Part shown: positions 1 to 64,000 of the stretch, in pieces
Layout: every line of letters starts with the position of its first letter
Position numbering within the stretch: position 1 is the stretch's first letter
Assembly (NCBI GenBank): GCA_038844785.1
Contig: JAWBRA010000003.1
Coordinates: 25,383-89,382, forward strand
DNA: 64,000 nt
From: Candidatus Caldarchaeum sp.
Lineage (GTDB): Archaea; Thermoproteota; Nitrososphaeria_A; Caldarchaeales; Caldarchaeaceae
Direction of reading: 5' to 3'
The notes under the pieces: model-generated
What the model was told of the DNA's origin: nothing
Database searches by the model: none
Seen by the model: only the letters and a program-made list of their open reading frames with translations
Made by a program: the position numbers and the translations under genes

Positions 1-718
1 TCCCTGAGCCGAGCTTATCACGGCCTGTTCTACGGACAAGAAGCCTGAGCTGGCCGGGTCCTGCAAGTATTTCAGCCTCTTCTGGGATGCCTATCTTTTC
101 AACAATGGTTTTTCCCGTTTGCTTTAAGTGAACCGGCTTAGGCTTGTGGAGGGCGACGGTTACGTCGGCTTGAAAGTAAAGGTCTCCAGCGCCCGTGTCA
201 GGGTCAACCCCAGTAGGTATGTCAACAGCCAGTTTGAAGGCTTTAGAGCTGTTGGCAAGCTCGACCGCGGTCCTGTAAACCCCTGACAACCCACCCCTCG
301 CACCAGTTCCGAGAATGGCGTCCACAATCGCCTCGGCTTCGTCGAACAACTGTGCATGCTGCATGAGCTTCTCTATGGTTTCAACCGGTTCTAGAACGGT
401 TGTGAGCCTCATGTTCTTTACCGCTTCATAGTTTATCCGAGCCTCTTGAGTCCTTATTTTAGACGGCTCGGCCAGCAGCAGCACCGTGACCTCAGCCCCC
501 ATGCAGGCCATGTGGCGGGCCGCAGCCAGCCCGTCCCCGCCGTTGTTCCCAGGCCCGCATAAAACCAAGATTTTCCGACCCTCGAGTTTTCCCAAAGCCT
601 CTTCCAAGCGGGCTGCCACGGCTTTTCCCGCGTTCTCCATCAACACAAGCCTCCTGACACCCATCCAATCCGCGTTAGCGTCCAGAACCATCATCTCCTC
701 AGAAGTAACAGTTTGCAA
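1..718 (-). CDS. nnr: NAD(P)H-hydrate epimerase/dehydratase (YjeF/Nnr), runs off the window edge
   Basis: Manual translation MQTVTSEEMMVLDANADWMG..LMENAG..VLCGPGNNGGDG is the YjeF-N signature; TTG start at 718 or 724. Confidence 0.9.
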   Translation of the reverse strand, partial: MQTVTSEEMMVLDANADWMGVRRLVLMENAGKAVAARLEEALGKLEGRKILVLCGPGNNGGDGLAAARHMACMGAEVTVLLLAEPSKIRTQEARINYEAVKNMRLTTVLEPVETIEKLMQHAQLFDEAEAIVDAILGTGARGGLSGVYRTAVELANSSKAFKLAVDIPTGVDPDTGAGDLYFQADVTVALHKPKPVHLKQTGKTIVEKIGIPEEAEILAGPGQLRLLVRRTGRDKLGSG

Positions 719-944
719 AGCCAAGCAATCTTTGAGGATTTTTTATATAAACATTACAGAAAAAAATCCTCCAGACAATACCCAGATATATCGGGTAAAG
801 AGTTCTGGAGAGAGTTGTGGATTGGTGATACCGTCTGCTGCAAAAACAGTTTCATCTACAAGAAACGACTATGTTTGCTTAACATTCTACGGCCTGTTAA
901 AAACCACGGCAATCCTGTAACGCCGGGACAGCCAAGGGACTGCG

Positions 945-1807
945 CTAAGGCTCGCCTCCAACGACGTTGGCCAAAACACCTATTTTCTCTATCTCCACCT
1001 CCACCAAGTCCTCCACGTTTAGCAGCTTGGGAGCTGGCTTGTAGAAAATTCCCACACCCGACGGAGTTCCAGTAGCTATGACGTCACCGGGATCTAGGGT
1101 CATCATAAGCCGATACATGCCGAAAATCATGTTCCACGAGTTGGAGCTCTGCCTTATCTCGCCGTTTACCCTCGACATGATTTTGAGGTTGTGGGGTCTC
1201 CAACCTCGTCTTGGGTAACCACCCATGGCCCGATGGGTGCAAACGTGTCGAATGACTTGCCGCGAACCCATTGACCTTCCTTAAACTGAATGTCACGTGC
1301 GGAGATATCGTTGAAACACGTGTAACCAAGAATAAACTCATGAGCCTGCGAACGAGAGACATTCCTGCATTTTCTCCCTATGACAACCGCCAGCTCAGCC
1401 TCGTAATCCAGCTGTCTCGTAATCTTGGGGTAGATGATCGAGCTGCCCGGACCTGTTATGGCCGTGTACGGCTTCATGAAAATCACAGGCTCGTCAGGTG
1501 GTTTGACACCCTGCTCCTCAGCATGGTCTCTGTAGTTAAGACCCATGCAGATTATCTTCGGACGGTTATCAACCGGGGCTAGGAGGCTGACTTCAGAGAC
1601 GGTGGCCTCAAGCGGATGCTTCCCCACAGCATCTTCTAACCGTCTTTTGTAAACTGTGTTCATGACACATTCTTCGGCGAACTCGGCCACTGTTGTAGGA
1701 AGATTTTCGCCAAAAATACTGCTAAGGTAAGAGCGGCTATACACCCCTTCGTTAGCTATAATGGCATATTCCTCCCGGCCGCCGAATCTTATTCTAGCTA
1801 TTTTCGT
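945..1807 (-). pseudogene. Fumarylacetoacetate hydrolase family protein, frameshifted
   Basis: KIICMGLNY, DYEAELAVVIG, GKSFDTFAPIGP in ORF 1166-1882; TGTPSGVG C-terminus in another frame (945-1271); shift at ~1195; expected start codon reads ACG. Confidence 0.85.
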
Positions 1808-2050
1808 GGTTCGGCCATCGAGCGAAAAAGCTAAAAATTTTACGCAGCATAGTCGATCTCCAAAGCCAAGGCGAAAAATCAAAAGCTATAGCCCCGCCGA
1901 CTTTACGTCGGCTAACACAACGTGTCGAAGTATATCTGGATAGATACAGGCTGAAGACTGGTGCATCGAGCTGTGCTTCAACCTTCCGTGACGCACTGAC
2001 GATGACAAGGCCGATGGTTGAAGGAGAAACATGTAGACGATTCTGAGGTT

Positions 2051-2155
2051 TGGGCCCGGTGGGATTCGAACCCACGGCCACCAGGTTATGAGCCTGGCGT
2101 TGCAGAAATATTACAAGCGGTAATATTTTCTCTGACCTAGCTGAGCTACGGGCCC
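2051..2155 (-). tRNA. tRNA with CAU anticodon, probably tRNA-Ile2; 30-nt intron at 24/25 (2100-2129)
   Basis: Removing the intron gives a 75-nt cloverleaf GGGCCCG..CCAGG-CTCATAA-CCTGG..GTGGGTTCGAATCCCAC-CGGGCCCA; GGGCCC acceptor is typical of archaeal Ile2 rather than Met. Confidence 0.92.
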
Positions 2156-2176
2156 CGGCTAAATAAGCCAACTGCC

Positions 2177-2186
2177 CTTATATAAG
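2177..2186 (-). promoter_or_regulatory. TATA box of the tRNA-Ile2 gene
   Basis: CTTATATAAG about 21-30 nt upstream of the mature 5' end. Confidence 0.7.
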
Positions 2187-2187
2187 A

Positions 2188-2360
2188 ATATGTCTGAAAG
2201 GAAAAATGAGGGGGGTGTTTGGCTGGAGGCCGGTCATCTGACAGCGTTTAAGCATGATGAAAACTGTGCATTGGCTCTTAAATCGCCGTAAAGCGTTGGG
2301 TACTGAATTGCCCGGCCTTCATCTGGTTTTTCTCCGCTGTCAGGCCTGGCCTCCAGCCAT
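2188..2360 (-). ncRNA. Putative structured guide RNA (copy A) with two 9-nt variable segments
   Basis: Outer inverted repeats TGGCTGGAGGCC/GGCCTCCAGCCA and CTGACAGCG/CGCTGTCAG; inner stem with symmetric AT-N9-AA loop; homologous to 60686-60844. Confidence 0.75.
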
Positions 2361-3166
2361 TGTTTGTTTGATTTTCTTCAGGAGTTAGCGTGTTTTTCGT
2401 GTAGTGGTTTATTGCTTGGGATTGGGCTGCTTTTCTGAGCCTGTGGTTGTGTCTTCTGTTGTTGGGTTTGTAGAGGCCGACGTAGCATAGGGTTTTCCTC
2501 AGACCGGAATACGTGTAGTAGGAGGTCTGCTAGAGCTGCTTTTCCATAGAGGCTTTTGTATGTTAATCCTAGCTGTCTGCATGTTTCATCATATCTGTGT
2601 AATGTTGTCTTCGCCATCCTTATTATCTGACGTGCCAGCCTGTCTTTGTCTCTGTCTATGGGTTTTACAGCTTCTGCGGACGTTTTAAACAGCTTCAATA
2701 ACCTCGGAAGCTTAAGCTGTTCAGTGTATTCGTCGATGAGCTTCATCAACCCAACATATTCTACTGTAACCTCCACGAAACAACCTCCATCCATCATCGA
2801 TAATATTTTCGCATCATTCTCATCGTTCTTGGACAGCGACAGCCTTTCTCTGTAGGCGGTTAGAAGGTCTGTCCTCTTCAGCCTGAAAACCCTGACGTCA
2901 CGGCTGAGGAGCGCTGAAACGTCGTCATACATGGTTGGCGGTATGATGTCCACGTAAACCTCATCGCCTTCGGCTGCAGGAACGTCAACAAGACGAGATG
3001 TCCTAACACAGTGGTGTCCGTCGAAGACAACATGCGGCCTAGCTCTACGTCCACCGTTTGCAAACGCGTGAACATCGACGTAAAACCTTCTTGCCTCTCT
3101 CCCGAGAGGTTTATAAGCCTCTTTTCGGGGTCTCATCTCATCAGGCACCATTTCGTAAAAGTTCAA
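2340..3166 (-). pseudogene. IS110/TasR-like RuvC + Nop-domain protein, frameshifted
   Basis: FYVDVH (RuvC-I), SKNDENDAKIL (IS110 KTDxxDA-like); after a frameshift at ~2505, GLRKTLCYVGLYKPNNRRHNHRLRKAA; a further shifted tail LLKKIKQTMAGGQA*. Confidence 0.7.
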
Positions 3167-3203
3167 TCTCAGGCTATATGCTTTCCTGTGGCTTAGAGTG
3201 TGG

Positions 3204-4225
3204 CTAGGAGACGCGTTGAAGCCCTCCCCTCCAGACCGGTGGGTAGGTTGACCTCGGCATCACAACTCTTGTCACGTCAACGGCAACCCCCTCGGATGCG
3301 TTGACCATCTCCTCGCTGTCCATCAACGCCGTGCCGAAACCAACCAGCTCGCCTTTCAAGGTAAGCACGGCTACAAAGTCACCCTTGGCAACGCCTGTCT
3401 CAAGCTTGCTAACACCAGCAACCATCAAGTCCGCCCCATGGCAAACGGCGTCCACAGCAGTGTCCAAAATGTAAACCTTCGGAACAAGCCGGACACACTC
3501 CTCAACAGGTTGGACGAGGTTCTTCAAGGTTTCCTCACGGCCCGTCTCCCTGTAATCTGTCCAAGCCTCGTAGAGCTCGAGCAAAGTATGCGAATCATCC
3601 TCTGTGAAAGGCCCTGCACGAGTTCTCCTAAGCTCCTCCATGTGCGCGCCGACGCCCAAGTATTCGCCGATGTCGTGGCACAGCTTTCTAATGTAGGTCC
3701 CGCCAGAACAGCCAACCTTAAACAAAACCTTACGCCCCTCCCTCTCAACCAACTCAATGTAGTAAACCGTTCTGATGCGGGGTTTTCTTGCGACAGCCGC
3801 TCTCACAGGCGGTACCTGGTATATCTCACCTGTGAAAAAATCGAATGCCTCAGCCAGACTGTCGTCGGAAACATCGCCGTGGAGCTCCATCAAGCAAACA
3901 TATTCTTTCCCGCTGTGCATCAAAGCCGCAGCCGCCTTCGTCCCCTCTCCAAGCATCAAGGGCAGGACGCCGGAGACAGCGGGATCTCCCCGAAAGCTTC
4001 TAGGGTCCCGCCGTGTCCAGCCTGGTTTATCTCCAGAATTTTTTTCACGATGTAAGCTACTTCATGGCTCGTCGGCCCCCTCTGCTTGTCCAAGTTAATA
4101 ACACCGAGCCGAAGCAGTTCGTCCACACTCCTTTGATGAGGTGGTTTCCCGTAGCTAGGGTCTGTTTCGGCCTCGCGTCTAACAAGCATCTCCCGGCTAA
4201 CGTTCCACGGAGGCTGGGATTTCAT
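3204..4225 (-). CDS. cbf5: H/ACA pseudouridine synthase Cbf5 with a 14-nt BHB-type intron (3986-3999)
   Basis: Splicing AAGCTTTCGGGGAG restores GHGGTLDPAVSGVLP and joins ORFs 3956-4234 and 3204-3959; GTYIRKLCHDIG motif and PUA domain. Confidence 0.93.
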
Positions 4226-4505
4226 ATCTTTCAACCATGTATTTCTCCAAACCAGCCGCCTTAATTGCTTTCAGAACATCCTCGTCGGAGGCGTTTTCAG
4301 GTATTTCGACCTTCTTAGGCGTCGGCACTATGTGTTTCATGTTCACACGCCTCCTCCGCAGGCCGGTCAACGACTTCGGACCAGTCAAAAGAACATAGCC
4401 GTCGTCAAACACAGCTACAACCACTCCCTTGGCCCCCGCGTCTCTTCCCATGGTTTTGACGCAGATCCTGCCTATGAACTCTTTCGCAACCATTCCAGCA
4501 GGCAT
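4197..4505 (-). CDS. rpl14e: 50S ribosomal protein L14e
   Basis: IGRICVKTMGRDAG..VLLTGPKSLTGLRRRRVNMKHI. Confidence 0.92.
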   Translation of the reverse strand: MPAGMVAKEFIGRICVKTMGRDAGAKGVVVAVFDDGYVLLTGPKSLTGLRRRRVNMKHIVPTPKKVEIPENASDEDVLKAIKAAGLEKYMVERYEIPASVER

Positions 4506-4556
4506 GAAACGTCGAACATCATTTATACATATATTTGGCTGAGGGCTAAGCGTTCT

Positions 4557-5153
4557 ATGGCTTCGAAGCCTGTCATCTGCCTCTCCGGCTTCGCCGCTGT
4601 AGGCAAATCCACCGTCGGAAAAACTCTCGCCAAAAGAATGCGGCTCAAGTATGTCTCTGGAGGCGATGCCTTGAAAGCCCTTGCTAAGGATATGGGGCTT
4701 AAGCCCACAGGTCGTGGATGGTGGGAGTCTTCCAAAGGCCTTGAGTTCCTCAAAATCAGAAGCCGCGACCAATCCTTCGACAAGAAAGTTGACAGAAAGC
4801 TGCTTGAGCTTTGCAGGACGGGGGGAGTAGTTGTGGACTCATGGGTTATGCCCTGGCTCTATAAAGGCAGGTCCTTCAACGTATGGCTCACCGCCGATAA
4901 AAAAAGACGTGCCGAAAGACTGTCCAAGCGGAGCGGGATACCGGTGTCAAAGGCCTTCCGGCTATTGACCTTACGCGACCGCCAGAGCGCCGCCATATAC
5001 AGAAAGCTTTACGGAATAAAGATGGGAGAAGATTTTCAGCCATTCCATCTAATAATAGACACTTCCAGCATGAATCCGTCGCAGGTTGTGGAGATAATCG
5101 AGAATGTAGCTGGACACTTTTTTAGGAGGAGCTCCACTCGGCGGCGACGGTGA
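4557..5153 (+). CDS. cmk: Cytidylate kinase (archaeal type)
   Basis: ICLSGFAAVGKST P-loop, YVSGG, RD..YRKLYGI..FHLIIDT. Confidence 0.88.
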   Translation: MASKPVICLSGFAAVGKSTVGKTLAKRMRLKYVSGGDALKALAKDMGLKPTGRGWWESSKGLEFLKIRSRDQSFDKKVDRKLLELCRTGGVVVDSWVMPWLYKGRSFNVWLTADKKRRAERLSKRSGIPVSKAFRLLTLRDRQSAAIYRKLYGIKMGEDFQPFHLIIDTSSMNPSQVVEIIENVAGHFFRRSSTRRRR

Positions 5154-5382
5154 CTATCCTTTCAGCCAGGCATGAAGCGCATACCACGCCTCCGAACATC
5201 CGGGAAACAGTCTTTGACGAAAGGCTTCCCCGCCTGTTTGACACAACGCCATGGATTGTACGGCCGCAGTAGCAACAACGTGGCTTGCCCGGCATGCTCT
5301 CGCGGAAAAAGAGTTTAACTCTGCCGCCAGGAGTTCTAACCGCTATCCTTTTCCTGCTTCTTGTCCTGAGGCTTCTTCTCAA
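5122..5382 (-). CDS. rpl34e: 50S ribosomal protein L34e
   Basis: VRTPGGR..CCYCG..SRMFGGVVCASC. Confidence 0.92.
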   Translation of the reverse strand: MRRSLRTRSRKRIAVRTPGGRVKLFFRESMPGKPRCCYCGRTIHGVVSNRRGSLSSKTVSRMFGGVVCASCLAERIVTVAAEWSSS

Positions 5383-5848
5383 CTTCCGACACCCCCACAC
5401 CTGTAAAGCTGATCCCCATAAGCTTTGAGATGGGAGAGCCTACACCGAAAAACGATAGGATGAACCAGCCATAAAACCTTATCTCACCGTTTTGGGAGAT
5501 GAACGGTATCTCAAGCCCCGCCGGCATAAACCCTATCACATCGTTTCCAAAATATCCTGCCAGAACGGGGTAAACTGTGAAGAATATCATGAGGCTGGCG
5601 AACATGGTCATCAGGTTTTTCTTGCTTATCTCCGCGTTCAGCTTCTGAATGTAATCCTTCTTTTTCTGAAGCTTCTGCAGGGTCTTCTGGTCTTTTTTAC
5701 GCGTGGCAGCCATAAACTCCCTGTTGAAAGCCTGTATCTCAGCCATCTTAGCCAAATCCTCCTTCTTGAATATCAAGCGTCTAATAGCTGTCGTAGCGGC
5801 TGATATTGCCGCAGCCAACCCAGCGATTAACACCATCTCAGAAAACAT
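5336..5848 (-). CDS. EMC3/TMCO1 (DUF106) family membrane protein
   Basis: TM-coiled coil-TM layout, GWFILSFF, conserved position after secY. Confidence 0.8.
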   Translation of the reverse strand: MFSEMVLIAGLAAAISAATTAIRRLIFKKEDLAKMAEIQAFNREFMAATRKKDQKTLQKLQKKKDYIQKLNAEISKKNLMTMFASLMIFFTVYPVLAGYFGNDVIGFMPAGLEIPFISQNGEIRFYGWFILSFFGVGSPISKLMGISFTGVGVSEVEKKPQDKKQEKDSG

Positions 5849-5849
5849 G

Positions 5850-7283
5850 CTACTCCTCTCCTAGGAAGCGGCCCAGCATGGGATACATCTCAGAAAGCCT
5901 CTCCCTCACCAGTATTTGATAGTATTGGTGGAGAATCCCTATCATAAGCAGCAGCCCTATGCCGGAGCCGAAAACGTTCAGATAATCTGCTACGCTGGCT
6001 ACCACACCTATTATCAAGCCTCCTACGATGGTGACTGTGGAGATGTATTTTCCGATGACGCTTGCTATGATGGTTGGAGACCTTCGGAAGCCGGGCACCT
6101 GCATGCCTGCGCTTATAAGCTGCTCAGCCACCTTCTCAGGTCCGAGACCTCCTATTTGAACCCAGAACTTGGCGAACAGGACGGCGAAGGTTATCAGCAG
6201 TGCCGCGTGGACTACCGCTCTCACAGGGTCGTGCAGAACGTTTGTAAGCCCGCGCGGGCCTATGACGTAGTACGCCAGCCCGCCCGTTGGGATGAGAGTG
6301 CCCACGTTCTGGTCGTAGACATATGTTCCTATGAGGTTGAGGAAGAAGTTCTCGTTGTTGGGGTTGAACCTGCTCCAGACCAGCGAGCCTAGGTAGAAGA
6401 TGTTGCTGAAGATTGTTGTCGCGAAGATTATCGGGACGTTGGAGACGTAAAGCAGCTTGACAGGGTATTTGGCACGGTATCCTTGGAACCTTGCGTAGGA
6501 GATGGGTATCTCAACCCTAACCGCTTCGATGTAAATCAGGGCGAGTATGAGGAAAATAGTAGAGAGAAGCCCTACTATGTCTGGGTAGCCTCCCCGCCTT
6601 ATGAATGCCTCCGATATCCTGCCGGTCAACATCGTCTGGACAATGGCTGGAATTATTCCCTGATAAATTCCATCGGCCAGTATTATCGGGGATATAAGCG
6701 AGACAAACACCTCTTCGGCGACGCCCGCCACTATGAAAAGGCTTATCCCACTGCCCAGCCCCCACCCCTTCTGCACAAGCTCGTCAAGCAGAATTATCAG
6801 AATAGTCGCCATCACAAGCTGTATGAATATGAGGGTGTTTTGAGTGGGTGTTGTGGCTCCGAAGAAACCTGCGTAAACGTAGGCGGCTCCCTGAAATAAT
6901 GTTATGACTATGGCGAGGAATTTGCTGGCCGAAGTGAATAACGCTCTGTCCTCGCTTTTCTTCAGGTCTAGCCTTATCAGCTCGGCGCCCACGAGAAGCT
7001 GGAGTATGAGCCCGGCGGTGACTATCGGGCCTATGCCGAGAGTTATGAGGGTTCCCTGTTTCTGGGCGAACACTATGTTGAGGAGCACTGGGCTCTGACC
7101 ACCTTGGGGTGTTGAAGGAAGGCCGTAGAGAAAGGTGTGACCCATCCATACATAGACAACCAAAGCTAGAGCCGTCCAAGCAAGTTTCTCAGTCAAACCA
7201 ACCTTTCTTCCAGGCTTCTTAATCTCCGGCAGTATGCGTGAGACTTTTTCAAAAAAAGTTCTGACAGATGATTGCTCGCTCAT
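5850..7283 (-). CDS. secY: Preprotein translocase subunit SecY
   Basis: LGIGPIVTAGLILQLL, KGWGLGSGISLFI, YPVKLLYVSNVP. Confidence 0.97.
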   Translation of the reverse strand: MSEQSSVRTFFEKVSRILPEIKKPGRKVGLTEKLAWTALALVVYVWMGHTFLYGLPSTPQGGQSPVLLNIVFAQKQGTLITLGIGPIVTAGLILQLLVGAELIRLDLKKSEDRALFTSASKFLAIVITLFQGAAYVYAGFFGATTPTQNTLIFIQLVMATILIILLDELVQKGWGLGSGISLFIVAGVAEEVFVSLISPIILADGIYQGIIPAIVQTMLTGRISEAFIRRGGYPDIVGLLSTIFLILALIYIEAVRVEIPISYARFQGYRAKYPVKLLYVSNVPIIFATTIFSNIFYLGSLVWSRFNPNNENFFLNLIGTYVYDQNVGTLIPTGGLAYYVIGPRGLTNVLHDPVRAVVHAALLITFAVLFAKFWVQIGGLGPEKVAEQLISAGMQVPGFRRSPTIIASVIGKYISTVTIVGGLIIGVVASVADYLNVFGSGIGLLLMIGILHQYYQILVRERLSEMYPMLGRFLGEE

Positions 7284-7693
7284 GCTGGCTTGACCTCTCC
7301 TGGTCTGACAAGCTTCCCGCCTGCTTTTTCAATTTTCTCAGCTGCTTTTCTGCTCCACTGCTCCACTATTACCGTCAAGGGTTTGAAAAGCTTTCCGCCG
7401 CCGAGCAGCTTTTTGAAACCTAGCTCATGAAGGTTGACGGTGTCGGACCCAGATTTTTCGGCGTACTCGGAAACCTGAACCAGGTTAACCGTCTTCTTCT
7501 CAATCCTTTTGACAGGCGTAAAACCATGCTCTCCAAAGTAGTCGGTTTTCACGAGTTTTGTCCACTTATGCTTATGGCCTCCAGCCATTCCCCTTCCACC
7601 TTTTGCACCGGTTTTCCTATGCTGTCCTATCTGACCCCATCCATGAGTTCTGGAGCCTCGGAGCTTCCGAACTTTCCTCAGCCTAGTGGGCAT
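7280..7693 (-). CDS. rpl15: 50S ribosomal protein L15
   Basis: RKLRGSRTHGWG..GGRGMAG. Confidence 0.95.
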   Translation of the reverse strand: MPTRLRKVRKLRGSRTHGWGQIGQHRKTGAKGGRGMAGGHKHKWTKLVKTDYFGEHGFTPVKRIEKKTVNLVQVSEYAEKSGSDTVNLHELGFKKLLGGGKLFKPLTVIVEQWSRKAAEKIEKAGGKLVRPGEVKPA

Positions 7694-7756
7694 CTAACCA
7701 CCTTTGTATCTAAGCTGTGGAATCTAACCCCGGGTTTGTTAATAAGTGTTTTTCAG

Positions 7757-8170
7757 CTAAAGCATCTTTCTCAGCAGCTCGTTAATGTCTTCTCCCCTGT
7801 CACCGTACTCCCCGCCCGACTTAAAGGACCTTTTTACTGAGTTTCTGAAACCTTTTCTGGGAGGTCTTAACCTGATGAGCAGCGGTTTGGGAAGACTCGC
7901 CTCGCCTCTTTCAAGAGCTTCGGAAAGCTTCTCCGCGTCTTCAGAAACGTATCCAGCTCTTATGAGGAAGGTGAAGATAGTCTGTTTGTTGGGCTTGCCC
8001 CAAGTCAGGTATCTTTGGGCCTTCTTCAGCATGCCTTCAACGCTTGGTGAAAGAGGGTAGAGACCTGCTGTGAAGGCTTTAGACAGCTTCAACGATTCAA
8101 TAGTTTTTCTTGTGTCGGGGTCCATGCCCACGCTTCCCTTCAGCCTCACGGCAACCACGACACCATCCAT
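7757..8170 (-). CDS. rpl30: 50S ribosomal protein L30
   Basis: VAVRLKG..RLRPPRKGF..GEYGDRGEDINELL. Confidence 0.92.
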   Translation of the reverse strand: MDGVVVAVRLKGSVGMDPDTRKTIESLKLSKAFTAGLYPLSPSVEGMLKKAQRYLTWGKPNKQTIFTFLIRAGYVSEDAEKLSEALERGEASLPKPLLIRLRPPRKGFRNSVKRSFKSGGEYGDRGEDINELLRKML

Positions 8171-8172
8171 CT

Positions 8173-8796
8173 CTAAACAGCCCCCCACAAATCCTGTAGA
8201 ACGATTTTGTTGGTCTGTTTGAGGGCTTGGTAGGTTGCTCCTATGACTGACAGCGAGGTACGTGTCTCCCCGAAGCTTCTCGTCCAACAGTCTTTTATTC
8301 CAGCGAGCGCTAGAACAACTTTCTGAGCCTCGCCTGCGACAAGCCCGAGACCCCTGGGGCCGGGTAGGACCTGAACCCGAACGCTTCCGTATTTTCCCTC
8401 AGTTTTAACCAGCAGGCTGTGGGGTTCTCCGCATGCACACTCCCAGCTTCCGCATCCTCTTCGGACGGGTATGAGGTTTAGCTTCGCATTCCTTATTGCT
8501 TTCTCGATGGCTAAGACAACCTGTGGAGATTTTCCGGTTCCGATGCCGACGTAGCCGTCCCTGTTGCCTACGACTATCAAGGCCTTAAACCTTGTTTTCT
8601 CACCCGCGTCTGTCTGCCGTTGGACGAGCTTAACGTCTATGACTTCCTGCTCCAGATTTGGCAGCAGTCTATCCACTATCTCAGGCTCCAGTATCCTAGC
8701 ATGGGTTTGGAAAACCTGGTCAATCGAAGTTATCTTCCCCTCCTCCACCAGCCTACCCAGCAGGGTTTTAGGCCTCCATTCGCTCATTTCCTCCAC
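8173..8796 (-). CDS. rps5: 30S ribosomal protein S5
   Basis: WRPKTLLGRLV..QRQTDAGEKTRF..PGPRGLGLVAG. Confidence 0.96.
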   Translation of the reverse strand: MEEMSEWRPKTLLGRLVEEGKITSIDQVFQTHARILEPEIVDRLLPNLEQEVIDVKLVQRQTDAGEKTRFKALIVVGNRDGYVGIGTGKSPQVVLAIEKAIRNAKLNLIPVRRGCGSWECACGEPHSLLVKTEGKYGSVRVQVLPGPRGLGLVAGEAQKVVLALAGIKDCWTRSFGETRTSLSVIGATYQALKQTNKIVLQDLWGAV

Positions 8797-9361
8797 CTCT
8801 CAAGATTTTTTCCTTAACAAGCATGACGTTGGAAGCTAGGTTTCGTAGATATTCTCCGTCAGACTCGCAGAACTGTGTTACGCCTGGTGTTTGAACCGTT
8901 GAGAGATAGTAACTGGTTATGTGTTTTCCAACCAGCCTTTCCTCGTCGGGCAACATCTCCTCCGAGGCTGGAACCTCCATGCCTGCGTCTAGAACACCTT
9001 TGACGACGGCGTAGAGACGCGAGCCTTTAACCGACCTTTGGACACCTATGTCCAAAATGGCTTTTTTAAACCCGTTTTCCAAGGCTTTCTTACCGAGCAG
9101 CAACCCTGTCAGATAGGCTGCCGGGGTTGATTTGAAAGAGGCTCTCCAGCCATAGTGGACGAGAACGTCGGATGTGACAGTTAGCAGAGTCTCATCTCCT
9201 CCTAGCTTTGATTTCACAAGCTGGACTATGAGCCGTCTGTTTGTACGTCTGACGACCAGCCTTTCGAGGCCTGATTTCACCAGCTTGAGTCTTTTCCTGT
9301 AGTCGGTTCTCCCCTCCCTTCTTCTCCTCGGCTTCATCCTCTTCAACATGTAAGCTGTCAT
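8768..9361 (-). CDS. rpl18: 50S ribosomal protein L18
   Basis: RRRREGRTDYRKRLKL..TPAAYLTGLL. Confidence 0.95.
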   Translation of the reverse strand: MTAYMLKRMKPRRRREGRTDYRKRLKLVKSGLERLVVRRTNRRLIVQLVKSKLGGDETLLTVTSDVLVHYGWRASFKSTPAAYLTGLLLGKKALENGFKKAILDIGVQRSVKGSRLYAVVKGVLDAGMEVPASEEMLPDEERLVGKHITSYYLSTVQTPGVTQFCESDGEYLRNLASNVMLVKEKILRGGGNERMEA

Positions 9362-9795
9362 CCTACCACCCTCTTCAACAACCCCCTGGCTTTGATGAAT
9401 TCCCTTAGAGATGCAACGGACTTGAAGTTGCCCGCTTTGACGTAGGCGTAGAGCTGGCGGTAGTCGCTACTTTCTAGCTGTCCTTGGTCACGTAACTTTT
9501 TCAAAAACCTACGCTGAGCCCTAACCCTGCGCATCCACTGTAGTTTACGCGGGATAATCGAGTATTTTGCCCCCTCCCTGCTTCCTGGGCCGCGTCTGCG
9601 TCTCTCTCTAACCCGGGCTCTGCTGACGCCTTTTGAGGGAAGTTTCTGTATGGCACCGTCTCTTATCAACTGTTTAATCTCGGCGCGTGTTATGGCGGAC
9701 TCTATCTCGTCAAGCCTTTCGGGGTCGAACCTGACCCTTGACACGCCGCATTTCATCAACTCCGCTGCAATCCTCTTCTGAAACTCTAAGGTCAT
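9358..9795 (-). CDS. rpl19e: 50S ribosomal protein L19e
   Basis: QKRIAAELMKCGVSRV..GPGSREG. Confidence 0.95.
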   Translation of the reverse strand: MTLEFQKRIAAELMKCGVSRVRFDPERLDEIESAITRAEIKQLIRDGAIQKLPSKGVSRARVRERRRRGPGSREGAKYSIIPRKLQWMRRVRAQRRFLKKLRDQGQLESSDYRQLYAYVKAGNFKSVASLREFIKARGLLKRVVG

Positions 9796-10187
9796 GGACT
9801 AGCCGCCTCCTGTCTGACGGGCGGGTTCAAAACTTTAAACCCTTTGCCAACGGCCAGCTGGTACAGCAACAGCTTTTTTCTCCTCCCAAGCTTAGAGGAC
9901 AGCCTGACTGCATCTTTTTCCGGCGAGAGTTTCTCTAGCTGAGATGCCTCCGTCACAAGAACGTCTCTGTAGCCCGATGGATGGATGCCTCTGTATGTGG
10001 CTGGGCTTCCGTAGCCTATCTTGACAAGCGGAGGCGAGCCGCTTTTCTGCAGCCTCATCCTACTGTCTTTCCCCCTGGGTCTTCTGTAGCCGGTCTGGAG
10101 CCTGACATAGCGCCAGCTCTCCTGCCTCACGAATTTTGGCGTAGCTGTTCTTTTTTTAAGAATTATACGCGGCAGCATTTTCATCAC
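9792..10187 (-). CDS. rpl32e: 50S ribosomal protein L32e
   Basis: FVRQESWRY..RRPRGKDS..IHPSGY. Confidence 0.95.
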   Translation of the reverse strand: MMKMLPRIILKKRTATPKFVRQESWRYVRLQTGYRRPRGKDSRMRLQKSGSPPLVKIGYGSPATYRGIHPSGYRDVLVTEASQLEKLSPEKDAVRLSSKLGRRKKLLLYQLAVGKGFKVLNPPVRQEAASP

Positions 10188-10726
10188 ATTCCTACCTTCT
10201 TCTCCATCACGTATATCCCGTCGAGAAACTTTCGCGGGTCTTTCCGGCTTATCTTCGTAGCGTTTTCGATGTTGGCTGCTGTTTGGCCCACGCTCTCCTT
10301 GTCAACACCAGTGATGATTATCTCGTCGCCTTTGACGGAAACACTGACGTCGCCAACTATCGAAGCTCTTCTACTATATCTCTCTCCAATGAAGTTTGAA
10401 ATAACAACCTCTCTTCCAACAACCTTCACGGTTATGGGGAAGTGAGATGACACAACCTTCATTCTGTAGGTATAGCCTTTTGAGACGCCTTCGACTGCGT
10501 TGCGGATGATGGAAAGTACAGTCCCGAGAAGGGCTTTAGATTTACGGGACCCGCCAGGTATCTTAACATCAACCTTGTTATCGCTGATTTTTATCTCTGC
10601 GGGTATGTGGCGAAGGTCTTTGACAACACGGCCCTTCTGCCCCTCCACCACCAGAACCCCTGAGTCGAAGCTGACGGAGACTTTTTCAGGAATTGTATAG
10701 GATGCCTCAACCATTTTAGTAGACAT
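10184..10726 (-). CDS. rpl6: 50S ribosomal protein L6
   Basis: SHFPITV..VGQTAANIE..KDPRKFLDGIY. Confidence 0.95.
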   Translation of the reverse strand: MSTKMVEASYTIPEKVSVSFDSGVLVVEGQKGRVVKDLRHIPAEIKISDNKVDVKIPGGSRKSKALLGTVLSIIRNAVEGVSKGYTYRMKVVSSHFPITVKVVGREVVISNFIGERYSRRASIVGDVSVSVKGDEIIITGVDKESVGQTAANIENATKISRKDPRKFLDGIYVMEKKVGM

Positions 10727-11099
10727 ATCCCAGCAACCTCCCTCCCGTGTGAATTTTTTTGGCCTCGTCATGGGACATAATTCCTTTTGGCGTCGTCACG
10801 ACAAGTACGCCGACACCTCTTCCAGGCAGATAACGTTGCTCGAAGAACTCGTACTGGTCGGCTTTAACGTTAAACCTCGGCCTTATGGGTGCAGACTTGT
10901 TGACACGCCCCAGCAGCTGCACTTTGAAAAGGCCGCCACGGCCGTTCTCTATGTACTCGAACGCGCCTATGTAACCTTTCCTTTGCAAAACCTTCAGTAT
11001 CTCTCCAACAAGCTTCGAGGCCTTGACGATGCATTCGTGGTTACGAACCATTTCGTTGTTTTGAATTGTTGTGAACAACGCTGAAACAAGGTCTGTCAT
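10716..11099 (-). CDS. rps8: 30S ribosomal protein S8
   Basis: GYIGAFEYI..VTTPKGIMSH..GGRLLGYVY. Confidence 0.95.
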   Translation of the reverse strand: MTDLVSALFTTIQNNEMVRNHECIVKASKLVGEILKVLQRKGYIGAFEYIENGRGGLFKVQLLGRVNKSAPIRPRFNVKADQYEFFEQRYLPGRGVGVLVVTTPKGIMSHDEAKKIHTGGRLLGYVY

Positions 11100-11109
11100 A
11101 AGAGATCAC

Positions 11110-11271
11110 CTAATCATAAACTTTGAACCCAAGCTTAGGGCCAATTTCGTTTATGCATCTTCTACAAATGTACAATCCATATTTTCTTATTACCCCAACG
11201 CTTGTTCCGCATCTTCTGCAGACGTGCACCCCTTTGCCGAACTTTCTTTGCTTCGGTGGTTTATGCTTCAT
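11110..11271 (-). CDS. rps14: 30S ribosomal protein S14 (zinc type), missing from the ORF track
   Basis: Manual translation MKHKPPKQRKFGKGVHVCRRCG..IRKYGLYICRRC..LGFKVYD. Confidence 0.95.
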   Translation of the reverse strand: MKHKPPKQRKFGKGVHVCRRCGTSVGVIRKYGLYICRRCINEIGPKLGFKVYD

Positions 11272-11801
11272 TCCTCAACCACCGTAACTCCCAGCGACTT
11301 GACAAACTCCATGGCCTCATCACGCGTGACTAGCTGGCGTTTCCCTATTTTAGCCCGTCGGTAAGCTCTCTTAGCCACCCGGTAGCCTGGTTTTGTCAAG
11401 TGAACCGTCACGTCCATACCTATAATTCCCAGCTCGGGGTCGTAGCGTGTTCCGGGGATGTCCAAGTGCTCTTTTATTCCGAAGGATACGTTGCCGTACT
11501 GGTCGAAGCTTGAAGCTTTCAGAGTGTTGTTTACGGCTGAAAGAGCTCTTCTGAGAAAATCAACAGCCGCCTGCTTCCGCAGTGTTACGCGTAAGGCTAT
11601 TGGCTCTCCTTTGTGGATGCCGAACCCTCTAATCGTCTTCCTCGCCTTCCTAACCTCAGGTTTCTGACCAACCAATGCTTCGAGGATTTTCTGTGCTCTC
11701 TCAAGCCGTACACCCCCCTCACCCACGCTGCAGTTGACGACGACCTTTTCAATATGGGGCCTTTGCATGATGTTTTTGACGGCTATGGCAGCGTTATCCA
11801 T
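11268..11801 (-). CDS. rpl5: 50S ribosomal protein L5
   Basis: IEKVVVNCSVG..SFGIKEHLDIPG.YDPELGIIGMD. Confidence 0.96.
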   Translation of the reverse strand: MDNAAIAVKNIMQRPHIEKVVVNCSVGEGGVRLERAQKILEALVGQKPEVRKARKTIRGFGIHKGEPIALRVTLRKQAAVDFLRRALSAVNNTLKASSFDQYGNVSFGIKEHLDIPGTRYDPELGIIGMDVTVHLTKPGYRVAKRAYRRAKIGKRQLVTRDEAMEFVKSLGVTVVEE

Positions 11802-12499
11802 GGTTTCTCCACACCTATGGGCATGATGTTCTTCAACAGCGTGGTCACGGTTCCCTCGCTTGTCTCAACAGAGGCTGTGGGCTTGTCTGGAAACGTCACC
11901 TCCTTCCTAATCTTCAACACTCTGCCGTGTAGTCCCGCCCTCGAGCCTGAATGAATGTATCCATAAACTCCCAGTTCGAATGAGGCGGCTTCCAAAATCC
12001 TTTGGTCTGGAAGGGAGATCTTGACGCCGTCGAGTATCTTATACGCACGTCCTTTATCCACGTCTTCGCCGCGGAAAAGTATTGTTCTTCCGTCGTGTAA
12101 TCCCAGGGTCAACCCACCTCCTTTTACGTGGTTCTTCCTCAGTACTTGACATACCTTGAACCCGGATTCTTCGCCTGTTATCTTGAACAGGCTTACGCCT
12201 TTACCAACCTTTATCAACACTCTGTAATGCTCTCCGACTTCGGGGATTGAAAGAACATCCATAAGCCCCAGGGGAAAACGCGGATCCTTAACAGCTCTTC
12301 CGTCGACGTAGAACTTACAGGCTTTTATGAGCTTTCTCGCCGTTGCCCCGTCATCAGCGTATCCAAGCATGTCTCTGACGGCTATCAACAATGGTATTGA
12401 CTTGTTTTTGGGATGCGGCCCGGGTCTTGGGCTTACTGTGAAAACCGTCGGTTTTTTGGGAAAGTGTCGGGGTGCGGCGAGAGATTTCAAATGTGTCAT
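11783..12499 (-). CDS. rps4e: 30S ribosomal protein S4e
   Basis: HLKSLAAP..PGPH..FPLGLMDV. Confidence 0.94.
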   Translation of the reverse strand: MTHLKSLAAPRHFPKKPTVFTVSPRPGPHPKNKSIPLLIAVRDMLGYADDGATARKLIKACKFYVDGRAVKDPRFPLGLMDVLSIPEVGEHYRVLIKVGKGVSLFKITGEESGFKVCQVLRKNHVKGGGLTLGLHDGRTILFRGEDVDKGRAYKILDGVKISLPDQRILEAASFELGVYGYIHSGSRAGLHGRVLKIRKEVTFPDKPTASVETSEGTVTTLLKNIMPIGVEKPWITLP

Positions 12500-12864
12500 G
12501 CAGCCTTCGCCTCCAGCTTTTCTTTCCTATATTTGTCGTCTAAGTTGAGCTGGGTCAGCATCACGTTGGGCACCCGTATCGGTACGTCAACTGTGGAGCC
12601 GTCGGCCTTTTTACGAGAGACGTTCTCTACGTAAACCATCTGACGTCTTAGGTCTACTCTCTTAACCTTTCCCTCAACACCTTTAAAGCTTCCTTTCAAA
12701 ATCTTCACAGTATCTCCAACCCTAAGCGGGAGAGATCGTCTGCCATACTTTTCTCTAAGGCTCGGTGAGAGATGCGCGGACATGAATTTCTTCAGAATGT
12801 GTATTGGTGCGTTAAACCGTTTGAAACGCTGTTTACGTGGTTTACGTGACGGCATTATCCACAC
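12496..12864 (-). CDS. rpl24: 50S ribosomal protein L24
   Basis: SRKPRKQR..LREKYGRRSLPLRVGDTV KOW motif. Confidence 0.95.
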   Translation of the reverse strand: MWIMPSRKPRKQRFKRFNAPIHILKKFMSAHLSPSLREKYGRRSLPLRVGDTVKILKGSFKGVEGKVKRVDLRRQMVYVENVSRKKADGSTVDVPIRVPNVMLTQLNLDDKYRKEKLEAKAA

Positions 12865-12865
12865 C

Positions 12866-13300
12866 TCACACGATTATGCTCGCCGCATTCGCTATTCTGG
12901 GCCAGCGTTCTGCCGCCTCCTTCGCAACAGGTCCCTTTATCTCTGTGCCTTTCAAGTCGCCTTCGGGGGTTATCATCACAGCGGCCGTGTCCTCGAAGCT
13001 TATCCATGTTCCGTCGCTTCGGCGGTAAGGCTTCCTCTGCCTAATCAGAACGGCGTGCATGGGTTTCTTCCTCAGGTCTATAGGGCCTTTCTTAACCGTG
13101 ACGCTTAGCATGTCTCCTACGCATGCTGCTGGCACGCGTCTTAACCTGGTTGATATGCCGTGTATTTGGATGATTTTGAGAACTTGGGCTCCTGAGTTGT
13201 CGGCACAGTTGACGAGAGAACCTAGAACAACCGTTCTGGGGATGTTGGGTTTTCGCTCCAGAATACCAACTGCTGCAACAGCTCTAGACCGCTTCGCCAT
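12866..13300 (-). CDS. rpl14: 50S ribosomal protein L14
   Basis: CADNSGA..IRQRKPYRR..FEDTAAV..GPVAKEA. Confidence 0.96.
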   Translation of the reverse strand: MAKRSRAVAAVGILERKPNIPRTVVLGSLVNCADNSGAQVLKIIQIHGISTRLRRVPAACVGDMLSVTVKKGPIDLRKKPMHAVLIRQRKPYRRSDGTWISFEDTAAVMITPEGDLKGTEIKGPVAKEAAERWPRIANAASIIV

Positions 13301-13302
13301 AC

Positions 13303-13632
13303 CTACACCACCTTCTCCAACACAACAAAGCTAACAGTCTTGCTTAAAGGCCTGCATTCACCTATGCGGACTTTGTCGCCAACTTCAACATCAAGACATG
13401 GAGGAAGATGGGCGGAGATCCGTGACCTTCTCCTTTCGTAGCGTTTAAACTTCCTGATGTAAATTTGGTACTTCTTCTCGACGACAACGGTCTTGCTCAT
13501 CTTCTTTTTTATTATGGTGCCGGTTATCAATATCCCTCTTACAGGTAGCCCTCCGTGGAAGGGGCAGTCCCTGTCCTCACATGTCCGCGAGGGTGGTCTG
13601 ACGGGAATACCGATGTTTCTTACCGAGCTCAT
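13303..13632 (-). CDS. rps17: 30S ribosomal protein S17
   Basis: CEDRDCPFHG..GECRPLSKTVSF. Confidence 0.96.
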   Translation of the reverse strand: MSSVRNIGIPVRPPSRTCEDRDCPFHGGLPVRGILITGTIIKKKMSKTVVVEKKYQIYIRKFKRYERRRSRISAHLPPCLDVEVGDKVRIGECRPLSKTVSFVVLEKVV

Positions 13633-13633
13633 T

Positions 13634-13888
13634 TTATTTCACCCTTGTCAGTCTTTCGAAAGGTCTACCTACGAGTTTGGAGCCTTCGATTTTAACCTCA
13701 TTACCGTCTTCCAAGACTATGTTTAAAAGGCTCCCAGCCTTGGGGATGGTTTTTTCGTTTTTGCTGGTTTTTATGGTTAACGTGTTGCGGGTTTCCCTCA
13801 CGATTGTCCCTGCAAAAGACTGTCCGTTGTAGTATGCTCTTGCCGTCAAACCCAGCAGTAAGATGTTTGCAGGGTGTTTATTTGACAT
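13634..13888 (-). CDS. rnp1: RNase P protein Rpp29 (Pop4)
   Basis: GTIVRETRNTL..IPK..G.KLVGRPFER; conserved position between L29 and S17. Confidence 0.88.
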   Translation of the reverse strand: MSNKHPANILLLGLTARAYYNGQSFAGTIVRETRNTLTIKTSKNEKTIPKAGSLLNIVLEDGNEVKIEGSKLVGRPFERLTRVK

Positions 13889-14087
13889 TTTTAGCCATCT
13901 CTCTTTCCCGAAGGATCGTGTATGCTCTGGCTATGCTTCTTCTTAAAAGCTTCACCCTGGCGGGGTTTTGTACACCGCCACCTGTACCTATTTCGGTCCT
14001 TACCTTACGCAGCTCCGATTTGAGTTCCTCGATTTTTTCCCTGAGTTCTTCGTCAGCTAGCTCCCTAAGCTCCTTGAGCTCCCTCAA
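13878..14087 (-). CDS. rpl29: 50S ribosomal protein L29
   Basis: ELRE..NPARVKLLRRSIAR. Confidence 0.93.
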   Translation of the reverse strand: MRELKELRELADEELREKIEELKSELRKVRTEIGTGGGVQNPARVKLLRRSIARAYTILREREMAKNVK

Positions 14088-14679
14088 CGGTTTTCACCCT
14101 GATCTCTTCCGGAAGAGGTGCGTCGGGTGGGTATATCAAGACCCTGACCCCGAAAACACCTGTCTTGAGCTTGACGGAAGCTTTTCCCTCGATGACGTAA
14201 TCCATCGCAAGCTCGCCCGACTTCGGCATAAAGCCATCTGTGAATTTCTCTGTCCTAGCCCTGGCGGATGTGAGCTTTCCGCTTATGTGCACCTCGACTC
14301 CTTTCGCACCAGCTTCCATTATCCTCCTAACCGCCCAGAAGCCAACCCTCCTGTACCTGACACCCCTCTCCAAATCCTGCGCTATCCTCTCAGCCATAAC
14401 GTAGGGGTTGAGTTCAGGAACCTCCACTTCAACGACTGTGACAACCGGGTTCTCCACTTGGAACTTTTTCTCCAAAGTCTCGGTTATCTCTTTTATGACC
14501 TTCCCTTTAGGACCTATCACACGGCTTGGCCGCATGGCGTAGATTGTCACACGCGTGCCAATGGGAGTTAAACTAATGCTCACTCCGCCGAAAAGCGCAG
14601 ACCTCAGCTTCTCCCGAAGATACTCTTCGATGTCGGCTTTCTTTATACGTGTTTGTAGAATCTGTTTGATTATAGTCAT
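14065..14679 (-). CDS. rps3: 30S ribosomal protein S3
   Basis: KH domain VIGPKG, IMEAGAKGVEV.ISGKL. Confidence 0.95.
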   Translation of the reverse strand: MTIIKQILQTRIKKADIEEYLREKLRSALFGGVSISLTPIGTRVTIYAMRPSRVIGPKGKVIKEITETLEKKFQVENPVVTVVEVEVPELNPYVMAERIAQDLERGVRYRRVGFWAVRRIMEAGAKGVEVHISGKLTSARARTEKFTDGFMPKSGELAMDYVIEGKASVKLKTGVFGVRVLIYPPDAPLPEEIRVKTVEGAQGA

Positions 14680-15134
14680 TTCTCAGCCACCGCCGCTAGC
14701 TCGATGTGGACGTATGTTTTGTTGTAAGGGCTGGAGCGTCCGAAAGCTCTTTCGATAAATTTTCTCACAACACGGCCTTTATGAGAGGCCGCGTGAACTA
14801 TCCTGGTTTTCTCCGGGTCGAGGCCTTTAAACTCAGCGTTTGCCTCGAGGCTTTCCAACAGCCTCAGCATGTGCTTAGATACTTTCACAGGATATCCTCC
14901 AGGGCCTTTCGTCTCAGCATGGTGAGCCCTCTTCTTAACGTGTCGGCTATACCTTATCATACGCTTGCCTTCCACAACGCTTTCTAGAAGTTTTCTTGCA
15001 TCGGGTATCGTGAGGCCTTTTATCGCTTTACAAACTTCTCTAGCCCATTTGGGCGATACGTCGACCTCCCGCAGGCTAGCTCTTACTTCATTTTCCTTCT
15101 CGCCTATAGCCGTCGAGTATCCCCATTTTGGCAT
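14676..15134 (-). CDS. rpl22: 50S ribosomal protein L22
   Basis: REVCKAIKG..GGYPVK..ANAEFKGLD..RAFGR. Confidence 0.95.
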   Translation of the reverse strand: MPKWGYSTAIGEKENEVRASLREVDVSPKWAREVCKAIKGLTIPDARKLLESVVEGKRMIRYSRHVKKRAHHAETKGPGGYPVKVSKHMLRLLESLEANAEFKGLDPEKTRIVHAASHKGRVVRKFIERAFGRSSPYNKTYVHIELAAVAEK

Positions 15135-15229
15135 GTTATCGTCTAAGCCTAACCACTAACAGCGTCACGTTATAAACATATCTAGCAGGCCCAGCAAGGC
15201 TTAAACAATCCAGCATAATAGATACTGAC

Positions 15230-16207
15230 GTGGAGTTAAAGAGGTCTGTCCAGTTCACAGGCGGGAGCTCCTACACGGTAACGCTGCCCAAAAACTGGGT
15301 TAAACGTATGGGGATAAAAAAAGGCTCCCTAGTCTCCATCAAGCCGACTGAAGACGGCGGCATTTTACTCTACCCTGAAAAGATAGAGCTCAAACAAGAG
15401 TCTGAGGTGGAGATAGTTTTAGGCCCTCACGTGGGCCAGATGATTGTTGGGGCATACCTTTACGGCTATAATCTGATAAAAATCAAGTCGCCGACGCCGA
15501 TGACGGATGAAGAGCTAGCTGAGGTCAAAAAAGTTGTGAGAGGGTTGGCTGGAGCAGAGATAGTTGACGAAACACCGGCAAAAATAGAGGTTCAGGTAGT
15601 GCTCGACAAGGAGCTTGTGGCTCCGGAGAAGATGCTGAGACGGCAGCATACCCTTGTTTTAGGCATGCTTGAGAACGCGGTTGATGCTTTGGTGAAGAAA
15701 AACCTCTCCCTCGCCAAGCTTGCTGCACAAAGCGACGAAGAGGTAGACCGTCTCTACTTCACGCTCGTCAGAGTCATCAGGTCGGCGGTAATAGACCCGG
15801 TGCTCGCGAAAAAACTCAACACCTCGCCCCTGACCTTGCTGGACCTGAGGGTGGCAGCTAAGTTCATAGAAGACGCGGGCGACCAAGCGTCGGAAATAGC
15901 TAAAGTAGCGGTGAAAGCCAACAAGGAGTTCAACGACGATGTGTTGAAGGAATTGAAGACGCTCGCGGGCTTAATTCTATCGATGGAGGCGGGGCCTTTA
16001 GACGCTTTGTTCAGCCGAGACATAGAAAAGATAGCCAGAATCACAGGCATAAGGTCAGAGTTTCTCAAACGCGGCGACTTGTTCCTCAGAAAAACACCAT
16101 ACACTCCCAACACTTTCGCCACCTTCAAAATATACTCACATTTGGCGAAAATATGCGAGGATTTCTCCGACATAGCCGAGCTTGGGCTGCCGCTGAAAAC
16201 AGCATGA
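15230..16207 (+). CDS. AbrB-PhoU domain regulator
   Basis: RSVQFTGGSSYTVTLPKNW AbrB domain; DEEVDRLYF PhoU repeats. Confidence 0.88.
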   Translation: MELKRSVQFTGGSSYTVTLPKNWVKRMGIKKGSLVSIKPTEDGGILLYPEKIELKQESEVEIVLGPHVGQMIVGAYLYGYNLIKIKSPTPMTDEELAEVKKVVRGLAGAEIVDETPAKIEVQVVLDKELVAPEKMLRRQHTLVLGMLENAVDALVKKNLSLAKLAAQSDEEVDRLYFTLVRVIRSAVIDPVLAKKLNTSPLTLLDLRVAAKFIEDAGDQASEIAKVAVKANKEFNDDVLKELKTLAGLILSMEAGPLDALFSRDIEKIARITGIRSEFLKRGDLFLRKTPYTPNTFATFKIYSHLAKICEDFSDIAELGLPLKTA

Positions 16208-16239
16208 TGTTTAAAGCTTGCTGAATACAGTTTTCAGGT

Positions 16240-17244
16240 ATGAGCGAAAAACCCTTTGACGTCTACGACATCACAATTATCGGAGCTGGGCCGATAGGCT
16301 TGTTCGCCGCCTTCTACGCAGCGGGCATGAGGGGGATGAAAACGAAGGTGATTGAAGCCCTAGACGTTTATGGGGGGCAGCTGACGATGCTTTATCCCGA
16401 CAAATTCATCTACGATGTGGCGGGGTTTCCAAAAATAATGGCCAGAGATCTAGCCAAACAGCTCTACGAACAGGCTACGGCCTACAAGCCTTTGATATTG
16501 TTTTCCGAAAAAGTCTTAAACCTCACAAGGCTTGACGGTGGGATTATTGAGCTGACAACGGATAAAGGTGTTCATTTTTCCAAAACAGTTTTGATAGCGG
16601 CTGGACACGGTGCGTTCACCCCGCGAAAGCTCGGCAACCCCTCTGTTGAAAGGTTTGAAAACAAGGGGGTTTACTACACGGTCCGCGATAAATGGGAGTT
16701 CAGGGGCAAGAGAGTTGTAATAGTCGGGGGAGGAGACTCGGCTGTTGACTGGGCTCTAAACCTCAAAGACATAGCTGAAGAAACTTACTTGGTTCACAGA
16801 AGGACGGAGTTCAGAGCCCATGAAGGAAGCGTCATAGAGTTGTTCCACTCACCTGTAAAGGTCCTCGTGCCCTACGAGGTAAAGGAAGCATATGGCTCCG
16901 ACACCCTCGAAGCGGTAAAGGTCTTCAACAACAAGACCGGCGAAGAAATGATTATACAGTGTGACGCGCTGCTCCTGCAGCTAGGTCACATAGTAGATGT
17001 CTCTCTTTTCAAAAAATGGGGGCTTGAGATGGAGGGAAACGCGATAAAAATCAACGCAAGGTGTGAAACCAACATACCAGGCGTTTACGCCGCGGGAGAC
17101 ATTGCATACCAGCCCGATTCTGTTAAGCTAGCCTTGCTTGTGATTGGTTTCGCGCAGGCAGCCATAGCTGTAAACGTCGCCAAAAACTACATCGACCCGA
17201 AGTCGAGCTACTTCCCAGGCCACAGCTCAGAAAGGAGGATGTGA
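16240..17244 (+). CDS. Ferredoxin-NADP+ reductase (TrxR-like, no CxxC)
   Basis: GAGPIG, GGQL..LYPDKFIYDVAGFP, GGGDSAVDW, C-terminal PGHSS. Confidence 0.88.
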   Translation: MSEKPFDVYDITIIGAGPIGLFAAFYAAGMRGMKTKVIEALDVYGGQLTMLYPDKFIYDVAGFPKIMARDLAKQLYEQATAYKPLILFSEKVLNLTRLDGGIIELTTDKGVHFSKTVLIAAGHGAFTPRKLGNPSVERFENKGVYYTVRDKWEFRGKRVVIVGGGDSAVDWALNLKDIAEETYLVHRRTEFRAHEGSVIELFHSPVKVLVPYEVKEAYGSDTLEAVKVFNNKTGEEMIIQCDALLLQLGHIVDVSLFKKWGLEMEGNAIKINARCETNIPGVYAAGDIAYQPDSVKLALLVIGFAQAAIAVNVAKNYIDPKSSYFPGHSSERRM

Positions 17245-17247
17245 CTG

Positions 17248-18204
17248 GTGAAGGTTCGAGCTTATCTCGTGGGAGCCTTTCCCAGAACAACTTCACTCAT
17301 AAAATCCTTCAGAGATTTTGCAAAAGGAAAAATATCCTACGATCAGCTTTCCGCTGAAATAGACCTAACTGTAAGACAGATAGTCAGCCTACAGCTGGAG
17401 AACAACCTCACCTACATATCTGACGGGATGTTGACGTGGGACGATCTTTTCAGACCCGTCGCTCTTTCCCTGAACGGGGTCATCATAGACGGTTTATCAA
17501 GATGGTTTGACAACAACTTTTTCTTCAAAAAACCGGTCATCGTCGAAGAAATATCCGTAAAGAAAACACTTGACAGTTTTTTCTTCAACAGGATGGCATT
17601 ACACGGCTTGAGTGCTAAGGCGGTGCTGCCCGACCCTTTTACGATGGCTAAACTTTCGGAGAACAAAACAAGTCACAGGTTTGAGGAAATTGCTTACCAG
17701 CTCGCCGATGCTATATCCCAGCTTGCATCAGGTCTTGACGGAGCTGTTCAAATACAGCTGACCGCTCCCGCACTTGTATCAGGCAAACTTTCCCGAGACG
17801 AGCTGGAGTTGGCGAAAGAATGCGTAAAAATAGTAAAGCGTAGGGTGGCTGGCGAGCTGCTGCTACACATGCCCCTCGGCTCAGCCTCAGCAGTCTTCCA
17901 CCAAGTGCTGGACTTTTCAGCAGACGTCATAGGCATCGACCTTTACAAAACATCCCTAAACCAAATTACGGAGCACACCATCAGTAAAAAGCTGTTTCTA
18001 GGTGTTCTCGATGGACGGAACACCCTGATGGAATCAAACGAGACCGTTTTAGAAACGCTGTCTCAGGTGTTCACGAGAACAGGGTTGAAAGAATTGGACA
18101 TAGGCCCGTCCTGCGAGCTTGAATTCCTCCCATACGAGATCGCCGTGGAAAAGGTTAGAAAGCTAGGTGAGCTGAAAAGGCTGGCGGGTGATAAACTCGG
18201 TTGA
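17248..18204 (+). CDS. Cobalamin-independent methionine synthase-like protein (N-half paralog)
   Basis: GAFPR, SDGMLTWDDLFRP, RWFDNNFFFKKP, LGVLDGRN. Confidence 0.8.
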   Translation: MKVRAYLVGAFPRTTSLIKSFRDFAKGKISYDQLSAEIDLTVRQIVSLQLENNLTYISDGMLTWDDLFRPVALSLNGVIIDGLSRWFDNNFFFKKPVIVEEISVKKTLDSFFFNRMALHGLSAKAVLPDPFTMAKLSENKTSHRFEEIAYQLADAISQLASGLDGAVQIQLTAPALVSGKLSRDELELAKECVKIVKRRVAGELLLHMPLGSASAVFHQVLDFSADVIGIDLYKTSLNQITEHTISKKLFLGVLDGRNTLMESNETVLETLSQVFTRTGLKELDIGPSCELEFLPYEIAVEKVRKLGELKRLAGDKLG

Positions 18205-19319
18205 CTAAGCTTTTCCCAGTAATGGAGGTAGGCAGCCTAAACAAAGCACCCTTCCTAACCAAGGACAGTTTGAAGGCGACCCAGCAGGCGGAACGTTGGG
18301 GAAGAACCCTCGACGTCGAAAACTACCAGCAGCTTGTAAAATCTCTCGCTGAAAACAAGCTTACAGAGTCCGAGAAACTTGACTGGGCCTGCATCTACGG
18401 CCTGAGGTTTTTCGAAAAAGCCGGGTTAGACATAATCTATGACGGAGAGCAGCGTCGGATGGAGATGTACGAATATCCTCTGCAGTACGTTGACGGCTTC
18501 CAGTTCCGAGGCGTCGTAAGAGTATGGGACAACGAATACTATAGGAAGGCCGCGGTGGTGGACAGACCTCGTCTCCGCAGAATATACCACCTTGAAGAGC
18601 TGCAGTTCAACAAAAAACATGCGAGAAAACCTCTTAAAGTTCCTGTAACAGCGGCCTACACTCTAGCAGACTGGTCCTTTGACGAATACTACGTCAAAAA
18701 ATCTGTTGGGGATGGTTGGGTTGAAAAACTCCATAACGCGAAGCAAGAATTTGTGCATGACTTGGTGAAAGAGGTTGTGAGGCCGGTTGTTTCAGCCTTG
18801 GCGACGGAGTCAGCTGACTACGTGCAGCTTGACGAGCCGGCAGCGGCCGCTAAGCCTTACGAATCCGAGCTGGTCGTTGAAAGCCTAAACGAGACGGTTA
18901 AAGGGTTGGCATCTAAAGTGGCCGTCCACATCTGCTATACCGATTACAAAGCCCTCTTCCCAGCAATCCTCGAGCTTAAAACAGACGTACTGTCGATATC
19001 GTGCTCAAACGCCGACTTAACCGTTTTAGGAACAGATGAAGAGAGGAGACCGGGCTTCAAGGTGCTTAAAATTTTTAGAGACTATTCCGTGCGGTTCAAA
19101 ATAGCTCCCGGCGTCGTCGACGTCCACACCGATTTTATCGAGCCTCCCGAGCTTGTCAGGGACAGGCTTCTCCACGCCTCCAATTTAATGAAGGACCCGG
19201 ATAAAATTGTAGCGTGCAACGACTGCGGGCTGAGGACAAGAAAATGGGATGCGGCTTTTCAAAAACAGGTGAACCTTGTAAAGGGTGCTGAGATGGCCCG
19301 GGAAGCTTTAGGAGAGTGA
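18201..19319 (+). CDS. metE: Core cobalamin-independent methionine synthase
   Basis: EVGS, DGEQRR.EM, QLDEPA, HICY, GVVDVH, DCGLRT. Confidence 0.85.
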   Translation: MTKLFPVMEVGSLNKAPFLTKDSLKATQQAERWGRTLDVENYQQLVKSLAENKLTESEKLDWACIYGLRFFEKAGLDIIYDGEQRRMEMYEYPLQYVDGFQFRGVVRVWDNEYYRKAAVVDRPRLRRIYHLEELQFNKKHARKPLKVPVTAAYTLADWSFDEYYVKKSVGDGWVEKLHNAKQEFVHDLVKEVVRPVVSALATESADYVQLDEPAAAAKPYESELVVESLNETVKGLASKVAVHICYTDYKALFPAILELKTDVLSISCSNADLTVLGTDEERRPGFKVLKIFRDYSVRFKIAPGVVDVHTDFIEPPELVRDRLLHASNLMKDPDKIVACNDCGLRTRKWDAAFQKQVNLVKGAEMAREALGE

Positions 19320-19321
19320 GG

Positions 19322-19801
19322 TTAAGATTTTTCCTCCTTTTTAGGCTGGGCTTGGACCGCTTTCCTCGAAACACCAACCGTCATGCCCTTCCTGCCTGTC
19401 GTCCTGGTTCTCTGCCCTCTGACCTTCAAGCCCAGCGAATGGCGTATCCCTTTCCAGCTCTTTGTCCTCATCATAAGCTGGATGTCTTCTTTTACAGCTA
19501 GCTCGAGGTCTGCTCCAAGAAGATGAAGGTTTTTGCCCGTAGCGGGGTCGAACCTCCTGTTCAACATCCATGCAGGAATTCCGAAAGCTTCAGGTTTTCT
19601 CGCTACCTGCTCGATTTTCTCAAGCTGTTTCTCCGTCAAAGACCCTATTCTTAACTCTGTGTCTAAGCCAGCGGCTCTTGCAATGGCATAACCAAGGTTT
19701 ATGCCTATACCCTTGACCTTAGCCAAGGCATAAGGGATTTTTAGCGTTCCATCTATGTCCGTGTTCAAAATTCTCACTATGTACTTTAGCTCCTTTGACA
19801 T
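19322..19801 (-). CDS. rps13: 30S ribosomal protein S13
   Basis: IVRILNTDIDG..WKGIRHSLGLKVRGQRTRTTGR. Confidence 0.96.
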   Translation of the reverse strand: MSKELKYIVRILNTDIDGTLKIPYALAKVKGIGINLGYAIARAAGLDTELRIGSLTEKQLEKIEQVARKPEAFGIPAWMLNRRFDPATGKNLHLLGADLELAVKEDIQLMMRTKSWKGIRHSLGLKVRGQRTRTTGRKGMTVGVSRKAVQAQPKKEEKS

Positions 19802-19853
19802 CGGTGGTTGGGTGTAATACGTCTATATAAGCATGCAAAACTAACGTAACGCC

Positions 19854-20621
19854 GTGGGGCTACTAGATGGTAAAAAATGCATAGTGACAGGGGCTACGGG
19901 AAGCGTGGGACGGGCGATTGTAGAGGAATTTTTGAAAGAGGGGGCGTCGGTGGCAGCCGGAGGAAGACGGGTCTCGCTCCTAAAGAGCCTTGCAGAGACT
20001 TGGAGTGCCGGGGCAAAAAATGCTGTGATTACCGATTTTCTGGACGTCTCCGATGAGGCAAGCGTCTCGGCTTTTGTCAACAAAGCATACCAAGCCTTCG
20101 GCGGATTGAATGCCTTGGTTAACGTCGCAGGATACGCGCTGGAGAAAAGCCTTTGGACCAAAAGCTTGGTGGACCATACATTAGATGATGTAGTGAAGGT
20201 GATGAAAGTGGATTTGCTCGGGTCCTTTCTGATGGTTAAACATGTTCTTCCGTTGATGCGAGATGGCGGTGGAGGCGTTATAGTCAACTTCAGCTCAACG
20301 CCAGCCATATCGGGATATGATAAAGGCTTTGCCTACACGCTTGCCAAGGCAGCTGTCATCGGGTTGACCAAACATGTTGCACGGGAGTTTGGAAGGTTTG
20401 GGATAAGGGCTTACACACTGGCTCTCGGCAACATAAAGACAGAAAGAACAGTTTCAGCTTTGACTCCGGAACAATACCGTGCTTTAGCGGAGGAGAGCTC
20501 GTTCGGCAGGTGGGGGAGGGTTGAGGAAGTTGCTTCAGTGACCGCGTTCCTTTGTTCCGACAAAGCATCCTATATAAACGGACAGACTATAATCGTCGAT
20601 GGCGGAACAGTCATGCTGTAG
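19854..20621 (+). CDS. SDR family oxidoreductase
   Basis: TGATGSVG, NVAG, YTLAK. Confidence 0.9.
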   Translation: MGLLDGKKCIVTGATGSVGRAIVEEFLKEGASVAAGGRRVSLLKSLAETWSAGAKNAVITDFLDVSDEASVSAFVNKAYQAFGGLNALVNVAGYALEKSLWTKSLVDHTLDDVVKVMKVDLLGSFLMVKHVLPLMRDGGGGVIVNFSSTPAISGYDKGFAYTLAKAAVIGLTKHVAREFGRFGIRAYTLALGNIKTERTVSALTPEQYRALAEESSFGRWGRVEEVASVTAFLCSDKASYINGQTIIVDGGTVML

Positions 20622-20675
20622 AGAAAATCGGGAAACCTTATTAATCAGGTGAACGTCATACGCGTCGGAGCTGTA

Positions 20676-20996
20676 ATGGCGATTCAAGGCCTCGAATGGA
20701 TCGTCGTCGCCATAGTGATTTTAGTGTTGTTCCTTTGGGGGCCTGAAAAACTTCCCAAAATAGCGAAGTCAATAGGTCAGGCGAAGAGGGAGTTTGAAAA
20801 AGCTTCAAGGGGGTTGGAGGACGAGCTTAACCGAGCTGCCGCTCTCCAGACTTCGGCCGCCACGCCACAGCCTTCAGCACCGTCCGCCGACGACAAGCTG
20901 CTGGAGGTGGCGAGGGCTCTAAACATAACTACCGAAGGCAAAACCAGGGATGAGATAGCTAAAGAAATAATTGAAAAATCTCGGAAAACTGGTTAA
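20676..20996 (+). CDS. tatA: Twin-arginine translocase TatA
   Basis: TM followed by LWGPEKLPKIAKSIGQAKREF. Confidence 0.92.
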   Translation: MAIQGLEWIVVAIVILVLFLWGPEKLPKIAKSIGQAKREFEKASRGLEDELNRAAALQTSAATPQPSAPSADDKLLEVARALNITTEGKTRDEIAKEIIEKSRKTG

Positions 20997-21026
20997 CGTT
21001 ATATTTCGTTGGTTTCTTTGGGATAG

Positions 21027-21902
21027 GTGGCGGGGGCTTTGAGCAAAGATAAGGAAATGCCGTTAATCGAGCATCTGAGGGAGCTCAAAGACAGGGTTAA
21101 AGTCGTCATAATCTCCTTCATCATAGCTCTTATCTTCTGGCTTGCGTTTCCAGCCAACCTCAACCCTACATCGTTCAACCCCGACTTTTACGAGCCAATG
21201 GTTTCGCTGGTGTTGAAGAGGATAGTCGCAGACATAGGCGGCGGCAGGCTGGTCATAATAGGGTGCAGCGTGACGTCTCCCTTCGAGATAATCTTCCTGG
21301 CCGCCGCCTTCTTAGCCGTTGCAACGATAATGCCTGTCATAGGTTATGAAACATACGCCTACATAGACCCCGCCCTTTATCCGCACGAGCGGAAACTTAT
21401 CTACGGCTTTACAGCGGGTTTTTTCGCTCTCTTCACCGCCGGAGCGGTTTTTGGATATTTTGTTGCAGCGCCTTTGGTCATGAGGGCTATGGTGTTCTTC
21501 TTCGAGCTTGCTGGAATAAACCCGACTGTCTGCGCCATGGATTTTTACAGCATGATTTTCACTACCGTTTTGTTGATTGGAGTTGTTTTCACCGCCCCCG
21601 CCATCGTGGTTCTCCTTGTTAGGTTCGGGTTGTTGAACACCGAAACCATAACAAAAAACAGGCTTTACATATACGGCATTCTATACATAATAGTGGCTTT
21701 CATAACGCCTGACGGCTGGCTTGTTGGAAACGCGGTCCTTTTTCTTCCGTTGGTGGCGTTGATAGAATCTTCGATCTTTGTCGCCCGAAGAGTTGAGAAG
21801 TCAAGGGGCCTTGACACAGGAGGCTCACACTGCAAGTTCTGCGGAGCTCGAATGGCTGAGGGGCAGGTTTTCTGCGGAAAATGTGGAAGAGCCCAAGAGT
21901 AA
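21027..21902 (+). CDS. tatC: Twin-arginine translocase TatC with C-terminal zinc ribbon
   Basis: MPLIEHLREL, PALYPHER, AFITPD; tail CKFC..CGKC. Confidence 0.93.
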   Translation: MAGALSKDKEMPLIEHLRELKDRVKVVIISFIIALIFWLAFPANLNPTSFNPDFYEPMVSLVLKRIVADIGGGRLVIIGCSVTSPFEIIFLAAAFLAVATIMPVIGYETYAYIDPALYPHERKLIYGFTAGFFALFTAGAVFGYFVAAPLVMRAMVFFFELAGINPTVCAMDFYSMIFTTVLLIGVVFTAPAIVVLLVRFGLLNTETITKNRLYIYGILYIIVAFITPDGWLVGNAVLFLPLVALIESSIFVARRVEKSRGLDTGGSHCKFCGARMAEGQVFCGKCGRAQE

Positions 21903-21906
21903 ACCG

Positions 21907-22215
21907 TTAAACAGCTTTCCTCAAACCTTTTATCGTCCCAGAGACTTTGACCGTTCTGATGACGGTGTAGACATTTTTTAAGTTTCTTACGAGTGAGATC
22001 GCAAGAATCAGTTTCGGAAGCCACTCTTTGTAACATGATAGAAACAGATTAGAGCCTATGGTTCCTTTTTTAAAGCCCGAGTCCACTAAACCTGTTTTTC
22101 CATATAGCTCGTAGAAACATTCTCTCACCGCCTCTGAAACGTCTTCCAAGCTTGCTTCCGACGACGGTTTGACTATGACGTAACGTCGTTTCAGGCGGAG
22201 GGTTCTAGCGCTCAA
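21907..22215 (-). CDS. rnp2: RNase P protein Pop5/Rpp14
   Basis: RLKRRYVIV..LYGKTG..VSGTIK. Confidence 0.85.
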   Translation of the reverse strand: MSARTLRLKRRYVIVKPSSEASLEDVSEAVRECFYELYGKTGLVDSGFKKGTIGSNLFLSCYKEWLPKLILAISLVRNLKNVYTVIRTVKVSGTIKGLRKAV

Positions 22216-22810
22216 GTTTCTCTCTCACCAGCTTCAGCGGAATTGTTGAAACAGCGTCCAGGTCGGGTGCTTGAACCTCCTTCATAGCGGAAAGCACGTA
22301 CGCCAGCTGTTTGGGAGGCATGAGCTCTTCAGCGCCAGCCGCACCGCTGGAAATAACTAACGGTATCTGAAAACGTGCAGCCGTCTTGCATAGTTTCTGG
22401 AGGTTTCTCCATTTTCTCAAGTCTTTAAAAGCTTCAGCCAGCTCGGAGACGGTTATCTCAAGGATGTTGTCGAAAACCTGAAGAACGTGCCTGTCCAGCT
22501 CTGCAATCTCGCCGTGGGCCATCACCGTGCCAACCCTTCTGTCCCTTGCGGCAACCATCAACGCCTCACGGGTCAAAGGCTTCACCCCTATCAACAGCTT
22601 CCTGTCAACAGCTCTCAGACGCTGCAAAAGCTCAGAACGCGACCTAGCTTCTACAACCGCTTTCCCGTAGACAGACAATCCATGAATGCTTAAAACCGAC
22701 ATGTTTTTCAGGTCAGTCGTGCAGACATGCTTAAAACCCAACGCCACAAGGGTTTCCGCTGTTCTCGGGTCGATTTTCGTGACATAAAGGTCTACGTACT
22801 CTCTACCCAA
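22205..22810 (-). CDS. rnp3: RNase P protein Rpp30
   Basis: YVDL..PLVISSGA..LMPP; adjacent to Pop5. Confidence 0.75.
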   Translation of the reverse strand: MGREYVDLYVTKIDPRTAETLVALGFKHVCTTDLKNMSVLSIHGLSVYGKAVVEARSRSELLQRLRAVDRKLLIGVKPLTREALMVAARDRRVGTVMAHGEIAELDRHVLQVFDNILEITVSELAEAFKDLRKWRNLQKLCKTAARFQIPLVISSGAAGAEELMPPKQLAYVLSAMKEVQAPDLDAVSTIPLKLVREKLER

Positions 22811-23196
22811 CGGAAAACCTCCCTCCAGTCGCCTTCGTAGCTGAACTCCATTTTAACCGGGTCAACGTCCTCTGCCACTATCTCTCCCTTGAAAGCCTTT
22901 TGCTTGTCAAGCCGTATGTGAAACTTTCCGGTTTCCGGAGATTTTTGCTCAACACCCAGAACCCCGACACCTAAGTGAGACAGGATTTTCTTAAAAACCG
23001 AGGCTACTTCAGACTCGTTCAAAACCTCATACTCTAAAGCGTATATGGCGTCTCCGTAATGACCCTCCATTTTAGTCTCTTTGACGGAAAATTTGACGCC
23101 GTTGAGGATGTTCTCAACAGATTTCTTCACCTTCTCCAGATCTTCGGTGGCGTAGCAGTGGACCCTGCATTTTAGCCGTACGAGCCTCAGCATCAA
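22792..23196 (-). CDS. DUF54 family predicted RNA-binding protein
   Basis: YATEDLEKV..GHYGDAI..IRLDKQKAF. Confidence 0.85.
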   Translation of the reverse strand: MMLRLVRLKCRVHCYATEDLEKVKKSVENILNGVKFSVKETKMEGHYGDAIYALEYEVLNESEVASVFKKILSHLGVGVLGVEQKSPETGKFHIRLDKQKAFKGEIVAEDVDPVKMEFSYEGDWREVFRWVEST

Positions 23197-23268
23197 GCTG
23201 TGTTAAGCCGTCTTCCCTAATAGGTTTTCAACTTTAAGAGCTACCTGTAGAGGAAAACAAGCAGGCTT

Positions 23269-23694
23269 ATGTCCTTCTACAGGATGTTGAACAGGTATTG
23301 GCGTGAAAGGCCCGAGTCGCTGGTCACAGCTATGAGGGGGCGTTTGGTTGAATGGCGGAAAGAGAAAAGCGTGGTCAGAGTTGACAAGCCGCTGAGGCTT
23401 GACAGGGCGAGAAGCATCGGTTACCGCGACAAACAGGGCTATGTTGTTCTGCGTGTTAGAGTCAGGAGGGGGGGTTTCAGCAAGCCCAGGCCAAGGTCGG
23501 GAAGAAGGCCTAAAGCCTTGGGTGTGGTTAAACACAAGGTTAACATCTCACTTAAAGAGGAAGCCATTCAGAGGGCGTTGAAAAAATATCCCAACTTAAA
23601 GGCTTTAGGAGCATATCCTCTGGCGTCTGACGCCATGTACAAATGGTTTGAAGTGGTCGCCGTGGACCCAAGCCATCCATCTGTTAAACTCTAA
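23269..23694 (+). CDS. rpl15e: 50S ribosomal protein L15e (C-terminally short)
   Basis: RLDRARSIGY..GRRPKALG..KWFEVVAVDPSHP. Confidence 0.92.
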   Translation: MSFYRMLNRYWRERPESLVTAMRGRLVEWRKEKSVVRVDKPLRLDRARSIGYRDKQGYVVLRVRVRRGGFSKPRPRSGRRPKALGVVKHKVNISLKEEAIQRALKKYPNLKALGAYPLASDAMYKWFEVVAVDPSHPSVKL

Positions 23695-23727
23695 AAACTA
23701 TCATCCATGGATAATTTTTGGTAGTCG

Positions 23728-24936
23728 ATGGAGTTAGCTGGAATAGTTGGGAAGCCTAACGTAGGTAAAAGCACTCTTTTCTCCGCGCTCAGCATGACGG
23801 AAGTCGAGATAGCAAACTATCCCTTCACAACAAAAAAAGCGAACGTCGGCGTCACTTACCTAAGGCTGGAATGCATCTGTAAAAAGCTAGGGGTTAAGGA
23901 CAACCCTCGAAACTCCCTGTGTATCGACGGCGTTAGGTTGGTGCCAATCCAGATAATTGACTGCCCTGGAATTATTCAGGACGCACATAAGGGGAAAGGC
24001 TTGGGGCTGCAGTTCTTGGACGAGATAAGACAGGCCTCTGCCTTGATAATCGTAGCAGACGCATCTGGCAGCACGTCAGCCGACGGCACCCCGTCGGAGC
24101 CAAGCTCCCACAACCCAGTTGAAGACGTTCTGATCGTTTTAAGAGAGTTCGACATATGGGTGCGAGAGATCATGGCCAAGCACTGGCCGAGAATTTCAAG
24201 AGGAGCTGAGGCGAGACAATTCAGCCTTGTCGCGGAGATAGCGAAAACGCTTTCGGGGCTTGGGGCCTCCGAAGCGGTTGTTCAAGAGGCTGTCAACAGC
24301 ACTGGGTTGAACGTTTCCAAGCCCACGTCATGGAGCTTAGATGATCTTCACAGACTGGCTTCCGAGGTTAGGGCTAGGACCAAACCTGTTGTGGTAGCAG
24401 CTAACAAATGCGACATACCCGGCTCTGAGGCTGGTGTTGAGAGGTTGAGGAAGGCTGGGTTCGATGTTGTGCCTTGCTCCGCCGAAGCGGAGAGAATGCT
24501 GAGGCTAGCAGCCTCAAAAAACCTCGTCAGATACACCCCAGGCGACCCTGACTTCCAGATTGTGGAGAAGGCCGTTTTGACGGAAGCCCAGAGGAAGGCG
24601 TTGAAGAAAATAAGGGAGATGGTTTTTGAAAGATGGGGTAACACCGGGGTTCAGCAGCTCGTAAACAAGGTTTACCTGGAAAAGCTCCAGTACATCCCTG
24701 TCTATCCCGTGGAAAACCCCCACAACCTCTCGGACCGTGAAGGAAATGTGCTGCCCGACGTATACCTCATGCCTAAAAACTCAACCCCAAGAGACCTAGC
24801 ATTCAAAATCCACTCAGACCTAGGTGAAGGGTATTTGTATTCAGTCGACGCCGTTACTGGGTTGAGGCTTGGCGACGACCATGTCTTAAAACCTAATCAA
24901 GTGGTTTCAATCGTTTCAGCCAAAAAAAGAGGTTAG
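23728..24936 (+). CDS. ychF: YchF/OBG-family translation-associated NTPase
   Basis: GKPNVGKST, NYPFTT, DCPG, NKCD, TGS-like tail. Confidence 0.92.
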   Translation: MELAGIVGKPNVGKSTLFSALSMTEVEIANYPFTTKKANVGVTYLRLECICKKLGVKDNPRNSLCIDGVRLVPIQIIDCPGIIQDAHKGKGLGLQFLDEIRQASALIIVADASGSTSADGTPSEPSSHNPVEDVLIVLREFDIWVREIMAKHWPRISRGAEARQFSLVAEIAKTLSGLGASEAVVQEAVNSTGLNVSKPTSWSLDDLHRLASEVRARTKPVVVAANKCDIPGSEAGVERLRKAGFDVVPCSAEAERMLRLAASKNLVRYTPGDPDFQIVEKAVLTEAQRKALKKIREMVFERWGNTGVQQLVNKVYLEKLQYIPVYPVENPHNLSDREGNVLPDVYLMPKNSTPRDLAFKIHSDLGEGYLYSVDAVTGLRLGDDHVLKPNQVVSIVSAKKRG

Positions 24937-25262
24937 ACTCCTTCCCTAAAATAATGGCCTAGTTGTTTTCTGCTTCCGAAGCTTCTTATACCCTTGCTCC
25001 GCAGCTGCTTTGACAGTTCGGCCGCCTCTTCAGCTGTTATCTCACCCCTTTTCAGCAGGAATTCGATGACCTCCTCTCCTTGCTCATCTGTGTCGCAGCG
25101 TCTAAGATAATCTATCGCCGTAGGAAGCCTGGTAGACGCCAGGCTTTCCGCCAGCTCAGCACTACTTCTTACGCCAGAAACACGAGTCCTAACACCGCCA
25201 TACATGATCTCGCGGAACAGCGCGGGAAACCTTCGTCTAAACTCTTCCACATCCATCTCCAT
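24933..25262 (-). CDS. DUF2095 family protein
   Basis: EEFRRRFPAL..PTAIDYLRRC..GIRSFGS. Confidence 0.8.
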   Translation of the reverse strand: MEMDVEEFRRRFPALFREIMYGGVRTRVSGVRSSAELAESLASTRLPTAIDYLRRCDTDEQGEEVIEFLLKRGEITAEEAAELSKQLRSKGIRSFGSRKQLGHYFREGV

Positions 25263-25265
25263 GAG

Positions 25266-25877
25266 TCACGACCCTGTTTTCTGCTCGACGGCTACAGGCT
25301 GCAGCATTCCAATCTTCAAAACCTTACTCTTGACTATTCCGACATGGCGGGGAAGAACTATTTTCTTAACTTGGTTATAGATGTCTGACGCGGTTTTGCC
25401 TAGGACCATCTCCTGAGCCAGCTGGTCATGTGTAAGGTTTGAAGCAGCTTCCTCCAAGATTCTACGCATAATCATACGGATCGCTTTCTTCTTAGACGAC
25501 GACGTACGCGACGTGGTGAAAACGGTTGGGTAAACTCGAAGGCTGAACCCGTCTTTCGTTACAACGTCAAAGATGTACTCTATCTTGTTGGTTCCTCTTT
25601 TAACAAGGCTGCGCAGGTATTCTCTTCCGTATTGATGGCCGTAAAAAACTGTGTTGCAGATGCTGTCTTTCACGTCAATAATTTTGAAGTTTATGAGCAT
25701 GTACTGTTTGGTAAAATCGTCAGTTATTGCGTAAAGGCTTGTTCTCAACACCCTGCCTATGAGCTTTGATGGGTCGTCAGCCATGGTGCTGCCCAGCCAT
25801 CTCCCGCCGAAGTATGGCGGCGAGTAGATTTCAAACGTCTTTTTAGGCTTCTTCTGTTCGGAAGACTTCTTAGACAA
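25266..25877 (-). CDS. rps3ae: 30S ribosomal protein S3Ae
   Basis: YSPPYF..REYLRSLVKRGT..TKDG. Confidence 0.93.
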   Translation of the reverse strand: MSKKSSEQKKPKKTFEIYSPPYFGGRWLGSTMADDPSKLIGRVLRTSLYAITDDFTKQYMLINFKIIDVKDSICNTVFYGHQYGREYLRSLVKRGTNKIEYIFDVVTKDGFSLRVYPTVFTTSRTSSSKKKAIRMIMRRILEEAASNLTHDQLAQEMVLGKTASDIYNQVKKIVLPRHVGIVKSKVLKIGMLQPVAVEQKTGS

Positions 25878-25919
25878 CCCTTCTCAACCTGTTTACGGAC
25901 AGCTATATATTTGTCGTCC

Positions 25920-26189
25920 CTATACGCTCTTTAACATTTTATAGATTTTCTCTGATAGCGCGGCCATGCTCAGGACATCGTCCAACGTGGCTAGCAGCGA
26001 AGCCAGCATTCTTCTGCATTCGACGGTGACGACTACCGTGTTGCCATCCAGCGAAGTTTCCACCTCGAGGCCCTTCGGCAAAGGCTTGTCGTCCGGCTTT
26101 ATTGAGCTGTACACGGCCTGAGCCGTTTCCGCGTCTTCAAAAACCATTCTAACCACTGACTTGGCTGGCGGTGCTGGCAAGCTGTTCAC
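25920..26189 (-). CDS. pcc1: KEOPS subunit Pcc1
   Basis: AVYSSIKPD..LASLLAT; conserved position before rps3ae; true start may be downstream. Confidence 0.8.
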   Translation of the reverse strand: MNSLPAPPAKSVVRMVFEDAETAQAVYSSIKPDDKPLPKGLEVETSLDGNTVVVTVECRRMLASLLATLDDVLSMAALSEKIYKMLKSV

Positions 26190-27600
26190 CCAGGGCCCTG
26201 TCGAGGTCTGCGAGAAACCTTATTATCCTGTCGGAGGGGATTTCAGCTCCAGCCGCTACGTTATGCCCTCCACCCTTGCCTCCGTAGGATGCGGCTAGGC
26301 GGGAGAGAAGCGTTCCCAGGTTTACCCCTCTGTCAACCAACTGTTTGGGTGCACGTGAAGAGATTTTGACCATCTTCCCAGCTGTCGCAAAAGCCACCAA
26401 AGCCTTGTCAGACGGCAGAAGACCTGAAGAAGAAATTATGGAGGCTATTGAGCTCACCTGCTTCTCATCTATCACGTCGCCGCCTTTCAGAACTATTATA
26501 TGGTTTAACTCTTCGATGACGCCTGGCCGCGCTACGTAATCCATTGCCCGTGCAAGGCTGGCGCGGTACTCCTCCAACACCCTCTGAGCTTCTTCTAAGA
26601 CCTCGGCCCTAGCCCCCATCGCGACGACTATTCCCAGCCACGGTTTCCCAGTTTTACCGCAGGCGTTCAACAATGTTGCGAATTCTCTGGCATCCCTTAG
26701 GTACGTCCATAGCTCTTCCTTAACAAGGTCATAGGCTACTCCCACGAGCTCCTCCGCTATGCTTGATGGCAGGCCGTTGGAAACGAGGTATTCTATAAGC
26801 CCGTTGTAAAGTTTTTTCTTCTCTTCCTCCGTAAGGTCGGATAAGGTGCGCCATTGCTCCCCCTCTTTCAACGGCAGCCCCAAGCTTGATAAAAAGCTGT
26901 AGCAAGCATCTTCGCGACCGCTCAACCCAGGGATGTAAGGGCTTGTTGTTGAAGCAAGCGCCGCATGCAATGGTCTGAAGGTTCGGCCGTACAGGATGAT
27001 GTCTTCACACGCCTCGAGAACGCCTGCTCTAACTCCATCTTCCACTATCAAGCTGTTCAACCCGTGAAGCCTTCTGCGGTTGTCCTTATCCTGCAAGTCT
27101 CCCAAAGCACCCACCACGGCCACAGCTGAGTAACGTATGTTGGACGGGTTCAATGCTTTGCATACAAGATATGCCACGCCTGCAGCGCTTATCTCTCTGG
27201 CTCCGTCAAACCCATAGTGATGGGGGTTGACATGCACCCATCCGCTCGGCGTTTCAACATCCCTAGGCTCGTGATGGTCGAGTATCACAACCTGCTTGCC
27301 AGCAAGAAGTTTCGAAAGATCTTCGAGATAGCCGCTGCCGATGTCGGTGAATATCAAGGCCTCCGATTCGACGTATCCTTCGTTAAGGAGCTGGATGAAG
27401 TCGTCTATCCTGTTGAGAGACCTGACTCTGTACCGAGCGTCCTCTTCTCTTAAAGCGCCCGCCACTATCCCTGCGGAAGAAAGGGCGTCAGCGTCGTTGT
27501 GCGTGAAAATGTCTATGAAAAAGCCTTCTCTAACCCAGTTTCTTATCTTAGCGGAGGCGGCCTCAACCGATTTGAAGAACCGAGCCGTATCGCCTGTCAA
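26149..27600 (-). CDS. RecJ/GAN-like DHH phosphoesterase
   Basis: HNDAD, FTDIGSG, ILDHH, GGGHNVAAGA. Confidence 0.92.
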   Translation of the reverse strand: MTGDTARFFKSVEAASAKIRNWVREGFFIDIFTHNDADALSSAGIVAGALREEDARYRVRSLNRIDDFIQLLNEGYVESEALIFTDIGSGYLEDLSKLLAGKQVVILDHHEPRDVETPSGWVHVNPHHYGFDGAREISAAGVAYLVCKALNPSNIRYSAVAVVGALGDLQDKDNRRRLHGLNSLIVEDGVRAGVLEACEDIILYGRTFRPLHAALASTTSPYIPGLSGREDACYSFLSSLGLPLKEGEQWRTLSDLTEEEKKKLYNGLIEYLVSNGLPSSIAEELVGVAYDLVKEELWTYLRDAREFATLLNACGKTGKPWLGIVVAMGARAEVLEEAQRVLEEYRASLARAMDYVARPGVIEELNHIIVLKGGDVIDEKQVSSIASIISSSGLLPSDKALVAFATAGKMVKISSRAPKQLVDRGVNLGTLLSRLAASYGGKGGGHNVAAGAEIPSDRIIRFLADLDRALGEQLASTASQVSG

Positions 27601-27614
27601 ACTTTCTCAACCAA

Positions 27615-28049
27615 TCATGCTTTTAATGGGTCATACTCTAATGGCAGCACGCCACGCGACTGGTAGTATTTTGTTAACCTTCTAACCTTCGACTCGATCA
27701 GCTGAAGCCTGTGGATGTTATGACCGTCTGATTTATGCTTTTCAAGATGCAGCCTCATTCTCCTGATTTTTTCAAGAAGGTTTGAAAGATCTTCTGGAAT
27801 AGGCGGCTTCACCTTGTTTTCCTCCAGTATCTGCAAAATTGTTTTGCCGGTAACAAGCTTTACAAGCGGGACCGCGTACTGGTCTCTGAGAACAACCCCT
27901 ATTTTACTCGGCGGCAGCCCTTCCCTCGCAAGCTTCACAACCAACGCCTCAACCTCCTCCGGAGTCAGCTTAACCCAGGAGGGGGGAAGCTTGCTTAACG
28001 GTCTTTTAGACCCGGACCTGCCCCGTCTTGAGGTATGCATCCTAGCCAT
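27615..28049 (-). CDS. rps15: 30S ribosomal protein S15 (S13e)
   Basis: MARMHTSRRGRSGSKRP..IPEDL..LIESKVRRL. Confidence 0.96.
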   Translation of the reverse strand: MARMHTSRRGRSGSKRPLSKLPPSWVKLTPEEVEALVVKLAREGLPPSKIGVVLRDQYAVPLVKLVTGKTILQILEENKVKPPIPEDLSNLLEKIRRMRLHLEKHKSDGHNIHRLQLIESKVRRLTKYYQSRGVLPLEYDPLKA

Positions 28050-28638
28050 TTTCTCTGCCCTTGTTCGGCTGTTTACGGACCTTATAAAGCCAGCGGCAAA
28101 GCTTGCCCACGGAAACACCTCTGTGGCTTATCATGTTCTTCTCATCTGAGGACATTTGGGCGAACGTCTTGTTTTTTCCCTCGGGTATGAAGACGGGGTC
28201 GAAGCCAAAACCTTTCGTCCCCGACGGCTTAACCGCGATAAATCCGCGGCATACCCCCTCGAACGTTTTAGGAGCTGAAACCCCATCATAATAGCAGACA
28301 GTAGACTGGAAGTATGCTCGCCTGTCCTTGCCGTCCAACATTTTCAATAAGTTTAGAAGGCCTATAGTGCGGTAAACGTATGAAGAGTATGGTCCTGGGA
28401 ACCCTCCTAAAGACTTTATGAAAAGCCCTGCATCCTCGACGAAAACCGGACGTTTTAGGATTCTGTATGCATGCAAGGCTCTGAAGACAGCTACTTCTGA
28501 AAGGCTGTCCGACTGTATCTCCATCGTTTCCCCGTAAAAAACCTTCAACCTCATACCATGTTTCTTGAAAATTCCTCTGACCTCGCGGGCCTTACCCCTG
28601 TTGGATGTGACGAAGGTGACGTCAGCTTTTGACGACAT
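28042..28638 (-). CDS. rdgB: XTP/dITP diphosphatase (Ham1)
   Basis: VTSNRGK, EDAGL, GFPGPYS, GFGFDPVF, SHRG. Confidence 0.95.
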   Translation of the reverse strand: MSSKADVTFVTSNRGKAREVRGIFKKHGMRLKVFYGETMEIQSDSLSEVAVFRALHAYRILKRPVFVEDAGLFIKSLGGFPGPYSSYVYRTIGLLNLLKMLDGKDRRAYFQSTVCYYDGVSAPKTFEGVCRGFIAVKPSGTKGFGFDPVFIPEGKNKTFAQMSSDEKNMISHRGVSVGKLCRWLYKVRKQPNKGRENG

Positions 28639-29263
28639 ACCTGCCTCGCCTTCTTATCTCGCTAACCTTTTTCAAAATTTTTTCAACCTGGCCTTCTCCC
28701 GTAACAGAGCGATAGCCATCTAGGAAAAGCTTAACAAAGCTTGAGGATAAGTTGGGAAAAGTGCTTGCGGCAGACCTTTCTAGAAGATGGATGTCAACGG
28801 CCTTCTCCTCCAGCTCCGCGTTGAAGACGCTCAGGCCAAAATCCACCAACCATAGGCCGTCCGAACGGTCCACTATGATGTTTGAAAGCGTCAAGTCTCC
28901 ATGTGCGATGTTTAGGCTGTGCATAAGCCCAACAATCTCTCCAAGCCGTACGGCTCTGTCCAAAGGGTTGGATACGAACCGAAGCTCAACCCCTTCGATC
29001 ATCTGCATGTAGATGGCTGACTGCTTTAGGTCTAGGAAAAGCAGCAACGGTGCCGGAACGCCGTTCTCTGACAGGTATGTCAGCGTCTTAGCCTCGTGCA
29101 CTGTTCTGTTGCGTCTAACTCTAGCGTCTATTGATTCTTGCCTATATCTTTTCGGTAGCCTGTGTTTTTTTACAAGTTTGACGTCTTTCCAGAACGCTTC
29201 CCTAACCACAGCTTCAGCGCCTACCCTGATTACCCTGCCTTCAACAAAGTCTATCAACTCCAA
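28622..29263 (-). CDS. bud32: KEOPS kinase Bud32
   Basis: GAEA, HGDLTLSN, DFGL, AVDIHLL, RRRGRY. Confidence 0.93.
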   Translation of the reverse strand: MELIDFVEGRVIRVGAEAVVREAFWKDVKLVKKHRLPKRYRQESIDARVRRNRTVHEAKTLTYLSENGVPAPLLLFLDLKQSAIYMQMIEGVELRFVSNPLDRAVRLGEIVGLMHSLNIAHGDLTLSNIIVDRSDGLWLVDFGLSVFNAELEEKAVDIHLLERSAASTFPNLSSSFVKLFLDGYRSVTGEGQVEKILKKVSEIRRRGRYVVKS

Positions 29264-30237
29264 CAAACCTCGACCTCGTCCACCCTCATCCTTGGCTTGA
29301 CATAGCTTTCTTCCACGTTGACAAGCTTTCCGCATTTGTAGTGGAGGTAGCCGTTCCAAGCTATCATAGCTCCGTTGTCTCCTGCGTACTCGTCAGGGAC
29401 AACGTGGAGTGATGCGCCTCTGTCACCGCACATCGTCTGAAGCATTTGGCACAGACGTTTGCTGCGGGCCAGTCCACCGACCAACAAAACCTCAGATTTG
29501 CCCGACATGGCTAAAGCCCTTTCCGTCACCTCCGTTAACATGCTGTAAACTGTCTCCGTCAACGAGAGACACACGTCTTGAACAGGTACGCCTGTTGACA
29601 ACAGGTTTTCGGCAGCGGTCAGAATGCCTGAAAACGAGACATCCATCCCTTTGACTCTGTATGGGAGCTCGTAGACGGTGCTACCATCGAGCGCGTAGAT
29701 TTCAGGAGCCGGCATCGGGCCGATGCCTGCAGTTATCCCAAAGGAGTCCAAACAGTTTCCAGCGGCGATGTCAAGGGTTTCCCCTAGAATTCTGTATCTT
29801 TTCTCAACCAACGCCGCTATCAAAGTGTTACCTCCAGCCACGTACAACACCACAGGGTCTCGGCATCCGGTGACAAGTTTTCCAACCTCTATGTGAGCAA
29901 CCCCATGGTTTACGGCTACCAATGGCTTCTTCAGGGCTAGCGCTAAAGTTCTTGCAACCGTGGCCCCTGTTCTGAGGCAAGGGCCCATACCTGGACCCTG
30001 GGCGAAAGCTACCACATCTATGTCTCCAGGAGCTATGCCCGCTGTTTGAAAGGCTTCGGATAGGGCTGAAGGCGCGTTGGCTGCATGCTTCTGCGCGGCC
30101 TCACGGGGATGTATACCGCCTTTTTCAGGCTTGTAAACCTTTCTAACGTTAGACAGTATCTCTCCGTCTGAGGTTACAATTCCGACTCCAAACGTGTGGG
30201 CCGTAGACTCTATGCCAAGAACCAGGGTTTTCCTCAC
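29254..30237 (-). CDS. kae1: KEOPS t6A synthase Kae1
   Basis: LGIESTAH, GGIHPRE, VNHGVAHIE, DNGAMIAW. Confidence 0.96.
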   Translation of the reverse strand: MRKTLVLGIESTAHTFGVGIVTSDGEILSNVRKVYKPEKGGIHPREAAQKHAANAPSALSEAFQTAGIAPGDIDVVAFAQGPGMGPCLRTGATVARTLALALKKPLVAVNHGVAHIEVGKLVTGCRDPVVLYVAGGNTLIAALVEKRYRILGETLDIAAGNCLDSFGITAGIGPMPAPEIYALDGSTVYELPYRVKGMDVSFSGILTAAENLLSTGVPVQDVCLSLTETVYSMLTEVTERALAMSGKSEVLLVGGLARSKRLCQMLQTMCGDRGASLHVVPDEYAGDNGAMIAWNGYLHYKCGKLVNVEESYVKPRMRVDEVEVCWS

Positions 30238-30296
30238 ACCGCCACATACATAGATGGGATAACTATTAGTGTTGCGTAAACATACTTTGGCTGGTC

Positions 30297-32549
30297 ATGA
30301 GTTTCCGCGAACCCATCGTCGTGGTGCTTGGCCATGTCGACCATGGGAAATGCGTAAGCCCGGAGACGATGATAAATGTGGAAAACATGGGATGGTTGAG
30401 AGCCGAAGAGGTGTTTAAAAAGTTTGCGGTGGGAGGCAAAGTTCTTAATTTGGCTGACGGCGTGGCCGTCAGACCAGCTAAACCACCTGTGCTTACAACG
30501 TTATCGAGAAAGCTTGAGCCAAGACGTGCATGCGCATCACTGATCTGGCGTAGAACCCCGCCTCCGGAAATGGTGAGAGTTCATTTCACCAACTCGGAGT
30601 CTGTGGAAACCACGCCCGAGCATCCTTTCCTAGTGGAAAAACGAGGAGTGGTGCGGTATGAAAGGGCTGACCGGCTTAAAGTCGGCGACAACGTTCTCGG
30701 CATGTCAAACAAGTCTCTAACGCTTAATAGAATTGAGCAGGTGGAAACTTTCAAGCCGAATTACTCCTACGTGTATGATTTCACCGTGCCGGGAACCCAT
30801 CATTTCCTCGCAGAGAACATCTTTCTCCACAACACATCGCTTCTGGATAAGATGCGTGGCACGGTGGTGGCTGCGAGAGAAGCGGGAGGCATTACACAGC
30901 ACATAGGAGCCACTTTATTTCCGGTGAAAGCTATAGAAGAGACCTGCCGACTCCTGCTGGGAGAGCTGAACGTCAGGCTGGAAATCCCGGGAATCCTATT
31001 CATAGACACACCTGGACATGCTGCTTTCTCAAACCTAAGAAAAAGGGGTGGGTCGATAGCCGACATGGCTATCCTTGTCGTCGACGTCATGAAAGGTGTT
31101 CAGGAACAGACGAAGGAAAGCATCCAGCTTCTCAGGTCTAGGAAAACGCCTTTTGTTGTTGCGCTCAACAAGATTGACATGATACCGGGATGGAGGCCAA
31201 CACCCTCAGCCCCATTCCAGAAAACATACGCAAACCAGCAGAGGGGGGTGGCGGATGACCTCGAAAATAGAGTCTACAACCTCATGGGCGACCTTAGCTT
31301 TCTAGGCTTCAAGTCCGACCTCTACACGCGGATAAAATCCTTCACCGACACCGTAGCCATAGTTCCCGTCAGCGCTAAAACAGGCGAGGGGATACCGGAT
31401 TTGCTGCTCCTCATTCTCGGGCTGGCCCAGCAGTTTATGAAACAGCGTCTGAGACGTGTGTCCGGGCGTGGAGAAGGCGTTATACTTGAGCTGGTTGAGG
31501 AGGAGGGGCTTGGCGCTACAGCCAACGTAATACTTCACGCGGGAGCCCTCAAGGTTGGAGACAGAATAGCTTACCTGAGCAGGAATGGCCCAGCTGTTAC
31601 AAGGGTCAAAACACTTCTAATGCCAAAGCCCTTGGAAGAGATAAGAGACCCGCGCGAAAGGTTGAGGAGTGTGGAGAGCGTACAGGCCGCTGCAGGCGTG
31701 AAGCTTGTAGCAGAAGGGTTGGAGGAGGCGGTCGCAGGCTCGCCTGTGCTGGTTGTCGTTAATGAGTCAGAGGACCTGCGGAGGATTGCTGAAGAAGCTC
31801 AAGAGTTCATGATTTCTACTGACAAGACGGGAATAGTTATCAAAGCAGACACGCTGGGCACGCTGGAGGCGGCGGTCACATACCTGAGGGAGAAGGGTGT
31901 TCTCATACGTGTGGCTGACATCGGAGATGTATCAAAAAAGGACGTTGTCGAAGCGCATGTGGTTGGACAGAAGGACGAGCTTCTGGGCGTCATTTTGGCC
32001 TACAACGTCAAGGTTGACCAAGAACTGGAAAAGGAAGCCAACAGCAGAGGTGTTCGAGTCTTTAAAGGGGATGTGTTGTTCAGAATTGTGGAAGAATACG
32101 AGAGATGGGTTGAGGAAACCGTACGTCAAAAACAGTTGGCGGAATTCGAGACTTTGACAAAGCCGGGTAAGCTGAAGGTGCTGAAAGACTATATCTTCAG
32201 AAGAAGCGAGCCCGCGATAGTTGGCGTAGAAATTCTTGCAGGCGAGATAAAGCCTGGCATCCGTCTAGTTAACACAAACGGGAAAATCGTCGGCACAGTA
32301 TCCCAGCTGCAGGACAGGGGGCAGCCTCTGCCTTCAGCCGGTAAAGGAGCTAAAATAGCGATATCGATAAAGGAGGGGGTAGTAGGACGAAACATACACG
32401 GCGACGAGGTTCTATACGTCTATGTTCCAGAACGGGATGCGAGACAGCTTTCAGCAAACTACGCAAGCTTACTGGATGAAGCCAGTTTGAAGACGCTGGA
32501 GGAATTTACGGAGATAATGAGGAGACAAAACCCCCTATGGGCACGGTAG
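30297..32549 (+). CDS. infB: Translation initiation factor aIF5B (IF-2) containing a mini-intein
   Basis: GHVDHGK|intein|TSLLD, EAGGITQHIGA, DTPGH, NKID. Confidence 0.96.
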   Translation: MSFREPIVVVLGHVDHGKCVSPETMINVENMGWLRAEEVFKKFAVGGKVLNLADGVAVRPAKPPVLTTLSRKLEPRRACASLIWRRTPPPEMVRVHFTNSESVETTPEHPFLVEKRGVVRYERADRLKVGDNVLGMSNKSLTLNRIEQVETFKPNYSYVYDFTVPGTHHFLAENIFLHNTSLLDKMRGTVVAAREAGGITQHIGATLFPVKAIEETCRLLLGELNVRLEIPGILFIDTPGHAAFSNLRKRGGSIADMAILVVDVMKGVQEQTKESIQLLRSRKTPFVVALNKIDMIPGWRPTPSAPFQKTYANQQRGVADDLENRVYNLMGDLSFLGFKSDLYTRIKSFTDTVAIVPVSAKTGEGIPDLLLLILGLAQQFMKQRLRRVSGRGEGVILELVEEEGLGATANVILHAGALKVGDRIAYLSRNGPAVTRVKTLLMPKPLEEIRDPRERLRSVESVQAAAGVKLVAEGLEEAVAGSPVLVVVNESEDLRRIAEEAQEFMISTDKTGIVIKADTLGTLEAAVTYLREKGVLIRVADIGDVSKKDVVEAHVVGQKDELLGVILAYNVKVDQELEKEANSRGVRVFKGDVLFRIVEEYERWVEETVRQKQLAEFETLTKPGKLKVLKDYIFRRSEPAIVGVEILAGEIKPGIRLVNTNGKIVGTVSQLQDRGQPLPSAGKGAKIAISIKEGVVGRNIHGDEVLYVYVPERDARQLSANYASLLDEASLKTLEEFTEIMRRQNPLWAR
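30351..30833 (+). mobile_element. Mini-intein (161 aa, no endonuclease) in the aIF5B P-loop
   Basis: Starts with Cys; TPEHPF block B; VYDFTV..HN followed by +1 Thr. Confidence 0.95.
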
Positions 32550-32590
32550 CACCATGTTTAAATTGATGAGATAAAAAGGTCTGCGGAGAA

Positions 32591-33001
32591 ATGTCACAGC
32601 AGGCAGCCGGCCCGCGGATGGTTGTCTCAGATCCAGCGGTGAAAAAAGCTACAACAGTCCAGCTAAACCCTCAGCAGTTTAGGCTGTTAATCGGAAAGAA
32701 GATAGGCGATGTTTTAGATGCCTCAGCCTTTGGGTTTAAGGGTGCTATGCTAAAGATTACAGGAGGAACAGACAAGGACGGCTTCCCTATGAGGCCAGAC
32801 GTATCCGGCCCCCGGAAAGTCAGGATTCTTCTTTCAGGCGGAGTTGGCTACCATCCAAGGAGAAAGCCTCCGTCGAAAAAGAAAAAGACTAGGAACAGGA
32901 GGCCGGTAAAAGGTGTCAGGAAAAGGGTTACGGTGAGAGGAAACGTGATAGGCGAGGCTATAGCGCAGATAAACGCGGTTTTGCTGAGGAAAGAGGGTTG
33001 A
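32591..33001 (+). CDS. rps6e: 30S ribosomal protein S6e
   Basis: VVSDP..LKITGGTDKDGFPM..RKRVTVRG. Confidence 0.95.
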   Translation: MSQQAAGPRMVVSDPAVKKATTVQLNPQQFRLLIGKKIGDVLDASAFGFKGAMLKITGGTDKDGFPMRPDVSGPRKVRILLSGGVGYHPRRKPPSKKKKTRNRRPVKGVRKRVTVRGNVIGEAIAQINAVLLRKEG

Positions 33002-33294
33002 GCATGTCTGTCATTTCAGCAAAGATGACGGAGAACAAGCTCATAGGAAGAAGGGTGGTGTTGGCTCACGTCAGCTACCAGAAACCCTTGACAAGGGATG
33101 AGATGAAGCATGTGCTCGCTGAATACTTTAAAGTAGACCCGTCGAACGTCGTAATCAGAAAGGCAGACTTTATAACGGGAACAAAAACAGTAAACATCCA
33201 CGCCCACATATACGGCTCCGTCGAAGACATTAAAAAATACGAGCCAACCCATATACTCATTAGGAATAAGATAGTCGAGAAGGTGAAGAAATGA
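32998..33294 (+). CDS. rps24e: 30S ribosomal protein S24e
   Basis: ENKLIGRR..HIY..KYEPTHILIRN. Confidence 0.85.
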   Translation: MSMSVISAKMTENKLIGRRVVLAHVSYQKPLTRDEMKHVLAEYFKVDPSNVVIRKADFITGTKTVNIHAHIYGSVEDIKKYEPTHILIRNKIVEKVKK

Positions 33295-33449
33295 GCAAAA
33301 AAGGTCTGTGGAACCGTTATGTCCTGAAAAACGGGGTGCTGCATAGAAGCCTAACATCATGTCCTAGATGTGGGCCAGGGTTTTTCATGGCTGACCACGG
33401 CAACAGGCTGACTTGTGGAAAGTGCGGCTACACAAAATTCAAGACGTAG
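33291..33449 (+). CDS. rps27ae: 30S ribosomal protein S27ae, missing from the ORF track
   Basis: Manual translation ..CPRCGPGFFMADHGNRLTCGKCGYTKFKT. Confidence 0.95.
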   Translation: MSKKGLWNRYVLKNGVLHRSLTSCPRCGPGFFMADHGNRLTCGKCGYTKFKT

Positions 33450-33960
33450 CTTCTTCAACAATCTTTTTGACAAGCCTCCAAACACGCTCTCCTCCTCGTA
33501 CAACGACGTATCCTTTCCCTGGCTGTCCGTAAACAAGCAACCCTGATTCAGGAAGCGCCGACAGCGCAGGTAGGGCGAGCAGGTCTTCTTCACCGTCGAC
33601 AAGCACAGCTCCCCTCCCTGCCTTAACCGTCTCAACCACGGCCGCCGCAGCCTCAGGAGTTATTGACCCTGCTGGGTTTGCGACATGGCGGACCTCATAG
33701 CCTTCGATGTTGGGCATCCCCACCTCCCGTCGTTCAACCTTCATGTCAACTATCACGACGTCTGGTTTAACGCCGAGGCTTAAAAAACGTCCGAACGTAT
33801 AATCGCCAACGACAACCAAAGGCTTTGCTTTGGTAAACTCTTCATCAAGCCTTAAATCCCCATACCGCAGTTCTCCGAGAGGTGTTCTAAGCCTTTCTTT
33901 CAACCTCTCGGAGAAGAAGATTACTTTGTTCCAAAAAGGTTCAGTCGACTTTGACGGCAT
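33439..33960 (-). CDS. GTP-dependent dephospho-CoA kinase (DUF359)
   Basis: LRTPLG, VGD, NPAGSIT, VDGEEDLL, YGQPGKG. Confidence 0.9.
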   Translation of the reverse strand: MPSKSTEPFWNKVIFFSERLKERLRTPLGELRYGDLRLDEEFTKAKPLVVVGDYTFGRFLSLGVKPDVVIVDMKVERREVGMPNIEGYEVRHVANPAGSITPEAAAAVVETVKAGRGAVLVDGEEDLLALPALSALPESGLLVYGQPGKGYVVVRGGERVWRLVKKIVEEATS

Positions 33961-34132
33961 ATCTCCCAGCTTTCCTTATGCCCAGCTCTTTAGCTATCTG
34001 CGACTTTTCCACGTCCAAGATTATCAGTAACCCTGAGAAGCTTGTGCTTAGATTAGATGAGCCGCAGGCATCACAAACGTCCCCAACGACTATGCGTCTG
34101 CAGTTCCTACAGGCTTTAGCTCTGGCCGACAC
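33941..34132 (-). CDS. spt4: Transcription elongation factor Spt4 (RpoE'')
   Basis: KACRNC..CDACGS..SQIAKELGI..GRYAVKV. Confidence 0.94.
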   Translation of the reverse strand: MSARAKACRNCRRIVVGDVCDACGSSNLSTSFSGLLIILDVEKSQIAKELGIRKAGRYAVKVD

Positions 34133-34133
34133 A

Positions 34134-34685
34134 TTACTGCACCGCCTTGGCCTTCTCCTCCTCCACCCACTTCAGCGAACCCATCAGAGGCTGGCGTGTG
34201 ACAAGCGAAACCTTGCCCCCAGCCCCGCCTGCAAATGAGACCGCGTTTATCCTAGCCCTTACATCATCCCCGACCGTAAGCTTTCGCCCAGACTTCTTCC
34301 CTAACAGCATATTGTTTTTGTCGTCATATGTTATGAAGTCGTCCATGATCTGCGATATGTGCAGGAGCCCGTCAAGGGGCCCGACTCTGACGAAACATCC
34401 GAAATCCGTTATTTCAACAACCTCCCCCAAAATCACCTCGTTAACTTCAGGCATGTAGGATAACAGCTTGAAAGTACATCGATGGTAGGTTGAGCCATCC
34501 CTCGGAAGTAGCCGGCCGATTCTCTCAACCTTGGCGTCAACAACCATCACCACATACCCCAGCTCCTCATCAACAGCTCCTTCATATCTTTTCTTCAAAT
34601 TGTTCAAGACAACTTGGTCTAACGGCTTACCGAATTCGCTGGGCGATATTCCCACAACCTCCATTGCCTCGACAATTGTAAACAA
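34134..34685 (-). CDS. rpoE1: RNA polymerase subunit Rpo7 (E')
   Basis: GEVVEITDFGCFVRVGPLDGLLHISQIMDD S1 domain. Confidence 0.95.
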   Translation of the reverse strand: MFTIVEAMEVVGISPSEFGKPLDQVVLNNLKKRYEGAVDEELGYVVMVVDAKVERIGRLLPRDGSTYHRCTFKLLSYMPEVNEVILGEVVEITDFGCFVRVGPLDGLLHISQIMDDFITYDDKNNMLLGKKSGRKLTVGDDVRARINAVSFAGGAGGKVSLVTRQPLMGSLKWVEEEKAKAVQ

Positions 34686-34732
34686 TGTTTACACACCTTT
34701 CACTTTCCCAGTATTTATAAATGAGCTCTTCT

Positions 34733-35119
34733 TCAACGCAATATAAGCCTAACTATTGGCTTCCCCGCCTTGCCGACAGAGATGTAGGGGAGACCTGAGC
34801 TCGCCAGTTTTTTCGCCAGCTTTGTGTCGACAGTTATGACCGGCATTTTATGTTCGGCCGCATATTTCTGAAGGGCTTCGTCCACGTTGTACATGCCATG
34901 GAATTGGACGATGTTTGCGTTAATCATTTTCTGTAAAGCCGCTCTTGCAAGCATGCCTTTTTTCCCCCTTTTCGACGCAAGCGTCCTCAACTCATCAACC
35001 ACGTTCTCCAAGATCACTGGCTCTACATGTTCGCCCAGCTTCTGCTCAATCAGTTTCAAGTAGTCGCGACCCTTTTCCAAGCAAAGCAGCAGAAAGCTTG
35101 TGTCCAGAAGTGCTTTCAC
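34733..35119 (-). CDS. PIN domain protein (Fcf1/Utp23-like)
   Basis: LLDTSFL..VVDEL..VDEAL..TVD; conserved context. Confidence 0.88.
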   Translation of the reverse strand: MKALLDTSFLLLCLEKGRDYLKLIEQKLGEHVEPVILENVVDELRTLASKRGKKGMLARAALQKMINANIVQFHGMYNVDEALQKYAAEHKMPVITVDTKLAKKLASSGLPYISVGKAGKPIVRLILR

Positions 35120-36358
35120 CTACCTCCCCACGATTTTACCGTAGCCTATGAGCCTCCATCCCGTCCCAACCTTTCGCGATATCGCAACCTTGCTTCCCTC
35201 TTCAGCGGCAACAGGTCTTGTAAGTTGAATCTCTATCTTTTCATGTCCTCTTTTTGTTACGACACCGCTTGAAACAGCTGATAAAACGTTGACCACTAAA
35301 GCCTCTTTCTCAGCTATCTGTTTGACAACAACGTCGCCTTCAACGCCGAGAACTTTCTCAAACAAAACATACTCGAGCGTTAGGCTGTTCCAAACGGGTG
35401 GCAGGGTGCCCGGCGCGCCGGCTACGTTGCCTACAAGCCCGTCGCTTTTCCCTACAGCGGGGTCTAATGTTGTCTCCACCCCCGTCAAGCCGCCGGGATA
35501 TGCTTTTTCAACCTTTCTGTTCCCAGCCATCAGGCTTGTGGCGGTTGTGTATATCGGCTCGTAGACTGTTTTGCCTTGTTTGGTTTTAGCCAAGCCTGGG
35601 ACGATCTCCAGCTCGTCGCCGACTCTCAGAACTCCTTGGGTTATGGACCCTCCTATAACAGCTCCTTTGATCTGTCTTGCTGGTGTTCCTGGAATGTTGA
35701 CGTCGAAAGACCTTAGAATAGGCATCCTAGCTGGTTTTGTGTGATCCCTCGACGGAGTGGGTATGGTCTTTTCGATGGCATAGAGGAGTGGTTCTATTCC
35801 GATTGAATGCTGGCCAGAGACAGGGATGATAGGTATTGAATTGAATCCGTTTGCCGCCAGATATTTGGTAATCTCTTGATAGTTTTCCAAAGCCCGTTCC
35901 CGGCTTACTAGGTCTATCTTGTTCTGTGCTATTATCAGGTTTTTTATCCCTAGGATTTTAGCTGCCTGGAGATGTTCGCTGTCTTGTGGTTGTGGAAACC
36001 TTTGGCGTGCGTCGGCGACGAATACAGCCCCGTCGAACAAGGCAGCACCCGACAACATTGTAACCATAAGCGAGTGGTGGCCGGGACAGTCTATGAAGGA
36101 AACAACCCTGACAAACTCGTTTTCAACATTGTGGACGGGGCATTTTTGTGATGAATAATAGTTGTAGGGTTCGCTGCACTGGGGGCATCGGTATATCGCC
36201 GCGTCAGCGTATCCTATTCGGATTGTTATCCCTCTTTTAAGTTCCTCGCTGTGCCTAGCTGTCCAAACCCCTGTTATGCTTTGGACGACCGTGCTTTTAC
36301 CGTTGTCCACATGCCCCAAGGTTCCGATGTTTACTTCAGGCTGTTTCGGCAGCGCCAT
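35120..36358 (-). CDS. eif2g: Translation initiation factor aIF2 gamma
   Basis: QPEVNIGTLGHVDNGKS, HSEELKRGITI, DCPGH, WRLIGYG. Confidence 0.96.
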   Translation of the reverse strand: MALPKQPEVNIGTLGHVDNGKSTVVQSITGVWTARHSEELKRGITIRIGYADAAIYRCPQCSEPYNYYSSQKCPVHNVENEFVRVVSFIDCPGHHSLMVTMLSGAALFDGAVFVADARQRFPQPQDSEHLQAAKILGIKNLIIAQNKIDLVSRERALENYQEITKYLAANGFNSIPIIPVSGQHSIGIEPLLYAIEKTIPTPSRDHTKPARMPILRSFDVNIPGTPARQIKGAVIGGSITQGVLRVGDELEIVPGLAKTKQGKTVYEPIYTTATSLMAGNRKVEKAYPGGLTGVETTLDPAVGKSDGLVGNVAGAPGTLPPVWNSLTLEYVLFEKVLGVEGDVVVKQIAEKEALVVNVLSAVSSGVVTKRGHEKIEIQLTRPVAAEEGSKVAISRKVGTGWRLIGYGKIVGR

Positions 36359-36403
36359 TCTATAAATGACGCTCAAAAGCTCTTAAAGTGTTTTATCCAT
36401 CCA

Positions 36404-36814
36404 TCAGACTTCGTCAGGTCTGAAGAATATGGAGCATTCCTTCTCAAAGGATTCTCGGCTGTCGGATGCGTGGATTAAGTTGTCGGTTATGTCGAGGCCA
36501 AAGTCGCCGCGTATCGTGCCTGGTTCGGCTTTCACAGGGTCGGTCGCACCAATCAGCTTTCGAACAACTTGGACGGCCTCCCTACCTTCCCACACCATCA
36601 AAACAACAGGACCGGAGGTAATTGTCTCCACCAACCCCTCGAAGAAAGGCTTGCCTTGGTGAACCTCGTAAAGCCGTTCGGCCTCCTCTCTGGAGATTAT
36701 CTTCGTCCTAAGCTGTTTCAGCCGCAACCCTTTTCTCTCAAGCCTTGAAATTATCTCTCCAACCAATCCTCTTGAAACAGCGCTTGGCTTAAGTATAACA
36801 AACGTCTTCTCCAT
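36404..36814 (-). CDS. ndk: Nucleoside diphosphate kinase
   Basis: EKTFVILKP, PGTIRGDF, NLIHASDS. Confidence 0.96.
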   Translation of the reverse strand: MEKTFVILKPSAVSRGLVGEIISRLERKGLRLKQLRTKIISREEAERLYEVHQGKPFFEGLVETITSGPVVLMVWEGREAVQVVRKLIGATDPVKAEPGTIRGDFGLDITDNLIHASDSRESFEKECSIFFRPDEV

Positions 36815-36825
36815 GCGTGAAGACC

Positions 36826-37008
36826 TCATTCACCTGCTTTCGTCCACTTAAGCTTTCTAGGGTCTTTTCTATGCTCAAGCATGTAAACCCTGCAGCGTCT
36901 GGAGCAAAACCACAGAAGCGTTCCATCGTTTTTTACGTATAGCATTCCCCGGCCATGTATGAACTCTCTGTTGCAGAAGGAGCATCGATGCACAGTCACC
37001 ATCTCCAA
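36826..37008 (-). CDS. rpl24e: 50S ribosomal protein L24e
   Basis: CSFC..FCSRRC..PRKLKWT. Confidence 0.95.
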   Translation of the reverse strand: MEMVTVHRCSFCNREFIHGRGMLYVKNDGTLLWFCSRRCRVYMLEHRKDPRKLKWTKAGE

Positions 37009-37009
37009 A

Positions 37010-37234
37010 TCACTTTATCTTCTCAGCTTCCCTTTCAACGTCCAACAGCATCAAAATGTCTCCTTCCCTAACCGGTCCTTTGACGTTTCGAGAGATTACT
37101 CTTCCCTCATCCTTCCCCTTTAGTATCCTTACCCGCACCTGGGTAACCTCTCCCGTAACACCTGTCCTCCCTACGATCTGCTCTACAACCGCTGGAACGG
37201 GCTCCTCAACTTTCGGCTGCGGCTTTTGGCTCAT
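37010..37234 (-). CDS. rps28e: 30S ribosomal protein S28e
   Basis: [25 protein letters not shown]. Confidence 0.96.
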
Positions 37235-37247
37235 CTAAACAGCCACC

Positions 37248-37625
37248 TCATCTGCCTGATTTTATCTCGTTTATCTTCTTAGCTATTTCCTCCAAATAGC
37301 CTTTCGCCTCACCAGGGTCCGTTATCGAAACCGAGCTTGCTGGAACAGCTAGTCCAGCGACCTCGCCAAGCTGAGCCTTGGAGTTGACGAATGTATATGT
37401 TATTTTCTTTTCTTCGCAGAGGGTCGGTAGAAAAGCCACTATCTCAGGCGGGTCGACGTCGGTAGCTATGACAACAAACTTTGCCTGACCCCTTTCGATA
37501 GATTTGATGACTTCGTTGACGCCTTTCCTTATTTTTCCTGAGGTTCTAGCCAGCCTTACCGCTTCCAAAGTGGCTTTGACAAGCTCTTCAGGTGGTGTGA
37601 AGGTTTGGTAGTATGGATTGGGCAT
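37248..37625 (-). CDS. rpl7ae: Ribosomal protein L7Ae
   Basis: GKIRKGVNEVIKSIERG..DVDPPEIV. Confidence 0.96.
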   Translation of the reverse strand: MPNPYYQTFTPPEELVKATLEAVRLARTSGKIRKGVNEVIKSIERGQAKFVVIATDVDPPEIVAFLPTLCEEKKITYTFVNSKAQLGEVAGLAVPASSVSITDPGEAKGYLEEIAKKINEIKSGR

Positions 37626-37729
37626 GGGCCTTCATCTCCGTCAAGCTCTTTGAAGTCCACAACTTAAAGCTTATTTAATAAAGCTATTAACAACCGGTGG
37701 GACAAGCCTAAATCCATCCACTCCGACAG

Positions 37730-39448
37730 GTGGGCTGGATGGATGTCAGAGAGCTCGCCTATAAATGGGCTTTGAAGAATGCAGTTGACCACGGCGGCAA
37801 AGCCTCTGTCAACGCAGTCATGTCAAAAGTTCTCGCCACCGATCCAAGTCTCAAAAATAGATTAGCCGAGGTTAAGAAAGTAGTTGAGGAGGTTGTTGAG
37901 GAGGTAAACTCTCTCCCGATAGATAAACAGTCTTCAATGCTTTCCGAGATGTATCCCGAAGTCGTGGCCAAAGTTGTTGCCGCTACAAAAGCTCTTCCGA
38001 AACTTCCTTCAGCTGTTTACGGCAAAGTTGTTACGCGTCTTCCACCCGAGCCCAGCGGCTACATGCACCTAGGTCACGCTATAGCAGGGTTGATCAACGA
38101 ATACTATGCAAGGATGTACGATGGAAAACTTTGGCTCAGGTTTGAAGACACAAATCCTAGGAGGGTTGAGTTGGTGTTTTACGAAAGTTTTAGGAGAGGG
38201 TATAGATGGCTTGGGATCAGATGGGACTTCGAGAAAAACAACTCCGACGACATGGAGATCTACTATGACTACGCTGGAAAGCTTCTAGAGAAAGGTCTTC
38301 TCTACGCATGTTTTTGCAAGCCTGACGAAATGCATCAGCAGAGGGAGATGATGGCCGGGTGTAAGCATAGGGAACAGGATGTGGGGGAGAACGCTAGGGT
38401 TTGGGACAAGGTTTTGAGCGGCGCCTACCATGAAGGCGAAGTCGCCTTCAGGCTTAAGGGAGTGCTCGACAGCCAAAACACTGCGTTAAGGGACCCAGTC
38501 CTATTCAGGGTAGTCGACCACCCACATCCCTTGAAGGGTAGGGGTTATAGGCTCTGGCCTACATATGATTTTGCGGCGGCAGTCCAAGATGCTTTATGCG
38601 GGGTCACCCATGTTTTAAGAAGCAGTGAGTTCGCCTTCCGCGATGAGCTTCAAAACCTGATAAGACAGCATTTAGGTCTTCCCAACCCTGTCTACGTAGA
38701 GTTTGCACGCTTCGAGTTTAAAGGCGTTCCCACCTCAAAAAGGATAATCAGAGGACTCATAGAGAAGGGCTACGTCCACGGCTGGGACGACCCACGTCTT
38801 TCCACAATCGAAGCAGTTAAGCGAAGAGGTTTGCTTCCTGAAACCCTCCGGGAGTTTACCCTCACCTATGCAGGGGTAACCTATGCAAAGAAAGAATACG
38901 ACTGGAGCCTAGTCTACAGCATTAACCGTAAAATTATAGACAAGCAAGCGCGTAGGTTCTTTTTCGTGAAAAACCCTGTGAAACTTTTTTTGAAAGACTT
39001 TCCAGGGGCTAGGGTGGAAATCCCATATCATCCATCACATGACCTGGGCAGTAGAACATTGGACGTAGGCGACACGGTTTACATCTCAGACGAAGACGCG
39101 GCCGGGCTCAGGAAGGGCGATGTTTTCAGATGCAAGCTGCTGGCGAACGTTAGGGTTATCAATGTTTTGCCGGACATGGTTGTAGGGGAGACATTTGGAA
39201 AAGAGCCTGCGCAAGGCGTTAAGATAATCCAATGGGTTCCAGAGGATTGTTTGAGGGTTAAGGTTTTAAAATATGGGCAGCTTCTCAGGGATGACGGGTC
39301 GTTCAATCCAGAAAGCTTCAAGGAGGTCCACGGATTCGGCGAGAAAAACATAGAGTCGGTGAAGGTTGATGAGGTAGTGCAGTTTGAGAGGTATGGTTTT
39401 TGCCGGCGTGACTCGTCAGAGCTTACGTTTATCTACTGCCATGAGTAA
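37730..39448 (+). CDS. gltX: Glutamate-tRNA ligase
   Basis: RLPPEPSGYMHLGH, RFEDTNP, GWDDPRL, QFERYGF. Confidence 0.95.
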   Translation: MGWMDVRELAYKWALKNAVDHGGKASVNAVMSKVLATDPSLKNRLAEVKKVVEEVVEEVNSLPIDKQSSMLSEMYPEVVAKVVAATKALPKLPSAVYGKVVTRLPPEPSGYMHLGHAIAGLINEYYARMYDGKLWLRFEDTNPRRVELVFYESFRRGYRWLGIRWDFEKNNSDDMEIYYDYAGKLLEKGLLYACFCKPDEMHQQREMMAGCKHREQDVGENARVWDKVLSGAYHEGEVAFRLKGVLDSQNTALRDPVLFRVVDHPHPLKGRGYRLWPTYDFAAAVQDALCGVTHVLRSSEFAFRDELQNLIRQHLGLPNPVYVEFARFEFKGVPTSKRIIRGLIEKGYVHGWDDPRLSTIEAVKRRGLLPETLREFTLTYAGVTYAKKEYDWSLVYSINRKIIDKQARRFFFVKNPVKLFLKDFPGARVEIPYHPSHDLGSRTLDVGDTVYISDEDAAGLRKGDVFRCKLLANVRVINVLPDMVVGETFGKEPAQGVKIIQWVPEDCLRVKVLKYGQLLRDDGSFNPESFKEVHGFGEKNIESVKVDEVVQFERYGFCRRDSSELTFIYCHE

Positions 39449-40499
39449 TTCTTCCGGAATACCATTCTCGTAGTGGGCCTAGCAAAACCTTTGGTGCTTT
39501 TTTGAGATCTTCAACGGTCCTGCATCCCGTAAGGTACATGGCCGTTTTAAGCTCTGTCGAAAACTGGTTGAGCTTTTCCAAGACCCTTTTCTCGGATTCG
39601 GTAGCCGGCTGAAGCAACGGCCTTGCAAAACCAGCCATCGAGGCGCCTAAGGCTATGGTTTTCGCAGCATCTAGACCGGTTCGTAAGCCGCCCGAAGCAA
39701 TTATAGGCTTGTTGGTGACGCTGACGGCTTCTAGAACAGCTGCGGCCGTAGGTATCCCCCACTCTAAAAACACTTCGGCCAATTTCTTCTTCTCAACATC
39801 CCCGATCTCCTCAGCTCTAATCATCTCTATCAGAGTCCAGTTTGTTCCACCGGAGCCCGCCACGTCGAAAGCATCCACGCCCGATTCTTCGCCTCTCGCC
39901 ACAACTTCCCGCGACAGACCGCAGCCTATCTCCTTCAAGATTATCGGTATGGATAGCTCCTTTTTAACCTGCGAAACTATTTTGAAGAAGTTTTTGAACC
40001 TTGCTCGTCCATCTGGCTGGATAAGCTCCTGAAGCGGGTTTACATGTATGAACAGGGCGTCGGCTTCAATCATCTTAACAGCCTTTAAAGCCATTTCCAC
40101 CCCGTTTTCCACGAGCTGGGCCGCGCCTATGTTTCCTATGAGAAAGGCGTCAGGCCCTCGATCCCTAGCAACCCTAAAGGTGTAGGCCGTCTCCGGTTTT
40201 ACAATTCCCGCCCTCTGGCTGCCGACGCCCATAGGTATTTTAAAAACAGCGGCGGCCTCGCCGAGGTTGCCGTTTATCTTCTCCGCCTCAGCCGTGCCGC
40301 CCGTCATCGATTCTATGATAAAGGGGTGGCTAAACCGCCTGCCCAGGAAAGCGGCTTCCGTCCTCAAGTCGTCAGGGTCTATCTCGGGGACAGCTTGATG
40401 CACTAGCTCAACATACTCCAGCCAGCTTGTTTTCCTGAACGAAACATCCCTTTCAAGGCTTATTTTGATGTGGTCGCTTTTACGTGACTCTATACCCAA
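39429..40499 (-). CDS. fni: Type 2 isopentenyl-diphosphate isomerase
   Basis: RKSDHI, MTGG, GSQR, KEIGCG, GGTNW, WGIPTA. Confidence 0.95.
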   Translation of the reverse strand: MGIESRKSDHIKISLERDVSFRKTSWLEYVELVHQAVPEIDPDDLRTEAAFLGRRFSHPFIIESMTGGTAEAEKINGNLGEAAAVFKIPMGVGSQRAGIVKPETAYTFRVARDRGPDAFLIGNIGAAQLVENGVEMALKAVKMIEADALFIHVNPLQELIQPDGRARFKNFFKIVSQVKKELSIPIILKEIGCGLSREVVARGEESGVDAFDVAGSGGTNWTLIEMIRAEEIGDVEKKKLAEVFLEWGIPTAAAVLEAVSVTNKPIIASGGLRTGLDAAKTIALGASMAGFARPLLQPATESEKRVLEKLNQFSTELKTAMYLTGCRTVEDLKKAPKVLLGPLREWYSGRITHGSR

Positions 40500-41282
40500 T
40501 TAAGCCACCAACACAGTTCCTACTACCGGCTCCCCTTTTATAGCCGCTTCAACCCTGCCCTCAGCCAAGCCGTTAACGATGGTTACCTTAACCCCGGCTC
40601 TGACGGCTTGGAAAGCTGTTTCAATTTTGTAAAACATCCCGCCCGTCACGTCCTCGCCCTCAACACCGCTGTAGTAAATTGTCGCATGCTTCCTGTAGTC
40701 CAGTTTGGGGATGAGCTTTCTCTCCTTCGTTGTCCTGTCGTATTCGTAGACTCCGTCGACGTCTGTTGCGAAGACAATTCGTGAGGCTTTCAACGCTTTC
40801 GCCAAGTAAACAGCTATATCGTCCCCTGAGAGAATGGCAAACTTCATCTCTCTGTCAAAGGTTGCGTCACCACAAGTAACCGGTATAACCCCTAGGTCTA
40901 AGGCAGAAAATATAAGGTTCAGATGGGCTGTTTCGATCACTTCTTTCCTTGTTACAAACAGCATTGACGCTGGAATTCCAACAGCCCCAATCCCAGTCTC
41001 AATAAGGCATTCGGTCACCATATGATTGAGCGTCTTCACCGATTGAAGCGTCTTTACAAAACCCTCCAGCTGTCTCTGCTCCCTGAATCCCTCGTTCAAA
41101 CGATACTGCATGGCTATCGGATGTCCGAACGAGCCTGCTCCATGCACTATGGCTAGGGGTATTGGCCAACAGCGTGCTACCTCACGGCTAATCCTTTCCA
41201 TAACATCTTTTCTGAATACCTTCTCGCCTTTCTTGTCTGTTATGACCGAGCCGCCGATCTTGAGGATCACAAGCCCCTTCAT
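40500..41282 (-). CDS. ipk: Isopentenyl phosphate kinase
   Basis: KIGGSVIT, HGAGSFGH, SGDD, DVTGGM. Confidence 0.93.
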   Translation of the reverse strand: MKGLVILKIGGSVITDKKGEKVFRKDVMERISREVARCWPIPLAIVHGAGSFGHPIAMQYRLNEGFREQRQLEGFVKTLQSVKTLNHMVTECLIETGIGAVGIPASMLFVTRKEVIETAHLNLIFSALDLGVIPVTCGDATFDREMKFAILSGDDIAVYLAKALKASRIVFATDVDGVYEYDRTTKERKLIPKLDYRKHATIYYSGVEGEDVTGGMFYKIETAFQAVRAGVKVTIVNGLAEGRVEAAIKGEPVVGTVLVA

Positions 41283-42232
41283 ACCTCCTCTCTCACCCCT
41301 TTGCAGCCGGTCTCAGTTGTCCAGAAGCTTGGAAAATAGTCGGAAAGGTGTTTTGCTAGTTCATCATCTCCCACGGCTATTACGCAGCCTCCTCCGCCAG
41401 CTCCAGTTATCTTAGCTCCATAAGCACCTTTCTCCAACAACGTTTCCACAACATTCTCAACAACCATGTTGGAAAGACCTAAACATTTCAACAGCAAGTG
41501 GTTGACAGTCATGAGACGCCCCAACAAGATTAGGTCGTTTGATTTAAGTGCTTCAACAGCTTTTTTGTAAAGCTCAGAGTATATCTCGGTTAATTGTTTG
41601 AACTCATCCGGCCTTTCTGCTGAAAGGTTCTGGACATAGCTTACCATTTTTGAGGTCTTTCTCTTGATCCCGGTGTAGACAATTAATATCTCGGGATGGT
41701 TATCGAGTTTAAGATTTTGGTATTTCCCAGGCCCGTTGTAGAGGAGTGTTCCACCTATTGCGGTTATGTGAGAATCTATACCAGAGGGCCTTCCATGGAA
41801 TTCCTTTTCCGCAAGCATGGAATATTGGATGACAGACTCTATGCTCATGTCGATGTCGTAGAGGGCTGCCAGGGCTTTGGCGAGGGCTACCGAAACAGCT
41901 GCAGAAGACCCTAAACCCGCAGCTCCTGGAATTTCAGAATGGATCTCTGCGTTGAAAAATGATGAAATGCCGAAATCCTCCATTATTTTAGAGGCCATGT
42001 TGAAAAGGGGCTGGAAAGGGGTTGCTTTGGAAGGATATGTCTGCTCGCCTTTACTGCTCCACACGGCCCATGTCTGGCCAGATTTTATCACGAACTTGTC
42101 ATGACTCGGTGTTAACGTTGCTCTTGCACGCATCTTGATGGCTGTAACTATCGCAGGGTAGCCTGAGACGACAAAGTGTTCGCCGAACAGTATTACCTTC
42201 CCAGGAGCTGAGGCCACGGCCTTTTCCTTCAT
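41279..42232 (-). CDS. mvk: Mevalonate kinase
   Basis: APGKVILFGEH, GLGSSAA, HGRPSGID, TGAGGGG. Confidence 0.93.
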   Translation of the reverse strand: MKEKAVASAPGKVILFGEHFVVSGYPAIVTAIKMRARATLTPSHDKFVIKSGQTWAVWSSKGEQTYPSKATPFQPLFNMASKIMEDFGISSFFNAEIHSEIPGAAGLGSSAAVSVALAKALAALYDIDMSIESVIQYSMLAEKEFHGRPSGIDSHITAIGGTLLYNGPGKYQNLKLDNHPEILIVYTGIKRKTSKMVSYVQNLSAERPDEFKQLTEIYSELYKKAVEALKSNDLILLGRLMTVNHLLLKCLGLSNMVVENVVETLLEKGAYGAKITGAGGGGCVIAVGDDELAKHLSDYFPSFWTTETGCKGVREEV

Positions 42233-43080
42233 CGTTGTCCAAGCTCGATTAGGCATGAGGCGTAGCCCACGACAGAATCGTAGTCGCCGCTCGTGTCACC
42301 GCTTGTTGCCTGTTTCAAAACCTTTGCCTCCCTTGCTCCCAACATCTTCGCCGCGGTCAGCAGTGCTGCAACAGCCCCGTAACCGCACATCGTGATGTCA
42401 TACTTCTGCATGGTTGAGTAAAGTTCTTCAACGTTGAGCTTGACTATTTTTTCAAGGGCTTTCTTGTCTTTCTCCAAAACTTCTTCATGCGGCTCATAAT
42501 GTGTGAAGTCGGTGGAAGCTATCATCAGTATGTTTCTTCCATCCACAACCTCAGCCACATCTCTGCCGATCCTAACGCATGTTTCAAGGCTTTGGTCGTT
42601 TATGCATATCGGTACGAAGGAAAAATATTCGTAAATGTACTGGAGGAATGGTAGCTGGACCTCGATGGAATGTTCTCTGGAATGCGATACCTCGTCGAGG
42701 TAGAAAACATCGCTGTGTCCCGCAAGCTGGTTGACCAAGTTTCTGTCTATTGATACTTCACCTAGAGGGGTGAGCCATGAGCCTTCAGGATATATTGAGA
42801 CAGCCGTTCCCACGCCGTAATGGTTGGGGCCGAAGATTATGACGCTGTCGGGCTTGCTGTAGGATGTTAAAACCCCGTATGCGTGGGCGGCGACAGGCCC
42901 CGAATACATGTATCCAGCATGAGGGCAGATAAGAGCTGGGACTCTTAGGTCAGACCATTTGGCGGTAGGTAAAGAGCCGGGACCCAACGGAGAAGTAAAA
43001 CAATCCCTTATCTGTTTGAGCAAAGAATTTTTTGTACCCGCGTAGAAAGCTCCAGCAACAGCTGGTCTACGCTTCGGCAT
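42229..43080 (-). CDS. MEMO1/AmmeMemoRadiSam B family protein
   Basis: RPAVAGAFY, PHAGYMYSG, EHSIEVQLPFLQ, TMCG. Confidence 0.93.
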   Translation of the reverse strand: MPKRRPAVAGAFYAGTKNSLLKQIRDCFTSPLGPGSLPTAKWSDLRVPALICPHAGYMYSGPVAAHAYGVLTSYSKPDSVIIFGPNHYGVGTAVSIYPEGSWLTPLGEVSIDRNLVNQLAGHSDVFYLDEVSHSREHSIEVQLPFLQYIYEYFSFVPICINDQSLETCVRIGRDVAEVVDGRNILMIASTDFTHYEPHEEVLEKDKKALEKIVKLNVEELYSTMQKYDITMCGYGAVAALLTAAKMLGAREAKVLKQATSGDTSGDYDSVVGYASCLIELGQR

Positions 43081-44461
43081 AAGCCCCTCTCACCAGGTTT
43101 CTACTCCTTCTTAAATATCTGCCCCTCCCGGGCTTCGCTACAACCTGACCATCCCTCACCACAACCTCGCCCCTCGAGAAGACAGCCTCTATCCTGCAGT
43201 TAACCTCAACATCCTCGTATATAGAATGGTCGATGTTGCTGTGCAGGTTTTCTTTCGTAAGCCTGGTTTTAGCATTCGGGTCGAGGACGTAGAAGTCGGC
43301 GTCGCCGCCAACGGCGATTAAACCTTTCATCGGATAAAGACCGTAGAGCATGGCCGGGTTTCTGGCTGTCACCTCAACCATTCTTCCAAGCGTAATTCTA
43401 TTTTTCAAAACCCCTTCAGAGAATAGAATCATAGCTATCACCTCCGTGCCCGCCACGCCGCCGGGGATGTCGACAAAGATTTTGTGTTTCAGCTTGTCAG
43501 ATGAGTTGAAACAGGCGTGGTCGCTTCCAACGACGGTTATAGCTCCGCTGCCTAGGCCATCCCATAAAGCTTCCCTGTCTCCGACACCTTTTAAAGGCGG
43601 GGACATGGTAAACTTAGCTCCGTCAGGCCTTTTGTAAACTTCGTCTGTGAAAAGCAGGTAGTGTGGGCACGTCTCTGCATGCATCTTTACACCGTTGTTT
43701 CTTGCTTGGCGAATGAGGTTTAAGCCTGCTCGTGATGAGAGATGCACAACAAGCGTCTCAGCACCCGTTATCTGTGTGAGAAAAGCCATCCGCTGGACAG
43801 CTTCCGCCTCAACAAAATCTGGCCTACTCCAAGCATGATAAATGGGTTCAGTCTTGCCCTCAGAAAGAAAGTTCTCTACAAGCATGTTGATAAGATGCTC
43901 GTTCTCACAGTGAGCTAGGACAAGCACATTATACTCAGCGCACATACGCATTAAACGGTATAATGAGCCATCATCGAGCATCAACCCTCTCTTCGCATAA
44001 GCTGTAAAAACCTTGACGCTGCAAACTCCCTCCTCATTAAAAAGATGTTTAAGACTCTCTAACGTGTCATCTTCCACACGTGTAACAACCATGTGAAGAC
44101 CGTAGTCGACCAAGACTTTACCATCGGCTTCAGCTCTCCTTTTTCTATAATCTTCCAGGTAATTTTTTGTTTCGGGTGTGACGAAGTCTATTATGGTGGT
44201 GACACCCCCACATGCGGCGGCAGAAGTCCCTGTAAAGAAATCGTCAGCGGTATAAAAGTTACCGTCATACTTTAGGTTAAAATGTACATGGCCGTCAACC
44301 ACTCCAGGAAACAGAAGCTTGCCCTTCGCGTCGTATATTGTTTCTGCATGGTCTTCAATGCTACGGGCTATTTTAACAACACGTCCGTCTTCAACGCCTA
44401 TGCAAGCCTCGTAAACGCCGTCAACGGTTACAAGCCTACAGTTCCTTAAAACCAAATCCAT
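43067..44461 (-). CDS. Dihydropyrimidinase/hydantoinase-like cyclic amidohydrolase
   Basis: PGVVDGHVH, GGVTTIIDF, HCEN, ETCPHYL, GSDH. Confidence 0.9.
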   Translation of the reverse strand: MDLVLRNCRLVTVDGVYEACIGVEDGRVVKIARSIEDHAETIYDAKGKLLFPGVVDGHVHFNLKYDGNFYTADDFFTGTSAAACGGVTTIIDFVTPETKNYLEDYRKRRAEADGKVLVDYGLHMVVTRVEDDTLESLKHLFNEEGVCSVKVFTAYAKRGLMLDDGSLYRLMRMCAEYNVLVLAHCENEHLINMLVENFLSEGKTEPIYHAWSRPDFVEAEAVQRMAFLTQITGAETLVVHLSSRAGLNLIRQARNNGVKMHAETCPHYLLFTDEVYKRPDGAKFTMSPPLKGVGDREALWDGLGSGAITVVGSDHACFNSSDKLKHKIFVDIPGGVAGTEVIAMILFSEGVLKNRITLGRMVEVTARNPAMLYGLYPMKGLIAVGGDADFYVLDPNAKTRLTKENLHSNIDHSIYEDVEVNCRIEAVFSRGEVVVRDGQVVAKPGRGRYLRRSRNLVRGAYAEA

Positions 44462-44513
44462 GATCGTTTTCACACAAACATAATAAAGCGGAAATATAAC
44501 GATGTAGTCTGAG

Positions 44514-45395
44514 TTGAGGGCTGTTCCATCCTTCGATGTGTTGACGCCATCATCTCTCGAGGAGGCTTTGCGTATGCTCTCGGAAGACTCTGAAGACACT
44601 GTGGTTTATGCAGGCGGAACAGATCTTATGCCGATGATGCGGCGGGGCAGGATTAAACCCAGGAAGGTTATAGACCTGTCCGGCGTTTCCGAACTCAACT
44701 ATCTCAAGAGAGATGGCGACGTGTTTAGAGCTGGAGCCTTGACAACCATACACGACCTGACTAATTCCCCGTTAATCCCGTCAAACTATCTGTCGATCAA
44801 GTCTTTAGATGTTTATTTTGGGGCTGAGACGACTCGGCACATGGCTACTGTTGGCGGAAACCTTGCATCGGGAGGTGAAAGGGATTTACCAGCAATATTT
44901 ACATCTTTAGACGGGGTTGTAAAAATAGTTTCAGACCATGGTGTGAGGTTTTCACATCCTTTGGAGGTTCAGCTGAAGCCGGCCGAAATCATTTTGGAGG
45001 CTTCTTTCGAAGACTGGGGGGTGAATACTGTCTCATGGTTTACCAAGTTTGAGAAAAGAGCGTCGAACGGTATCGGTGTCGTAACAGCAGCCGTAACTAT
45101 GAAAACTGTAGACAACGTTGTTGATAGACTTCGGATAGTTTTGAACAGGGTTGAGGGAAAGAAGATGGGAAGGCTTTACGAGCTTGAGGAGGAGCTGACG
45201 GGAACCACGCTCTCCAGCCAGCTGGTAAAAGAGGCGGTAGAACGCCATGTGTCGAAAATAAGGCCTGCTTCTGACTTCAGGGCATCTTCAGAGTTCAGAA
45301 AACATGTGTCCAAGGTTTTGGTCAGGCGTGGGCTTGAGTTTTGTTGGCGATACTTAAAAGGTGGCGAAAATGGTGAAAATCGAGTTCATGCTTAA
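44514..45395 (+). CDS. Xanthine dehydrogenase-family FAD subunit (CoxM-like)
   Basis: AGGTDL, ATVGGNL, DFRASSEFR. Confidence 0.9.
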   Translation: MRAVPSFDVLTPSSLEEALRMLSEDSEDTVVYAGGTDLMPMMRRGRIKPRKVIDLSGVSELNYLKRDGDVFRAGALTTIHDLTNSPLIPSNYLSIKSLDVYFGAETTRHMATVGGNLASGGERDLPAIFTSLDGVVKIVSDHGVRFSHPLEVQLKPAEIILEASFEDWGVNTVSWFTKFEKRASNGIGVVTAAVTMKTVDNVVDRLRIVLNRVEGKKMGRLYELEEELTGTTLSSQLVKEAVERHVSKIRPASDFRASSEFRKHVSKVLVRRGLEFCWRYLKGGENGENRVHA

Positions 45396-45834
45396 CGGGA
45401 GTAAGGTGGAGCTGAATGTCAAAGGCAGCGACAGGTTGATTGATGCTCTCTGGCGGCTGGGGATAAGAAGCGTTAAGGAGGGGTGCGGAACAGGTGACTG
45501 CGGCGCCTGCAACGCTCTGGTAGGCAAAAGGCTTGTAAACTCATGCCTGATGCTAGCTGTTCAGGCTCGTGGGAAGGATGTGTGGACTGTCGAAGGGTTG
45601 TGCAAGGATGGGAAACTCCATCCAATCCAGGAAGCGTTGATAAACTACACAGCCTCGCAGTGCGGATACTGTATCCCGGGCATAGTGATGACCGCTAAAT
45701 ACGTTCTGGAAAACTATCCCGGAGCCTCCGAAAATAGAGTTAGACGGGTTTTGATTGCGAACATATGCCGCTGCGGAGGCTACACACGTATTGTCGACGC
45801 AGTCGTGTCCGCTATGGCTGTTTCAGGTAAATGA
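45361..45834 (+). CDS. Xanthine dehydrogenase-family [2Fe-2S] subunit (CoxS-like)
   Basis: GCGTGDCGAC, QCGYC, CRCGGY. Confidence 0.93.
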   Translation: MAKMVKIEFMLNGSKVELNVKGSDRLIDALWRLGIRSVKEGCGTGDCGACNALVGKRLVNSCLMLAVQARGKDVWTVEGLCKDGKLHPIQEALINYTASQCGYCIPGIVMTAKYVLENYPGASENRVRRVLIANICRCGGYTRIVDAVVSAMAVSGK

Positions 45835-48019
45835 GCTGTTTGCCGGCAAGGGCCTCGACGACTTTCTCAGGAGTAATGGGCAGTGATTTTATCCTCACCC
45901 CCAGCGCGTCATAAACAGCGTTGGCTATTGCTGGGGCCGGTCCGTTTATCGCCGGCTCGCCCGCCGTACGTGTGCCGAGGGGATTCATCATGCTCGGATT
46001 CTCGACAACCTCAATCTCGACAGACGGTACGTCGGCGGACGTTGGCACTAGGTAGTCGGCGAAGTTGGGGTTGAGTATTTTATGCTTTTTACCCACAAGC
46101 AGCTCTTCGAGAAGGCCGTACGCGACTCCCTGTGTTAACCCTCCTTCCAACTGCGCGAGGAGATAGTTTCGGTTCACTACACGCCCCACGTCAAACACTC
46201 CAACTAGCTTCTTGAGCCTAACTATTCCAAGCTCTCTGTCCACCTTCACCTTGACGCCAACCACGCCGTAAGTGTACTGGAGGTAGGGTGTGCCCCTTCC
46301 GGTTTCAGGGTTGTAATCGCATTCCGGAAGCTTAAACTCAGCATACTCCCTCACCTCTTCCTTTAGGAGTTCCTTGACAAAAGAGAGCACGTCAAAACGC
46401 AGGCCTTTAGTTTGAGAGGACTCCGCAGCCATGGCTTCCAGCCTTTTCCTCAGCTTCAAAGCAGCCAGCCTTACGGCGTTTCCACCCATCAACGTGGTCC
46501 GCGACGCAAAAGTTCCACCTGAGTCAGGGGCCCTGCTGGTTTCAACCCTTTCAACTATCACACGGTCTTCAGGAACGTTGAGAACTTCAGAGGCGATTTT
46601 AGCCAAGCCTACCGAAGAGCCTGTCCCATACTCCGTCAGCGAGGTACTTACGTAAACGTATCCGTCAGGGGTTATTCTCACAACCGCTGAGGATTTATCC
46701 TCCCCCTCAGGACCCAAGCTGTTACCATGCAGTATGAAAGCTATGCCGTAACCTTCGCCGGCTTCCTTCTTCGAACGTGAAGACCAGCCGAGCATTTCAG
46801 CAGCCTTACTTGCTAAAATATCGTAGACGGGGTTGTCGTTCAAAACAGCCCCCGTTGATGTTTCACAGCCCTGTCTCCAAACGTTTTTGAGTCTAAGCTC
46901 AAGCGGGTCTATCCCAACCTTGTACGCAAGCATGTCCATTAAGGATTCTATGGCAAAATGCACCTGCGGGCAACCGAAACCTCTCATCGAGCCTGCCATT
47001 AGGTTGTTTGTGTAAACCAGATAGGAGTCCACTCTGACGTTTTCTATGACGTACGGTCCTGCGGCGTGTGTGATCGCTCGAAGCATTACCAGAGGGCCAG
47101 CCGAGGCGTATGCTCCGGTGTCGAAGTAAAGGTCTGCATCAAGCGCCTTCAAAGCCCCGTCAGACGTGGCGCCAAGCCTGTAGCGCATTACCGCCGGATG
47201 CCTGTGGGAGTGAGCTATGATGGATTCGTCGCGGCTGTAGATGCATGCAGCAGGCATGCCTGTCTTCAATGCTGCAAGCCCGGCCATTGCACAAACATCC
47301 CACGGTGATTCGTCGGATTTTCCGCCAAACGTGCCGCCTAACGCCATAGCGACAAGATTAATCTTCTCCTTCGGCATCGCTAAGATTCTTGCCACGCCTT
47401 GAAGAACATAGTAGGGGTTTTGAATGCTTCCGTAAATGGTGAGGCTGCCGTCCTTTTCGGTAACAGCGTAAGCTGACTCAGGTTCGATGGATGCAGGTTC
47501 CTGCATCTGAGTCCTGAACTCTTCTTCGACAACTATATCCGATTCTTCGAGACCTTTAATGACGTCTCCTTTCCTTATCTTGTAATGCCGGAGAAGATTT
47601 CCTTGCTCATGTATTCTAGCTGCGTCAGGCTCAAGAGCTTTGAGAGGGTCGTAAACCGGCTCCAACACCTCATACTCTACGAATATGTTTTCGATAGCCC
47701 TGTCCGCAGCCTCCTCGGACGTGGCTACAACCAAAGCCAGCGGGTCTGCGATACATCTAACTTTGGTAGAGGCTAGAAAGGGTCTATCAAGAATAACTGT
47801 GCCTGTAACGTTTTCACCCGGGACATCAGCCGCCGTCAAAATTTTCACGACGCCGGGAATCTTCAAAGCCTTCGAATAATCAATCTTCTTTATTATTGCA
47901 TGAGGATGCTCCGACCTCAGTGCCTTAACTCTCAGCGCGTTTTCCGGTACGATGTCTGCCGTGTATATCGGCTTTCCGCAAACTGCGTCAACCGCTCTGT
48001 GCATCGAGATAGCCTTCAA
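45812..48019 (-). CDS. Xanthine dehydrogenase-family molybdopterin-binding subunit
   Basis: GGTFGGK, MRGFGCPQ, TFASR, AGEP; lacks the CO dehydrogenase AYRCSFR motif. Confidence 0.92.
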   Translation of the reverse strand: MKAISMHRAVDAVCGKPIYTADIVPENALRVKALRSEHPHAIIKKIDYSKALKIPGVVKILTAADVPGENVTGTVILDRPFLASTKVRCIADPLALVVATSEEAADRAIENIFVEYEVLEPVYDPLKALEPDAARIHEQGNLLRHYKIRKGDVIKGLEESDIVVEEEFRTQMQEPASIEPESAYAVTEKDGSLTIYGSIQNPYYVLQGVARILAMPKEKINLVAMALGGTFGGKSDESPWDVCAMAGLAALKTGMPAACIYSRDESIIAHSHRHPAVMRYRLGATSDGALKALDADLYFDTGAYASAGPLVMLRAITHAAGPYVIENVRVDSYLVYTNNLMAGSMRGFGCPQVHFAIESLMDMLAYKVGIDPLELRLKNVWRQGCETSTGAVLNDNPVYDILASKAAEMLGWSSRSKKEAGEGYGIAFILHGNSLGPEGEDKSSAVVRITPDGYVYVSTSLTEYGTGSSVGLAKIASEVLNVPEDRVIVERVETSRAPDSGGTFASRTTLMGGNAVRLAALKLRKRLEAMAAESSQTKGLRFDVLSFVKELLKEEVREYAEFKLPECDYNPETGRGTPYLQYTYGVVGVKVKVDRELGIVRLKKLVGVFDVGRVVNRNYLLAQLEGGLTQGVAYGLLEELLVGKKHKILNPNFADYLVPTSADVPSVEIEVVENPSMMNPLGTRTAGEPAINGPAPAIANAVYDALGVRIKSLPITPEKVVEALAGKQLIYLKQP

Positions 48020-48854
48020 CGCTTCAACATCAAATCTACTACTAATAACTACTAATATATTTTATCCTACCTCGACCAATCTAGAGGTATTACTTCAACA
48101 CGGACTTCTAGTAAGTTCTATAAACAAGCGTCTGCACTACTTAGCCGGTTTGTCAAAGAAACCTGACACCTTAGACTCATTGATTCTCGTTGACCTTTTG
48201 AAAACTCTAAAAACCATGGTGGATTATAAGACATTATCGGAACACACCGGCATACCTGTCTCAACGCTTACACGTTATGTAACCGACAAGACTTTGCCTC
48301 GACGAAGAAACGCCATAGCTATAGTCGAGAAGCTTTTACGGATGGTTGATCTGGAATCCTTGGTTCGTCAAAGAATTCTATCTGACGGCGATGAGTATGA
48401 CGTTTCTTCTGTGGTTTCGGAGAGCCAGCTCATAAAACTGATTGTCCCGTACATGGCGAAGGAGTTTACGGGGCAGAAGCTTGACTGCTTGCTTGCTGTT
48501 GACAAGGCGGGCCTAGCCCTAGCCACGGCATTCGCCATCCAGAACAACAAGAAGACCTACTACTGTCTGACCAATGAAACTAGCTTTGTCAACAAGTGGA
48601 AAGAGATTAAGTATAGGATAAAGGAGGCAAGGATGTGGGCTAAGATTTACATACCCAAGGATGTTTTGAAGTGTAACGTTCTTTTAACCGCAGGCGTTTT
48701 AGACAACATCGTTCCTCTCAAAGAGATAAGGAGTAGAATCGTGGAGTCAAGGGGGGATGTGGTTGGTGTTTTCTCGATAGCTGCTACGGAACAGTTTCTA
48801 AAAACCGTTAAACCGTTCCAGCTGGGGAAAATCGTAAATTTAATCAGCCTTTAG
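47952..48854 (+). CDS. HTH + degenerate phosphoribosyltransferase regulator (PurR-like); true start likely downstream
   Basis: LSEHTGIPVSTLTRYV..LP HTH; AVDKAGLALAT PRT-like; divergent from the Xdh large subunit. Confidence 0.7.
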   Translation: MSAVYIGFPQTASTALCIEIAFNASTSNLLLITTNIFYPTSTNLEVLLQHGLLVSSINKRLHYLAGLSKKPDTLDSLILVDLLKTLKTMVDYKTLSEHTGIPVSTLTRYVTDKTLPRRRNAIAIVEKLLRMVDLESLVRQRILSDGDEYDVSSVVSESQLIKLIVPYMAKEFTGQKLDCLLAVDKAGLALATAFAIQNNKKTYYCLTNETSFVNKWKEIKYRIKEARMWAKIYIPKDVLKCNVLLTAGVLDNIVPLKEIRSRIVESRGDVVGVFSIAATEQFLKTVKPFQLGKIVNLISL

Positions 48855-49180
48855 GCATACTCTCTCCACGTGTGGCCGCATTTGACACATCGGAAGAACT
48901 GGGTCGTAGGCTCGTCGGCTGACCTCGTCTGAACAGTCCACCACTTGGCCTCGTTGTGTCCGCAGGATGGACAGACCACGTCAAATGTCGTCGGGAGAGG
49001 GGAGTCAGACTGCTCTACCAGTGTTACGGTGTTCCGTGCTGATGACGTGGCTCTGACTTTAATGACGATTTTCTCCTCAGCTAGTTGTTTCTTGTAGCCG
49101 CATCTTTTACAGACGAGAGATACTTTTGACCCGGATTTGGAGGGTGTGAGAGTTTTACCGCAGTTGGGACAGAACTCCAT
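48851..49180 (-). CDS. tfs: Transcription factor S (TFS)
   Basis: FCPNC..CPSCG..QTRSADEP..CVKCGH.WREY. Confidence 0.94.
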   Translation of the reverse strand: MEFCPNCGKTLTPSKSGSKVSLVCKRCGYKKQLAEEKIVIKVRATSSARNTVTLVEQSDSPLPTTFDVVCPSCGHNEAKWWTVQTRSADEPTTQFFRCVKCGHTWREYA

Positions 49181-49191
49181 CGCCGCTCACC

Positions 49192-49461
49192 TCAAACCTC
49201 TTGTTTAAGCCTGTCAACAAGCTCATGCAACTCCTTAAACGCTTTCTTAATGGCCTCGCGGGGCGTGGTTTTTTCAGGGTCAACCTTCACCGACATGGTT
49301 ATGATCCCTGTCAACGGATGCTCAATCCTGTAGCCAGCGTAAAGAACTCCGTTCTGCTCGTTAATTGTCTCGGTGAGGAGACCGACCAACGACTGGTCTT
49401 CTCCCACAACCTCGACCAGCATGAAGCTCTCATCCTCCTCTAAGACCCTCAGCTTTACCAA
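49192..49461 (-). CDS. rpoL: RNA polymerase subunit Rpo11 (L)
   Basis: GEDQS..YAGYRIEHPL. Confidence 0.9.
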   Translation of the reverse strand: MVKLRVLEEDESFMLVEVVGEDQSLVGLLTETINEQNGVLYAGYRIEHPLTGIITMSVKVDPEKTTPREAIKKAFKELHELVDRLKQEV

Positions 49462-50027
49462 CTCACACCCACCAGCTCGGCCAAAACCTGTAGGTTTCCG
49501 TATTTTAAAACTGTTCGCCTTCTCTCCCTGTTACCGCACCGACTACATGTCAGGACATGGTTTTTCTTCTCCAGAACTTTTCCGCAGACGCTGCAGGTTG
49601 CTAGAAGCACGCCGCAGCCGGGCCGGTAAATGTCAAAGGTGATTATTCCCCTGAATATGCTGGTCACTTCCATCACCGCAATATCCCCAACCCCAACAAG
49701 GTTCTCCATCTGGTCGTTTCTACGGGACACCAGTACTCCTGTCCTTCTGTATTTCAATGGTTTATCAGGTAGTTTGGCGAAGGCCTCAGCCACGGCTATC
49801 TTTTCCTGCACATCCTTCACCTCTGCCAGCACTCTGTCGTTTTTAGCAAGCCTATAGTTCACTTTAAAAGAGGTCACGTTCACCTCTCTATTGTTAAGGT
49901 CGTAAACGACTTTGCCGAAGAACTGTGACTTCACAACACCGTGAGCATCAAGGGTAACACCCCTCCCAGGTAGAAACTCTTCAACAACACATATGGGCTC
50001 TCCGGGAAAAACAAGAGTCTTCTTCAT
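49455..50027 (-). CDS. csl4: Exosome RNA-binding protein Csl4
   Basis: VFPGE..EEFLPG..GVLLATCSVC..CSRCG.RERR. Confidence 0.88.
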   Translation of the reverse strand: MKKTLVFPGEPICVVEEFLPGRGVTLDAHGVVKSQFFGKVVYDLNNREVNVTSFKVNYRLAKNDRVLAEVKDVQEKIAVAEAFAKLPDKPLKYRRTGVLVSRRNDQMENLVGVGDIAVMEVTSIFRGIITFDIYRPGCGVLLATCSVCGKVLEKKNHVLTCSRCGNRERRRTVLKYGNLQVLAELVGVSW

Positions 50028-51103
50028 GTTACAATCTCCCTCAAAGGTCTCCAGAACTTTCTGCCCATGTCTTGACCTTTCCATCCCCATGGATACATCA
50101 GGAGGCCCATGTCAACAACTTCCTCCCACTTTAAAACACCTAAGGCGATCATCGCCTCCGCGGGGAGGAGGACGGGCTTAGAAAACTGGGATTGGTCTTC
50201 AATGCTTAGACGCGGGCAGGCTGTGTTCACAAAACCGTCGAACCTATTTTCCATAACAGTGTTGGCTGTTATTTCATCAGTCACTAGGATGAACGAGTTT
50301 TTACCAAAGCTTTTCAGCATCCTGTTAATTTTACGAGCCAGGCCCAATCTTTTCTGACCTGGTTTGACGCTGACCAAAACCGCTACATTTTCACATTTTT
50401 TGAACCTCTCGATGTTATAGTATCTTTGTTTGAGGATGCGCTCCCTCATCTCCCACAGGTTTTTTACATTTTGTGTGTGGGGGTCGGCGGCGTAGCTGGG
50501 CTTATTTGTCAACAGCGATATTCCGAGACCGTGGAAAATGCTTCCAACCACGAGAAAGGCGTCAACGACGTTTTCTAACGTTTTTAAAGCGCTTACGTCG
50601 CAGCCCAAAACCTGTGCAGTTTCAACTGCGTACATGCTTGGCTTAGCGGTTAAAACTTCTAAACCAGTTTTCTTGAGCTCTTCCGCGATAACATTCAAAT
50701 GGTCAAGCCATTGAACGCTGCTGCCTAGCCCAACCGTTCCAAACCCTTTCAAGGCTTCAGCGGTTTGTGGGATTAAACTCCTCAACGGACGGTCGTCTAC
50801 ATATCTGCACTCGAGATATATGGTGGGTTTTTTATCTTTTCTAAGGAAGCGGCTGTGCCCTAGATGTATTATGGCATCGATGTCTAAGGCGGAGGCCTCA
50901 TAGTACGCCACATCACATCCTCCCCAGCAGTTTGAGCTGGACAAAGTTACGTCAAAACCCTCCTTCTCCAGCATCTCACCGACTTTTACCGCAACTTTTC
51001 TGAAACCTAACGGCGACTGCACCAACACCCTGCATGCTCCAATTTCTTTCAGACTCTCTACCGCATGCTTCAAGTCAACCGAACAGCCTTCGATGACCGC
51101 CAT
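50024..51103 (-). CDS. dph2: Diphthamide biosynthesis enzyme Dph2
   Basis: CWGGCD, HLGHS, QVLGCD, NTACPR. Confidence 0.93.
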   Translation of the reverse strand: MAVIEGCSVDLKHAVESLKEIGACRVLVQSPLGFRKVAVKVGEMLEKEGFDVTLSSSNCWGGCDVAYYEASALDIDAIIHLGHSRFLRKDKKPTIYLECRYVDDRPLRSLIPQTAEALKGFGTVGLGSSVQWLDHLNVIAEELKKTGLEVLTAKPSMYAVETAQVLGCDVSALKTLENVVDAFLVVGSIFHGLGISLLTNKPSYAADPHTQNVKNLWEMRERILKQRYYNIERFKKCENVAVLVSVKPGQKRLGLARKINRMLKSFGKNSFILVTDEITANTVMENRFDGFVNTACPRLSIEDQSQFSKPVLLPAEAMIALGVLKWEEVVDMGLLMYPWGWKGQDMGRKFWRPLREIVT

Positions 51104-51404
51104 CCTGTCTATTGGCTGTTCTAGCGCTTTATTAATGTAAGAAGGCAACCATCGCTTGTTAAAAGCTCTGAAACGCTCTTATTTCTCTTTCTTCTTGTTT
51201 TTCCTTAATATTGTGTTGTAATCTGGCCGTCAGCCAAATTATGACAGGGGGAATGGTATTGTAGAAAATGCTGTCAAACCTTCCCCAACAAGGGCCCACC
51301 TCTGGAAAGGCGGCCCATAGTTAAACATACCGTATCCGTTTGATACGGTCCAAGCAAATTTTAACTATGGGTTTCTTGGTGATCTGACGTGTCTGGAGCT
51401 GGGT

Positions 51405-51984
51405 ATGTTGACTTATGATGTGCTGTCGAGCATTAGGCAGGCTGTGAACGTTGCTCAGACGGAGGAGGGTTTGAGGCTGCGTGTTTCGGGCGTCATCGAG
51501 CAGAAGGTTTTGAAGCCTCTGGGCATAACGCAGGTGGGGAAGTATGAGTATACGTTGGTGTCGGGCGTTAAGGTTGATGCTCTGTACGGCCATGTCTTGA
51601 TTGAGTATAAAGCTCTCCAGCAAAGCTGATGTTTCTAAGGCTAAGGAGCAGCTGGTAAACTACATTGTGCAGGAGGCTGGTGTAGAGGATAGGTTTCGGT
51701 ATTTTCTGGGGATTATTCTGGGCGACCGTATAGCTTTTTTGAGGTATGAGCCTAGGGCCTCTGGGGATAAATGGGTTTTGAGGGGGCCTTATGAGATAAA
51801 CCGTGAAACTGTTATCAAGCTTGTTGAGGCTCTCCGCGGTCTTCAGAGGAAAAGGCTTGACGTTGATTCTTTGGTGAGGGATTTTGGGCCTCAGTCGGAT
51901 GCGGCGAGGAAGCTTGTCAAGCTGTTGTACGAGAGGCTGAACGCCAGCAAATCGGGGAGGGTTGGGGCTTTGTATAATGTATGA
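51405..51984 (+). pseudogene. N-terminal fragment of a type IIG-like fused restriction-modification enzyme
   Basis: VDALYGHVLIEYK PD-(D/E)xK motif; frameshift at ~51612; LVRDFGP; ends before any methyltransferase motif. Confidence 0.7.
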
Positions 51985-52020
51985 ATAACCTTTTTTGATA
52001 CGTGTGACTGTTTACAAACG

Positions 52021-53292
52021 ATGGTTGATTATGATGTCTTGGTGGTTGGCGGAGGTATCCTAGGGCTTTCAGCCGCATACTATGTAAAACATGCTCATAG
52101 AGAGCTTTCGGTCGCAATACTGGAAAAGGAGAAGGATGTGGGTCAGGGGAACACGGCGAAAAGCGTAGGCGGCTACCGTCATGGAATATTTACATCACGT
52201 GTTAACCAGATGCTAGCCGAGACTACTGTCGAGCACTTTAGAGCTGTGGAGGAGTCTGGCGAAGCGAAACTCAACATGAGAGATGTGGGTTATCTCATAT
52301 TACTGGATAAAAACAGGCTTGAGAAAGTCGGTCGGATCGTTAACTACTTCGTCAAAACAGGTAAGGCGCTGCTGTTAAACCAGCGTGAACTTTCTGAGAA
52401 CTTTGGGTTAAGAACAAGTTTCACAGGTGACGAGGAGGCTACTCTCATGGGCCTTGAGGACATCTTGAACGGTCTCTTCGCACCCAAGTGCGGTATGCTG
52501 GATGTTGAGAAAGTCGTGGAGCTTTATAAAAAGAGATGTGTTAACATAGGTGTTGAAATAATCACGGGGGTCAAAGCAGAAAAACTGTTTCTAGAACCTG
52601 AGAGGCCTTTGGGAATCCCGAACGAGCCGAGGGCATGGCAGAAATCTCGCATAGGAGGGGTTGTCACCAACGATACAAAGTTTAAGGCGAAGAGCGTGAT
52701 AGTGGCGGCTGGGAGCTGGACACCAGACCTCCTCGACCCGTTGGGCGTCGACTGTTTCGTTAAACCGAAGAAAAGACAGCTGTACGTCATAAAAGCCTCC
52801 AACGAGCTCGAAGCCTTACTCAACAAACAATGGGATGGAAATAGACAGTTGCCGATGATGTTTTTCCCGAACGGGCTCTACATAGTTCCCCGCATTGAGG
52901 AGAAATCTTTCTGGGTTAGCTTAACCGACGAAGTTGGAAGACCATTCGGCCACGATTACGAACCAGACCCCAGATTCTACTATGAAAACGTGTACCCCCT
53001 GCTGTGTCAGTATTATCCACAGTTTTCTGGGGCAAGACCCTATAACATGTGGGCGGGCTGCTATTCGATGAACAACCTTGACGGAAACCCATTTGTCTTC
53101 AAGTTTCTCAACTGCGTTGTCGCAACGGGTGGGAGCGGAAGCGGAGTGATGAAATCCGATGCGATAGGACGGATAGCGGAGGCTGTTTTATTCGACAAAC
53201 CCTACGCAATCCTTCATGGCGGCGTCAAATTTGAAGCCGATAAAATAGGTGTCTTCAACAGACAGGTTGACAAAGAATATTTCATCCTATAG
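52021..53292 (+). CDS. FAD-dependent oxidoreductase (DAO/sarcosine oxidase beta-like)
   Basis: GGGILG, GNTAKS, WAGCY, GSGVMK. Confidence 0.88.
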   Translation: MVDYDVLVVGGGILGLSAAYYVKHAHRELSVAILEKEKDVGQGNTAKSVGGYRHGIFTSRVNQMLAETTVEHFRAVEESGEAKLNMRDVGYLILLDKNRLEKVGRIVNYFVKTGKALLLNQRELSENFGLRTSFTGDEEATLMGLEDILNGLFAPKCGMLDVEKVVELYKKRCVNIGVEIITGVKAEKLFLEPERPLGIPNEPRAWQKSRIGGVVTNDTKFKAKSVIVAAGSWTPDLLDPLGVDCFVKPKKRQLYVIKASNELEALLNKQWDGNRQLPMMFFPNGLYIVPRIEEKSFWVSLTDEVGRPFGHDYEPDPRFYYENVYPLLCQYYPQFSGARPYNMWAGCYSMNNLDGNPFVFKFLNCVVATGGSGSGVMKSDAIGRIAEAVLFDKPYAILHGGVKFEADKIGVFNRQVDKEYFIL

Positions 53293-53751
53293 GTGGCGTC
53301 GTTGAAGGTTTGGTATTTTGCTTATGGTTCAAATTTAGACCAGGAGGGGATGAGAAGAAGGGTTGGCCGATGGTATGACTTGAAGCCAGCTTTGTTGAAA
53401 GGGTTTAGGCTTGTTTTTGACGTTTACTCTGGTTCATGGCGTGGTGGTGTGGCTAACATAAAAGAAGACGAGACTTCAGTTGTTTACGGCGCAGCTTACC
53501 TGCTGGACGAAGAACAGCTTGAAAAACTAGACAGGTATGAGGGTGTGCCACACCTCTACCACAGGCGTAAAGTCTATGTCGAGATCGAGGGCAAGCCGGT
53601 TGAGGCGTTTGTTTACGTAGGCAGCAACCCTCGAACCTCAGTTATACCCTCGACCGAGTATTTGTCGTTGATGATCAAGGGCTTGAAGAAACTGGGATAT
53701 GGAGAGGAGGTTCTCAAAGCTGTTAGGCTGGCTGCTGAGAGAAGGGTGTAG
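53293..53751 (+). CDS. Gamma-glutamylcyclotransferase family protein
   Basis: YFAYGSNL, LDRYEG. Confidence 0.9.
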   Translation: MASLKVWYFAYGSNLDQEGMRRRVGRWYDLKPALLKGFRLVFDVYSGSWRGGVANIKEDETSVVYGAAYLLDEEQLEKLDRYEGVPHLYHRRKVYVEIEGKPVEAFVYVGSNPRTSVIPSTEYLSLMIKGLKKLGYGEEVLKAVRLAAERRV

Positions 53752-53757
53752 TACGGG

Positions 53758-56700
53758 ATGATTGACACCTCGGATCTTTTACAGCGATTAGGCTATGACT
53801 ATCATGTTTTCGTCGAAAAAGCTGTGACACCACCTACAGTTGATGAAAGATTCGGCGACATACTGCCAGCCCTTAAACTTTCGACGAGAGCTAGATGTCT
53901 GGAGCTGGCTATTAAAAAGCTTTACGTTCATCAGAAAAAAGCCCTTGAATCTCTGAGCGAGGGATGTAATCTCATTCTGAAGGCCGGTTCTGGCAGCGGT
54001 AAGACAGAGGCATGGTTTCTGTATTCTGCTAAGTGTAAGGTGAAGACTTTAGCCGTTTACCCAACGTTAGCGTTGTCTAACGACCAGCAGGAGAGGCTGC
54101 TGGACTATTGCTCCGCATTGGGTATGAACACAGTCCCGATAGACGCCGTTAGAAAAGACGAGTATGTGAGGCAGATGGAGGCGAAAGGCCTTAGAAACCT
54201 TCTTGCAAAAGCCGACATAGTGGTGACAAACCCTGCCTACCTGCTCAACGAGCTCAAAAGAATAGGCTCTAACAAAAGCTCGTACCTCAAAACGTTCTTA
54301 ACTTCATGCGGGCTAGTGGTCCTCGACGAGTTCGATTTCTACGGCCCACGTTCGATCTCGATGCTGCTCACCATGATCCAGCTGATCGCCGAGATGCTCA
54401 ACCCAAAGCTACAGGTAACGGTGATGACGGCAACGCTTCAAGACCCTCAGGCGGTAGCTGAAATCCTCACCTCCATAAACGGAAGGCCTTCACGGATTGT
54501 TGATGGCGAGCCTTTCCACCCCGAAAACAGAACGTATCTTGTTTTAGGCAAATCCTTGGAGAAACTTTGGCGTATGATAAGCTCCCAGACACAGAAGCTG
54601 AGAGAGGCGGGGGTTGGCGACGACGTCATACAATGTCTAAAAGATTTTAACAGCTTCAAGATGAACTTTTTCAAAGTTATTGAAGCATCTTCAGCAGCTG
54701 GCTTGGAAATTCCCGAATACTTTGAAGACCCGTCCGAGATACTGAAGCATTATGCTTCCGACGAATCCCTCACCATCGTTTTCACCAACAGCATTTCATC
54801 TGCTGAGGAAATGTGCAGAAGGATTTTATCGAGGCTTGACAGCTCTCGCACGGTTGCAACCCACCATCATCTGCTGCTAAAATCCCAGCGTAGGGGGATT
54901 GAGGAGGCAGCCCGCAACGGAGCCGTTAAGATGATTTTCACGCCGCGTACGCTGAGCCAAGGCATAGACATCGGAACTGTTAGACGTGTCGTTCATCTTG
55001 GGCTTCCGAAAAACATTAGAGAGTTTAGGCAGAGAGAAGGCAGGAAGGGCAGGAGACCTGAGATAGAGTGGACTGAGACCGTGGTAATCCCCTACAGCCA
55101 GTGGGACAGGGATTTGCTAAGCCGGGGTGTTGATGTTTTCAGGAAATGGGCTGGGCTTCCCATGGAGAAAGCTGTAGTCAACGCCGAAAACCTTTACGGC
55201 CGTCTTTTTAAGAGTCTGTTCACCTTTCAATCACCTGCTTTAAGAAAGACCATGAGCAAGGATGATGTTCTGTTTTTGAGGGATCTTGGGCTTGAGAGCG
55301 ACGGCATGTTGACTAAAACCGGCAAGATGGCCTGGCTTAAGATGAATTTTTATGAGTTCGCGCCACCCTACGGCATTAAACGCTGGCGTGTGACTGAGGA
55401 CGGAGGTCTGAGAAACTTGGAGGACATATCCCATGTGGATTTGGTGGAAAAGTTCCAGCCAGGCTCTATCGACCCCAGCAGCGAGGGAGTGGTGGTTGAG
55501 CTAAGGCTTGGAGGTTCTGGGGGCAGGGTTGTCACAGCCGTCGTAGTCGATGATTTTAACGCAAGCAAGCTGCGGAGACACGACGCCCTAGCCCCCGTCA
55601 TAGAAGAATATGAAAGATTAAAACTGAGATGGGGTGAAAGACCTGATTTAAGACGGGATTTCTACACAGGCAGGATAAATTCTGAAATACATTTAGTCGT
55701 CCACGCACCCTCCAACGGCTTCGGCCTCTACACCAAATTTCCGAACAGAGTTGAGTGGCGAATAACCTCTGGAAAGAAGCAGATAATCAACGTTGGCGAA
55801 ACGACGTATGTCTCTAGGATTGTTAAATCTATCGAAGTCCCAACCGCCACCTACGGACTTTACAGCGATTATACGTATGGTTTGAGTGTGGAGGCATCGC
55901 ATTTGGACGACCCGATGCTGCTTAGGCTGGGTGCATGCTTTGTTTTGATTGTTCTCAGACGACTTCATAACATCTCCCTCGACCTCATCAAATACGATGT
56001 GCTGGTTCTCGGGGATAGGAAAGTTGTTGTGTTCCACGAAAGCGAAAGCGCCTGCCTCCTGCCGAAAATCGAGTGGAAGACTCTCTATGATGAGGTTGCG
56101 GGGTACATTCCAGACGGGCTTGACGAAGTTTTCGTACAGCAGGTAGACGAGCAGGCCTACGCCACTTTCCTTAGCCTGAAGCTGGACTGGCAAAACGTCA
56201 AGACCTATGCTTTGAAGATAATAGAATACTTTCTTTTGAAGGAAAGGCTAAGGCTTCGTGTTGGTGGTAAGGTTTTGGAGGTAACGAAGCCGTCAAAGGC
56301 TTTGAAGGCCATGTCGTTGTCAGCCGTCTCCGTCATAATGAGGGAAGACCTTGGGGCGGGACTTTACGCTGTTGCACTCTTCGACGGAGAGGCAACTCAT
56401 GCGGTCACGGGCGTGCTAGAGTTTAAACAACCCACCGACGACGCCGCACAATTGCTGGCGACCCTCTCACAGCTGTTAAACCAAGGCTTTATCACGCTCG
56501 TCTACGATAAGGAAATGCTGATAAGAATTCTGGAGAACTGCGGGCTGGAGAGCTTGAAGGCGATCGTCTACGGTTTGGATAGGGCTGGAAAGCTCGTGGA
56601 CGTAAAGCAGATGCTTTCTGAAAAGCTGGACAAAACCATTCCGCTAGAGGTGTTGGAGAATTCTCTTGGTTTGAGGCGTGAGGTTGGACTGGCTGAGCTA

Positions 56701-56850
56701 GTTGTAAGGTCTGAGATGGAGAGGAGACGGAGGCCAGGCATGCGATTCATAAGGTCAAAGCCTGAGAAGTTATCACAGCTAATGGAGAACTTTCTCAAAG
56801 ACGAGGTGCGGAACATCTTTATTGCATGGCTTGTCTCTAAAACACTTTAG
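53758..56850 (+). CDS. SF2 helicase, YprA/Hrq1-like, with long C-terminal extension
   Basis: LYVHQ, GSGSGKTE, YPTLALSNDQ, DEFD, TAT, GIDIG, QREGRKGR. Confidence 0.88.
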   Translation: MIDTSDLLQRLGYDYHVFVEKAVTPPTVDERFGDILPALKLSTRARCLELAIKKLYVHQKKALESLSEGCNLILKAGSGSGKTEAWFLYSAKCKVKTLAVYPTLALSNDQQERLLDYCSALGMNTVPIDAVRKDEYVRQMEAKGLRNLLAKADIVVTNPAYLLNELKRIGSNKSSYLKTFLTSCGLVVLDEFDFYGPRSISMLLTMIQLIAEMLNPKLQVTVMTATLQDPQAVAEILTSINGRPSRIVDGEPFHPENRTYLVLGKSLEKLWRMISSQTQKLREAGVGDDVIQCLKDFNSFKMNFFKVIEASSAAGLEIPEYFEDPSEILKHYASDESLTIVFTNSISSAEEMCRRILSRLDSSRTVATHHHLLLKSQRRGIEEAARNGAVKMIFTPRTLSQGIDIGTVRRVVHLGLPKNIREFRQREGRKGRRPEIEWTETVVIPYSQWDRDLLSRGVDVFRKWAGLPMEKAVVNAENLYGRLFKSLFTFQSPALRKTMSKDDVLFLRDLGLESDGMLTKTGKMAWLKMNFYEFAPPYGIKRWRVTEDGGLRNLEDISHVDLVEKFQPGSIDPSSEGVVVELRLGGSGGRVVTAVVVDDFNASKLRRHDALAPVIEEYERLKLRWGERPDLRRDFYTGRINSEIHLVVHAPSNGFGLYTKFPNRVEWRITSGKKQIINVGETTYVSRIVKSIEVPTATYGLYSDYTYGLSVEASHLDDPMLLRLGACFVLIVLRRLHNISLDLIKYDVLVLGDRKVVVFHESESACLLPKIEWKTLYDEVAGYIPDGLDEVFVQQVDEQAYATFLSLKLDWQNVKTYALKIIEYFLLKERLRLRVGGKVLEVTKPSKALKAMSLSAVSVIMREDLGAGLYAVALFDGEATHAVTGVLEFKQPTDDAAQLLATLSQLLNQGFITLVYDKEMLIRILENCGLESLKAIVYGLDRAGKLVDVKQMLSEKLDKTIPLEVLENSLGLRREVGLAELVVRSEMERRRRPGMRFIRSKPEKLSQLMENFLKDEVRNIFIAWLVSKTL

Positions 56851-56852
56851 GA

Positions 56853-57398
56853 ATGCACATAGCCCTAGACGTTGACGGAGTTCTAGCAGACCTTGCGGGA
56901 ATGATAGTAAAGCTTTACCGAGAGGAGACTGGCGTCTCCATCGACAGGAGCATCATAACTGAATGGGAGTTCTGGCACAAGCTTTCCATGACAAGGCAGC
57001 AGTTTATGGAGATGATCGTGAAGGCTTGGTCTAGGTGGTTTGAGATCCAGCCTCTCGAGGACGATCTCTCTGAGGATGTTGAGGCGCTGTCTAGAATTGG
57101 AGTCGTAGACATTCTCACACAACGGCCTGCTCAAACGATAAACTATGTCAAACAGTGGCTGAAGCATCATAATATCAGATACCGTATGTTCACGTGGGTT
57201 CCGCTCAAAGCATCGAAGGTAAGCTTTGTCTACGACGTCTACATAGACGACTCTCCGCGCTTAGCTGAACAACTCCAGAAAACAAATCGTCTGCTTCTTC
57301 TATATGACCAGCCTTGGAACATGAACGTCAACATTGGACACAACATTCTTAGGGTCAGGTCGTTAGACGAGGCTGTTGAAAGGCTTGCCAACTTTTGA
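56853..57398 (+). CDS. HAD-family 5'(3')-nucleotidase-like hydrolase
   Basis: DVDGVLAD, YIDDSP, QPWN. Confidence 0.88.
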   Translation: MHIALDVDGVLADLAGMIVKLYREETGVSIDRSIITEWEFWHKLSMTRQQFMEMIVKAWSRWFEIQPLEDDLSEDVEALSRIGVVDILTQRPAQTINYVKQWLKHHNIRYRMFTWVPLKASKVSFVYDVYIDDSPRLAEQLQKTNRLLLLYDQPWNMNVNIGHNILRVRSLDEAVERLANF

Positions 57399-57936
57399 AA
57401 AAGTTCCGGCCGAGAGGGTTCACAGGCTTTTTTACCCCCAGATACCTGCTGTATTAACAGCTTCTTACGGCGATGAAGTAGGTGGTCTTCTGGTGACCAG
57501 CGTCACCCCAGTTTCAATAAAGCCATCCATGATAGGTGTTGCGTTAGGTAAAGACCATAGGACGACACGGCTTGTTGAAGCTTCGAAACGTTTTGGAGTG
57601 TGCTGGCTCTCCTACGAGGCTGTTGATAGGCTTCCAAGGCTTGCTGAATCCTTTCCACCCTATGTCAGGGACAAGCTGAGAGAATGTGGGTTCAGCTATA
57701 GGTGGGGAAGGGTTGTCTCGGTCCCTGTTTTAGATGAGGCGGCCGCATGGGTTGAGTGTGTCGTCGACTGGAGCAGAGAGGCTGGGGACCATGTTTTCTA
57801 CGTCGGGAGGGTTGAGGCAGCATACGCTTCCGAAGACTTCGGTGAATACTGGTCGTTCAGAAAATACAAGCCAGTTCTTTACGTGGGCGGAGCTAGGGCT
57901 GAATGGCCGAAATACGTCAGGTTTCCCCCCGAATGA
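57376..57936 (+). CDS. Flavin reductase family protein
   Basis: [21 protein letters not shown]. Confidence 0.88.
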
Positions 57937-58528
57937 CCCTAGCACCTACCCTCACGCTGTGTTTGTAGCCCACGCCTTTGAACCTCTCCTCGTTCCAGAC
58001 ATCACCCCTCTCATGATAGCCGCGCATCTCCCAGTAGCCGTCAACGTAAACCGGAAGCAGCTCCACTTCTTTCAACCATTTTGCGCTCTTCCATCCGTAC
58101 AGATGGGGTATGAACGGACGGGCTGGAAACCCTTGGTCAACAGACAGTGGTTTGCCGTTCATCTTCAAGGCGACGATAGCGTCTTCGGACATCGCATCCT
58201 CCAACGGTACAGGGGCTGAGTAACCGTCTAAGCATACGAACATAACCCACTTAGCCTCTTTTCTAACCCGGGAAGATTCCAGCAGGCGTCGAAGGCTGAC
58301 ACCAGTCCACTCCACATCCCTAATGCTCCACTTGGTCACACAGTGGAAGGGTTTTACGTACTTTTTGTCAGCCATCTCGAGAAGCTGTTTGTAAGTGTAT
58401 TCTTTTTCTTCCTCGACAAGGCCTGTGATTTTTAGCCGCCATCTTTCAACGTCTATCTCAGGCGTTCCTAATGCGGAGTAGATCACCCAGTTTCTAGCCC
58501 ATACCTGTCCAGGTGGGATATCATCCAA
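57917..58528 (-). CDS. Sulfite oxidase-like molybdopterin oxidoreductase
   Basis: [35 protein letters not shown]. Confidence 0.92.
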
Positions 58529-58607
58529 CGTCGAAAACCCTGTTTCGGATGGATTTATCTGTGACGGGTTAACAAGTTAAAATGCAAGCTTTGAAGACTT
58601 TTGAACC

Positions 58608-60620
58608 ATGGATGGGTTGGTTTCAGTTACGCCCATAGCTATCTCAGGCCTTGCTTTCATTGTGGCGTTAGCTTTCGCTGCATGGCTCAGGTCGAAGCCA
58701 GCGGGTGATGAAAAGGTCCGAAATATCTCTACAGCCGTTAAAGAGGGTAGCAAGGCCTTTCTCCGTAAAGAGCTTAACTACATCGCGTCAGCAGGTGCTT
58801 TGATAGCCTTGTTTCTGTCGATTCTGATAGGGCCTGTGGCGGCAGTCTCGTTCGTTGTGGGCGCGGTTTTGTCTGTTGTAGCTGCGGCGGTTGCGGTTCT
58901 GTCATGCGTCTCAGCCGCTCCGAGGGCTGCGGCCGCCACCTTCAAATCCTTGGGACAGACTTTTCTAACCGCTTTTCGTGGAGGAGCTACCGCAGGCCTT
59001 GTTATCTCGGCAATGGCCTTGACGGCCATCTCATCGCTCTACTTGATTTTCAGAGATCCGTTGTCCATAGCTGGAGCGGGTTTCGGCGCAAGCCTCGTAG
59101 CTCTCTTCATCAGGGCTGGCGGAGGAATCTACACGAAGGCAGCTGACCTTGGGGCTGACCTGGTGGGAAAGGTTGAGGCGGGAATCCCCGAAGACGACCC
59201 ACGCAACCCGGCTACCATAGCTGACAACGTAGGGGACAACGTTGGAGATGCGGCTGGGATGGGAGCTGACGTATACGAGTCATACGTGGTTACGCTTCTG
59301 GCTTCCATGCTTATCGGCTCCCTCATCGGCCGCGGTGAGTTCGTTGTTTTTCCGTTGATGCTGGCCGCATCAGGTTTGTTGGGCTCTGTGGCAGGGGTCT
59401 TGAGTGTTTCTCCAGGGCTTGCTGAAAAGCCACCGACTTCTCTGAATGTATCTTTCATAGTGGCCTCTATAGCAACCATCGTGCTGGGGGCCTACGCAGC
59501 CTCAGCGGTTGTTGAAGGAAGCTTCTTCGGCCCTATACTTGTCTCCCTTGTTTTGGGAGCTGCTTTAGCCCCTATAATACAGCGTGTAACCGATTACTAC
59601 ACCAGCTACCGCTACAGCCCCACTAAAAAAGTTGCCGAAGCCACGAAAATCGGCTTCAGCGCTAACATACTCGAAGGCGTCAGCCTCGGTCTAAAATCTA
59701 ACCTCCCCTTCGCCATCGCGTTGGTGGCTGCACTCCTGCTCAGCTACTACATTGGATATCTCTCATCAGGCCAGCATCTATTCGGAGTTTACTGCACAGC
59801 CTTGACTACGATGGCTATGCTGAGCCTCTCGGGGATTGTTCTGTCCATCGACAGCTTTGGCCCAGTAAGCGACAACGCGGGCGGTATAGTCGAGATGTCG
59901 GGTATGGGTGAGGAGAACAGGAAGCTTACCGACAGCCTTGACGCCATAGGCAACACCACGAAAGCAACAACGAAAGGTTTTGCGATAGCGAGCGCCGGCT
60001 TAGCGGCCATAGCCATGCTACAAGCTTTCCAGTACGAGGCTGAGAAGGTTTTGGGCGCAGGTGTCTACAGCCTATCCAACCCGGCTGTCATCGTAGGTCT
60101 TCTCGTAGGCGGCCTTCTTCCATTCTACGTGAGCAGCAGGCTGATATCCGCCGTTGGTGCGACGGCTTCGAAGATAGTTGAGGAGGTCAGGTATCAGTTT
60201 AGGACTGTGCAAGGGATTTTGGAGGGGGTAGCCAAACCCGACTACGGCAGAGTTGTTTCGATAGCCACCGCAGGGGCTGTGAGAGAGTTGGTAACCCCAG
60301 CGGCTATAGTTGTTTTGACTCCGATTGTAGTCGGCGTTCTCCTCGGGCCCGAGGCTGTTGCAGGTGTTTTGACAGGTGGTGTTGTAAGCGGCCTCTACCT
60401 GGCATACCACATGGCGAACAGCGGAGCAGCATGGGACAACGCCAAGAAATACCTCGAATACCTAGGGCGTAAGAAGACCCCTGAGCATGTTGTCGCCGTG
60501 GCCGGCGACCTCGTAGGAGACCCTTACAAAGACACGGCTGGGCCTTCGCTCAACACAGTAATCAAAGTCCTCAACACAGTGGCCATAGTTTTCGTCCCAG
60601 CGTTCGTCGGACTACTCTAG
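58608..60620 (+). CDS. hppA: Membrane H+-translocating pyrophosphatase, probably K+-independent
   Basis: DLGADLVGKVE, EDDPRN, DNVGDNVGD; GNTTKA has Lys at the K+-determinant position. Confidence 0.95.
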   Translation: MDGLVSVTPIAISGLAFIVALAFAAWLRSKPAGDEKVRNISTAVKEGSKAFLRKELNYIASAGALIALFLSILIGPVAAVSFVVGAVLSVVAAAVAVLSCVSAAPRAAAATFKSLGQTFLTAFRGGATAGLVISAMALTAISSLYLIFRDPLSIAGAGFGASLVALFIRAGGGIYTKAADLGADLVGKVEAGIPEDDPRNPATIADNVGDNVGDAAGMGADVYESYVVTLLASMLIGSLIGRGEFVVFPLMLAASGLLGSVAGVLSVSPGLAEKPPTSLNVSFIVASIATIVLGAYAASAVVEGSFFGPILVSLVLGAALAPIIQRVTDYYTSYRYSPTKKVAEATKIGFSANILEGVSLGLKSNLPFAIALVAALLLSYYIGYLSSGQHLFGVYCTALTTMAMLSLSGIVLSIDSFGPVSDNAGGIVEMSGMGEENRKLTDSLDAIGNTTKATTKGFAIASAGLAAIAMLQAFQYEAEKVLGAGVYSLSNPAVIVGLLVGGLLPFYVSSRLISAVGATASKIVEEVRYQFRTVQGILEGVAKPDYGRVVSIATAGAVRELVTPAAIVVLTPIVVGVLLGPEAVAGVLTGGVVSGLYLAYHMANSGAAWDNAKKYLEYLGRKKTPEHVVAVAGDLVGDPYKDTAGPSLNTVIKVLNTVAIVFVPAFVGLL

Positions 60621-60685
60621 CCCGCAGAGATTATTACACAGGCGTCACATGTATTTAGGGGGTGCTGAGCTCTTAGAGCAGAATG

Positions 60686-60844
60686 GACAGCGGGTAAGAA
60701 GCATGATGACGGCTGGGCAATAGTGCAGCAAACGCGTTACAGCGATTCCGAAGGCAGTGCACAGTTTCCATCCTGACACCCAGACGTTGTCAGATGACGG
60801 GCCTCCAGCCAAACTCTCCCCTCCATTTTTCCTCTCAAACATAT
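60686..60844 (+). ncRNA. Putative structured guide RNA (copy B, orphan, 5'-truncated)
   Basis: Roughly 75-80% identical to 2188-2341(-) by manual alignment; second 9-mer TCCGAAGGC is antisense to the adjacent tRNA-Arg anticodon loop. Confidence 0.75.
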
Positions 60845-60868
60845 ATATGGGAAAACGTTGTTCTTCAT

Positions 60869-60972
60869 GGGCCCGTAGCTCAGCATGGACAGAGAAGATA
60901 TTATCTAGTTAATATCTCTGCAGCGTCGGCCTTCGGAGCCGGAGGCCGTGGGTTCAAGTCCCACCGGGCCCG
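60869..60972 (+). tRNA. tRNA-Arg(UCG) with a 29-nt intron at 24/25 (60895-60923)
   Basis: Removing the intron gives a 75-nt cloverleaf, TCGGC-CTTCGGA-GCCGG, A20, discriminator G. Confidence 0.93.
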
Positions 60973-60976
60973 AACA

Positions 60977-61432
60977 TCATCTAACAGGCTTTAGCAGCTC
61001 GCGAGCCATCTCCAATCTTTTTTTCAAAATCGGTTCAAGATTTTTACTGCCCTTAAGCCTTCCGGCTAGCTTGTTCCTCTTCGGCCTGCTAACCCTAAGA
61101 AACAGCGTTTCTAACGCCGAGATATGTTTCAAGCATTTGCAAATGTACATGCTGAATGTTTTCCATTTGTTTTTGTGTCTATCCTTCAAATGATGTTGAA
61201 GTCTTTTGATTATGTTCTTTCTCGCTATGCCCAGATAGTACAGGTTGCCTTTCTCGTCATCGAGACCGTAGACTCCTATCATAGGAAATTTCACCTCTTC
61301 TTCAACGATCTCCAAAAACCTGTCGTCTTTAAGCAATCCTCTTTTCCGCTTTTCAAAATGGTAGAGGACAAGCTTCGCCTTTATTCTCTTTTTCCATCTC
61401 CTTTCCTTCTTTTCGTTACACATGTTACGCAA
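60977..61432 (-). CDS. GIY-YIG nuclease-like protein
   Basis: GVYGL..LYYLGIA..KRLQHH..LE..N; AT-rich. Confidence 0.7.
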   Translation of the reverse strand: MRNMCNEKKERRWKKRIKAKLVLYHFEKRKRGLLKDDRFLEIVEEEVKFPMIGVYGLDDEKGNLYYLGIARKNIIKRLQHHLKDRHKNKWKTFSMYICKCLKHISALETLFLRVSRPKRNKLAGRLKGSKNLEPILKKRLEMARELLKPVR

Positions 61433-61455
61433 ATCACGTCATCGTATTTGAATTT

Positions 61456-61740
61456 TCAAAGTATTATGCGAAATCCTCGTAATGGACCGGGTTCCTGTGT
61501 TTTCTCCACCGTTACCCTCTGAACTTTAGCCAACGGCGGTCCTCTGTGACACCATTCGACGAGCTTTTTCACCTTCTCCTCTTCGCCCACTACTAGGGCT
61601 TCAACGCTTCCATCCTCGACATTCCTAACCCAGCCGTCAACACCCAGCTCGTCAGCGACCTCCTTCATCGAAGACCTGAAGAAAACTCCTTGAACTCTTC
61701 CGTAAACCCTTACGCGCACCGCAACCCGGGGCATGGACAT
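61456..61740 (-). CDS. acyP: Acylphosphatase
   Basis: GRVQGVFFR, GWVRN, GPPLAKV. Confidence 0.95.
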   Translation of the reverse strand: MSMPRVAVRVRVYGRVQGVFFRSSMKEVADELGVDGWVRNVEDGSVEALVVGEEEKVKKLVEWCHRGPPLAKVQRVTVEKTQEPGPLRGFRIIL

Positions 61741-61776
61741 AGGTTTAAACCTTCATAAAATAACTTTAACCGTCAG

Positions 61777-62922
61777 ATGCGTTTCGACGTCGCCGTAGTG
61801 GGTGCAGGGCCGGCTGGCCTTATAGCCGCAAGAGAAACCTCTAGAAGAGGCGTAAAGACGGCTGTCTTCGAGGAAGACCAGGTCGTGGGGAGGCCTGAGA
61901 AATGTGCAGGCCTCTACAGCATCGAGGGGCTCAAAGGCTTAGGCATACCTGTTGAAGGCCCATACCTCCAGAACAAGGTGAGGGGTGCAGTTTTTGTCTC
62001 GCCTTCCGGAAGGATTTTTGAAGTTGATGCAGGGCATGATGTTGCCGTGGTATGCAACCGCGAGAGGTTTGACCAGTTCCTCGCAGAACAAGCCCTAAGC
62101 GCCGGTGCCGAACTCTTCCTCGAAGAGCGTGTTGTCGAGGCAAAAGTGGTAAACGGCGAGGCGAGAACGAAGACCAAAAACGTTGAAGTAGCCTCCCGCT
62201 ATCTGATCGTAGCTGAGGGAAGGACCGCAGCAACAGCCAGACAGGTCTTTCCCAACTACCAGCTAAACGGCTGGCTTCCCATAGTCCAGTACCAGATTTC
62301 CAACCACCAGCAAGACCCGGAAATGGTTTATCTTTACTTTAGACGTTACATACCCGAGTTTTTCGGGTATCTTGTCCCCGTCGACGAACGGGTGGGCAAG
62401 CTTGGAGTGGCGGCAAGCAAAAACACCGACAAACTTGCTGCAAAGCTTCTCTCAGAACTCTTCCCCCACGCAAAGCTGTTGGGTGTTTCGTCGTCGTCGA
62501 TTTACTTGGGGAAACCATTGCAACATCCTCTCAAAGGGCCTGCCATGCTGGTGGGCGATGTAGCCGGGCAGACAAAAGCCACCACAGGCGGTGGAGTCAT
62601 AATGGGTGGGTTCGCAGCCATAGCTGCAGCAAAACATGCCGCGGGAGAGGGGCGGTATCAAGACTATCTAAAGCCCGTGTTGAGAGAGCTGAACAGAACC
62701 TACCTTCTCAGGAGTCTTACGGCAAAGCTTTCACCCAAAATGCTCGACATACTGTTCCAAGCCGTGAAGGAAAGCGGGTTAGAGAACATTCTGGGAAAGG
62801 TGGGCGACATGGACAAGCATATGCCCACAGTTGCGAAAGCCCTTCTCACACCTTCAGCCTTCAAGCTATGGGCTTATCTGTTCTCGGCTTTTCTTCCTGT
62901 AGCTGGCCTCAAGCTTAAATAA
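61777..62922 (+). CDS. Geranylgeranyl reductase family protein
   Basis: GAGPAG, PEKCAG, RERFDQFL, GDVAGQTKATTGGG. Confidence 0.88.
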   Translation: MRFDVAVVGAGPAGLIAARETSRRGVKTAVFEEDQVVGRPEKCAGLYSIEGLKGLGIPVEGPYLQNKVRGAVFVSPSGRIFEVDAGHDVAVVCNRERFDQFLAEQALSAGAELFLEERVVEAKVVNGEARTKTKNVEVASRYLIVAEGRTAATARQVFPNYQLNGWLPIVQYQISNHQQDPEMVYLYFRRYIPEFFGYLVPVDERVGKLGVAASKNTDKLAAKLLSELFPHAKLLGVSSSSIYLGKPLQHPLKGPAMLVGDVAGQTKATTGGGVIMGGFAAIAAAKHAAGEGRYQDYLKPVLRELNRTYLLRSLTAKLSPKMLDILFQAVKESGLENILGKVGDMDKHMPTVAKALLTPSAFKLWAYLFSAFLPVAGLKLK

Positions 62923-62949
62923 GCCACACTAAGACTATACCGTGCAACG

Positions 62950-63129
62950 ATGGCCGCCCAAGTTAAACTGCCGGTATGCACTTGGTGCCACAGGACGATA
63001 AGCCCATCCGAGTCAGCTGTCTCCTTCCCATGCCCCAACTGCGGAAAGTCGACGATATGGCGGTGTGAAGTCTGCAGAGAGCTGGCGAAACCCTACGTAT
63101 GTCCCACATGTTTCTTCAAAGGCCCATAA
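62950..63129 (+). CDS. Small zinc-finger protein (DUF1610/HVO_2753 family), missing from the ORF track
   Basis: Manual translation ..CTWC..FPCPNCG..IWRCEVCR..YVCPTCFFKGP. Confidence 0.88.
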   Translation: MAAQVKLPVCTWCHRTISPSESAVSFPCPNCGKSTIWRCEVCRELAKPYVCPTCFFKGP

Positions 63130-63138
63130 CCGCAACAG

Positions 63139-63148
63139 GTTTATAAGA
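63139..63148 (+). promoter_or_regulatory. Probable TATA box for the 23S rRNA gene
   Basis: GTTTATAAGA upstream of a hairpin-rich leader. Confidence 0.6.
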
Positions 63149-63289
63149 AACCAAAAGATAAATGATACTGCCTTTAATGAAGGCATCCATCCATGGATGG
63201 ATGCCCGAAGCGGTAGAAGCTCACAACTTCGATGACCGCGTCCAAAGGGTTTGGATGCGTCGCCAACTGGACGGCAGACGCCTTAGGTC

Positions 63290-64000
63290 AGACTACGCCA
63301 GCCGGTGGATAACTCGGCTTGGGGGCCGACGAAGGGCGCGGCAAGCTGCGATAAGCCCCGGGTAGCCGCATGCAGGCGTTGATCCGGGGATTCCCGAATG
63401 GGATTTCCCGGCGTCCAACGCTTCGGCGTTGGACGTCACTCCACTGCTTGAAGCGGTGGAGGGGGAACCGGCCGAACGGAAGCATCCAAGTAGGCCGAGG
63501 AAAAGAAATCAAAACGAGACTCCCCGAGTAACGGCGAGTGAAAGGGGACCAGGCCAAACCAAACCCGTGCGGGAAACCGTACGGGGATGTGGGGTGTGGG
63601 CCAGCCGCCCTCCTGCGCCCAGCGACCCGAAGCGACCTGGAAAGGTCCGCCATAGAGGGTGACAGCCCCGTAGGGGAAGCTGGGAGTGGAGATGGGCTGG
63701 TACCCGAGTACCGCACCTCGGATATGGTGCGGGAATAAGGGAGCCACTGGCTTCCAAGCCTAAGTACCTCCCAAGACCGATAGCGCAGCAGTACCGTGAG
63801 GGAAAGTTGAAAACTACCCCGGAAGGGGGGTGAAAAGCGGTTGAAACCGGCTGGTAACGGACGAGGGCGGCGCATAAGGTACTCCGTCCGAACACGCCGC
63901 GTAGGCGTGGAGGGCGGATTATCCGGCGTCGCCCGCTCCGTCTTGAAACACGGGCCGGGGAGTTCACCGTCGTGGCGAGCTTAACCGCGTCAAGCGGGTA
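63290..64000 (+). rRNA. rrl: 23S rRNA, 5' part (5' end approximate; continues beyond the window)
   Basis: CCGGTGGAT..GCTGCGATAAGC, GAAAAGAAATCAA, AGTACCGTGAGGGAAAG, CCGTCTTGAAACACGG. Confidence 0.97.

What the first reader, a model, noticed from the sequence alone, without database searches (positions are those of the whole stretch)
60686..60937. Orphan guide copy with a perfect match to the adjacent tRNA-Arg anticodon loop
No protein gene is upstream (hppA ends 65 bp earlier) and the 5' arm of the outer stem is missing, yet the guide loop is intact. TCCGAAGGC is the exact reverse complement of 60929-60937. Guide 1 AGTGCAGCA matches intron-less AGAGCGTCG 5/9, but also shares TGCAGC with the intron/3'-exon junction. 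An alternative role is pairing in cis with the pre-tRNA to affect splicing or modification.
Basis: partly seen in the sequence, partly recalled or inferred. Interest (0 to 1): 0.8.

Follow-up and report, generated by a model that had tools for sequence, protein, structure and literature searches.

The report
Relic guide RNA beside tRNA-Arg
This is the worn-out remnant of the guide-RNA module of a small archaeal mobile element that appears to use two 9-letter guides to find tRNA genes, insert into them, and leave behind a new promoter, a new tRNA front end and an intron.

Summary
TCCGAAGGC (60747-60755) is the exact reverse complement of 60929-60937, the anticodon stem-loop of an intron-bearing tRNA-Arg(TCG). 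The stretch is one of 13 long copies of a repeat in this genome.

Intact copies are a 142-nt hairpin RNA lying 3' of a 260-300-aa protein, with two variable 9-mers in an internal loop. Guide 2 is antisense to tRNA positions 30-38. Guide 1 is same-sense to positions 21-29. Together they spell a contiguous 18-bp site in the uninterrupted tRNA gene; four guide pairs match such genes 18 of 18.

A profile of the protein family hits TIGR-TasR (E 7.6e-10) and IS621 (E 0.004), and TasR is the top fold match.

A close relative keeps the empty site: H+-PPase gene, then an intronless tRNA-Arg. In the window, the old tRNA 5' part sits left of the remnant. A new promoter, 5' exon and 29-nt intron sit to its right, ending at position 24/25.

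The element was described in 2012 without its RNA or its protein kinship. The window copy is dead: no protein, no 5' arm, 12 of 58 invariant positions changed, no stable fold. Pairing in cis with the pre-tRNA is not supported.

The parts
60621..60677 (+). Old leader and promoter region, plus the degenerate 5' end of the ancestral tRNA-Arg gene
   Evidence: Its start aligns with the intergenic region that follows the H+-PPase gene in relative G004:C17, where an intronless tRNA-Arg follows directly.
60678..60692 (+). 15-nt relic of the ancestral tRNA-Arg(TCG) D-loop and D-stem (up to position 24), fused to the guide-RNA remnant
   Evidence: Identical over 15 nt to the intronless tRNA-Arg(TCG) of G004:C17 at the orthologous site. 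The last 7 nt are also part of the RNA family consensus, so the fusion point lies within them.
60686..60810 (+). Decayed remnant of the tandem-guide hairpin RNA; the 5' arm of the outer stem is missing
   Evidence: Aligns to 12 other long copies in the genome and to the 20-sequence family alignment A2. 12 of 58 invariant columns are changed. Minimum free energy is -34.4 kcal/mol, z +1.18, against -71 kcal/mol, z -7.70, for an intact copy.
60722..60730 (+). Guide 1 (decayed), same sense as tRNA positions 21-29
   Evidence: Sits in the guide-1 columns of the family alignment. 6 of 9 identical to the empty-site tRNA of G004:C17; with guide 2, 15 of 18.
60747..60755 (+). Guide 2, antisense to tRNA positions 30-38
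   Evidence: Exact reverse complement of 60929-60937.
60801..60832 (+). Right-end motif shared with at least two other element families in the genome
   Evidence: About 25 further short matches to this motif in the genome. The list of motif sites shows the other families.
60833..60868 (+). A+T-rich leader and presumed promoter brought in with the element, directly upstream of the functional tRNA
   Evidence: This stretch is similar between copies that sit upstream of different tRNAs. Promoter function is inferred, not tested.
60869..60894 (+). tRNA-Arg(TCG) exon 1 (positions 1-24), brought in with the element
   Evidence: The ancestral 5' part is still present upstream at 60678-60692. This exon differs from the G004 orthologue in the D-arm.
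60895..60923 (+). 29-nt intron at position 24/25, read here as the right terminus of the inserted DNA
   Evidence: Absent from the G004:C17 orthologue. Related intron sequences follow other copies. A 2012 paper reports the same intron position for this element.
60924..60972 (+). tRNA-Arg(TCG) exon 2 (positions 25-73), the resident part of the target gene; 60929-60937 is the site matched by guide 2
   Evidence: The flank from 60923 onward is 96% identical to G004:C17.
2188..2341 (-). Second copy of the RNA in the window, with its 5' arm
   Evidence: Its guide 2 matches the adjacent tRNA-Met at 8 of 9.
2378..3166 (-). Gene for the element's protein (262 aa, frame-shifted near the C-terminus)
   Evidence: Fold and profile matches to TasR and IS621.
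2051..2155 (-). Intron-bearing tRNA-Met downstream of the second copy
   Evidence: Rfam RF00005, 52.2 bits.

Best explanation
The stretch 60686-60810 is a dead, protein-less remnant of the guide-RNA module of a small mobile element restricted to the window's archaeal order (proteins named Candidatus Caldarchaeum / Nitrososphaerota by their sources). An intact element encodes a 260-300-aa protein with a RuvC-like DEDD domain, a coiled coil and a Nop-like domain, related to TIGR-TasR and to IS110 bridge recombinases. Overlapping the end of that gene lies a 142-nt hairpin RNA with two 9-nt guides in one internal loop. Guide 1 pairs with the template strand at tRNA positions 21-29 and guide 2 with the sense strand at positions 30-38, so together they specify one 18-bp site in an uninterrupted tRNA gene. 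The element enters at position 24/25. It brings its own promoter, a replacement 5' exon (positions 1-24) and a short intron. The tRNA is therefore restored by splicing, and the 18-bp site is destroyed at DNA level. In the window this happened to the tRNA-Arg(TCG) gene downstream of the H+-PPase gene. Later a deletion between 7-nt repeats removed the left end, the protein gene and the 5' arm of the RNA. What remains has been decaying since. The perfect 9-mer match is thus a footprint of DNA targeting, not a present cis-regulatory pairing. What is shown: family membership, the guide-target rule, the empty site and the decay. What is inferred: the enzymology. I favour a TasR-like RNA-guided staggered cut followed by copying-in of the element, with the flanking tRNA halves serving as homology arms.
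For: The empty site exists. G004:C17 has the H+-PPase gene, about 50 nt, then an intronless tRNA-Arg(TCG) and the same downstream flank at 96% identity. The window keeps 15 nt of that old tRNA left of the remnant.

The guide rule holds across copies. Guide 2 matches perfectly in 12 of 29 copies, against 17 of 776 cross pairs. Perfect matches cover 10 tRNA specificities. The last five letters of guide 1 agree with tRNA positions 25-29 at 4 or more of 5 in 12 of 20 copies, against 64 of 364 cross pairs. Guide 1 plus the reverse complement of guide 2 occurs 18 of 18 in uninterrupted tRNA genes of other genomes for four guide pairs: G007:C4 in G004:C17, G011:C34 in G000:C12, G011:C13 in G000:C19 and G009:C1 in G000:C5.

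The RNA fold is supported. RNAalifold predicts 41 pairs, 6 with compensatory changes, on 20 distinct copies. An intact copy folds at z -7.70.

The protein is related to known RNA-guided enzymes. A 39-sequence profile hits TasR 9mty_A at E 7.6e-10 and IS621 at E 0.0042; the next hit is at E 0.27. For a model with pLDDT 94.8, Foldseek ranks TasR first (E 4.6e-7, TM 0.58), then ISCro4 and IS621. Acidic residues at DEDD-like positions are invariant or nearly so.

The targeting logic has a solved precedent. Passages of the TIGR-Tas paper describe 9-nt tandem spacers pairing with opposite strands of a contiguous 18-bp target.

The same element and its intron at 24/25 are in print (Sugahara et al. 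2012).

The window copy is decayed: 12 of 58 invariant columns changed and z +1.18. 5 of 7 family-1 protein genes in this genome are visibly broken.
Against: There is no evidence here that the RNA is made or that the protein is active. The RNA contigs laid did not cover the remnant.

The rule has exceptions. 9 of 29 copies have 2 or more mismatches between guide 2 and the downstream DNA, and several are chimeric; one carries a Lys guide, a Thr 5' fragment on its left and a Met tRNA on its right. Guide 1 of four copies in this genome (C47, C12, C3a, C24) matches no neighbouring tRNA.

The left end of a complete element was not pinned down. tRNA 5' fragments that abut a conserved left-end sequence stop at position 31, not at 24, and mostly derive from Thr-type tRNAs.

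G004:C39 has an identical RNA upstream of an intronless tRNA-Lys whose 18-bp site is 17 of 18 intact. Insertion therefore does not always leave an intron or destroy the site.

No serine is conserved where IS110 enzymes carry their nucleophile, and no second (donor) loop was seen, so the chemistry is open.

My reading of the TasR cut rule puts one nick at 24/25. It gives a 10-nt stagger where the paper reports 8 nt, so the register may be off by one.
Confidence: 0.65

Rival explanations
1. Same element and same relic, but the intact element moves as IS110/IS1111 elements do. The RNA would then be the target-binding half of a bridge RNA, and the protein a recombinase that exchanges strands between a circular donor junction and the tRNA target. 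A donor-binding part would lie elsewhere, for example in the roughly 450-550-nt non-coding left region.
For: IS621 and ISCro4 are strong fold matches, and IS621 is a profile hit (E 0.0042). The elements are multi-copy, with an inverted copy of the right-end motif upstream of the gene. The 2012 paper reports that positions 25-27 occur on both sides of the insert, like a short core.
Against: Pfam models PF01548 and PF02371 do not hit any of the 14 members scanned. No serine is conserved in the C-terminal loop. Only one guide-bearing loop is seen in the RNA. The profile match to TasR is about seven orders of magnitude better than to IS621.
Confidence: 0.2
2. The RNA acts on RNA: it pairs with the (pre-)tRNA anticodon loop, in cis or in trans. 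It would guide a modification such as 2'-O-methylation at position 34, or influence splicing, in the manner of an archaeal C/D-box sRNP built on a Nop5-like protein.
For: Guide 2 is antisense to the tRNA, and its central base faces position 34. The protein family is related to Nop-domain proteins through IS110 and TasR (TIGR-Tas passages). GAUGA-like and CUGA-like motifs occur in the stem.
Against: Guide 1 is same-sense to the tRNA and still tracks positions 21-29. The acidic DEDD-like residues are conserved, unlike in Nop5. No Rfam C/D family reaches its threshold; the best is E 0.12, on the opposite strand. The copies behave as a mobile, decaying repeat with an empty site in a relative. The window copy does not fold.
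Confidence: 0.05
3. The match is not a guide at all. It is chance, or a captured piece of a tRNA gene inside a repeat.
For: One 9-mer match within a few hundred bases could arise by chance if many 9-mers are tried. Anticodon loops of related tRNAs are alike, so cross matches occur (17 of 776).
Against: There are four exact 18-of-18 matches in other genomes. A captured contiguous tRNA piece could not put the two halves on opposite strands, separated by a conserved hairpin. The self-versus-cross control also argues against it.
Confidence: 0.02

Closest known systems
TIGR-Tas systems, TasR type (Faure et al. 2025, PMC12045711; passages read)
   Same: A RuvC plus Nop-like protein, which is both the best profile match and the best fold match. 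Two 9-nt spacers in tandem pair with opposite strands of one ungapped 18-bp DNA target. Stem-loop-type guide units are also known there.
   Different: There is one guide unit per protein gene instead of an array. The unit overlaps the 3' end of the gene. It is part of a multi-copy mobile element. Its natural targets are identifiable host tRNA genes. [quoted passage not shown] No processing data exist.
IS110/IS1111 elements with bridge or seek RNAs (Durrant et al. 2024, PMC11208160, seen as a search listing; structures 8wt6 and 9t56 as fold hits)
   Same: A mobile element whose structured RNA carries guides in an internal loop that read both strands of the target. The protein fold is similar (TM about 0.55). 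The RNA lies 3' of the gene, as I recall for IS1111.
   Different: No hit to the two IS110 Pfam domains. No conserved serine. One loop, not two. The element carries a promoter, a tRNA 5' exon and an intron as cargo at its end.
The 1,868-bp insertion sequence at tRNA-Thr(GGU) of Caldiarchaeum subterraneum (Sugahara et al. 2012, PMC3293823; abstract read, plus the first of two parts each of Results and Discussion)
   Same: Same genus-level host. A displaced tRNA 5' fragment, an 813-bp ORF called a putative recombinase, an intron gained at 24/25 and several copies per genome. A copy next to an intron-bearing tRNA-Thr(GGT) is present in G009:C1.
   Different: That paper saw no guide RNA and no kinship to IS110 or TasR, and it proposed descent from a pNOB8-type plasmid integrase system. 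I did not compare sequences with its clones directly.
Archaeal integrative elements that target tRNA genes with tyrosine integrases (SSV and pNOB8 types; as summarised)
   Same: They insert into a tRNA gene and rebuild it from an element-borne copy of part of the gene, leaving a partial duplicate.
   Different: Those use protein-recognised att sites and a tyrosine recombinase. Here recognition is by two RNA guides, and the rebuilt gene needs splicing.
Homing endonuclease genes and guide-RNA nucleases of transposons (TnpB/IscB) that promote retention or homing (recalled, not from a call)
   Same: A nuclease that cuts the empty allele would favour copying of the occupied one.
   Different: This is inferred only. 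No cutting or homing has been shown for this family.

Membership tests
TIGR-Tas (TasR) | Effector with a Nop-like RNA-binding domain fused to a RuvC nuclease domain | tested here: met
   Profile A3 hits 9mty_A at E 7.6e-10. Foldseek ranks 9mty first, E 4.6e-7, TM 0.58, for a model with pLDDT 94.8. Acidic residues are invariant or nearly so.
TIGR-Tas (TasR) | Two tandem spacers of about 9 nt that pair with opposite strands of a contiguous target | tested here: met
   Four exact 18-of-18 matches of guide 1 plus the reverse complement of guide 2 to uninterrupted tRNA genes. Controls.
TIGR-Tas (TasR) | Guides stored in an array of repeated units next to the effector gene | tested here: not met
   One unit per gene in all 20 intact copies aligned.
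TIGR-Tas (TasR) | [quoted passage not shown] | tested here: inconclusive
   GAUGA-like and CUGA-like motifs lie in the stems, not next to the guides. Processing cannot be tested with these tools.
IS110 family (bridge recombinases) | DEDD RuvC-like N-terminal domain | tested here: inconclusive
   Acidic residues are conserved at the expected motifs and the fold matches. PF01548 is not hit in any of 14 members.
IS110 family (bridge recombinases) | C-terminal Tnp domain with a conserved serine nucleophile | tested here: not met
   No conserved serine in the C-terminal loop of the 39-sequence alignment. PF02371 is not hit. That the serine defines the family is recalled.
IS110 family (bridge recombinases) | Bridge RNA with separate target-binding and donor-binding loops | tested here: not met
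   The consensus structure has a single guide-bearing internal loop. The left non-coding region was not analysed for a second RNA.
Archaeal C/D-box sRNA | Box C/D and C'/D' motifs with 10-12-nt antisense guides ending at a D box | tested here: not met
   No Rfam family reaches its threshold; the best C/D-type hit is E 0.12, on the minus strand. Guide 1 is same-sense to the tRNA.
Caldiarchaeum tRNA-disrupting insertion sequence (Sugahara 2012) | Insert between a tRNA 5' fragment and a rebuilt tRNA with a new intron at 24/25, carrying an ORF of about 270 aa | tested here: met
   The window has the old 5' relic, the insert and the intron ending at 24/25. Family ORFs are 260-300 aa. The match is to the paper's description only; its sequences were not compared.

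The most novel reading that the evidence does not exclude
These elements are natural RNA-guided homing elements. A TasR-like nuclease, loaded with a single tigRNA-like hairpin, cuts uninterrupted tRNA genes at an 18-bp site. The element, flanked by tRNA halves that act as homology arms, is then copied in. The tRNA survives because the element supplies a promoter, a 5' exon and a spliceable intron. If so, this would give a concrete mechanism for the gain of non-canonical tRNA introns in archaea. It would show a natural target and a biological role for a TIGR-Tas-like system. It would also be a living intermediate between IS110 transposons and TIGR-Tas.
Probability: 0.4. Interest if true: 0.9.

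Novelty: new variant of a known kind. Interest (0 to 1): 0.75.

Why it matters
How archaeal tRNA genes acquire introns at odd positions, and why, has been debated for about two decades. The 2012 work on Caldiarchaeum showed that an insertion sequence can bring such an intron, but it gave no recognition mechanism.

The evidence here suggests that recognition is by two 9-nt RNA guides reading both strands of the tRNA gene. The partner protein is related to TasR and to IS110 recombinases. The intron is the element's own terminus.

This makes the question testable with one protein, one 142-nt RNA and an 18-bp target. It also gives a TIGR-Tas-like system an identifiable natural target; the passage of the TIGR-Tas paper I read still calls the biological role of TIGR systems an open question.

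In four searches of the held library and in term searches of three papers, I found no paper that links this element to a guide RNA, IS110 or TIGR-Tas.

The window copy itself is only a fossil. Its value is that, together with the relative's empty site, it records the event.

Tried and rejected
ARAGORN on the window found no tRNA. Introns defeat it, so tRNAs were taken from Rfam and from reading the sequence.

Rfam at lax thresholds gave only weak, scattered hits in 60000-61600: a mammalian snoRNA model at E 0.12 on the minus strand, and fragments of the tRNA. I rejected these as chance.

Pfam and NCBIfam gave nothing for the protein. The 14-sequence profile found no solved relative (best E 0.32). 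Only the wider 39-sequence profile did.

I first thought the conserved 33 nt at 60800-60833 might be a general tRNA promoter motif. I rejected this because most of its other copies are right ends of a second element family and are not next to tRNAs.

I considered that the left end of the complete element is the conserved sequence found after tRNA 5' fragments ending at position 31. This stays unresolved. Those fragments are mostly Thr-type, and none of the matched elements I held reached far enough left.

An automatic finder of tRNA positions 30-38 missed or mis-assigned several tRNAs that have second introns or long variable arms. I therefore used a control that needs no tRNA annotation.

An unbiased scan of 16 distant family members gave reverse-complement matches of 9 nt or more to downstream DNA in 8 of 16, against 41 of 240 cross pairs. 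Clear anticodon-loop hits came in only two, G362:C35 and G027:C1. This is suggestive, not decisive.

Expression could not be judged. Of 20 public runs listed, four were laid, and all are contigs. The exact allele is present in DNA runs X7 and X10. One DNA contig and one RNA-library contig from diverged relatives join the H+-PPase gene to the tRNA 3' part without the insert. No RNA contig covered 60686-60810. That shows nothing either way.

Full report
WHAT IS THERE. The window comes from an archaeon: an archaeal LSU rRNA starts at 63281. Sources name its protein relatives Candidatus Caldarchaeum or Nitrososphaerota.

The ORF 58608-60620 is an H+-pyrophosphatase. It ends 65 nt before the finding starts.

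A tRNA-Arg(TCG) lies at 60869-60972 and carries a 29-nt intron at 60895-60923, between positions 24 and 25. ARAGORN misses it, and Rfam sees only part of it.

TCCGAAGGC at 60747-60755 is the exact reverse complement of 60929-60937, which are tRNA positions 30-38.

IT IS A MEMBER OF A REPEAT FAMILY. The region 60686-60860 matches 12 other long copies in the same 1.74-Mb genome at 73-80% identity. A further 25 or so short matches cover only 60800-60835.

In intact copies the conserved part is a 138-148-nt hairpin. Its 5' arm overlaps the last codons and the stop codon of an upstream gene.

On 20 distinct intact copies from 8 genomes, RNAalifold predicts 41 base pairs, 6 of them with compensatory changes. 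One intact copy folds at -71 kcal/mol, z -7.70.

Two 9-nt stretches in one internal loop are hypervariable. A small conserved hairpin separates them, and invariant letters flank them.

THE GUIDE RULE. Guide 2 is the reverse complement of tRNA positions 30-38 of the tRNA gene that lies about 60-70 nt beyond the end of the hairpin.
- 30 copies were parsed and one was dropped for lack of downstream DNA. Of the remaining 29, a copy's own guide 2 has a perfect match in the 230 nt downstream in 12, and a match with at most one mismatch in 20.
- Guides of other copies on the same DNA match perfectly in 17 of 776 pairs. Some copies are close kin, so these counts overstate independence.
- The perfect matches still cover ten different tRNA specificities: Lys-TTT, Lys-CTT, Met-CAT, Arg-TCG, Arg-TCT, Arg-CCG, Arg-CCT, Arg-GCG, Asn-GTT and Thr-GGT.

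Guide 1 is in the same sense as the tRNA and corresponds to positions 21-29. Its last five letters agree with positions 25-29 at 4 or more of 5 in 12 of 20 copies, against 64 of 364 cross pairs.

The decisive result is that guide 1 followed by the reverse complement of guide 2 forms a contiguous 18-mer that occurs exactly in uninterrupted tRNA genes of other genomes:
- the G007:C4 pair in the intronless tRNA-Arg(TCG) of G004:C17;
- the G011:C34 pair in tRNA-Asn of G000:C12;
- the G011:C13 pair in tRNA-Arg(GCG) of G000:C19;
- the G009:C1 pair in tRNA-Thr(GGT) of G000:C5.

One guide reads one DNA strand and the other guide reads the opposite strand. A transcript cannot be the target of both.

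THE EMPTY SITE AND THE HISTORY OF THE WINDOW COPY. In the closest relative that holds the locus (G004:C17), the H+-PPase gene is followed after about 50 nt by an intronless tRNA-Arg(TCG). The downstream flank is the same as in the window, at 96% identity.

In the window, a 15-nt stretch identical to the D-loop and D-stem of that tRNA survives at 60678-60692, directly fused to the RNA remnant. To the right of the remnant come the family's right-end motif, an A+T-rich leader, a different 5' exon, the intron, and then the resident exon 2.

The inserted DNA therefore runs from position 24 of the old gene to the 3' end of the intron. The intron is the terminus of the insert.

Three further relatives (G002, G003, G006) have the tRNA 39 nt after the H+-PPase gene. 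It carries a different 20-nt intron at the same position and has no element.

Protein-less remnants fused to an old tRNA 5' fragment are common. G007:C4 and G004:C52 are fused near the same 7-nt repeat as the window copy. G000:C50 and G000:C2b are fused in register at guide 1, which by design repeats the tRNA sequence. I read all of these as deletions between short direct repeats.

THE WINDOW COPY IS DECAYED. It lacks the protein gene and the 5' arm. 12 of 58 family-invariant columns are changed, 7 of them in the retained part.

It folds no better than shuffled sequence: -34.4 kcal/mol, z +1.18.

Its guide 1 differs at three positions from the version in G007:C4, which matches the empty site exactly. 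The window pair matches that site at 15 of 18.

At roughly 80% identity to the other copies, nine unchanged letters in guide 2 are not surprising. That is my own estimate, about 0.8 to the ninth power, or 0.13.

THE PROTEIN. A 262-aa, frame-shifted copy lies at 2378-3166 on the minus strand, upstream of the window's second RNA copy (2188-2341) and a tRNA-Met.

The family is small:
- 17 clusters at 90% identity among 5.8 billion proteins;
- 156 representatives at E 0.001 or better among 1.84 billion;
- 30 of 401 genomes sampled across the phylum. All 29 besides the window's own lie among the 59 sampled genomes of its order; none lies among the 341 sampled outside it.

No Pfam or NCBIfam model hits it.

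A 39-sequence profile hits TIGR-TasR (9mty_A, E 7.6e-10) and IS621 transposase (E 0.0042), with nothing else below 0.27.

An AlphaFold model of a full-length member (pLDDT 94.8) has TasR as its best Foldseek match (E 4.6e-7, TM 0.58). ISCro4 and IS621 follow at TM about 0.55. The window's own truncated protein gave the same families.

Acidic residues at DEDD-like positions are invariant or nearly so, but no serine is conserved in the C-terminal loop.

In this genome, 5 of 7 family-1 genes are visibly broken, one is partial and one is split across contig ends. Paralogues of a second family look intact.

HOW IT MOST LIKELY WORKS. Passages of the TIGR-Tas paper describe tandem 9-nt spacers that pair with opposite strands of an ungapped 18-bp target. 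TasR is reported to nick each strand at the fifth spacer position.

The Caldarchaeum RNA follows the same 9+9, two-strand, ungapped logic. By my geometric reading, the nick directed by guide 1 falls at 24/25, the observed insertion point. The register is uncertain by one, because my reading gives a 10-nt stagger where the paper reports 8 nt.

I therefore favour an RNA-guided staggered cut of the uninterrupted tRNA gene, followed by copying-in of the element. The old 5' fragment and exon 2 that flank every inserted copy would serve as homology arms.

Three observations fit this:
- The targeted tRNAs fall into three acceptor-stem classes (read).
- Chimeric copies exist.
- In G007:C4, an Arg-TCG-type fragment and TCG guides sit at the Arg-CCG locus.

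An IS110-like strand-exchange mechanism remains possible. None of this chemistry is shown.

WHAT IS KNOWN. Sugahara et al. 2012 described the same kind of insert at tRNA-Thr(GGU) of Caldiarchaeum subterraneum. I read the abstract and the first of two parts each of its Results and Discussion.

They reported 1,868 bp between a tRNA 5' fragment and a rebuilt tRNA with a new intron at 24/25, an 813-bp ORF predicted to bind or recombine DNA, and several copies per genome. They proposed descent from a pNOB8-type plasmid. They reported no RNA component.

Four library searches turned up no paper that connects this element with a guide RNA, IS110 or TIGR-Tas. The same holds for term searches in the IS110-Nop5 preprint, a 2026 non-coding RNA atlas preprint and a 2026 TIGR survey preprint. 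Supplements were closed.

VERDICT. The copy is a fossil, and the proposed cis-acting role is not supported. The family behind it is a new variant of the TasR/IS110 kind of RNA-guided system. It has natural tRNA-gene targets and a direct link to tRNA intron gain.

Noticed in passing
window 60977-61432 (-): The ORF just downstream of the tRNA-Arg carries a GIY-YIG nuclease domain (Pfam E 2.5e-05). This flank is 96% identical to relative G004, while the H+-PPase gene is only 83% identical. It may be a recently exchanged mobile gene.
   Followed up: no
own genome, e.g. G000:C14:26980-27885 (-) and about 30 right ends listed: A second, more numerous element family has a paralogous 301-aa protein that looks intact, and a hairpin RNA of the same architecture with different loops. 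It shares the right-end motif seen at window 60801-60832. Most copies are not next to tRNAs, and many sit at contig ends.
   Followed up: partly
own genome: C2:83119(-), C2:75150(-), C2:91444(+), C8:454(-), C12:41749(-), C23:26492(+), C24:23867(+), C35:2586(-): tRNA 5' fragments, mostly Thr-type, stop at position 31 and are followed by a conserved sequence of about 450-550 nt that precedes the protein gene in some copies. This may be the element's left end, or 'region a' of the 2012 paper.
   Followed up: partly
L028 (G004:C39) versus L029 (G000:C9): Two elements with RNA regions 100% identical over 261 nt sit upstream of tRNA-Lys(TTT). The tRNA carries the 24/25 intron in one genome and is intronless in the other, so intron presence can change quickly.
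   Followed up: no
own genome: C7:61341-61445, C50:6326-6429, C2:83211-83293 and window 60869-60972: Four of the five tRNA-Arg isoacceptor genes seen in this genome carry an intron at 24/25. Only Arg-GCG (C19:331-405) is uninterrupted, and it is an exact 18-bp target for an element found in another genome.
   Followed up: partly
L035 (G014:C9) and G000:C20:23962: One distant RNA copy has guides that match, with 1 mismatch in 18, a long-arm tRNA-Leu(CAG) that itself carries an insert in the D-arm region.
   Followed up: no
L040 (G007:C4): In this orphan, the acceptor-stem letters of the old tRNA fragment pair with the 3' arm of the RNA's outer stem and partly restore a long hairpin (z -2.85).
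   Followed up: no
own genome C10:61103 (+): Between two copies of a CRISPR-like direct repeat lies a stretch that matches the element's 14-nt right-end core with 2 mismatches.
   Followed up: no
L082 (G003:C2), L083 (G401:C57), L065 (G265:C76), L069 (G039:C127): In distant family members that are not next to an obvious tRNA, 10-11-nt stretches of the RNA region have reverse-complement matches 340-390 nt downstream. The guide-matches-downstream-DNA rule may therefore extend beyond tRNA targets; the cross control shows such lengths in 14 of 240 pairs.
   Followed up: no
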